A stretch of DNA of 34,770 bases from an uncultured Bacilli bacterium (GTDB taxonomy: Bacteria; Bacillota_I; Bacilli_A; RF39; UBA660): contig CALVVE010000003.1 of assembly GCA_944363775.1 (NCBI GenBank), forward strand, positions 1 to 34,770, written 5' to 3'. A program made the translations under genes and the position numbers. Positions within the stretch are counted from its first letter, which is position 1. The number at the start of each line of letters is the position of its first letter. Below the pieces are notes generated by a model. That model did not search any database. It saw only the letters and a program-made list of their open reading frames with translations, and was not told where the DNA came from. Shown piece after piece: positions 1 through 34,770 of the stretch.

Positions 1-11
1 CTGCTGAAACT

Positions 12-965
12 TTGACCGAGTTGTTCCACCGAGATAATAAACTAGATATCCCATTTATTAGTGATGCTGATCGTGAAGATATTATTTACGCTTGTCGTCA
101 TGAAGCTGATTTTATCGCTTTATCATTTGTAAGTACTAAAGAAGATATTTTAGAAGTTAAGAAAATATTAGAAGAAGAAAATCGTACTGATATTAAATTA
201 ATTGCTAAAATTGAAAGTCGTACTGGTGTAAATAACTTAGATGAAATTATTCCAGAATGTAGTGGAATTATGGTTGCTCGTGGAGATTTAGGTGTTGAAG
301 TTCCAGTTTATGAATTACCTATTATCCAAAAAGATATGATTAAACGTGTTCGTGAAAGAGGAAAAATTTGTGTTGTTGCAACAGAAATGTTAGAATCAAT
401 GAAAAAGAATGCTCGTCCAACACGTGCAGAAGTAAGTGACGTTGCAAACGCTGTATTAGAAGGTACAGATGCAGTTATGTTAAGTGGTGAAACTACTATG
501 GGTAAATTTCCAGTTGAAACTGTACAATATATGGCTTCAATTTGTGAATATGCTGAAAGAAATTATAACTATAATCATAAATTTGCTGATTTACGTCATG
601 AAAATATTACAAGTACAATTGCTCATGCTGTAGTTGAAGCTGCTCATGTATTAGATATCAAAGCTATTGTAACTCCAACTATGTCTGGTTACACAGCTAA
701 ACGTATTAGTAATTTAAAACCAAAGAGTTTAGTACTTGCTGGATGTACAAGTGAAGAAGTTGCTAATAAATTAACTCTTAACTGGGGAGTATATCCATTT
801 GTAATACCTGTTTATGATTCTGTTGAAGATGTAATGATTGAAGCTAAAAAAGCTGCTAAAAAAATGGCAAATTTAAATGCTGGTGATACAATCATTATGA
901 CAGGTACATTCTCAAATAATTTAGATACTCAAGCTACAAATTTAATGACTGTAGATAAAATATAA
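12..965 (+). CDS. pyk: Pyruvate kinase, C-terminal portion (5'-truncated at window edge; pyk-like sequence begins around 39)
   Basis: Motifs IAKIE, GIMVARGDLGVE, VATEMLESM, PTRAEVSDVANAVLEGTDAVMLSGET. The N-terminal part of the enzyme is absent. Confidence 0.96.
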   Translation: MTELFHRDNKLDIPFISDADREDIIYACRHEADFIALSFVSTKEDILEVKKILEEENRTDIKLIAKIESRTGVNNLDEIIPECSGIMVARGDLGVEVPVYELPIIQKDMIKRVRERGKICVVATEMLESMKKNARPTRAEVSDVANAVLEGTDAVMLSGETTMGKFPVETVQYMASICEYAERNYNYNHKFADLRHENITSTIAHAVVEAAHVLDIKAIVTPTMSGYTAKRISNLKPKSLVLAGCTSEEVANKLTLNWGVYPFVIPVYDSVEDVMIEAKKAAKKMANLNAGDTIIMTGTFSNNLDTQATNLMTVDKI

Positions 966-990
966 GAAAATTATCATATTTTCTTTTTTT
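964..990 (+). terminator. Probable intrinsic terminator after pyk
   Basis: agaaaat-tatcat-attttct followed by a T run; AT-rich, weak stem. Confidence 0.5.
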
Positions 991-1017
991 TATGTTATAA
1001 TTAGATTGGGTGATGAT

Positions 1018-1638
1018 ATGAACAGGGAACAAGTTTTAGAAGAATATGTAAAATTATTTAGTAAATTACCAAAAAGATTACAAGTAACTTTACAACAAGA
1101 AGGGAATTTAAGTATAAATGATTTTATTGATACAATAAATTTATACATAACAACACATGATATGAATATTTCTATTCCATCAGAAGATTTAAAAAAAATC
1201 ATTCAAAAAAATCAATTAGTGTATATTTCAAATATTATAGAATATGCTCATGAACATAATGGAGAAAATATGTACACTTTCCTTAATAATAATTTAAGTG
1301 ATGCAGAAATAGTTGAATTAACTAATAAAGTTTTAAAAAGTATTTATTCTATTATTGGTAAACTATATAATTCTGAATTTTATGATTTATATAAAGATAG
1401 TTTAGAAAAAGAAGTTTATAATACAATTGTTGAATATAATAATAAAAAAGAAAATTTAAATAAATATTTAAATAAAATACAATATATTGTAAATGAAGTA
1501 GTTTCAAATAACTCTTCAAAATATGCTTATAATGTTCAAAATAAATTAAGTAATGGATATGTAAAAGAGCTTAATGTAATGACTACAGCTTTAACAAATT
1601 CGTTAGGTGAAGAAAAAAGTGTATCTGTAAAAAAATAA
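1018..1638 (+). CDS. Hypothetical protein (about 206 aa)
   Basis: ORF track 1006..1638. ATG at 1018 follows a GGGTGA SD and an extended -10 TGtTATAAT (993-1001). No recognisable motif. Confidence 0.8.
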   Translation: MNREQVLEEYVKLFSKLPKRLQVTLQQEGNLSINDFIDTINLYITTHDMNISIPSEDLKKIIQKNQLVYISNIIEYAHEHNGENMYTFLNNNLSDAEIVELTNKVLKSIYSIIGKLYNSEFYDLYKDSLEKEVYNTIVEYNNKKENLNKYLNKIQYIVNEVVSNNSSKYAYNVQNKLSNGYVKELNVMTTALTNSLGEEKSVSVKK

Positions 1639-1691
1639 AAGATTAGTCTTTTATTTTTTTGTTATTTTGATATAATGAGATTGGTGAAATT

Positions 1692-2468
1692 ATGGATATA
1701 AAAAAGATAAAAAAAATGAATAATGATAAATATCAAATTATTACAACTGATAATAAAAAAATTATTACTTATGATTCAGTTATTTTAAAATATAATTTAC
1801 TTTATAAAAAGAGTATTGATAGTGAACTTATGAGTTTAATAATGAAAGAAACTAGTTATTTTGATATTTATAAAAAAGTTGTAAATTATATTTCTAAACG
1901 TTTAAGAAGTGAATATGAAATAAAAAAATATTTAGAAAAGTATGATTTAAATGAAAAAGATACAAATAAAATAATAAATGATTTAAAGAAAAGTAATTTT
2001 ATTAATGATTATAATTTTGCTAAAGCATATATTTCTGATAAAGTTTATTTAAGTAATTATGGTCCATTAAAGATAAAAAAAGATCTACAAAATTATTATA
2101 TTGATATAGAAATAATTGAAGAATTAATTAATAATATTGATAGTGGAGTAATTTTAGAAAAATTAAATAAATTAATGACTAAAAAAATTAATAGTAATAA
2201 AAAATATTCTAATTATATTTTAAAACAAAAATTACTTTATTATTTTAAAGATTTAGGTTATGAAACTAGTATGATATTAAGTTGTTCAGATAATTTAGGT
2301 AATAACGATGATAATATTCTAGATAAAGAATATGAAAAGTTATATAAAAAATATTCTAAAAAATATAGTGATTATAATTTAGATAATAAAATTAAAGAAG
2401 GTTTATATCGTAAAGGTTTTGATATTAATAAAATAAATGAATTTATAAATACAAAAAAAGAGTTTTAA
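1692..2468 (+). CDS. recX: Regulatory protein RecX
   Basis: YISKRLRSEYEIKKYL, FINDYNFAKAYI, YGPLKIKKDL and LYRKGF are the RecX helical repeats; long Firmicute-type length. Confidence 0.9.
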   Translation: MDIKKIKKMNNDKYQIITTDNKKIITYDSVILKYNLLYKKSIDSELMSLIMKETSYFDIYKKVVNYISKRLRSEYEIKKYLEKYDLNEKDTNKIINDLKKSNFINDYNFAKAYISDKVYLSNYGPLKIKKDLQNYYIDIEIIEELINNIDSGVILEKLNKLMTKKINSNKKYSNYILKQKLLYYFKDLGYETSMILSCSDNLGNNDDNILDKEYEKLYKKYSKKYSDYNLDNKIKEGLYRKGFDINKINEFINTKKEF

Positions 2469-2477
2469 GACTCTTTT
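2454..2477. repeat. 24-bp direct repeat copy 1 (aaaaaagagttttaagactctttt); terminator hairpin containing the recX stop
   Basis: Identical to 3175-3198. Internal stem aaaagagt/actctttt. Confidence 0.9.
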
Positions 2478-2554
2478 TGTTTTTCTTTGTTAATTTTAAA
2501 GGATATTAAATATTTATGTAGTATATAATTATGAGGGTCTATATTAAAATAATA

Positions 2555-2590
2555 TTGACTTTGTATATACAATGTAATATAATTACATTG
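2555..2590 (+). promoter_or_regulatory. SigA promoter of the TA operon overlapped by two palindromic operator candidates
   Basis: TTGACT (2555-2560), 17 bp, TATAAT (2578-2583). Palindromes TTGTATATACAA (2561-2572) and CAATGTAAT-ata-ATTACATTG (2570-2590). Confidence 0.85.
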
Positions 2591-2607
2591 AAAGAAGGTG
2601 AATTGTT

Positions 2608-2874
2608 ATGAGTAAAAGTTCTAATATTATTGTTCGTGTAGATTCCGAGTTAAAACAACAATCTGAGGAATTATTTAAAGAAATGGGGATGAATATGTCT
2701 ATGGCAATAAATATTTTTTTAAAACAATCTATAAAAGAACAAGGTATACCTTTTAAAATTACTAATAATCCTAATAAAAAAACTATAAAAACTATAAAAA
2801 AAGCTAATCAAGGTAAAAATTTAAGTAATAATTTTACTAATATGGAAGATTTATTTGAGGATTTAGATAGTTGA
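2608..2874 (+). CDS. dinJ: RelB/DinJ family antitoxin
   Basis: RHH-type N-terminus IIVRVDSELKQQSEELFKEMGMNMSMAINIFLKQ, GIPF, and C-terminal EDLFEDL; SD AAGGTG. Confidence 0.9.
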   Translation: MSKSSNIIVRVDSELKQQSEELFKEMGMNMSMAINIFLKQSIKEQGIPFKITNNPNKKTIKTIKKANQGKNLSNNFTNMEDLFEDLDS

Positions 2875-3146
2875 ATTATAAAATAGTTTATACTAATCAA
2901 TTTAAAAAAGATTATAAAAAAATAAAGAAAAGAAACTATAATATTTGTTTGTTAAAAAAAGTTATTAGTTTATTAATTAGTGGTACTAGTTTAAGTGAAA
3001 TATATAAAGATCATTCTTTATTTAATGATAATAAATATCAAAATGTTCGTGAATGTCATATTCAATCTGATTGGTTATTAATATATCAAATAAAAGATGA
3101 TGTATTAATTTTAGTTAGAACTGGTACACATAGTGATTTATTTTAA
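2871..3146 (+). CDS. yafQ: YafQ family (RelE-like) mRNA interferase toxin
   Basis: FKKDYK, KDHSL, RECHIQSDWLLIY, RTGTHSDLF. TTG start overlaps the antitoxin TGA stop. Confidence 0.92.
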   Translation: MNYKIVYTNQFKKDYKKIKKRNYNICLLKKVISLLISGTSLSEIYKDHSLFNDNKYQNVRECHIQSDWLLIYQIKDDVLILVRTGTHSDLF

Positions 3147-3174
3147 AACTATTATAGTTTGATTGTTGTTTAAC

Positions 3175-3198
3175 AAAAAAGAGTTTTAAGACTCTTTT
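3175..3198. repeat. 24-bp direct repeat copy 2; terminator hairpin containing the hit stop
   Basis: Identical to 2454-2477. Confidence 0.9.
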
Positions 3199-3554
3199 AA
3201 TTTTTGATAAATATCTTCTACATCTAATAAAACTTGTTCTTCTTTATAATATGGTTTTAAATGTAAGTGAAAATGTTTTACTTCTTGAATATCACCATTA
3301 TTCTCTACAAGAGTTAAACCATCAATATTTAATTTTGTTTCTAATAAAGATCTCAAATATTTTGCAACATCCATAATATGCATTAAAGTTGTATCATCAA
3401 TGTCACTAATATCTTTATAATGTTTTTTAGGAATAATTAAAGTATGACCATTTACATCTGGGTTAATGTCTAAAAATGCTTTAACTTTATCATCTTCATA
3501 TATAGTATATGAAGGAATTTCTTCACTAATTATTTTACAAAATACACATTCCAT
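3186..3554 (-). CDS. hit: HIT family nucleotide hydrolase (Hint-like)
   Basis: CVFCKII, AFLDINP, GHTLIIPKKH, histidine triad HFHLH. Confidence 0.93.
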   Translation of the reverse strand: MECVFCKIISEEIPSYTIYEDDKVKAFLDINPDVNGHTLIIPKKHYKDISDIDDTTLMHIMDVAKYLRSLLETKLNIDGLTLVENNGDIQEVKHFHLHLKPYYKEEQVLLDVEDIYQKLKES

Positions 3555-3755
3555 ATAATCACCACATTAATTATAGCACGTTAAATAAAATATGTAAAAT
3601 AAAAACTTACCAAATGGTAAGTCGTCAAAATAAATTGACTTGTGTTTTGAATACTGCGATATTCATTATTATTATGGTTAAAAACAAAAAAAAATAAACA
3701 ATTAAGCTTTAATAATAAAGTTATTTTTGATAAAATATTAATTGGAGATGATTGT

Positions 3756-4535
3756 ATGCATAAATTAATAATTAAAAATTTATATGTAAAAGTTGCTGAT
3801 AAAGAAATTTTAAAAGATTTTTCTTTAGAAATAAAAAGTGGTGAGATACACGCTATAATGGGTCCTAATGGAACTGGTAAAAGTACTTTATCAAAAGTTA
3901 TAATGGGAGATCCTACTTATGAAGTAGTTAGTGGTGAAATTTTATTTGATGATAAAAATATTAATTCTTTAGAAGTTGATGAAAGAGCTCGTTTAGGAAT
4001 ATTTTTAGGAATGCAAATGCCACTTGAAATAGAAGGTGTTACTAATGCTGATTTTATGCGTAGTGCTTTAAATGCTCGTGATGGTGAAAACTTTAAATTA
4101 TTTCAGTTTATAAAAGATATGGAAGCAACTGTTAATAAACTACATATGGATAAAGAAATGATTCATCGTGGTGTTAATGTTGGTTTTTCTGGTGGAGAAC
4201 GTAAAAAGAATGAAATACTGCAAATGAATTTATTAAAACCTAAAATGGTTTTATTAGATGAGATTGATTCGGGATTAGATGTTGATAGTCTAAAAATAGT
4301 TGGTAATGAAGTTATAGATTATTATAAACGTGAAAAACCAGGTATGTTAGTAATTACTCATTATCAAAGACTTCTTGATTATATTGTTCCAGATTATGTT
4401 CATATTATGAAAGATGGACATATAATAAAAAGTGGAAATAAAGATTTAGTTAAAGAAATTGAAGAATTTGGATATGATATAAAAGTTTCTAAAAATAGTA
4501 CGTGTGTAGTAAAGGAAAAAGTAAATAATGAATAA
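3756..4535 (+). CDS. sufC: Fe-S cluster assembly ATPase SufC
   Basis: HAIMGPNGTGKSTL, GFSGGERKKNEILQ, LDEIDSGLDVD, ITHYQRLL. Confidence 0.97.
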   Translation: MHKLIIKNLYVKVADKEILKDFSLEIKSGEIHAIMGPNGTGKSTLSKVIMGDPTYEVVSGEILFDDKNINSLEVDERARLGIFLGMQMPLEIEGVTNADFMRSALNARDGENFKLFQFIKDMEATVNKLHMDKEMIHRGVNVGFSGGERKKNEILQMNLLKPKMVLLDEIDSGLDVDSLKIVGNEVIDYYKREKPGMLVITHYQRLLDYIVPDYVHIMKDGHIIKSGNKDLVKEIEEFGYDIKVSKNSTCVVKEKVNNE

Positions 4536-5325
4536 AATAAAAGTAGTTAATGATATTATTGTTTTAGAAGAAATTAACAAAAATATTGAAGTTAAATTTG
4601 AAAATAAAAATGATTCTTTTAACGTTAATAATATTACTTTAAAAATAAAAGAAAGTTGTGATATTGAAATAACTTATGAAGCTTTAGAAAAAACTAAATT
4701 AGATATGTATTTTTATGTTTATCCTAATGTTTCTGTAAATATTTTTGAAGTAAGAAGTGGTGTTAAAACAAAGGTTCAATATAAATATTATATTGAAGAA
4801 AATAGTAGTGTTACAGTTAATAAATTTTATTATAATACTAAACATCGTGAACTTGATATTGTTAATTTAAATGGTGAATTTAGTCGCTTTGATTATTATT
4901 TAAAAACAATCGCTAAAGATAAAGAAAAATATGATTTTATTATTAATCATAATAAAAGTAATACTATAAGTAATATATATCACCATGGAATAAATAATAG
5001 TGATGAAAAATTAACTTTTAATGTAACTGGTGTTGTACCTAAAAATAAAATTGGTTGTGAACTTGAACAACAAAGTCGTATTATAACTAATAAAGACAAT
5101 GAAAATACAATCGCACCAAATTTATTAATAGATGAAGAAGATGTTAGTGCTAATCATGCTGCTTTAATTGGAAACTTTGATAATGAAGAAATATTTTATA
5201 TGATGAGTCGTAGTATTAGTTATGAAGATGCTAAAATATTATTAACTAATGGATTCTTATTATCAGGACTTAGAGAAGATAATAAAGAAAAAATAAAAAA
5301 CATTTTAGATACTGTCTGGGGGTGA
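4528..5325 (+). CDS. sufD: SufD-like Fe-S assembly protein (short)
   Basis: PNLLIDEEDVSANHAALIG and IFYMMSRSI..DAKILLTNGFL; lies between sufC and sufS. Confidence 0.88.
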   Translation: MNKIKVVNDIIVLEEINKNIEVKFENKNDSFNVNNITLKIKESCDIEITYEALEKTKLDMYFYVYPNVSVNIFEVRSGVKTKVQYKYYIEENSSVTVNKFYYNTKHRELDIVNLNGEFSRFDYYLKTIAKDKEKYDFIINHNKSNTISNIYHHGINNSDEKLTFNVTGVVPKNKIGCELEQQSRIITNKDNENTIAPNLLIDEEDVSANHAALIGNFDNEEIFYMMSRSISYEDAKILLTNGFLLSGLREDNKEKIKNILDTVWG

Positions 5326-5329
5326 ATTT

Positions 5330-6523
5330 ATGAACCGTGAAGATTTTCCTATTTTAAAAAATAATCTTATTTATTTTGATAATGGAGCTACAACTTTAAA
5401 ACCACAAGTAATGATTGATGCAACTGTTGATTATTATAGAAATTATAGTGCTAATGCACATAGAGGAGATTATAATATAAGTGTTAAAGTTGATGAACTT
5501 TATGAAAAAACAAGAACACTTATAAAAGAATTTATTAATGCTAAAAAAGAAAAAGAAATAATATATACTAGTGGAACAACTGATTCTTTAAATCGTATTA
5601 TTTTTGGTTATTTTGCTAATGTATTAAATAAAGATGATGAAGTTATTCTTACTAAAAGTGAACATGCTTCTAATCTTCTTCCTTGGTTTGAACTAGTAGA
5701 TAAAATAGGAATTAAAATTAAATATATTGAACTTAATGAACATAAAGAAGTTACACTAAATTCTTTAAAAAATGTTATTACTGATAAAACTAAAGTAATA
5801 AGTATTGCTCATATTACTAATGTTATAGGTGATGTAAGACCAATAAAAGAAATTATTAAACTTGCTCACTCTAAAAATATTTTGTGCGTTATAGATGGTG
5901 CTCAATCAGTTCCACATATGAAAATAGACGTTCAAGATTTAGATATAGACTTTTTAGCTTTTTCAGCACATAAGATGTGTGGACCAACAGGACTTGGAAT
6001 TTTATATGCTAAAGAAGAATTATTAAAAGATTTAAAACCAATTAGTTTTGGTGGAGGAATGAATTCAACTTTTACACCAAATGGGGATAGACTTTATTAT
6101 GCATCACCATATTTATATGAAGCTGGTACTCAAAATATAGCAGGTGTTTTAGGATTTAAAGCTAGTATTGAATATTTAAATAAAATAGGTATGGATAATA
6201 TTAGTAAGTATGAAAAGGAATTAAAGAAATATGCCGTAAAAAGATTAAATGAAATAGATAATTTAGAAATATATAATGAGTTTAGTGAAAGTGGTATAAT
6301 TTCATTTAATTATAAAGATATATTTGCTCAAGATCTTGCTATTTATTTAAATAAATGTAATATTTGTGTAAGATCTGGTAGTCATTGTGCTAAAATTTTA
6401 AATGAAGAATTAGGAATAAAAAATACTTGTCGTATGAGTTTATATTTTTATAATACTAAAGAAGAAATTGACTATTTAATTAAAGTTTTAAAAAATCCAA
6501 AAATTAAAGAAGAAATTATTTGA
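5330..6523 (+). CDS. sufS: Cysteine desulfurase SufS
   Basis: YFDNGATT, DGAQSVPH, PLP site FSAHKMCGPTG, catalytic RSGSHCA. Confidence 0.96.
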   Translation: MNREDFPILKNNLIYFDNGATTLKPQVMIDATVDYYRNYSANAHRGDYNISVKVDELYEKTRTLIKEFINAKKEKEIIYTSGTTDSLNRIIFGYFANVLNKDDEVILTKSEHASNLLPWFELVDKIGIKIKYIELNEHKEVTLNSLKNVITDKTKVISIAHITNVIGDVRPIKEIIKLAHSKNILCVIDGAQSVPHMKIDVQDLDIDFLAFSAHKMCGPTGLGILYAKEELLKDLKPISFGGGMNSTFTPNGDRLYYASPYLYEAGTQNIAGVLGFKASIEYLNKIGMDNISKYEKELKKYAVKRLNEIDNLEIYNEFSESGIISFNYKDIFAQDLAIYLNKCNICVRSGSHCAKILNEELGIKNTCRMSLYFYNTKEEIDYLIKVLKNPKIKEEII

Positions 6524-6537
6524 TTTCTTTTTTTTTA
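6506..6537 (+). terminator. Probable terminator ending sufCDS
   Basis: aagaaat-tatttg-atttctt followed by a long T run, overlapping the sufS stop. Confidence 0.55.
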
Positions 6538-6582
6538 TTTATATTTTGTGATATAATGAATTTGTAGGCTAGGAGGTTTATT

Positions 6583-8790
6583 ATGGCCAAGAAAAAGAAG
6601 AAAAAAGATAATAAAAAAAAGAGTAATGGTTATGAGATAGAATTACAGGGATTAATTATTATTTTAATAACAATAATTGGATTTGGAAGATTTGGTATTG
6701 TTGGTAAACTTGTAAGTTCTTTTGCATCTTTTTTAGTTGGTGCTTGGTATAATGTTTTATTAGTTGCCTTATTTATAATAGGTGCTTATATGATTATTAA
6801 AAGAGCACGACCAGATTATTTTACATCAAAACTTTTTGGAATATATGTATTTTGTATTGGAATACTAGTTTTCTCACATATTGGTTATGTAAATGAAACA
6901 GGATTAAGAGGTTTTCAAATTGTAAAAGAGACAGTAGATAATTTTTTAGCTTCTACAACAAGTATATCTAATATACAAGGTGGAGGATTAATTGGTTCAA
7001 TTTTTACAGCTTTATTTGTTGAATTATTTGATATAGAAGGAACACAAATTGTCTCATGGACTTTATTAATTGGTGGCTTTGTTATGTTTACAGGTATTTC
7101 TATTGCTGATATGATTAGAGCTATGATTGATAAAACAAAAGATACTATAAAAAATAGTAAAGGATTACATAAAAAAGATAAAGAAGAGATTAAAAAAGCT
7201 GAAGATGAATATGAAAGTGATGGTAAAGTTGTTATCAGTAGTGTTGATGAATTAATTCATGAAACTGCTAATAAGCCTAAAGAAGAACCTAAATTAAATG
7301 TTAATGAACAAACTGGGGAAATTATTGAAAATAAAGGTTATAAATTTCCTCCAATTACTTTATTAAATCCAGCACCTAAGAAAAATAATAAAGCTAATGA
7401 AGAAGTTATTAAAGATAACGTTAAATCATTAGTTCAAGTTTTAACTGATTTTGGTATAACTGGAAAAGTAGTTGCTGCTCATATTGGGCCAACTGTAACG
7501 CAATATGAATTAGAAATAAAAGCTGGTACTAAAGTTAGTAAGATTTTAGGTATTAATAGGGAAATTGCTTTAGCTTTAGCTGCTAAAGATGTACGTATTG
7601 AAGCACCTATTCCTGGTAAAAAGACAATTGGTATTGAAATACCTAATAAAGTTACTAGTATGGTTTCAGTAAGAGAAATATTAGAAGCTGTACCTAAAAA
7701 TAAACAAGATTCTAAATTACTTACAACTTTAGGAAGAAATATTATGGGTGATCCTATATATTGTGAAATTAATAAAACACCACACTTATTAGTAGCAGGT
7801 TCTACTGGTAGTGGTAAATCAGTTTGTATTAATAGTATTATTGTTTCAATCTTAATGCGAGCTAAACCAGATGAAGTAAAATTAGTTTTAGTTGACCCTA
7901 AAAAAGTAGAACTTTCTATGTATAATGGGGTTCCACATTTACTTGCTCCAGTAGTAACTGATCCTAAAAAAGCTAATATTGCTTTAAAGAAAATAGTTGT
8001 GGAAATGGAAAATAGATATGAACTATTTAGTAATAGTGGTACTAAAAATATTGCTGGTTATAATACTTATGTTGAAAAACAAAATAAAACAAGAGATGAG
8101 AATGATAAATTACGTAAACTTCCATTTATTGTAGTTATTATTGATGAGTTAGCTGACTTAATGTTAGTTGCTGCTAAAGAAGTTGAAGATTCTATTATGC
8201 GTATTACCCAAATGGCTCGTGCAGCGGGAATTCACTTAATAGTTGCAACGCAAAGACCATCAACTGATGTCATTACTGGTGTTGTAAAAGCAAATATTCC
8301 ATCACGTATTTCTTTTGCTGTTTCTTCTGGAATTGACTCAAGAACAATTTTAGATCAAACAGGTGCTGAAAAGTTACTTGGAAAAGGGGATATGTTATTC
8401 TCAATGCAAGGTGAAGGAACACCAGTACGTGTTCAAGGAACATATATTGATGAAGATGAAATAAAGAAAGTAGTAGACTTTACAATTGAACAACAAAAAG
8501 CTCATTATGATGAAACATTTACTTTAGAAGAAGAAGATAGAGGAGCTACTACAATGGTTGATTCAAAAGATGATTATGAAGAACCATTATATAATGAAAT
8601 AGTTGAATTTGTTGTTCAAAGTGGTAAAGCTAGTGCTTCATTATTACAACGTCGTTTCCGTTTAGGTTATAACCGAGCTGCTCGTTGTATTGATCTTTTA
8701 GAAGAAAGGGGAATAATTGGACCATCTAGGGGGTCTAAACCACGTGAAGTATTAGTAAAATTAGAAAGTAAGGAAGATGAGAATGAATAA
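6583..8790 (+). CDS. ftsK: DNA translocase FtsK/SpoIIIE
   Basis: N-terminal TM helices, PHLLVAGSTGSGKS, IIDELADLM, ATQRPS, gamma domain ASASLLQRRFRLGYNRAAR. Confidence 0.97.
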   Translation: MAKKKKKKDNKKKSNGYEIELQGLIIILITIIGFGRFGIVGKLVSSFASFLVGAWYNVLLVALFIIGAYMIIKRARPDYFTSKLFGIYVFCIGILVFSHIGYVNETGLRGFQIVKETVDNFLASTTSISNIQGGGLIGSIFTALFVELFDIEGTQIVSWTLLIGGFVMFTGISIADMIRAMIDKTKDTIKNSKGLHKKDKEEIKKAEDEYESDGKVVISSVDELIHETANKPKEEPKLNVNEQTGEIIENKGYKFPPITLLNPAPKKNNKANEEVIKDNVKSLVQVLTDFGITGKVVAAHIGPTVTQYELEIKAGTKVSKILGINREIALALAAKDVRIEAPIPGKKTIGIEIPNKVTSMVSVREILEAVPKNKQDSKLLTTLGRNIMGDPIYCEINKTPHLLVAGSTGSGKSVCINSIIVSILMRAKPDEVKLVLVDPKKVELSMYNGVPHLLAPVVTDPKKANIALKKIVVEMENRYELFSNSGTKNIAGYNTYVEKQNKTRDENDKLRKLPFIVVIIDELADLMLVAAKEVEDSIMRITQMARAAGIHLIVATQRPSTDVITGVVKANIPSRISFAVSSGIDSRTILDQTGAEKLLGKGDMLFSMQGEGTPVRVQGTYIDEDEIKKVVDFTIEQQKAHYDETFTLEEEDRGATTMVDSKDDYEEPLYNEIVEFVVQSGKASASLLQRRFRLGYNRAARCIDLLEERGIIGPSRGSKPREVLVKLESKEDENE

Positions 8791-9388
8791 AAAATTAAAA
8801 AAAGTTGTCTTAATATTATTTGTTTTAATTTTAGGTTATGGGATAGGGTTTAATATTAATCATTATATTAATTTAAATAAAACAATAACATATAACTTTA
8901 ATAATGATGAATTAACCGATTTAAAAGATACTAAAAAAGTATTAGAAATCACTATAAATAACATTAATAATATGGAAACAAATAAATTTACTGAAGAAGA
9001 ATTAGAAACAATAAAAAATGATTTTTCAATGATAACAGAATATTTAGATGAAATGACATTTTGGAAATTAGAAGGAAAAAAGAAATTAAATATTAATGAT
9101 TTATATTTATTAAAAGAACAAATTTATTCACTTCCTACTTTAGCTCTTACTAGTTTAATTAAAATAAGAGAAAAATATGTTGCTGATAATTATGAAGAAT
9201 TTTCTAATAAATTATTTATTATGTTTGAAGTTAATTCTAAAAATGATTTTAATAATTTAGAAGATAGTTATACTAAAAATATTGAATTAGATTTCTCACA
9301 AGCAGAAAATTATTTAGTTACTTATATTGAATATGCATCTTATTTAAGTAAGTGGGTAGAAAATTATGGAGGTGATACTAATGCGTAA
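8777..9388 (+). CDS. Hypothetical protein with N-terminal membrane anchor
   Basis: KKLKK followed by hydrophobic VVLILFVLILGYGIGF; overlaps the ftsK end. Confidence 0.75.
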   Translation: MRMNKKLKKVVLILFVLILGYGIGFNINHYINLNKTITYNFNNDELTDLKDTKKVLEITINNINNMETNKFTEEELETIKNDFSMITEYLDEMTFWKLEGKKKLNINDLYLLKEQIYSLPTLALTSLIKIREKYVADNYEEFSNKLFIMFEVNSKNDFNNLEDSYTKNIELDFSQAENYLVTYIEYASYLSKWVENYGGDTNA

Positions 9389-9773
9389 GTTTTTACTTCC
9401 AACCGAGTTATTAGTAATGTTTACTGGTGTGTTATGTTTATGTTTATCTTTTTATGGATTTGAATATTTAAATAAAGCACTATTCATACCAATTATTTTA
9501 GTATTAGTAATAGATGTATTTATAATATTATATAATTTAATAACAAAAAGAAAAGAAAATAAAGTAAGTGAAATAATGCATATTTCTTTCTATTTATATA
9601 TAATTCTTATTTATGTAAGATTGTTCTTTGATAAAAATATGTTATATGTTGATAGTGTTTTATCAACGAGAGATGCTTTCTTAAACACTAAACTTATGAC
9701 AATATTACTAGGTATAATAAGTTTAACTCTATATCAAGTATTAATTCAATTAGAAAAAAAGAAGAAAAAGTAA
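9381..9773 (+). CDS. Hypothetical integral membrane protein (about 4 TM)
   Basis: ORF track 9366..9773. ATG at 9381 follows GGAGGTG; four hydrophobic segments. Confidence 0.75.
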   Translation: MRKFLLPTELLVMFTGVLCLCLSFYGFEYLNKALFIPIILVLVIDVFIILYNLITKRKENKVSEIMHISFYLYIILIYVRLFFDKNMLYVDSVLSTRDAFLNTKLMTILLGIISLTLYQVLIQLEKKKKK

Positions 9774-9780
9774 AAAAAAC

Positions 9781-9809
9781 TTGTATTTTTCTATTAAATA
9801 TGTTAGAAT
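9781..9809 (+). promoter_or_regulatory. SigA promoter of rplS
   Basis: TTGTAT (9781-9786), 17 bp, TAGAAT (9804-9809) with upstream TG. Confidence 0.7.
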
Positions 9810-9813
9810 TAAT

Positions 9814-9858
9814 AACGTGTAATCCGCTGTCACTATATTTTTAGATATGATTACAGGT
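9814..9858 (+). ncRNA. L19 ribosomal protein leader
   Basis: Stem tgtaatc/gattaca with the CCGCTG motif typical of Firmicute L19 leaders, directly upstream of rplS. Confidence 0.75.
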
Positions 9859-9879
9859 ATAAAAAAAGGAGTGAGACTG

Positions 9880-10242
9880 ATGAATTTAGTAGAAAAAATT
9901 ACTAAAAAACAAATACGTAATGATTTACCTGAATTCCGTGTTGGTGACACTATTCGTGTTGGTGTTAAAATCGTTGAAGGAAATAAACACAGAGTTCAAG
10001 CTTTCGAAGGATTAGTTATGGCTATCCAAGGTCGTGGTATTGGTAGAACTTTTACTGTTCGTAAAGTATCAGGTGGTGTTGGGGTTGAAAGAACATTCCC
10101 AATGAATAGTCCAGTTATTGATACTATTGAAGTTGTTCGTACTGGTAAAGTTCATCAAGCTAAATTAGGTTATATTAGAGATCTAGTTAGTACACCAAGA
10201 ATCAAAGAAAGAAATAAAAATCAAGCAAAAGAAAATAAATAA
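9880..10242 (+). CDS. rplS: 50S ribosomal protein L19
   Basis: [32 protein letters not shown]. Start moved to ATG 9880 after SD AAGGAG. Confidence 0.98.
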
Positions 10243-10264
10243 GACGTATTCGTCTTATTTTTTT
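10237..10264 (+). terminator. Intrinsic terminator after rplS
   Basis: aaataagacg-tatt-cgtcttattt followed by a T run. Confidence 0.85.
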
Positions 10265-10279
10265 GAAAGAGGGGATAAA

Positions 10280-10765
10280 ATGAAACTATTTAAAGAAATT
10301 TTACCATATTTATTAATAATAATTATAGTTATAATTATTAGAACATTTATTATTACACCAGTTCGTGTAAATGGTGATAGTATGGAACCAACATTAATTG
10401 ATAAAGAAATAGTTTTATTAAAAAAATATGATAAGAAATATAATCGTTTTGATATAGTTGTTTTTAATGATGAAAGAGGACATCTAATAAAAAGAATAGT
10501 TGGTTTACCTGGAGAAACTTTATATTATAGTAATAATAAATTATTTATTAATGGTAAATATGTAAAAGAAGATTTCTTAAGTTCGAATGAAGAAACCTAT
10601 GATTATGAATTAGATACTGTTATACCAGAAGGGTACTATTTTGTAATGGGGGATAATCGTGACAATTCAACAGATAGTAGAATAATAGGTTTAGTGCCTA
10701 GTGAAGATATATTGGGAACAACTAGTTTTGTTTTATATCCATTTAATCGTTTTGGAAATATTTAA
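10280..10765 (+). CDS. lepB: Signal peptidase I
   Basis: TM anchor, VNGDSMEPTL, IKRIVGLPGE, YFVMGDNRDNSTDSR. Confidence 0.97.
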   Translation: MKLFKEILPYLLIIIIVIIIRTFIITPVRVNGDSMEPTLIDKEIVLLKKYDKKYNRFDIVVFNDERGHLIKRIVGLPGETLYYSNNKLFINGKYVKEDFLSSNEETYDYELDTVIPEGYYFVMGDNRDNSTDSRIIGLVPSEDILGTTSFVLYPFNRFGNI

Positions 10766-10790
10766 ACTCACCTAACAAGTGAGCTTTTTT
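10766..10790 (+). terminator. Terminator after lepB
   Basis: ctcac-ctaacaa-gtgag-c followed by tttttt. Confidence 0.6.
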
Positions 10791-10819
10791 GACAATTAAA
10801 AATGTTATACTATAAATAG

Positions 10820-11011
10820 TGGAATAATACATTAACATATTGGACTGCAACACCATATAGTGGCTCTAATGCGTGGCACGTGTACAATGACGGAGATGTG
10901 TATAGCGATTATTTTTCCACTGAGTACGGCGTTCACACAGTTATAAATATTGATCCAAATGTACAAATATTATCAGGCAATGGAACATTTAATAGTCCAT
11001 ACCAAATATAG
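10820..11011 (+). pseudogene. Start-less 3' fragment of a C-type-lectin-fold (DUF6273-like) gene with a DGR variable-region-like segment
   Basis: Translated by hand: WNNTLTYWTATPYSGSNAWHVYNDGDVYSDYFSTEYGVHTVINIDPNVQILSGNGTFNSPYQI*. Bounded upstream by TAG (10817-10819). Fits the YWTxTP..AWxV..G..GVRPV..GxGT..PY pattern. Confidence 0.7.
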
Positions 11012-11321
11012 TAATATTAAAAGATAAAAATGTTAATTTATTATCTTTTTTGTTAATAAATTTAAATTATATAAAAATAATGATATAATATAAATCGATT
11101 TTTATTAATTAATGAATGAAAGTATATTATTAACTATTTTAATATAAAAATTTTATTATGATCTTATAGAATAAAATGAAGTTAAAATTAATTATAATAG
11201 AGTAGATTATACAGAGAAATATAATTTTTATAAATTGTTTTAGTTATCTTAAATGACTTAAAATAATTAACAGAATAGATTATTTTTGTTTTTTTATGAA
11301 AAAATAGAGAGGTGTAAGAAA

Positions 11322-11450
11322 TTGAATAATAAAGTTACTACTATTATGAATGTAAACGAAAATGAAATTAGAATTATGAGGGTAGGAAATGAGAATTATA
11401 TCTCATTAACAAATTTAGCAAGATATAAAAACTTTAAGGAACCGTTTTAG
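11322..11450 (+). pseudogene. KilA-N domain gene remnant, N-terminal part
   Basis: SD GAGGTG, TTG start; MNNKVTTIMNVNENEIRIMRVGNENYISLTNLARYKNFKEPF* carries the YISLTxxAxYKN motif. Confidence 0.75.
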
Positions 11451-11499
11451 TAGTGTATTAGAGTAAATGCTATATGTATTAATAAAAAAGGAGGCAAGA

Positions 11500-12354
11500 A
11501 TGGAAAAAATTGGAGATAAATATACTGATAATATTTTTGAAAATATAAAAAACTTAGATGAAAATGGAAATGAATATTGGTACGCTAGAGAACTTTCGAA
11601 GATTTTAGAATATAGAGATTGGAGAAATTTTTTAAAAGTTTTAAGCAAAGCCAAAGAAGCTTGCAAGAATTCTGGATTTAATGTAGATGAACAACTTGTT
11701 GAGTTCAACAAGTTGTCGAAAAGAAACAATAATGCTATTGTTAATATAAAAGATTATAAATTGTCAAGATATATGTGTTATTTGATAGTACAAAATGCTG
11801 ATCCAAGTAAAGAAGTTGTTGCATTAGGGCAAACATATTTTGCTATTCAAACAAGAAAACAAGAAATAACAGAACAAGAGTATGATTCTTTATCAGATGA
11901 TGAAAAAAGATTTTATCAAAGAAAGTTAACAAAACAAGGTAATTATACCTTACAAAAAGTTGCTTTATCTTCTGGAGTTAAAAATATGGCTGAATTTCAT
12001 AATGCTGGATATAAAGGTTTATATAATGGTGAAACTGCAGATGATATCTTTAAAAGAAAGAAATTGCGCTATAGAGAAGATATTTTAGATAATATGAATG
12101 AGGATGAATTAATTGCTAATTTATTTAGAATAAATCAAACTAAACAAAAACTTTTAAAAGATAATGTACATGGAGAAAAAGAAGCAAAAGAGTTACATTA
12201 TGAAGTAGGGAAAAAAGTAAGACGTGCTATTGCAGATATTGGTGGAATGATGCCAGAAGAAATGCCAACACCTAAAAAGAGTTTAAAAGAACTAGAAAGA
12301 GAAAAGAGACAATTAGAAAATAAGGATAAAAAGTTACTAGAAGAAGTTAAATAA
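11500..12354 (+). CDS. dinD: DNA-damage-inducible protein D (Bro-N-like N-terminus)
   Basis: EYWYARELSKILEYRDWRNF, DYKLSRYMCYLIVQNADPSKEVVALGQTYFAIQTRKQE, FHNAGYKGLY, ANLFRINQT. Start ATG 11500 after AAGGAGG. Confidence 0.92.
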   Translation: MEKIGDKYTDNIFENIKNLDENGNEYWYARELSKILEYRDWRNFLKVLSKAKEACKNSGFNVDEQLVEFNKLSKRNNNAIVNIKDYKLSRYMCYLIVQNADPSKEVVALGQTYFAIQTRKQEITEQEYDSLSDDEKRFYQRKLTKQGNYTLQKVALSSGVKNMAEFHNAGYKGLYNGETADDIFKRKKLRYREDILDNMNEDELIANLFRINQTKQKLLKDNVHGEKEAKELHYEVGKKVRRAIADIGGMMPEEMPTPKKSLKELEREKRQLENKDKKLLEEVK

Positions 12355-12385
12355 TATTAAAATTAGTATTTTATTTAAACAAAAA

Positions 12386-12574
12386 TGAGAATAATTAAAT
12401 AATATTAATTTTAATTTCGTGGAATCACACAGAATTAAAAATGAATCCCCTAAAAAATTATTTACAATGTTACCAAATCAATGGTATATGAGAGTAAATA
12501 CTAAAGATTTAAGAAAGTATAGTATTGGAACATTTGCTCACTCAGATATTGCTTTAGAATTTGCTTCATGAATT
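12386..12574 (+). pseudogene. KilA-N domain gene remnant, central part
   Basis: *E*LNNINFNFVESHRIKNESPKKLFTMLPNQWYMRVNTKDLRKYSIGTFAHSDIALEFAS*I matches the KilA-N pattern WExLNNxNF...GTxAHxDIAxEFASW; three in-frame stops. Confidence 0.8.
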
Positions 12575-12654
12575 GTTAATTTATTTAATAATCTTTTTTT
12601 CTATATAATATTGTTTGTTTAATAAAAATGTTTTATAATAGATATGGTGATGAT

Positions 12655-13287
12655 ATGAAACGAGGATTTACATTAGTAGAATTATTAGTAGTTATTTCTA
12701 TATTAGGATTACTTGGATTAATAATTGGTTATTCAGTTACTGAAGCAATTTTTAATGTTAGAAAAGATACATCAGAAACGTTAAAGAAAAATATAATTGC
12801 TTCATCTAAAAATTGGGCAGCTGACAATATTTATTTATTACCTGAAGTAGGTGATACCATCGTTTTAACACTTCATGATTTAATGATAGGTGGATATATG
12901 GAAGGTGATTCTAATAATCAAATTCGTGATACTAAAGATTCTAAATATATTTCAAAATTAAATACTTTAATCACAATAAAAAATAATAATGGTGATTATG
13001 AATATAGTTTAGATTTAAAATATGGTGAAGATAATGTAAATTTAAAAGCTCCTGCAATTATATTATTAGGAGAAAAGAAAATGACTGTTACTGGAACTTT
13101 TACTGATCCAGGTGTATATGCATATAATTATAATGGTGATGAACTTGGTTCAGTAACTAAAAAAATAGTTGATCAAAATGGTGTTATTGTGGGTTCTATT
13201 ACAACTGCAGGAACATATACTATCACGTATACAGTTACTGATTCTAATGGAACTTCGTCAATTAAGAGAACTGTTGTAAAAAAATAA
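12655..13287 (+). CDS. Type IV pilin-like protein with C-terminal Ig-like (DUF5011-like) domain
   Basis: Class III signal MKRG/FTLVELLVVISILGLL. C-terminus APAIILLG..FTDPGVYA..GTYTITYTVTDSNG..IKRTV. Start ATG 12655 after GGTGA. Confidence 0.85.
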   Translation: MKRGFTLVELLVVISILGLLGLIIGYSVTEAIFNVRKDTSETLKKNIIASSKNWAADNIYLLPEVGDTIVLTLHDLMIGGYMEGDSNNQIRDTKDSKYISKLNTLITIKNNNGDYEYSLDLKYGEDNVNLKAPAIILLGEKKMTVTGTFTDPGVYAYNYNGDELGSVTKKIVDQNGVIVGSITTAGTYTITYTVTDSNGTSSIKRTVVKK

Positions 13288-13356
13288 GTAAAAGATATTT
13301 ATTTTTTGAAAAAATTATGGTAAAATATAATAAGATATGGTATTGGAGGAATAAAT

Positions 13357-13770
13357 ATGGGTTTAAATATAAAAAAATGGATAGCTTCAGATGAAGAAGT
13401 ATTTGGTGGAAGTGGAAGAGAAGACTCTTATTATAATAATACCCCAGAAGAAGCTTTAGATGAAACAAATGGTGGAACAAGAATGATTTTAATTGAACCA
13501 CGTGCTTATTCTGAAGCTCAACAAATCGTTGATCATTTAAAAAATCGTAATACTGTTGTTGTTAACTTAAAAAGAGTTACTGGTGATCAAGCTAAAAGAA
13601 TAGTAGATTTTTTAAGTGGAACTATTTATGCGATTGGTGGCGATTTACAAAAAATAGGTGGTGGAATATTCCTATGTACTCCAAATAATGTAAATGTTCA
13701 AGGTAAGATTACTGATGAAACTGAAGGTAAAGATATTCATGATAATACCGATATTAATATAGAATGGTAA
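13357..13770 (+). CDS. sepF: Cell division protein SepF
   Basis: EPRAYSEAQQIVDHLK, VVVNL, AKRIVDFLSGTIYAIGGDLQKIG..IFLCTP. Confidence 0.96.
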   Translation: MGLNIKKWIASDEEVFGGSGREDSYYNNTPEEALDETNGGTRMILIEPRAYSEAQQIVDHLKNRNTVVVNLKRVTGDQAKRIVDFLSGTIYAIGGDLQKIGGGIFLCTPNNVNVQGKITDETEGKDIHDNTDINIEW

Positions 13771-13777
13771 TTTAGTG

Positions 13778-13806
13778 TTGAAATAAAAGGGAAAGAGTGT
13801 TATAAT
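13778..13806 (+). promoter_or_regulatory. SigA promoter of divIVA
   Basis: TTGAAA (13778-13783), 17 bp, TATAAT (13801-13806) with upstream TG. Confidence 0.75.
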
Positions 13807-13843
13807 ATATTACAACTCTTAGTTGTGTGTGTGAGGTGAATTT

Positions 13844-14353
13844 ATGGAGAAGTTTAATCGTACACTTCGCGGCTATGATCCTGTTGAGGTTAACCAATTT
13901 TTAGATCAAGTTATAAAAAAGGTTGAAAATATGGTTATGGAATTAAATAGGAAAAATGAAGAAATACGTATACGTGATGAAAAAATAAAGAAATTAGAGC
14001 ATAAAGTAAATCACAATGAAGAAAATGAAAAACTAAAAAAAGAAATTAGAGAATTAAAAGAACGTATTTCACGTTATGAGAGAACTGAAGAAACATTTAA
14101 TAAAGCTATAATTATGGCTCAAAAAACTTCAGATCAAATGCGTATGGCTGCTCATAAAGAAAGCGAAGTTATTGTTGATAATGCAAAGAAGAATGCAACT
14201 CGTATTGTTAATGAAGCGTTGTTGCGTGCTGAAAAAACTGAAGCAGAAGCAAATAATTTGCGTCACAATATTACTAAATTTAAACGTAGATTAAAATCTA
14301 TTGTTGAAGCACAACTAGAAGTTATAGAAGAAATAGATGAAGTAGAATTATAA
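13844..14353 (+). CDS. divIVA: DivIVA
   Basis: FNRTLRGYDPVEVNQFLD followed by coiled coil AIIMAQKTS..A..NATRIVNEA; conserved position upstream of ileS. Confidence 0.93.
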   Translation: MEKFNRTLRGYDPVEVNQFLDQVIKKVENMVMELNRKNEEIRIRDEKIKKLEHKVNHNEENEKLKKEIRELKERISRYERTEETFNKAIIMAQKTSDQMRMAAHKESEVIVDNAKKNATRIVNEALLRAEKTEAEANNLRHNITKFKRRLKSIVEAQLEVIEEIDEVEL

Positions 14354-14357
14354 AACA

Positions 14358-14560
14358 AAAGATAGAGACGGTTTATTAATTAGTTTATAGAGAGTTCATG
14401 GTGGGTGGAAATGAACAATGAGGTAATAAACAAATCACTCTTGATGTGACTATGAAGATAGTTCCGGGTTTGCACGTTAAGCAATTGAGTTAGAGTTAAA
14501 TCTATAAATTAAGGTGGTACCACGAATGTTTCGTCCTTATGTTTATAGATTTTTTTTATT
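14358..14560 (+). ncRNA. T-box riboswitch (Ile specifier) upstream of ileS
   Basis: Stem I with AGAGA and GGTGG motifs, specifier ATC (14434-14436), T-box AAGGTGGTACCACG (14511-14524) pairing with CGTCCTT. Confidence 0.92.
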
Positions 14561-14578
14561 AGAGAGAGGATTGATAAT

Positions 14579-17302
14579 ATGGATTATAAAGATAGTTTAT
14601 TGATGCCAAAGACAGATTTTCAAATGCGTGGTAATTTACCAGAGAATGAAGTTAAACAACGTAAACTTTGGGAAGAAATGGATTTATATAACAAAGAATT
14701 AGAAAAGAATAAAGATGGGGAACCTTATATCTTACATGATGGTCCACCATATGCAAATGGAGATATTCATTGTGGTCATGCTCTTAACAAAATTTTAAAA
14801 GATTTTGTTAATCGTCATAAAATGATGATGGGGTATAAAGTAACATATATTCCAGGTTGGGATACACATGGTCTTCCAATTGAAACAGCTATTACTAAAA
14901 CTGGGGTGAATCGTAAAGAAATGTCTAAAGCTGATTTTCGTAAACTTTGTTATGAATATGCTTTAGAACAAGTTAATAAACAAAGAGAAGGATTTAAATC
15001 TTTAAATGTAATTGGTGATTGGGAACATCCTTATATTACTTTACAAAAAGAATTTGAAGCTAGACAAATTGAAGTATTTGCTAAGATGGCTAAAAAAGGT
15101 TTAATTTTCAAAGGATTAAAACCAGTTTATTGGTCTCCATCTAGTGAAAGTGCTTTAGCTGAAGCTGAAATTGAATATAAAGATCGTAAAGATCCATCTA
15201 TTTTTGTGGCTTTTCCAGTAGTAGAAGGAAATGATGTTGTAAAAGTAGGGGAACAATTAGTAATTTGGACTACTACACCATGGACTTTACCTGGTAACTT
15301 AGGTATTGCTGTTGGTGAAGGGTTTAATTATGCTAAAGTAAAAGTAAATGATACAATTTATATTGTTGCAAATGATTTAGTAGATAGTTTAGCTCATGAT
15401 TTTAATTGGGAAAATTATGAAGTAGTAGAAGTTATTTCTGGAACATCTTTTGATGGTGTTAAATACAAACATGTATTTATGGATCGTACTTCACCAGTAA
15501 TTGTTGGTTACCATGTAACACTTGATGCTGGTACTGGTTTAGTTCATATTGCTCCAGGATATGGTGCTGATGACTTTATTATTGGAAAACAATATGATTT
15601 AGGATTAATTAATGGTGTTGATGATCAAGGTGTATTAAATGAAGATTCTGGAGAATTTAAAGGATTATTCTTTGAAGATGCTAATAAAGCAGTTGTACAA
15701 AAATTAGATGATTTAGGTGTTTTATTAAAATTAAAATTTATTACTCACTCATATCCACATGATTGGCGTACAAAAAAGCCAGTAATTTTCCGTGCTACTG
15801 CACAATGGTTCTGTAGTATTGATAAAATTCGTGAACAATTATTAAATGAATTAGATAACAATGTTGAATTCCATACACCATGGGGTAAAAAACGTTTATA
15901 TAATATGATTCGTGATCGTGGTGACTGGTGTATTTCTCGTCAACGTGTATGGGGAGTACCAATTCCAATTTTCTATAATGAAGATGGAAGTGAAATTGTT
16001 GATTATGATGTAATGATGCATGTTGCAGAATTATTTAGAGAATATGGTTCAAATGTTTGGTTTGAACGTGAAGCAAAAGATTTACTTCCAGAAGGTTATA
16101 CTAATCCAGCTAGTCCAAATGGTAAATTCACTAAAGAAGAAGATATTATGGATGTTTGGTTTGACTCAGGTTCTTCACATACTGGAGTATTAGTTGAACG
16201 TGGACTTTCATATCCAGCTGATATGTATTTAGAAGGATCAGATCAATATCGTGGATGGTTTAACTCATCATTAATTTGTGGTGTAGCAGTACATGAAAAG
16301 AGTCCATATAAAAAATTAGTTTCTCATGGATTTGTATTAGATGGTAAAGGAAACAAAATGAGTAAATCATTAGGTAATACTGTAGATCCATTAAAACTAG
16401 TAAGATTACATGGAGCAGATGTACTACGTCTTTGGGTAGCAAGTGTTGACTATACAGAAGATGTTCGTATTAGTGATGAATTAATTGCGCAAGTAAAAGA
16501 AAGTTATCGTAAAATTCGTAATACATATCGTTTCTTACTTGGAAACTTATTTGACTTTAATCCAAATGATGATAGTGTTAAATTTGATGATATGTATGAA
16601 TATGATAAATATATGATGGTTAAATTAAATGAAGTAACTAAAGAAATTTTAGCTGCTTATGAAGATAATAATTATCAAGAAATTTATAAGATTGTAAATA
16701 ACTTTGTTTCATTCACATTATCTAATTTCTATTTAGATTTTACTAAAGATATTCTTTATATTGAAAAAGCAGATTCTAAAGTAAGAAGAAGTGTTCAAAC
16801 TGTACTTTATAATACTTTAATGAATTTAATTAAATTACTTGCACCAATCTTACCATATACAAGTGAAGAAGTTTATAGACATGTACCTGGTCTTAAATTA
16901 GAAAGCGTTCATTTAGAACGTATGCCAGAAGTACTAAGTTATGAGAATGCTATAGAAATCTTAGAAAAATGGAATGTATTCTTTGAAGTAAAAGATGATG
17001 TTTATAAAGCATTAGAAGAAGCTCGTAATGAAAAATTAATTGGTAAGGGATTAGAAGCTAAAGTATATTTACACGTATCTGGTAAATATAAAGAAGTTAT
17101 TGATTCTTTAAAAGATTCATTAAAACAATTATTAATCGTTTCTGAAGTAGTACTTACTGATGAAGAACTTCCAAAATATAATGTATCTCATGTTAAAGTA
17201 GAAAAATTTGTTGGACATAAATGTGAAAGATGTTGGAACTACTTTAATGAAGATGAAATGGAAGGGGATATCTGCCATAGATGTGCAGGTGTAATAAAAT
17301 AA
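14579..17302 (+). CDS. ileS: Isoleucyl-tRNA synthetase (type 1)
   Basis: [14 protein letters not shown] (HIGH-like), [21 protein letters not shown]-terminal CERC..CHRC zinc finger. Confidence 0.98.
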
Positions 17303-17327
17303 CACACTATTCAAAAGTGTGTTTTTT
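17301..17327. terminator. Terminator hairpin at the convergent ileS/sigK junction
   Basis: aacacact-attcaaa-agtgtgtt followed by a T run. Confidence 0.75.
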
Positions 17328-18008
17328 GTTTTTTATAAATTCTTTTAATATTTTAGTTAAAGCACGTTTTTCAATACGTGAAACATAACTTCTAGAAATA
17401 CCTAATTCTTTAGCAATTTCTTTTTGCGTTACTTCTTTTTTATTATTTAAACCATATCTTTTATTAATAATTAATTTTTCTTTATCTGTTAAAACATTAA
17501 AATATTCTTTTAATAACATAATATTATTTTTATTATGAATTTCTAAAGCATAATCTGGACTTGGTGTTTTTAAAATATCTAAAATAGTTATTTCATTTCC
17601 TTCTTTATCAAAACCAACACCTTCATTTATACTTATATTTTTATTATTTTTTTTATCATTTCTAAAATGCATAAGAATTTCATTTTCAATACATCTAGCA
17701 CAATAAGTAGTAAGTTTTGTATTATGTTTATTAGAATAGCTATCTATTCCTTTAATTAAACCTATTGTACCAATACTTATTAGATCATCTGAATCATCTT
17801 TCCTATGTTCATATTTCTTTACTATATGGGCAACTAAACGTAAATTATGTTCTATTAATATATTTCTAGCTTCTTTATCTCCTAATCTAAATTTTTCAAT
17901 ATATTTTTCTTCATCTTCTTTGGATAATGGATCTGGAAAAACATTATTTGAATAAGCAGCTGTAAAAAAATTAAAATCCTTAAATAACTTCTTTAACCAA
18001 TCTAACAT
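17307..18008 (-). CDS. sigK: Sporulation sigma factor pro-SigK (uninterrupted)
   Basis: NNVFPDPLS, ARNILIEHNLRLVAHIVKKY, DLISIGTIGLIK, RCIENEILMH, TQKEIAKELGISRSYVSRIEKRAL. Confidence 0.92.
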   Translation of the reverse strand: MLDWLKKLFKDFNFFTAAYSNNVFPDPLSKEDEEKYIEKFRLGDKEARNILIEHNLRLVAHIVKKYEHRKDDSDDLISIGTIGLIKGIDSYSNKHNTKLTTYCARCIENEILMHFRNDKKNNKNISINEGVGFDKEGNEITILDILKTPSPDYALEIHNKNNIMLLKEYFNVLTDKEKLIINKRYGLNNKKEVTQKEIAKELGISRSYVSRIEKRALTKILKEFIKNKKHTFE

Positions 18009-18071
18009 AAATCACTTCCTCAATATAAATATATGTGATAAAAATTAGAACATACAAAAAAAGGAATTTGA

Positions 18072-20078
18072 TTATTCCTTTTCATCTGTTCCTGGCGTCC
18101 CAGGAATTACAGGTTCTTCTGGATCTGGGTCCGGTTCTGGTTTTGGTTCAGTTGGCTCTGTTGGTTTTTCATCTTTATCTTCCCCAGTATCTGGTTTTTG
18201 TGTATTGTTGTTTGAAGAATTGTTATTTGATGAGTTATTATCAGTTGATGGTTTTGAACTTGCAACTTTCTTAACAACTGTAATAGTCATACTGTTAATA
18301 TATTTAACATCCATTCCAGCTGGAGTAGATTGACTAACAACTTGACCATCAGTACCAACACTTTGTTCAACATATTTAACTGATACGTTAAATCCATGAG
18401 CATTTCCATAAGCAATAGCTTTTGATTTATCGTAACCAATAAATGATGGTAATATAGCTATACCAGATTCATTATATTCACCTTTACCAATTACTGTTTC
18501 TTCGTAAGGTGTATCAACATTGAAACTAAAGTTTTTAATAATAGTTGGTTCTTCTAATCCTAAATTTATTTTCATAGCTGTTGTAACATCTTTTAAACTT
18601 CCTTCATAAGCAACAAAGTTATAAAGATTCATTCTTGTTCCTTGACCATCTATTTGGCTATAGTCATAAATATATTGATCATAACCACTTATATATAATC
18701 TTTGCATTGTAAGTAAATCTTCAATTGGCATATCTTGTGATTTACTAGCAATATCTTTAGCAACATCGTATAAAGATAAAATTTCTGATGTTGACATATT
18801 TGTTTCCATATTATTACTTAATGTAGCAAGTAAATCTTGAATAGTATCAACACTTCTTATTTCTTTTACCTTATTCATTAATCCTTTAACAACTAATTGT
18901 TGATTTTGACCACGTACAAAGTCATTAACTGTTTTTCTATGACGTGATAGGGCAAGTGCTTGTTCACCATTTAAGTGTTGATATCCTGGACTTAAACAAA
19001 TTTGATTGTTCATGTTACGATCACTATCTTGTTCACAGAATTCAATAGGGACATCAACATCAATGCCACCTAAAGCATCAACTAATTTTACAACACCTTT
19101 AAAGTTTATTTTGGCATAATAATCAATATCAATTCCAGTCCAATTAGAAATTGTATTAATCATACATTCTTCACCATACCAAGCTGCATGTGTAATTTTG
19201 TTTTCGCGGTTGTTTTTAAAGCAAGCAATAGGTACATAAGTATCACGAGGAATACTTAAAATAGTAGTATTTAATGTATCTGGGTTAAATGTTAATAACA
19301 TTAAGGCATCACCATTAAATGAAGCACCTTTAATATTTTCAAGTTCTGAATCAACACCCATTAATAATACTGTAAATGGTTCTGTAATTTTACCACCAGT
19401 ACTACTATTTTTATTTTCAACTTTTTTATCTTTAGTATAAATAATTTTTGTTTCATCTGCTATATTTTCAAAACCTTCAAGATTTTTAAATAAAACTGTA
19501 TAATTAGTAGGTAAGAAAATATAATCAATTTCTTTTTCATATAAAGCAGTTAATAGTTCAATATAACTATCATATTCAACTTTTTTTACTTTTAAATTTT
19601 CCTCTTTTATTATTTCATTAGGAATTTGATATCCATCAACACTTTTTTCATCATTTAAAATTCCAATTTTAGAATTACCTAAATCTTTAATATCTTCAAC
19701 TTTATTATCTTTTAAAGTAACAATACTACTTGAATAACTAGTAGTTGAAGTTGTAAAGTTATTTAAACTTCCATAAGCTTTAATTATTTGATATCCTAAA
19801 TAATTCGTTCCACCTATATATAAAATACTTATAATAATAAGTGGAATATAGAATGTTTTTTTATTCTTATAAAGTGATTTAATTAAAAATAAGATTAATA
19901 AAATTAAAATAATTATAAATATTCCACTACCAATTAATCTTAAAGTATTTTCAATACCAGTTAATAAAGATATAGAATAGAGTAATACTCCAGTTCCTAT
20001 AATAAGTCCTAAAATTAATAAATTTATTACTAAAAACATTATTGTATTTTTCTTCATTAAGCTAAAATATTTTTTCAT
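18072..20078 (-). CDS. LCP (LytR-CpsA-Psr) family protein with 3 TM, accessory domain, PASTA-like domain and Pro/Glu-rich tail
   Basis: FTVLLMGVD, DALMLLT, SIPRDTYV, KITHA, KINFKGVVKLVDALGGIDV, LNGEQALALSRHR, DFVRGQNQQ; GQVVSQSTPAG (PASTA-like). Confidence 0.92.
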   Translation of the reverse strand: MKKYFSLMKKNTIMFLVINLLILGLIIGTGVLLYSISLLTGIENTLRLIGSGIFIIILILLILFLIKSLYKNKKTFYIPLIIISILYIGGTNYLGYQIIKAYGSLNNFTTSTTSYSSSIVTLKDNKVEDIKDLGNSKIGILNDEKSVDGYQIPNEIIKEENLKVKKVEYDSYIELLTALYEKEIDYIFLPTNYTVLFKNLEGFENIADETKIIYTKDKKVENKNSSTGGKITEPFTVLLMGVDSELENIKGASFNGDALMLLTFNPDTLNTTILSIPRDTYVPIACFKNNRENKITHAAWYGEECMINTISNWTGIDIDYYAKINFKGVVKLVDALGGIDVDVPIEFCEQDSDRNMNNQICLSPGYQHLNGEQALALSRHRKTVNDFVRGQNQQLVVKGLMNKVKEIRSVDTIQDLLATLSNNMETNMSTSEILSLYDVAKDIASKSQDMPIEDLLTMQRLYISGYDQYIYDYSQIDGQGTRMNLYNFVAYEGSLKDVTTAMKINLGLEEPTIIKNFSFNVDTPYEETVIGKGEYNESGIAILPSFIGYDKSKAIAYGNAHGFNVSVKYVEQSVGTDGQVVSQSTPAGMDVKYINSMTITVVKKVASSKPSTDNNSSNNNSSNNNTQKPDTGEDKDEKPTEPTEPKPEPDPDPEEPVIPGTPGTDEKE

Positions 20079-20278
20079 AAGTCCTCCTTATTTTTTAACT
20101 ATATAACATTATACCCCATTTTAAATTTTTTTTAAAGTAATATGTGATAAATTATAAAATTAATATGTCAAATTTTAAATAATTGTTATGATTGTAACAA
20201 ACATAAAAAGATATAGTAAAAAAATAGTTGATTTTTGTGTATAAATTTTAAAAAAAATAATATAATTTATTAAAAGTA

Positions 20279-20307
20279 TTGATAAATAAATTAATATTTG
20301 TTATAAT
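20279..20307 (+). promoter_or_regulatory. SigA promoter of tRNA-Cys
   Basis: TTGATA (20279-20284), 17 bp, TATAAT (20302-20307) with upstream TG. Confidence 0.75.
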
Positions 20308-20319
20308 TTAATTACTTAC

Positions 20320-20393
20320 GGGTCTATAGCCAAGTGGTAAGGCATGGGACTGCAACTCCCTGATCGTTGGTTCAAATCCGACTAGGCCCTCCA
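20320..20393 (+). tRNA. tRNA-Cys (GCA)
   Basis: Acceptor stem gggtcta/taggccc, D arm gccaagtggtaaggc, anticodon loop ctGCAac, T arm gttgg-ttcaaat-ccgac, encoded CCA. Confidence 0.96.
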
Positions 20394-20428
20394 TAAAGAA
20401 ATATCTCGAAATATTCGAGTTTAAATAT

Positions 20429-20457
20429 AACTAACTTAGAAATGAGTTAGTTTTTTG
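20429..20457 (+). terminator. Terminator after tRNA-Cys
   Basis: aactaactt-agaaat-gagttagtt followed by a T run. Confidence 0.65.
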
Positions 20458-20509
20458 TTATAAAAAATAGGTTAATTACAATTGTATAATCAACCTATAT
20501 TTTTTCTTA

Positions 20510-23119
20510 TTATCTAATTCTTCTACCAATTTCATCTATATTTTCAATATCTTCTTCTTGATTTTGTTTTAATATTTCATGATGTTTTAGGATCCTATCA
20601 ACTTCATATTCATCTAATCCATATTTTTCCATAATAATCTTTTTTCGTAATTCATTTTCTACTTCTTCTTGATTATTATTTTCTATAATAGGAGTAGGGG
20701 CTTTAGAAACTAATAAATCAAATTCTTTATCAACTTCTAATTTCATAGTTCGCCAAGTTTTTATATCTAATTTTCCATCATCATATAATTTATCAATTTT
20801 TTTACGAATCAAACTTTGTTCATTTCTTAATGTTAATTTATCTTTTAAGTTCATATTTTTATTAATATTTAAATTATTTTTAAAAACATCATTATTATTA
20901 AAATTTCCGGTTATTTTAATTGAAAATAATTTTTCAATTAATTCAATAATTTGTTTATGATTTTGTTTATCTTGTATATTAATATCGTTTGAAATATTTT
21001 TTATAGATTCATTAAGTTTTTCAATTTCATTATTTATTCTGCTTTTTTCTTGTAATAAACTAGATAATTTTTCTTGATATGATGAAATTAAATTATCTTT
21101 ATTATCTAATTTTAATTTTTCAATTTGTTTTGTAATTAATATTGATTTAGATTGTAATAATTTTAATTGTTCATTATATTTGGTATTATTGGAGTTTTCT
21201 TGTTTTTCGTTATTTATAATTAAACAACCATTTTCATTTATTGGTAAATTAATTGTTGAATTATTAACTTTTGTATTTTCTAACAGTGAAATCATGTTAT
21301 TATATAATCCTTTATTTTTATGATCATATAAGATTTCACTTTTCCCTTTAAAAGCTGATATAGGATGATTATTAAATAAACTTGCAACAAATATTTTTCC
21401 ATTTTTTGTTGAAATTATAAATTGCTCTTGTTTTTTAACAAATTCATAAAACATTTTATGTTGATCGTTTTTACTCATATTTAAATAATTTTGTTTTGCA
21501 TAATATTTTAAAGCAAATTCTTGAATTTGTTTTTCAGTTAACTCATCATCTATATCAAATTCATTACTTTGTTTATATTGATTAATAATATTGTTAATTT
21601 GTTCTAGTGATAATGTTGTCGAAAGATTTTTTGAATATTCATATAACATTTTATTTTCTAAAAAATTTTTATTATATTTTGAAAAAATTATTCCACTTTC
21701 TAAATTACCTAAAGATTTTGAGTTAATTGCTCCAATCTTTGAATCTAAAGATGTAACACCAATATATTCAAATAGATTTATATTTTTTATATTTTCTATT
21801 TTTGTAGGATTACCTAAAATTTCAATTTCATTATCATATATAGCAACATATATTGTTGAAGTTTTATTACTATTAATTATTGGTAAAGAAATTTTTTCAA
21901 TTCTTTTTAATCCATTTTTTACTGCAAATTGTGATATTGCTTTAATATCATCTTTTGTTGTATTAGAAAAATATTTTGCTATTTCTTTTTGTTTTTCTAG
22001 TTCTTTATTTTTCCATTTTTTAAAATCAATATTATTCATATCTAATTCAATTTTATTATTTCCAATTTCTAAAAGGTAAATACCAGTATTTGCATTCCAA
22101 GTAGCTGAATAACTTCCAATATAATTATATAATTTTCTATTTTTATCTATAGCAATTTTACGACCACCAATATTAAATTCATATATATCATTATTTTCAT
22201 ATGTGTTAAGATTTTCAATAATTTTTCTATATTCTTTTAATTTGTTTTTTAAATTATCTACTATTGGAGTATCTTTAAGACCTAAATTGGAAATTAAAAA
22301 ATCATCCATTTTATTAATAAAATTTCTTATGTATATATTATCTGGTGATGGTCTTTGCATTAAAATGTTTAATTTTGATGTATATTCATCAAATGATGAT
22401 ATAAGGTGTTGTTGAATTTTTGATTCAATTATATTTCTTTGTGCTTCAATATATAATTCATTGTTGATTGCCCCATATATATTAACAGGATTATTAGCCC
22501 ATTTCTTTTGATATCTTTCAACACTAGTAACAAAATTGTTCCAAGCACTAGCTCCATATCCTTTTGCATCTATTTCACCTTTTAAAAACAAACTATAATT
22601 ATTAACTTTATTACATAATAAATTAGCAAATTTCATCATTTGTACTTGTGGTTCATATGAATTACTATATGGATACATTTGTTTAGTTAACATTTCAGTT
22701 AATGCCTCATTAATAAATCCACCATTTCTTATTACAGCTTCAGATAAGTTATTATTAATTAATCCACGCATAACAAGAAAGTGAATGAATTCATGGCATA
22801 GTGTTGCATCTAAACTCCAATCATTTTTTTCAATACTTGAATTTATACATATTTTTTTTCCATCACTAGTATAATAACCGAATGTACCTTTTTGTATTTC
22901 ATCAACCATAAGAATACTTAAATTTTTAGAATTATCAGGATTTAATAAATATTCATTAAAAAAAGCTTGATAATCTCTTTGTTCAGTATATCCATTAGCA
23001 TTAAAGTATTCTTGAATGGTATTCATTACTCTTTTAAAACTTTCAATTAATCTAGGATCAATATTTATTTTTGACATATTTTCATCTGTTATTAAATTTA
23101 AAAAACTTTTATCTTTCAT
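20510..23119 (-). CDS. Large hypothetical protein with N-terminal zincin-like metallopeptidase motif and C-terminal coiled coil
   Basis: 869-aa ORF with SD AGAGGTGG; TLCHEFIHF and downstream INEALTE (gluzincin-type third ligand). No signal peptide seen. Confidence 0.8.
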   Translation of the reverse strand: MKDKSFLNLITDENMSKINIDPRLIESFKRVMNTIQEYFNANGYTEQRDYQAFFNEYLLNPDNSKNLSILMVDEIQKGTFGYYTSDGKKICINSSIEKNDWSLDATLCHEFIHFLVMRGLINNNLSEAVIRNGGFINEALTEMLTKQMYPYSNSYEPQVQMMKFANLLCNKVNNYSLFLKGEIDAKGYGASAWNNFVTSVERYQKKWANNPVNIYGAINNELYIEAQRNIIESKIQQHLISSFDEYTSKLNILMQRPSPDNIYIRNFINKMDDFLISNLGLKDTPIVDNLKNKLKEYRKIIENLNTYENNDIYEFNIGGRKIAIDKNRKLYNYIGSYSATWNANTGIYLLEIGNNKIELDMNNIDFKKWKNKELEKQKEIAKYFSNTTKDDIKAISQFAVKNGLKRIEKISLPIINSNKTSTIYVAIYDNEIEILGNPTKIENIKNINLFEYIGVTSLDSKIGAINSKSLGNLESGIIFSKYNKNFLENKMLYEYSKNLSTTLSLEQINNIINQYKQSNEFDIDDELTEKQIQEFALKYYAKQNYLNMSKNDQHKMFYEFVKKQEQFIISTKNGKIFVASLFNNHPISAFKGKSEILYDHKNKGLYNNMISLLENTKVNNSTINLPINENGCLIINNEKQENSNNTKYNEQLKLLQSKSILITKQIEKLKLDNKDNLISSYQEKLSSLLQEKSRINNEIEKLNESIKNISNDINIQDKQNHKQIIELIEKLFSIKITGNFNNNDVFKNNLNINKNMNLKDKLTLRNEQSLIRKKIDKLYDDGKLDIKTWRTMKLEVDKEFDLLVSKAPTPIIENNNQEEVENELRKKIIMEKYGLDEYEVDRILKHHEILKQNQEEDIENIDEIGRRIR

Positions 23120-23257
23120 ATTCCACCTCTTGTTTTAAATAATAAAGTTTATTTTCTAATATTATTATAGCATTGTTTTGTATTAAAAAAAATAAAAAAT
23201 TAAAATTTAAAAGAATATTTAAAACTTTATATAATTATTATATTGTAAATAGAAACA

Positions 23258-23284
23258 AAAAAGAGATTAAATTACTAATCTCTA
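23258..23284 (-). terminator. Terminator after the GNAT gene
   Basis: agagatta-aattac-taatctct with an A run on the left (U tract on the minus strand). Confidence 0.6.
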
Positions 23285-23367
23285 AACTGTAAATAACTTT
23301 AATAAAATATCATGTTTTTATTATGTTATTTTATTGAAACAATTATTATATATTTGTCTTTTAATAA

Positions 23368-24306
23368 CTAAATTTTTTTATACCAAAATCCTATGGAATC
23401 TTCTGTTTTGAATCCGGCACTATTATAAACTTTTTTACGCCAATCATAAGAGTTAATATAAGCGTTTTCTATTTTCATATCTTTTAGTCTATTAATAACA
23501 CCATATAACATTTGTTTGGCAAATCCTTTTTGACGATATTTTTTTCTTGTACTTACCGGTTCTATGAATGCAGTACTAGTTTCTCTATCGACATAACAAA
23601 AGCAATATGAACATATATCTCCATCATCAGTTATAATCATACTTTCAAAACTATCTTTAAAGAATTGAGAATTTTTTCTTCCTTGATAGGATAGAGAACC
23701 TTCTTTTGGAGTTGAGGTTAAATCTCCATTATCATCTTCAGGATGAAAGCCATAATGACATGCAGTATATTTTTTACCATCTTCAATGTTTTCACCATAT
23801 ACTTGTTTGAATCCTTTTGGTAATTCAATTACATAATTAGTTTCTAATGGATGTTGTACATTATCAAAATCTCCAGCAACATCTCTTTTATATCCTCTTT
23901 TTAATAATTCTTCTTGTTGATTTTTTAAACTATCATGAGAAACAACTAAAAAGTTTATTTTTCCATCTTTTTCTTTTTTAAATAATGGTCTTAATTCTTT
24001 TTCACCTAAATCTAACATGATATTAAAAATATCTTCATAACCTTTTTTTATGCAAGTATTAAATGAGTCTCCATCCGGAACAACTATTCCAATTATATTA
24101 TTTGAATCATCTTCAAATAAATATGTGTAGTCTGAATTTCTATGTTTTCCTCTTTCATCGTGATATAAAACATCAATTCTATATATTAAATCATCAAATC
24201 TTTGAGGTAACCAAGATAACATATTTTTGTTTTCTTTATAATTATTTCGTAAAAAATCAATTACTTTATTGTAATCTTCAATTTTATTAAATTTCTTTAT
24301 TTTCAT
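23368..24306 (-). CDS. GNAT family N-acetyltransferase
   Basis: AFIEPVSTRKKYRQKGFAK acetyl-CoA motif A and YNSAGF. ORF track 23368..24315; ATG at 24306 preferred. Confidence 0.88.
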   Translation of the reverse strand: MKIKKFNKIEDYNKVIDFLRNNYKENKNMLSWLPQRFDDLIYRIDVLYHDERGKHRNSDYTYLFEDDSNNIIGIVVPDGDSFNTCIKKGYEDIFNIMLDLGEKELRPLFKKEKDGKINFLVVSHDSLKNQQEELLKRGYKRDVAGDFDNVQHPLETNYVIELPKGFKQVYGENIEDGKKYTACHYGFHPEDDNGDLTSTPKEGSLSYQGRKNSQFFKDSFESMIITDDGDICSYCFCYVDRETSTAFIEPVSTRKKYRQKGFAKQMLYGVINRLKDMKIENAYINSYDWRKKVYNSAGFKTEDSIGFWYKKI

Positions 24307-24354
24307 AATAATCACTTCCTATACTAAATTTATAATAATTATTAATTTATTTGT

Positions 24355-25119
24355 TTATATTGTTTTGCTTTTATTTTCTAAATAATTTTTTATATAAACA
24401 AAACCATTATTCATTTTATCTTCGGTAGAAATATTTTCACTATATAGTTTTCTTAGCTTGTCCATGATTAAATTATTTCCATCATATAATTCATAAAAAC
24501 TATCATAACCACGTTCTATAAAAATATTTCCAAATATATTTGAAAAAGGTTTGTTATTTAATATTGGGTCAGTAACCATTTCACTATATTGCCAAGTTAT
24601 ATATGGTGAGTCATATTCTCTTCTTGATGTTTTAGGATGAATTTGTTTCCATTTGTGAAACCACATAAAATGTAGTGTTTCATGGGCTATTGTTTCAATT
24701 ACTTGGTTATTTTCTATGTTTATACCAAGAGAAAATGAAAAACTATCTAAATATCTTGGAAAAACTGGAATTAAACCAATTGTACATTCAATAGAATCAA
24801 TGTTAGGCCAATCAATATTAAAATAATCTGACAACATATTAAAATAAATATCATTATATTTTTTCCAAATATTATTATATCTCTTTATTTCATTCTTAAT
24901 TTTTTCATGATATTTATTATAATCATTTGTAACTACTTCTTCGATTTTATTATAAACATCTTCTTTAGATAAATCATTTTGTATTTTAGCAAGTTCTGGG
25001 AAATGTTCAATAGTATATTTATGAACATCTAAAGATTCATTATTATTATAATATGCCCATTTTATTAAACTAATATTTTCTTGCAGTGTCATTTTTCTAA
25101 ATTTAACTTTTGGTATCAT
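24355..25119 (-). CDS. Hypothetical protein with HEXXH metallopeptidase-like motif
   Basis: TIAHETLHF with downstream YSEMVT; has its own TGtTATAAT upstream. Confidence 0.75.
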   Translation of the reverse strand: MIPKVKFRKMTLQENISLIKWAYYNNNESLDVHKYTIEHFPELAKIQNDLSKEDVYNKIEEVVTNDYNKYHEKIKNEIKRYNNIWKKYNDIYFNMLSDYFNIDWPNIDSIECTIGLIPVFPRYLDSFSFSLGINIENNQVIETIAHETLHFMWFHKWKQIHPKTSRREYDSPYITWQYSEMVTDPILNNKPFSNIFGNIFIERGYDSFYELYDGNNLIMDKLRKLYSENISTEDKMNNGFVYIKNYLENKSKTI

Positions 25120-25167
25120 TTTATCAACTTCAATTACCTATATTATAACATTGAATATAAAATTTTT

Positions 25168-26196
25168 TTAATCTATTTTAAAATTCAAGTAAACATAATT
25201 ATCCATATTATACTTTAAGTTTTTATCTATACACTTCTTAGAAATTAAACAAATATTAGAAATTCTTTTATTGTTTACAAGTGGATCAATATAACGAATC
25301 TTAGCTTTTTGTTTTACATAATAAACATTCTTAGGTAATTCATTAGAAGAATGAATTCTTTTTGCTTTTCGCCAAATATTAAATATTTTAGAATATTTAG
25401 AATTTTCAATTATTTTTATAATATCTTTTTCTTTCAAGTCATATAAATCATTTTTAGTAATTATATTTTCTTCATTTAATTCTTTAATAATATCAGCAAT
25501 TAACTGCATAGAATATCTCGTTTTATCATCACGATACATAATAGAAAGTTTACTAGTAAGTTGTACAAATTTACGAGCTATCTTTTTTGTTTTAAAAGAA
25601 AGTTCTGGGGTATTATCTTCATTTATATTTATTGTAATATCATTGTAAAATTCTTTTATATCATTTAAATCTAAAAGATTATGTACAAGTAAAGCATTTG
25701 ATAAAGAGTATTCAAGTCGATCAGCAGCTAATCTTGGTATATCATTATCAGCAATAGGATAAATGTGATAATTATCTATTTCAGATAATAAAATATTATC
25801 TTCTTTTAATAAAGACATAATTTCTTTAGAATTCTTTAATATATCGTGTGTTAAATCTTCTGTTGATTCTTGAGTAATATAATCACCATTTAAAAAGTCA
25901 ATACAATGTTTAAATACAGGTGTTGCAATATCGTGAAATAAACCGGCTAAAGTTTGCTTTTTATCATGAGTAAAATGCCAAATTATTAAAGCAACTGCAA
26001 TCGAATGGTCAAGACTTGAATAAAAATAATTATTATCAAATAAATCAGAGTATATAGTACCACATGTTACACTTATATATTGTTGTTTTAATAATTCTTT
26101 GGTATTAATGTATTTAATTAACCAATTTGGAAAGCTTGGTTCTAATACTTCAAAATATTTTAAAGTTTTTTTATTAATTTTATTTAAATAATTCAT
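25168..26196 (-). CDS. HD-domain phosphohydrolase (dNTP triphosphohydrolase-like)
   Basis: SSLDHSIAVA, AGLFHDIATPVFKHCID, ADRLEY. ORF track ends at 26208; ATG 26196 after GAGGA preferred. Confidence 0.88.
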   Translation of the reverse strand: MNYLNKINKKTLKYFEVLEPSFPNWLIKYINTKELLKQQYISVTCGTIYSDLFDNNYFYSSLDHSIAVALIIWHFTHDKKQTLAGLFHDIATPVFKHCIDFLNGDYITQESTEDLTHDILKNSKEIMSLLKEDNILLSEIDNYHIYPIADNDIPRLAADRLEYSLSNALLVHNLLDLNDIKEFYNDITININEDNTPELSFKTKKIARKFVQLTSKLSIMYRDDKTRYSMQLIADIIKELNEENIITKNDLYDLKEKDIIKIIENSKYSKIFNIWRKAKRIHSSNELPKNVYYVKQKAKIRYIDPLVNNKRISNICLISKKCIDKNLKYNMDNYVYLNFKID

Positions 26197-26596
26197 AATC
26201 TTCCTCACTATATAATTTAATCCATCCTAATTCTAAATAATTCGTTATTTCATCATAACAAAATAATTCTTTACTAGGTTTTTGTAATAAATAAATTTCT
26301 ATATTTTTATTATTATTTAAGTTTTGTATCAAAGCATAATTTAGTTCTGAAAAACAGTTTGCTCCAATATAACCTTTAATATTGTTTTTATCCCCATTTG
26401 CTAAAAATAGTATATCAGTATTATCTATAGATTTATAAAAATTACTATATAAATTAGATAATTCTTTTAATAAATTTTTTTTATTAATTTGCTTTGGATA
26501 ATCAATTACTTCAAAATTTTTATTAGTAAAATAATCTTTCCAATAATTTATTGTTTTTTGCATAGAACTACTTCCTGAAATAACTATTTTCTTCAT
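26180..26596 (-). CDS. Nucleoside 2-deoxyribosyltransferase-like protein
   Basis: KIVISGS, SIDNTDILFLAN, GYIGANCFSELNYA pattern (D...G...E..YA) of the NDT-like fold. Confidence 0.65.
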   Translation of the reverse strand: MKKIVISGSSSMQKTINYWKDYFTNKNFEVIDYPKQINKKNLLKELSNLYSNFYKSIDNTDILFLANGDKNNIKGYIGANCFSELNYALIQNLNNNKNIEIYLLQKPSKELFCYDEITNYLELGWIKLYSEEDYELFK

Positions 26597-26734
26597 ATAA
26601 TCACCAAATTAATTATACTATAATTTATTTTTTATTAAAATATGTTTTCTTGTATAAATTACAAAAATAGTATATAATATTGATATTCTTGAGGAAAAAA
26701 ACTATTTATATATAATATTTAGGAAGGTGATATA

Positions 26735-27499
26735 ATGGGGTTAGTTATTACGTTTGGTTTAGGGATATTTATTTTAATAGGGGCTATGCTTGTCTTTATC
26801 TTTAAAAATAGTACTAAATTGATTGAATTTTCAATTGGTATTGCTTTTAGTATTATGTCATTATTATTAATATTTGAAATAGTACCAGAAGCATATGAAT
26901 TATTAGGAGATAGTGTTAATAAAGCTTTAACTTATGGAATTTTAGTAATGGGTGTTATTATTGGTTTTGTTGTTTTAAAGATACTTGATATTTTTATTCC
27001 AGATCATGAACATAAAGAACATGATGATCATGAAGATAAAGAAGTTAAAAATAATTTATATCACATTGGTATAGTTGCTAGTATTGCTATTATTTTACAC
27101 AATATTATTGAAGGTATGGCTTTATATGGAGCAGTTACTAGTTCGGTTATTACAGGTATTTTAATGTGTTTAGGAGTAGGACTTCATAATATTCCTTTAG
27201 GAATGACTATTACTTCAACTATGTATCACTCTAAAAAAGATTTAAAAAGAACAATTTTATTACTAATTCCTGTTGTACTTTCAACTTTCTTTGGTGGATT
27301 ATTAATGTTTATATTTAGTAAAGAATTATTAAATAATTTAGTGCTTGGGGTACTTCTTAGTTTAACTAGTGGAATGTTAGTATATATTATTACATTAGAG
27401 TTATTTCCACATATTAAAGAAGCTCACAATAAAAAAAGTGCTTATATGGGATTTTTACTTGGAATTATTTTCTTTTGTGTAAGTATGTTTATTGGTTAA
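26735..27499 (+). CDS. ZIP family metal transporter
   Basis: His-rich loop DHEHKEHDDH, LHNIIEG, LHNIPLG, about 8 TM segments. Confidence 0.93.
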   Translation: MGLVITFGLGIFILIGAMLVFIFKNSTKLIEFSIGIAFSIMSLLLIFEIVPEAYELLGDSVNKALTYGILVMGVIIGFVVLKILDIFIPDHEHKEHDDHEDKEVKNNLYHIGIVASIAIILHNIIEGMALYGAVTSSVITGILMCLGVGLHNIPLGMTITSTMYHSKKDLKRTILLLIPVVLSTFFGGLLMFIFSKELLNNLVLGVLLSLTSGMLVYIITLELFPHIKEAHNKKSAYMGFLLGIIFFCVSMFIG

Positions 27500-27574
27500 A
27501 AGTTTTAGCTAGTTATGTCGAAAGTAAGGATTTGTTATTAGAAAACTGATATATTTTAAGTAGAGGTGATTCTA

Positions 27575-27685
27575 ATGACTATCCAAGATCATATTGATAT
27601 AATTTTTAGTGATATGATTGAGAATGTTAGTTATTTAAAAGTAATTTCACATTTATGTGAAGATAATATTGAAAAAGTAAATTGA
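27575..27685 (+). CDS. Putative 36-aa small protein
   Basis: SD AGAGGTG then ATG; MTIQDHIDIIFSDMIENVSYLKVISHLCEDNIEKVN*. Below the ORF-track cutoff. Confidence 0.5.
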   Translation: MTIQDHIDIIFSDMIENVSYLKVISHLCEDNIEKVN

Positions 27686-27742
27686 CAAATTACTTTTTTT
27701 TTGAGAAAATATACATGTATTGGATAAAAAGGAGGCATTTGT

Positions 27743-28066
27743 ATGTATCAAGAAAGATTAATGTTATCACCAAAAGATATTTTGGAAAAAGAATTTAAAA
27801 TTGATACAAGAGGATATCGACCACAAGAAGTGGATAAATATTTAGATATCGTAATAAGAGATTACGAAGAAATGGGTGCAATTTTAAAGGAATTAGACAA
27901 TGATAAAAAAGAACTAATGGAAGAAAATATTTCTTTAAAGAAAGAACTTCGTGCTTTAAAAACTAAGTTAGAAGTATTAAGTGAAGCTAGTAGTAATGAT
28001 GGAACAAATGCTGACTTACTTAGAAGAGTATCTAATTTAGAGAAAATTATTTATGGTAAAGAATAA
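27743..28066 (+). CDS. gpsB: Cell division regulator GpsB
   Basis: LSPKDILEKEFK..RGYRPQEVDKYLD, C-terminal TNADLLRRVSNLEKIIYG; adjacent to rnpB as in Bacillus. Confidence 0.93.
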   Translation: MYQERLMLSPKDILEKEFKIDTRGYRPQEVDKYLDIVIRDYEEMGAILKELDNDKKELMEENISLKKELRALKTKLEVLSEASSNDGTNADLLRRVSNLEKIIYGKE

Positions 28067-28412
28067 TATTTTGACAAACGCTGCATTCTTTGTAATGTAG
28101 AGGAAAGTCCATGCTCGCAAAGTCTGTGATGACTTTAGTGTTCATGTATAGGAAAAAAATAACCTATAGTAGCTTTTTAGCTAACGGCTCTGATGAACCT
28201 ACGTCTTAGGATATGGTTCTAGGTATAAAAGTGCCATAGTGACGATGCTTATTGAAAGATAAGAGTGGAACGCGGTAAACCCCACGAGCGAGAAACCCAA
28301 ATTTGGTAGGGGAACCTAAACAAAGAGAATTAAGAATTTTTGTTGGGATCAGAAATGATAGATAAATGTTTGTCGCCTAGTAATAGGAACAGAACATGGC
28401 TTATAAAATATT
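28065..28412 (+). ncRNA. rnpB: RNase P RNA (type B)
   Basis: GAGGAAAGTCCATGCTCGC, AGTGCCATAGTGACG, GTGGAACGCGGTAAACCCCACGAGCGAGAAACCCAAATTTGGTAGGGG, ACAGAACATGGCTTA; closing stem aatatttt/aaaatatt. Confidence 0.97.
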
Positions 28413-28442
28413 ATTTTTTTTGATTATTAAGGTGGTGAATAA

Positions 28443-28937
28443 ATGAAAGAAATTGGTGAACGTTTAAAAGAAACCCGAGAAAGTATTGGTGTTTCAATCG
28501 ATGAGGCTGCTGAAGATTTAAAGATGCGACCTAAACAGATTGAAAATTTAGAAGCTGGAAATGTAGAAGGTTTTAAGGATGTTTTTTATTTAAAATATTT
28601 TATTCGTGATTATGCAAAATATTTAGGATTAGATTATGAAGATATGGTTGATGAATTTAATGAATATTTATTTGATTATACTTCTAAAATATCAGTAAGT
28701 GATATAAAAAAAGCCAGAAAAAAATTAAATAAAAAAAATAAAAATAAAAAGCAACAAAAAAGAATTGTATCACCATATACGTTAGAAAGAAAAAAATCAT
28801 TTTTTATTTCACCTTTTGTTACATATGGAATAATTATTTTATTATTGCTAGTTATTGGATACTGTTTTATATCTTTAATTGGTAGTGATGATTTTATTCC
28901 AACAATAGATGATAAAGAAACGAATGTTATTAAGTAG
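28443..28937 (+). CDS. rodZ: RodZ/YmfM-like HTH membrane protein (short)
   Basis: IGERLKETRE..LE..FYLKYFIRDYAKYLGLD HTH, basic linker, single TM; upstream of pgsA. Confidence 0.8.
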   Translation: MKEIGERLKETRESIGVSIDEAAEDLKMRPKQIENLEAGNVEGFKDVFYLKYFIRDYAKYLGLDYEDMVDEFNEYLFDYTSKISVSDIKKARKKLNKKNKNKKQQKRIVSPYTLERKKSFFISPFVTYGIIILLLLVIGYCFISLIGSDDFIPTIDDKETNVIK

Positions 28938-28945
28938 GAGGTTTT

Positions 28946-29551
28946 ATGAATTTACCTAATAAACTTACAATGTTAAGAATTTTTATGGCTTTTGTCATAA
29001 TTGTATTATTGTTATTTCCGTTTGATGCAGCGGGATTTGAATTTCCATTAATATTTGTTAATGAAGCAATGGTAATAAATGTTAAGTATTTAATTGCTGG
29101 GGTATTATTTATTTTAGCTTCACTTACAGATTTTCTTGATGGTTATATTGCACGTAAATATAATATGATAACTGATTTTGGAAAATTAATTGATGCTATT
29201 GCTGATAAAGTTTTAGTTAATTCTGTTTTAATTATTTTAAGTGCAACAGGATTTGTACATCCAATTATTACAGTTGTTATAATTGTTCGTGATAGTATTG
29301 TTAATTCAATTAAAATGCTTGCAGCTAGTAAAGGTGAAGTAGTTGCAGCTATAAAATCAGGAAAATGGAAAACTGCTTGTTTAATGGTTGGTATTACTTT
29401 AACTTTATTCTATAATTTACCATTTGAATTATGGAATTTAAAAGTTTCTGATTTCTTATTAGTTATTGCTGCAGTTTTATCAGTTTTAAGTGGAATTCAA
29501 TATTATTATATGAATAAACATTTAATATCAAGTAAAAATGAAAAAGAATAA
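28946..29551 (+). CDS. pgsA: CDP-diacylglycerol--glycerol-3-phosphate 3-phosphatidyltransferase
   Basis: MNLPNKLTMLR, TDFLDGYIARKYNMITDFGKLIDAIADK, GKWKT. Confidence 0.97.
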   Translation: MNLPNKLTMLRIFMAFVIIVLLLFPFDAAGFEFPLIFVNEAMVINVKYLIAGVLFILASLTDFLDGYIARKYNMITDFGKLIDAIADKVLVNSVLIILSATGFVHPIITVVIIVRDSIVNSIKMLAASKGEVVAAIKSGKWKTACLMVGITLTLFYNLPFELWNLKVSDFLLVIAAVLSVLSGIQYYYMNKHLISSKNEKE

Positions 29552-29642
29552 TCAAGTAACTTGGTTATTTTTTTGTTAATTTTGTTTTATTTTATTTGTT
29601 TTTTGTTATACTATTTAAAGTGTGATTAAAAATATATATTTA

Positions 29643-29694
29643 CGTACAAATGTTCGTAAAAAGTATTGACAATCATAAAAATATAGTATACAAT
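29643..29694 (+). promoter_or_regulatory. LexA (Cheo) box and SigA promoter of recA
   Basis: CGTACAAATGTTCG (29643-29656), one mismatch to CGAACRNRYGTTCG. TTGACA (29666-29671), 17 bp, TACAAT (29689-29694). Confidence 0.8.
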
Positions 29695-29719
29695 TAATTT
29701 GTACGTTAGGAGGGTTAAA

Positions 29720-30730
29720 ATGGCAAAAGCAAGTAATAAGCCAGATGATACTTTAAGTAAAGTTTTATTAGATATAGAAAAACAATTTGGAAAAGGTTCC
29801 GTAATGAAATTAGGGGATCATTCAAAAAGAGAAATAGATGTTATTTCAAGTGGGTCATTAATGTTAGATAAATCACTTGGAATAGGTGGTTATCCAAAGG
29901 GTAGAATTATTGAAATATATGGTCCTGAATCAAGTGGTAAAACAACTTTTGCATTACATGCGATTGCGGAAGCACAAAAAAGTGGTGGAAGAGCTGCATT
30001 TATTGATGCTGAACATGCTTTAGATCCACAATATGCGGCTAAGATTGGAGTTAATATTGATGACTTATTATTATCTCAACCTGATAATGGAGAACAAGCT
30101 TTAGAAATTTGTGAAGCTTTAGTTAGAAGTGGAGCTATAAGTATTATTGTTATTGACTCAGTAGCTGCTTTAGTACCACAAGCTGAAATTGAAGGTGAGA
30201 TGGGGGACTCACATGTGGGATTACAAGCTCGTTTAATGAGTCAAGCTTTACGTAAATTATCTGGTGTTATTAGTAAAACTAATACGATTGCTATATTTAT
30301 TAATCAATTAAGAGAAAAAGTTGGGGTTATGTTTGGAAATCCAGAAACTACTCCTGGTGGAAGAGCTTTAAAATTCTATTCTTCAGTTCGTTTAGAAATT
30401 AGAAAAGGTGAGCAACTTAAGTTAGGTACTGATGTAATTGGTAGTAAAGCCAATGTTAAAGTTGTTAAAAATAAGATGGCGCCACCATTTAAAAATTGTA
30501 GTTTAGATATTATGTATGGTGAAGGTATATCTAAGAATGGTGAAATTATTGACTTAGGTGTTGAAGCTGGTATACTTGAAAAAAGTGGCGCTTGGTATGC
30601 TTATAATGGTGAGAAGTTAGGTCAAGGAAAAGAAAATGTTAAAGAACTTCTTAAAAATAATGATGGTCTTAGAAAAGAATTAGAAGATAAAGTTAGAGAA
30701 TTCTATGGAATAAAAAATAATGAAAAATAA
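29720..30730 (+). CDS. recA: Recombinase A
   Basis: [46 protein letters not shown]. Start ATG 29720 after AGGAGG. Confidence 0.99.
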
Positions 30731-30738
30731 GACAAATA

Positions 30739-30766
30739 AAAAAAGTACAAAATATTGTACTTTTTT
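30739..30766. terminator. Bidirectional terminator between recA and tRNA-Ser
   Basis: aaaaaagtacaa-aata-ttgtactttttt. Confidence 0.85.
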
Positions 30767-30778
30767 AATAACATAATA

Positions 30779-30869
30779 TGGCGGAGTAGGAGAGATTTGA
30801 ACTCTCGCGCCAGTTGCCCGACCTACACCCTTAGCAGGGGCGCCTCTTCAGCCTCTTGAGTACTACTCC
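30779..30869 (-). tRNA. tRNA-Ser (GCT)
   Basis: Minus strand: acceptor GGAGTAG/CTACTCC, anticodon arm CGCCC-ctGCTaa-GGGTG, long variable arm, GAGAG-TTCAAAT-CTCTC, discriminator G and CCA. Confidence 0.97.
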
Positions 30870-30886
30870 GTGTGCCTACATGTATA

Positions 30887-30915
30887 ATTTTACCTAAATT
30901 TACAGCTTATGTCAA
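30887..30915 (-). promoter_or_regulatory. SigA promoter of tRNA-Ser
   Basis: Minus strand TTGACA (30915-30910), 17 bp, TAAAAT (30892-30887). Confidence 0.75.
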
Positions 30916-30994
30916 GAATATTAGTATTATTTTTAAAAATAATTGTGTTTAAAAATAATTTTTGGTATTATAATATGAATGAATGGTGATGTGT

Positions 30995-31294
30995 ATGAAA
31001 AATATTTTCTTATATTTATTAATAACTTTACAAACTTTTTTAATAGTATTTTTTATACTTAGTTTTAATAATTTATCTAAATTAACAAAAGAAGAAGAAA
31101 AGTATAAAGAATCTTATGTAGATTATGAAGAAAAATTAAAAAAAGAACAAGAAACTAAAGATAGTTTGAATGAAGAAATTAACAATTTGAATAGTGAATT
31201 AAATAATAAACAAGAGTTAAATAAAAATTTAAATAGTGTAGTTGATATGAATAAAAAGCGTAAACAAAGTTTAGAAGAGAGTGTAAATAAATAG
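30995..31294 (+). CDS. Membrane-anchored coiled-coil protein
   Basis: ORF track 30983..31294. ATG 30995 follows GGTGA; N-terminal TM then heptad-rich E/K/N/L region. Confidence 0.75.
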   Translation: MKNIFLYLLITLQTFLIVFFILSFNNLSKLTKEEEKYKESYVDYEEKLKKEQETKDSLNEEINNLNSELNNKQELNKNLNSVVDMNKKRKQSLEESVNK

Positions 31295-31295
31295 T

Positions 31296-32231
31296 ATGAA
31301 TGAGTGGAAACGTTTAGTTTATGTATTATTAATATTATCTTGTATTTTATTTATATCACTTAATACTTATGTTTATTATTTAACTATTGAAACTAGTTCA
31401 AATGTAACTTATTTAAAGAAAGAAACAAAAAAGTTAAATGATTTAAAAGAAGAAAATAAAAAATTATTAGAGAAAAAAAATAATATTGAAAAAGATGTAC
31501 AAAAAAGCGATGAAGAAAATAAGAAAATTGAAAGTGAAATTAGTACTTTGGAAAAAGAAATTAAGGATCTAGAAAGCAAAGTTAATTCTTTGAATAAACA
31601 AAATAGTAGTAAAACAGTTTACTTTACTTTTGATGACGGACCTTCACCAAGAACAGAAGAAATATTAAATATTTTGGATAAATATCACGTTAAAGCAACA
31701 TTTTTTGTTACTAATCAAAGTGATCAATATAATTATTTAATTAAAAGAATGTATGATGAAGGACATACAATTGGTCTTCATACATATAGTCATAATTATA
31801 AAGAAATTTATGCGAGTGAAGATGCGTATTTTAATGATTTAAAAGCAATTCAAGATAAAGTTTATAATATTACCGGTATGCGTCCAGTGTTAATTCGTTT
31901 TCCTGGTGGTAGTTCAAATACTGTTAGTCGTTTTAATCCTGGTATCATGTCAAGATTAACTAAATTAGTTGAAGAAAGAGGTTTCTATTATTACGATTGG
32001 AATGTTGATAGTGGAGATGCTGCAGGTTATAATGAAGAAGCACAAATGAATATGATTTATACTTATTCACCAAAACATGATGTAATTAATCTTTTAATGC
32101 ATGATTCAACTTATAAATATGCGACTGTTAATTCATTAGAAAGTAAAATAAAATATTATTTAGATAATGGTTATACAATTGCTCCTTTAGATTCATCATC
32201 ACCTGGTATGCATCATATGGTAAATAATTAA
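31296..32231 (+). CDS. Polysaccharide (peptidoglycan) deacetylase, NodB/CE4 family, with TM and coiled-coil stalk
   Basis: YFTFDDGPS, KATFFV, GHTIGLHTYSH, RFPGGS, DWNVDSGD, LLMHD. Confidence 0.93.
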   Translation: MNEWKRLVYVLLILSCILFISLNTYVYYLTIETSSNVTYLKKETKKLNDLKEENKKLLEKKNNIEKDVQKSDEENKKIESEISTLEKEIKDLESKVNSLNKQNSSKTVYFTFDDGPSPRTEEILNILDKYHVKATFFVTNQSDQYNYLIKRMYDEGHTIGLHTYSHNYKEIYASEDAYFNDLKAIQDKVYNITGMRPVLIRFPGGSSNTVSRFNPGIMSRLTKLVEERGFYYYDWNVDSGDAAGYNEEAQMNMIYTYSPKHDVINLLMHDSTYKYATVNSLESKIKYYLDNGYTIAPLDSSSPGMHHMVNN

Positions 32232-32261
32232 GCATCATGATATAATTAATATGGTGGTAGT

Positions 32262-33056
32262 ATGAAAAAATTTCGTAATAATTTAAAAGAAGCCTATAAT
32301 GAAAGTAAAAGAAGTTCGATAATTGTTTATTTTATTCTAAGATTTTTAGTTATATTAACGATGATTAGACAATTTTTCTTACAAAATTATACTGATGTAG
32401 CATTATGTTTATTAACTTTGATACTTTTAATTTTACCTTTCTTTATTCAAAAAAGATTTAAAATAACATTTCCTAATTTATTAGAAATAATAATTCTATG
32501 TTTTATATTTAGTGCTGAAATATTAGGGGAGATTAATAATTTTTATGGACATATAAGTAATTGGGATACAATGTTGCATACTTTAAATGGTTTTTTAGCA
32601 GCTGGTATTGGATTTAGTTTAGTTGATTTACTTAATAAACATGCTAAATCAATTAATATGAGTCCTTTATTTGTGGCTATAGTAGCTTTCTCTTTTAGTA
32701 TGACAATTGGTGTAGTTTGGGAATTCTTTGAATATGGTATGGATAGATATATGGGATTTGATATGCAAAAGGATGTTATTGTTTCAAATATAAATACAGT
32801 TTATTTAGATGAAACTAACAGTAATAAAGTTGTAAAAATAGAAAATATTGATCATACTGTAATATATGATAGAGAAGGGAATGTTCTTACAACAGTTGAG
32901 AATGGTTATTTAGATGTAGGTATAAATGATACAATGAAAGATTTGTTTGTTAATTTTATTGGAGCAATTGTTTTTTGCTTCTTAGGATATTTATATTTAC
33001 TTAATGAAGATAAGTTTGATTTTGCAAAGAATTTTATAGTAACTTCAAAAAATTAA
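32262..33056 (+). CDS. Conserved multi-pass membrane protein
   Basis: LGEINNFY..WDTMLH, IGVVWEFFEY..D, DTMKDL motifs; multiple TM segments. Confidence 0.8.
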   Translation: MKKFRNNLKEAYNESKRSSIIVYFILRFLVILTMIRQFFLQNYTDVALCLLTLILLILPFFIQKRFKITFPNLLEIIILCFIFSAEILGEINNFYGHISNWDTMLHTLNGFLAAGIGFSLVDLLNKHAKSINMSPLFVAIVAFSFSMTIGVVWEFFEYGMDRYMGFDMQKDVIVSNINTVYLDETNSNKVVKIENIDHTVIYDREGNVLTTVENGYLDVGINDTMKDLFVNFIGAIVFCFLGYLYLLNEDKFDFAKNFIVTSKN

Positions 33057-33062
33057 TAAATT

Positions 33063-34755
33063 CGTGAATTAAAAAAGTAAATTCCAGTTTCATAAAGTGA
33101 AATGGAAATGTATGAGAAACGTCCATAATATGGGCGTTTTTGAGTCTTTAATTAATTTGAAATTTTATAAAAATTAGTGTAATATATAGAATGTATTAGA
33201 AATTTTTCCACGACAAAAACACAAAAGGATATAGAATTTTTAAAAATGTAGGACTAAATTCCTTTTGTTAAATGTTTATTATTAGTGAATTATGTGGGTG
33301 TTTCTATGATACATAATAGAATTTATTTATTCTTATTATGTTTTAGGAGATAAGGTTTTAGGACGACCTCATCTCTTTTTATTTCTTTAATATTTAATGA
33401 GTTAAGAATTTCTTTTCCTCTTTCTGGATTATCAAAAGTACTCATCATAAAACAAAAAACTTCATAAGGTGTTTTACCTTTTAAAGAATTTCTAGGAGTA
33501 GAGTTAATATGAGAAAACATTAAATCCAAATCATCTTGAGTAATATTAGATATATCTATTTCATTTGGAATAATATCTCTAATATAATTATGTGTGTTTT
33601 CAACATGTGGTTTTTGACTGGAACGATATGCATCACAGTAAAAAATATTTGTTCTAAATTCACCAGTATCTTGATTAAATTCGAATAAATCGACTTTTTC
33701 AAACTCTACACCTCTGTCAGTAAGAATTAAAGAGAATAACTCTCTATATAAATCATGACCTAATTTATTTTCTAAGTTGTCTAGTGTTTTAGCCATTGAC
33801 TCAGATGTTTTGTTTTCGTGAATAAAACCAATTATAATTCCAGAACCTTCAAAATAAAAAGTTTGAATATATGGGCCAGATTGACAATTTAAAACTGTAT
33901 CCATTTCTGTAGTAGGAACTTCTGGATTTTCTTCTTTAAATTTTAAATAATCTTTATATTTATGATTTTCATAATTAGCTGGTTCTTTTCTTGTATTTAT
34001 TGTTGAATTGTTTACGATTCACTTTTTCTTTTAAAGAAAAATTATCAATACCATAATTTTTAAAAACTCCCATTTCAATATAATTATAAAGAGTTTTAAT
34101 ACATTGTTTAATTTCTTTGTGAGAAGACTTAATTTGATAAAGGGATTGGCCTTGATCTAATAAAGGTTTAAGAATCCCAGCTAGTTCTTTAACTTCTAAA
34201 GTGGTCATATTAATCCCTTGTCTAAAATCAACTAAATCAAATTTATAATCTTTATCAGCAGTAGTGGCATAATAAAAATATTTATCTAAATGGCAAGTAG
34301 CCATTTTAGGACATTTATTACAAGCACCAGGAGATCTATCTCGTTTATTACATTTGATTTCTTCATATCTAGGGCATTGTTTTTTACAACCACCACATTA
34401 TTGTTTATGAATACAAATAGAAGGATAAATAAATTGATTTCTTGGTTTAAATGTTCTATGTTTTCTAATCTCTTTAGCAACAGTAGTAGGATCCTTTCCT
34501 ATAGTTCTAGCAATATCAACTTTGTTAGAACGATTTTCAATTCCAGCTTGAATAATTTTTCTTTCATCAAGTGTTAAATGTTTATTATCATATATTTGTT
34601 TTGACATGTAATATACCTCACTTTCAAAATTGAAACACCCATGGGAATTATTATATAAAAAAGAATTTAGTCTTACAAATTTATAACTGGAATTTGATGT
34701 AAGACTAAATTTTATTTGTAAATATTGAAACTGGAATTTACTTTTTTAATTCATA
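33063..34755 (-). mobile_element. IS30-family insertion sequence (about 1.69 kb), decayed
   Basis: Perfect 28-bp IRs tgaattaaaaaagtaaattccagtttca (33065-33092) and reverse complement (34726-34753); flanking direct repeat aaattaataaatt (33050-33062 and 34756-34768). Confidence 0.9.
33323..34607 (-). pseudogene. IS30-family transposase with one nonsense codon and one frameshift
   Basis: KHLTLDERKII..IARTIGKDPTTVAKEIRK HTH, Cys-rich insert, KTLYNYI, and DDE motifs EMDTV, ILTDRGVEF, YCDAYRSSQKPHVEN, INSTPR. In-frame TAA at 34398-34400; frameshift near 33985. Confidence 0.92.
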
Positions 34756-34770
34756 AAATTAATAAATTTT

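Follow-up and report, generated by a model that had tools for sequence, protein, structure and literature searches.

Retrohoming by the Bordetella phage DGR needs a 3′ end of the variable region (VR) that matches the template repeat (TR), an IMH-like element, together with a hairpin nearby downstream. In Neisseria, arrays of silent pilin cassettes (pilS) are used by RecA-dependent gene conversion. According to Wu et al. (2018, PMC5758913), the DGR of Treponema denticola has seven non-adjacent targets, and MutS-like accessory genes adjoining avd form a described DGR architecture. The DUF6273-like domains of phage DGR targets are described as C-type-lectin-like, with a variable region exposed at the surface (PMC10743442).

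We analysed a 34,770-nt stretch of DNA from an uncultured Bacilli bacterium (the window) together with its own assembly (G000; 1.09 Mb, 124 contigs, 73% complete) and those of relatives. A first-pass annotation of the window had proposed an orphan DGR-like variable region at the end of a start-less lectin-type gene, placed behind a promoter. We conclude, with a probability of roughly 0.8, that positions 10789-11055 are a decayed deletion remnant of a DGR-target surface-protein paralogue and not a working variable site.

The first mark of the locus is its base composition. The window has a GC content of 24.8%, and the GC island described at 10861-10940 was recovered with the same count, 38 G+C in 80 nt. 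At least 38 G+C were reached by 121 of 34690 80-nt segments, grouped in five clusters; two of the other four clusters coincide with tRNA genes, one lies in the RNase P RNA and one is the tail of a Pro/Glu-rich gene. RNAs in the window include a class B RNase P RNA (28066-28408), a T-box leader (14350-14541), tRNA-Cys (20320-20393) and tRNA-Ser (30779-30869); the RNase P RNA and the two tRNAs explain three of the other GC-rich islands. The codons quoted from the island in the first-pass annotation were also right, 17 of 24 being NNC or NNT.

The former variable region, 81 nt that can be aligned to a TR of the sister genome G003 (10860-10940, plus strand; GC 0.48), lies within an open remnant of 63 codons that carries the C-terminal part of a DUF6273-like domain (10820-11011, plus strand). 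Its translation is WNNTLTYWTATPYSGSNAWHVYNDGDVYSDYFSTEYGVHTVINIDPNVQILSGNGTFNSPYQI*, with the stop codon TAG at 11009-11011 and another TAG at 10817-10819 immediately upstream of the frame. The frame is indeed start-less, ATG being absent from 10820-11011. An in-frame GTG at 10880 would give a product of 43 aa; no Shine-Dalgarno sequence or ribosome-binding site was seen upstream of this GTG.

What kind of protein did these codons belong to? The fragment alone scored 13.3 bits against Pfam DUF6273 (PF19789; E=0.074, gathering cut-off 23.5), covering profile positions 129-171 of 172, and the full C60 and G003 proteins scored 34.1 and 25.6 bits against the same cut-off. By this alignment, the fragment is the last third of a predicted DUF6273-type domain. 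We keep the label "lectin-type" for the fold because of the Pfam DUF6273 match and the description of such domains in PMC10743442. A model of the C-terminal domain (200 aa, 12-sequence alignment) reached a mean pLDDT of 43.3 and a pTM of 0.34 and was too poor to confirm a lectin fold.

A six-frame search of G000 returned five strong related domain ends, two on C60, two on C17 and one on C52, all within long open frames that are broken by contig ends. Their amino acid identity to the fragment is 42-56%, with C60, C17 and C52 ends at 54-56%. When the G000 copies were aligned by codon, fixed GCN, TGG, GTG, GGN, GCG, CGY and CCA codons alternated with NNY codons, and the NNY codons varied at their first two positions. 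The family proteins carry an N-terminal signal/anchor and two DUF6273-like domains each, and each domain closes with a VR-like segment. The inner (...PYMFE...) and the terminal VR-like copies alike differ from the TR with an adenine bias, own C60_477 being one example, and two diversified sites per family protein seem possible. In G003, 17 places matched a variable-region probe, two of which are TRs.

One of these TRs belongs to a complete cassette on contig C77 of G003, which comprises a target, the TR, a MutS_I-like gene, a bAvd gene and a reverse transcriptase (RT). The target has 611 aa and the C-terminus ...YWTAIPYSASRAWFVFNFGFAYDNPVSSAGGLRPVINVSS..GNGTPNSPYEI*; it is followed by a GC-rich hairpin and then by the 81-nt TR, which encodes ASNAWNVNNDGNANNNSVSNANGVRP. 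The RT has 334 aa and the motif IGNMSSQ. The first-pass annotation was right to assign the fragment to a DGR target family, whose cognate adenine-rich TR stands in G003 together with Avd, MutS-like and RT genes. The second G003 TR lies on C16 (L029, ~5650-5735, minus strand), 3′ of another target and with no RT beside it, and differs from the first at 9 of 81 positions; this arrangement suggests that several TRs are served in trans by one RT. The C16 TR is adjoined by no MutS-like gene, Avd or RT. Its next gene encodes a SipW-like peptidase and is the gene that follows the RT on C7 of the own genome.

MutS_I-like gene, bAvd gene and RT occur in that order on G003:C77, G005:C8, G018:C4, G002:C96 and own C7. 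The cassette of the more distant G005 includes a 670-aa pilin-like target with a matching C-terminal type, a MutS-like gene, Avd, RT and TR, and its VR/TR pair has 8 mismatches. The protein diversified in G005 is a pilin-like one that bears a comparable C-terminal domain.

In the own genome, a TR end lies at the edge of contig C77 (4635-4643), whose reverse complement opens with the final 9 nt of the TR, TGCGTCCAG. The spacer that follows is 96% identical to the spacer after the G003 TR, and the own assembly evidently broke inside the TR. This TR end is placed directly behind a target gene and has no RT, Avd or MutS-like gene next to it. A tblastn search of G000 for the RT of the G003:C77 lineage matched only the C7 RT, at 35% identity; since the bin is 73% complete, the missing RT is no evidence of absence.

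The C7 RT is part of a second, apparently intact DGR of the own genome (C7:2955-7122; locus L013 = 4789-8391). Its TR (4993-5117) and VR (4571-4695) differ by 21 mismatches, all at TR adenines. The target of 581 aa has the family N-terminal module (MRFSSRRRKN..YSALSSYLTINGTS) and a different C-terminal variable region (...PWFGRGGYARYGTGAGLFGVDDSSGGAGSNGGARAVLAP). The cassette also has a MutS-like gene, Avd (78.8 bits against NF033474, cut-off 80) and a 350-aa RT (IGNYTSQ), after which comes a SipW/archaeal-type signal peptidase I gene. This DGR was considered as the diversifier of the window region and rejected, its TR having no blastn similarity to that region.

How did the gene end come to stand behind a promoter? 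Upstream of the remnant and outside it lies a conserved neighbour, a lepB-like signal peptidase I gene (10280-10765, plus strand; Pfam Peptidase_S26, 154.5 bits). On G003:C24, lepB is followed by the promoter stretch, AGGAGG, ATG and a gene start reading MRMSTRKRKN...YSALSSYLTINGTS, at which point the contig ends. On G003:C83, a family member of which 399 aa of the 3′ part are seen is followed directly by a pilin-like gene and sepF. Nucleotide identity to G003 is 94% in the rplS-lepB flank (9847-10821) and 89% in the pilin-sepF flank. The homology to G003 stops at 10821 and homology to paralogues (C17b, 93% over 30 nt) begins at 10823-10824; therefore, the locus has undergone an internal deletion. 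These homology breakpoints place the junction, at which the promoter/5′UTR is joined to the last 63 codons, at 10821-10823 (plus strand). Of the options offered by the first-pass annotation, "deletion relic" was thus the right one, a promoter being fused to the last 63 codons at a locus that is intact in G003. Judging from a 607-aa paralogue, the RBS, the start codon and ~540 codons, or ~1.6 kb, would be missing at the junction. A TGATAA microhomology at the junction was inexact and was dropped.

Three further genomes of the same genus (G001, G002 and G004) have rplS, lepB, the pilin-like gene and sepF, with no target gene in the gap between lepB and the pilin-like gene. The pilin-like gene, 1.6 kb away, had been read as a hint at pilus-adhesin diversification. 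The locus lends this link no support, since in these three genomes the pilin-like gene directly follows lepB without a target.

The remnant begins directly behind the intrinsic terminator of lepB, which a terminator scan placed at 10767-10789 (plus strand; stem-loop 10767-10783, then a T run). The retained promoter region of the lost gene spans 10789-10821 (plus strand), its homology to G003 ending at ~10821. Both promoter motifs named in the first-pass annotation are where it had put them, TTGACA at 10789-10794 and TGTTATACT at 10803-10811; their pairing fared less well, as the gap between TTGACA and TATACT is only 11 nt, a non-canonical spacing. A better -10 candidate is TATAAA at 10811-10816, 16 nt after TTGACA. 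A consensus promoter scan listed neither TATACT nor TATAAA as paired with TTGACA. The case for a promoter at 10789-10816 is made by its conservation in G003 upstream of an intact gene, the equivalent stretch lying 5′ of the AGGAGG, the ATG and the gene start. Local alignment with C52 had suggested that 10796-10822 was once coding and became frameshifted (SKNHTV); this reading is out, as G003 has conserved promoter/5′ region there.

At the other end, the hairpin noted downstream of the frame (~11019-11049) and its T run are real; the hairpin consists of A-U pairs only and folds at -8.3 kcal/mol (z = -2.6). Hairpin and T run (11019-11055, plus strand) are shared with the paralogue C17b in an alignment of the downstream regions and appear to be the gene's own terminator-like 3′ end. 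Directly 3′ of target-gene stop codons, at G000:C60:1296-1362, C52:6475-6541 and G003 L028:2996-3062, lies a conserved GC-rich hairpin (CCCCCACGTGGC...GCCACAGGGGG). It is followed by a T run where there is no TR, and by the TR where one exists.

Could the fusion of promoter and gene end be an assembly artefact, produced by a collapsed repeat family in a metagenome bin? All other family copies in the assembly lie at contig ends, so the family does break assembly. However, both flanks of the junction are unique sequence, and independent Logan contigs of three other runs, which belong to two or three studies, read across 10821-10823. They show 0 differences over 10592-11403 (X2), 7 over 10571-11000 (X5) and 1 over 10776-10940 (X7), in a comparison that low-level diversification could escape, as contigs lose rare variants. 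The truncated form is real and essentially the same across the three other runs, and an artefact can hardly be entertained. A joint in contig X6 (10859 to 10938, 78 nt skipped) was considered as a variant and taken as a paralogous copy, its sides being 32 nt of paralogue-conserved sequence.

To which extent does the variable region still bear the mark of its template? The TR used for counting was that of G003; in the own genome only its last 9 nt are assembled. The 9 sites that differ between the two G003 TRs were excluded, which left 22 adenine and 50 other sites, and 16 of 19 domain ends were compared ungapped (a length of 37 residues was required and three ends were dropped). Most of the compared copies were strongly adenine-specific against this TR: G003_L031 differed at 15/22 A sites and 0/50 non-A sites, own C60_477 at 7/22 and 0/50, and own C52 at 13/22 and 6/50. 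Because C60_477 gives 7/22 against 0/50, the mismatch test is valid in the own genome, and because of the same 0/50 the own TR must be nearly the same as that of G003 at non-adenine sites. The window copy lacks the adenine-only pattern of an active target, with mismatches at 8/22 A sites and 12/50 non-A sites (Fisher p=0.39). This is the highest non-A load among the 16 copies; a diverged own TR could account for some of these mismatches, but the 0/50 of C60_477 speaks against it.

Six non-A changes occur in the window copy alone, three of these within the last 8 nt. The variable region ends in GGCGTTCACACAG in the window and in GGTGTGCGCCCAG or GGCTTGCGTCCAG in the TRs (GGYKTGCGYCCAG in the TR comparison); over its last 13 nt, the window copy has 4-5 differences from both TR versions. 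The G003 positional orthologue retains a TR-identical 3′ end. The drift from GVRP to GVHT, suspected from the window alone, is confirmed and is caused by these unique 3′-end changes. In 15 of 19 copies, a hairpin of 7-9 bp (ACCATTACC-GGA-GGTAATGGT) lies 24 nt downstream of the variable region; among the 19, it is missing from the window copy, its G003 orthologue, C17b and C60b.

A live remote variable region would have its TR and RT somewhere in the 27% of the genome that is not assembled, and its truncated ORF would be expressed from GTG 10880 or fused otherwise. Such a reading can point to the TR end present in the own genome, to other own copies with adenine-only differences, and to the retained promoter stretch and open frame. 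It can also point to the comparison between the window copy and its G003 orthologue, which differ at 12/22 A sites and 14/50 other sites (p=0.037). From this A-biased difference it follows that the locus underwent diversification once the two genomes had separated, most simply in the gene that is intact in G003, and diversification of that gene alone can explain the bias. Against a live region stand (i) the lack of adenine bias relative to the TR; (ii) the degraded 3′ end and the missing hairpin; (iii) the near-invariance of the copy in contigs from three other runs; and (iv) the state of the gene, as an active target would be an intact, expressible ORF and here 63 codons without ATG or RBS are left, which cover the last third of the domain. 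We therefore consider a live variable region unlikely. As for the remote DGR target that had been proposed, membership in the family stands and a live target does not.

The orthologous gene of G003 itself has 11/50 non-A mismatches to the TR, and the lepB-adjacent locus may already have been drifting from the TR when the deletion took place. Outside the variable region, fragment and orthologue are only 52/71 identical, against 94% and 89% in the two flanks. On the reading as a decayed remnant, the window copy is probably no longer a retrohoming substrate and probably makes no protein. The open 63-codon frame and the conserved promoter could reflect residual selection or simply a recent deletion.

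The region that adjoins the remnant, which fills the rest of the gap up to the pilin-like gene, is debris as well. It consists of pieces of a KilA-N gene split by a Bro-N gene (11286-12571, plus strand), as seen from Pfam matches and comparison with G015. The KilA-N pieces (11286-11450 and ~12386-12571) are contiguous in an intact 317-aa KilA-N gene on G015:C1, and the split gene lacks its C-terminal half. Paralogues of the intervening Bro-N gene (295 aa, 11467-12354; Bro-N Pfam match) are found on own C38 (73%) and C5 (68%), and many relatives have them too.

This neighbourhood bears on the idea that the fragment is a silent donor or archive cassette for gene conversion into full-length paralogues, in the manner of pilS. 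A start-less open frame with flanks common to the paralogues (YWTATPYS ... VIN), the many paralogues themselves and a truncated form fixed in several samples would all fit such a cassette. However, neither mosaic nor conversion tracts were seen, and the assembly holds one such fragment and no array. At template-fixed codons, the fragment has non-A substitutions of its own (A to V, V to F, A to E, R to H, P to T), which none of the other 15 copies shows, the adjoining split KilA-N gene marks a region in decay, and the family already has a dedicated diversifier. We regard a silent cassette as very improbable. The same low standing is given to the broader idea that the remnant is kept behind its conserved promoter as a transcribed VR cassette, which would either supply or store sequence for recombination into the full-length paralogues or draw off TR-derived cDNA (a decoy or sink); if it were true, a retroelement-diversified family in a genome of roughly 1.2 Mb would also use silent copies.

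What is then the likely history of the locus? In intact family members, the DGR rewrites the variable region of the C-terminal DUF6273-type domain from an adenine-rich TR. The common ancestor with G003 would have had such a gene between lepB and the pilin-like gene. In the window genome, an internal deletion then took the 5′UTR, the RBS, the start codon and a predicted ~540 codons, so that the promoter region (up to ~10821) became fused to what is left of the frame, its final 63 codons. Both the GC island and the NNC/NNT codons would be the fossil imprint of a GC-rich TR and of past adenine mutagenesis. Ordinary substitutions would have followed at template-fixed positions, mostly at the 3′ end that needs to match the TR.

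The fragment itself is an ordinary pseudogene and changes little. It does offer a signature of a dead variable region, in which the GC island and the NNY codons stay, the mismatches are no longer adenine-specific, and neither the 3′ recognition end nor the hairpin survives; such a signature helps to separate fossil from live targets in metagenome bins. The larger lead is that a small-genome family of gut Bacilli, Mycoplasmatota-like, devotes many paralogous surface-protein domains to DGR diversification. This multi-copy, partly RT-detached DGR system is more interesting than the remnant.

How does the locus compare with the known systems? Like the pilS cassettes, it is the 3′ piece of a gene, lacks a start and has conserved sequence on both sides of a variable segment; unlike the pilS arrays, it is a single copy without a sign of conversion, in a family whose diversifier is retroelement-based. 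Like the remote DGR targets of T. denticola, as described by Wu et al. (2018, PMC5758913), the family has its VR at the 3′ end of genes far from the RT, with many copies and the TR elsewhere. Accepted remote targets are described as differing from their TR at adenines only, with minor exceptions, whereas the window copy has 12/50 non-A mismatches and has lost its gene body. The DUF6273 Pfam domain is shared with the phage "tentaclins" (PMC10743442); unlike these, as they are presented there, the family studied here is chromosomal in a small-genome gut bacterium, has a signal/anchor and carries two domain copies. Finally, relatives and own C7 combine a MutS-like gene with avd and RT as in the MSL-type cassettes ("Architecture D" in Wu et al. 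2018, PMC5758913), but the window holds no part of a cassette, and the TRs on G003:C16 and own C77 have no adjacent RT, in contrast to the cassettes as described. The remnant is thus the descendant of a non-adjacent DUF6273/lectin-type DGR target that was served by a MutS-like/Avd/RT cassette.
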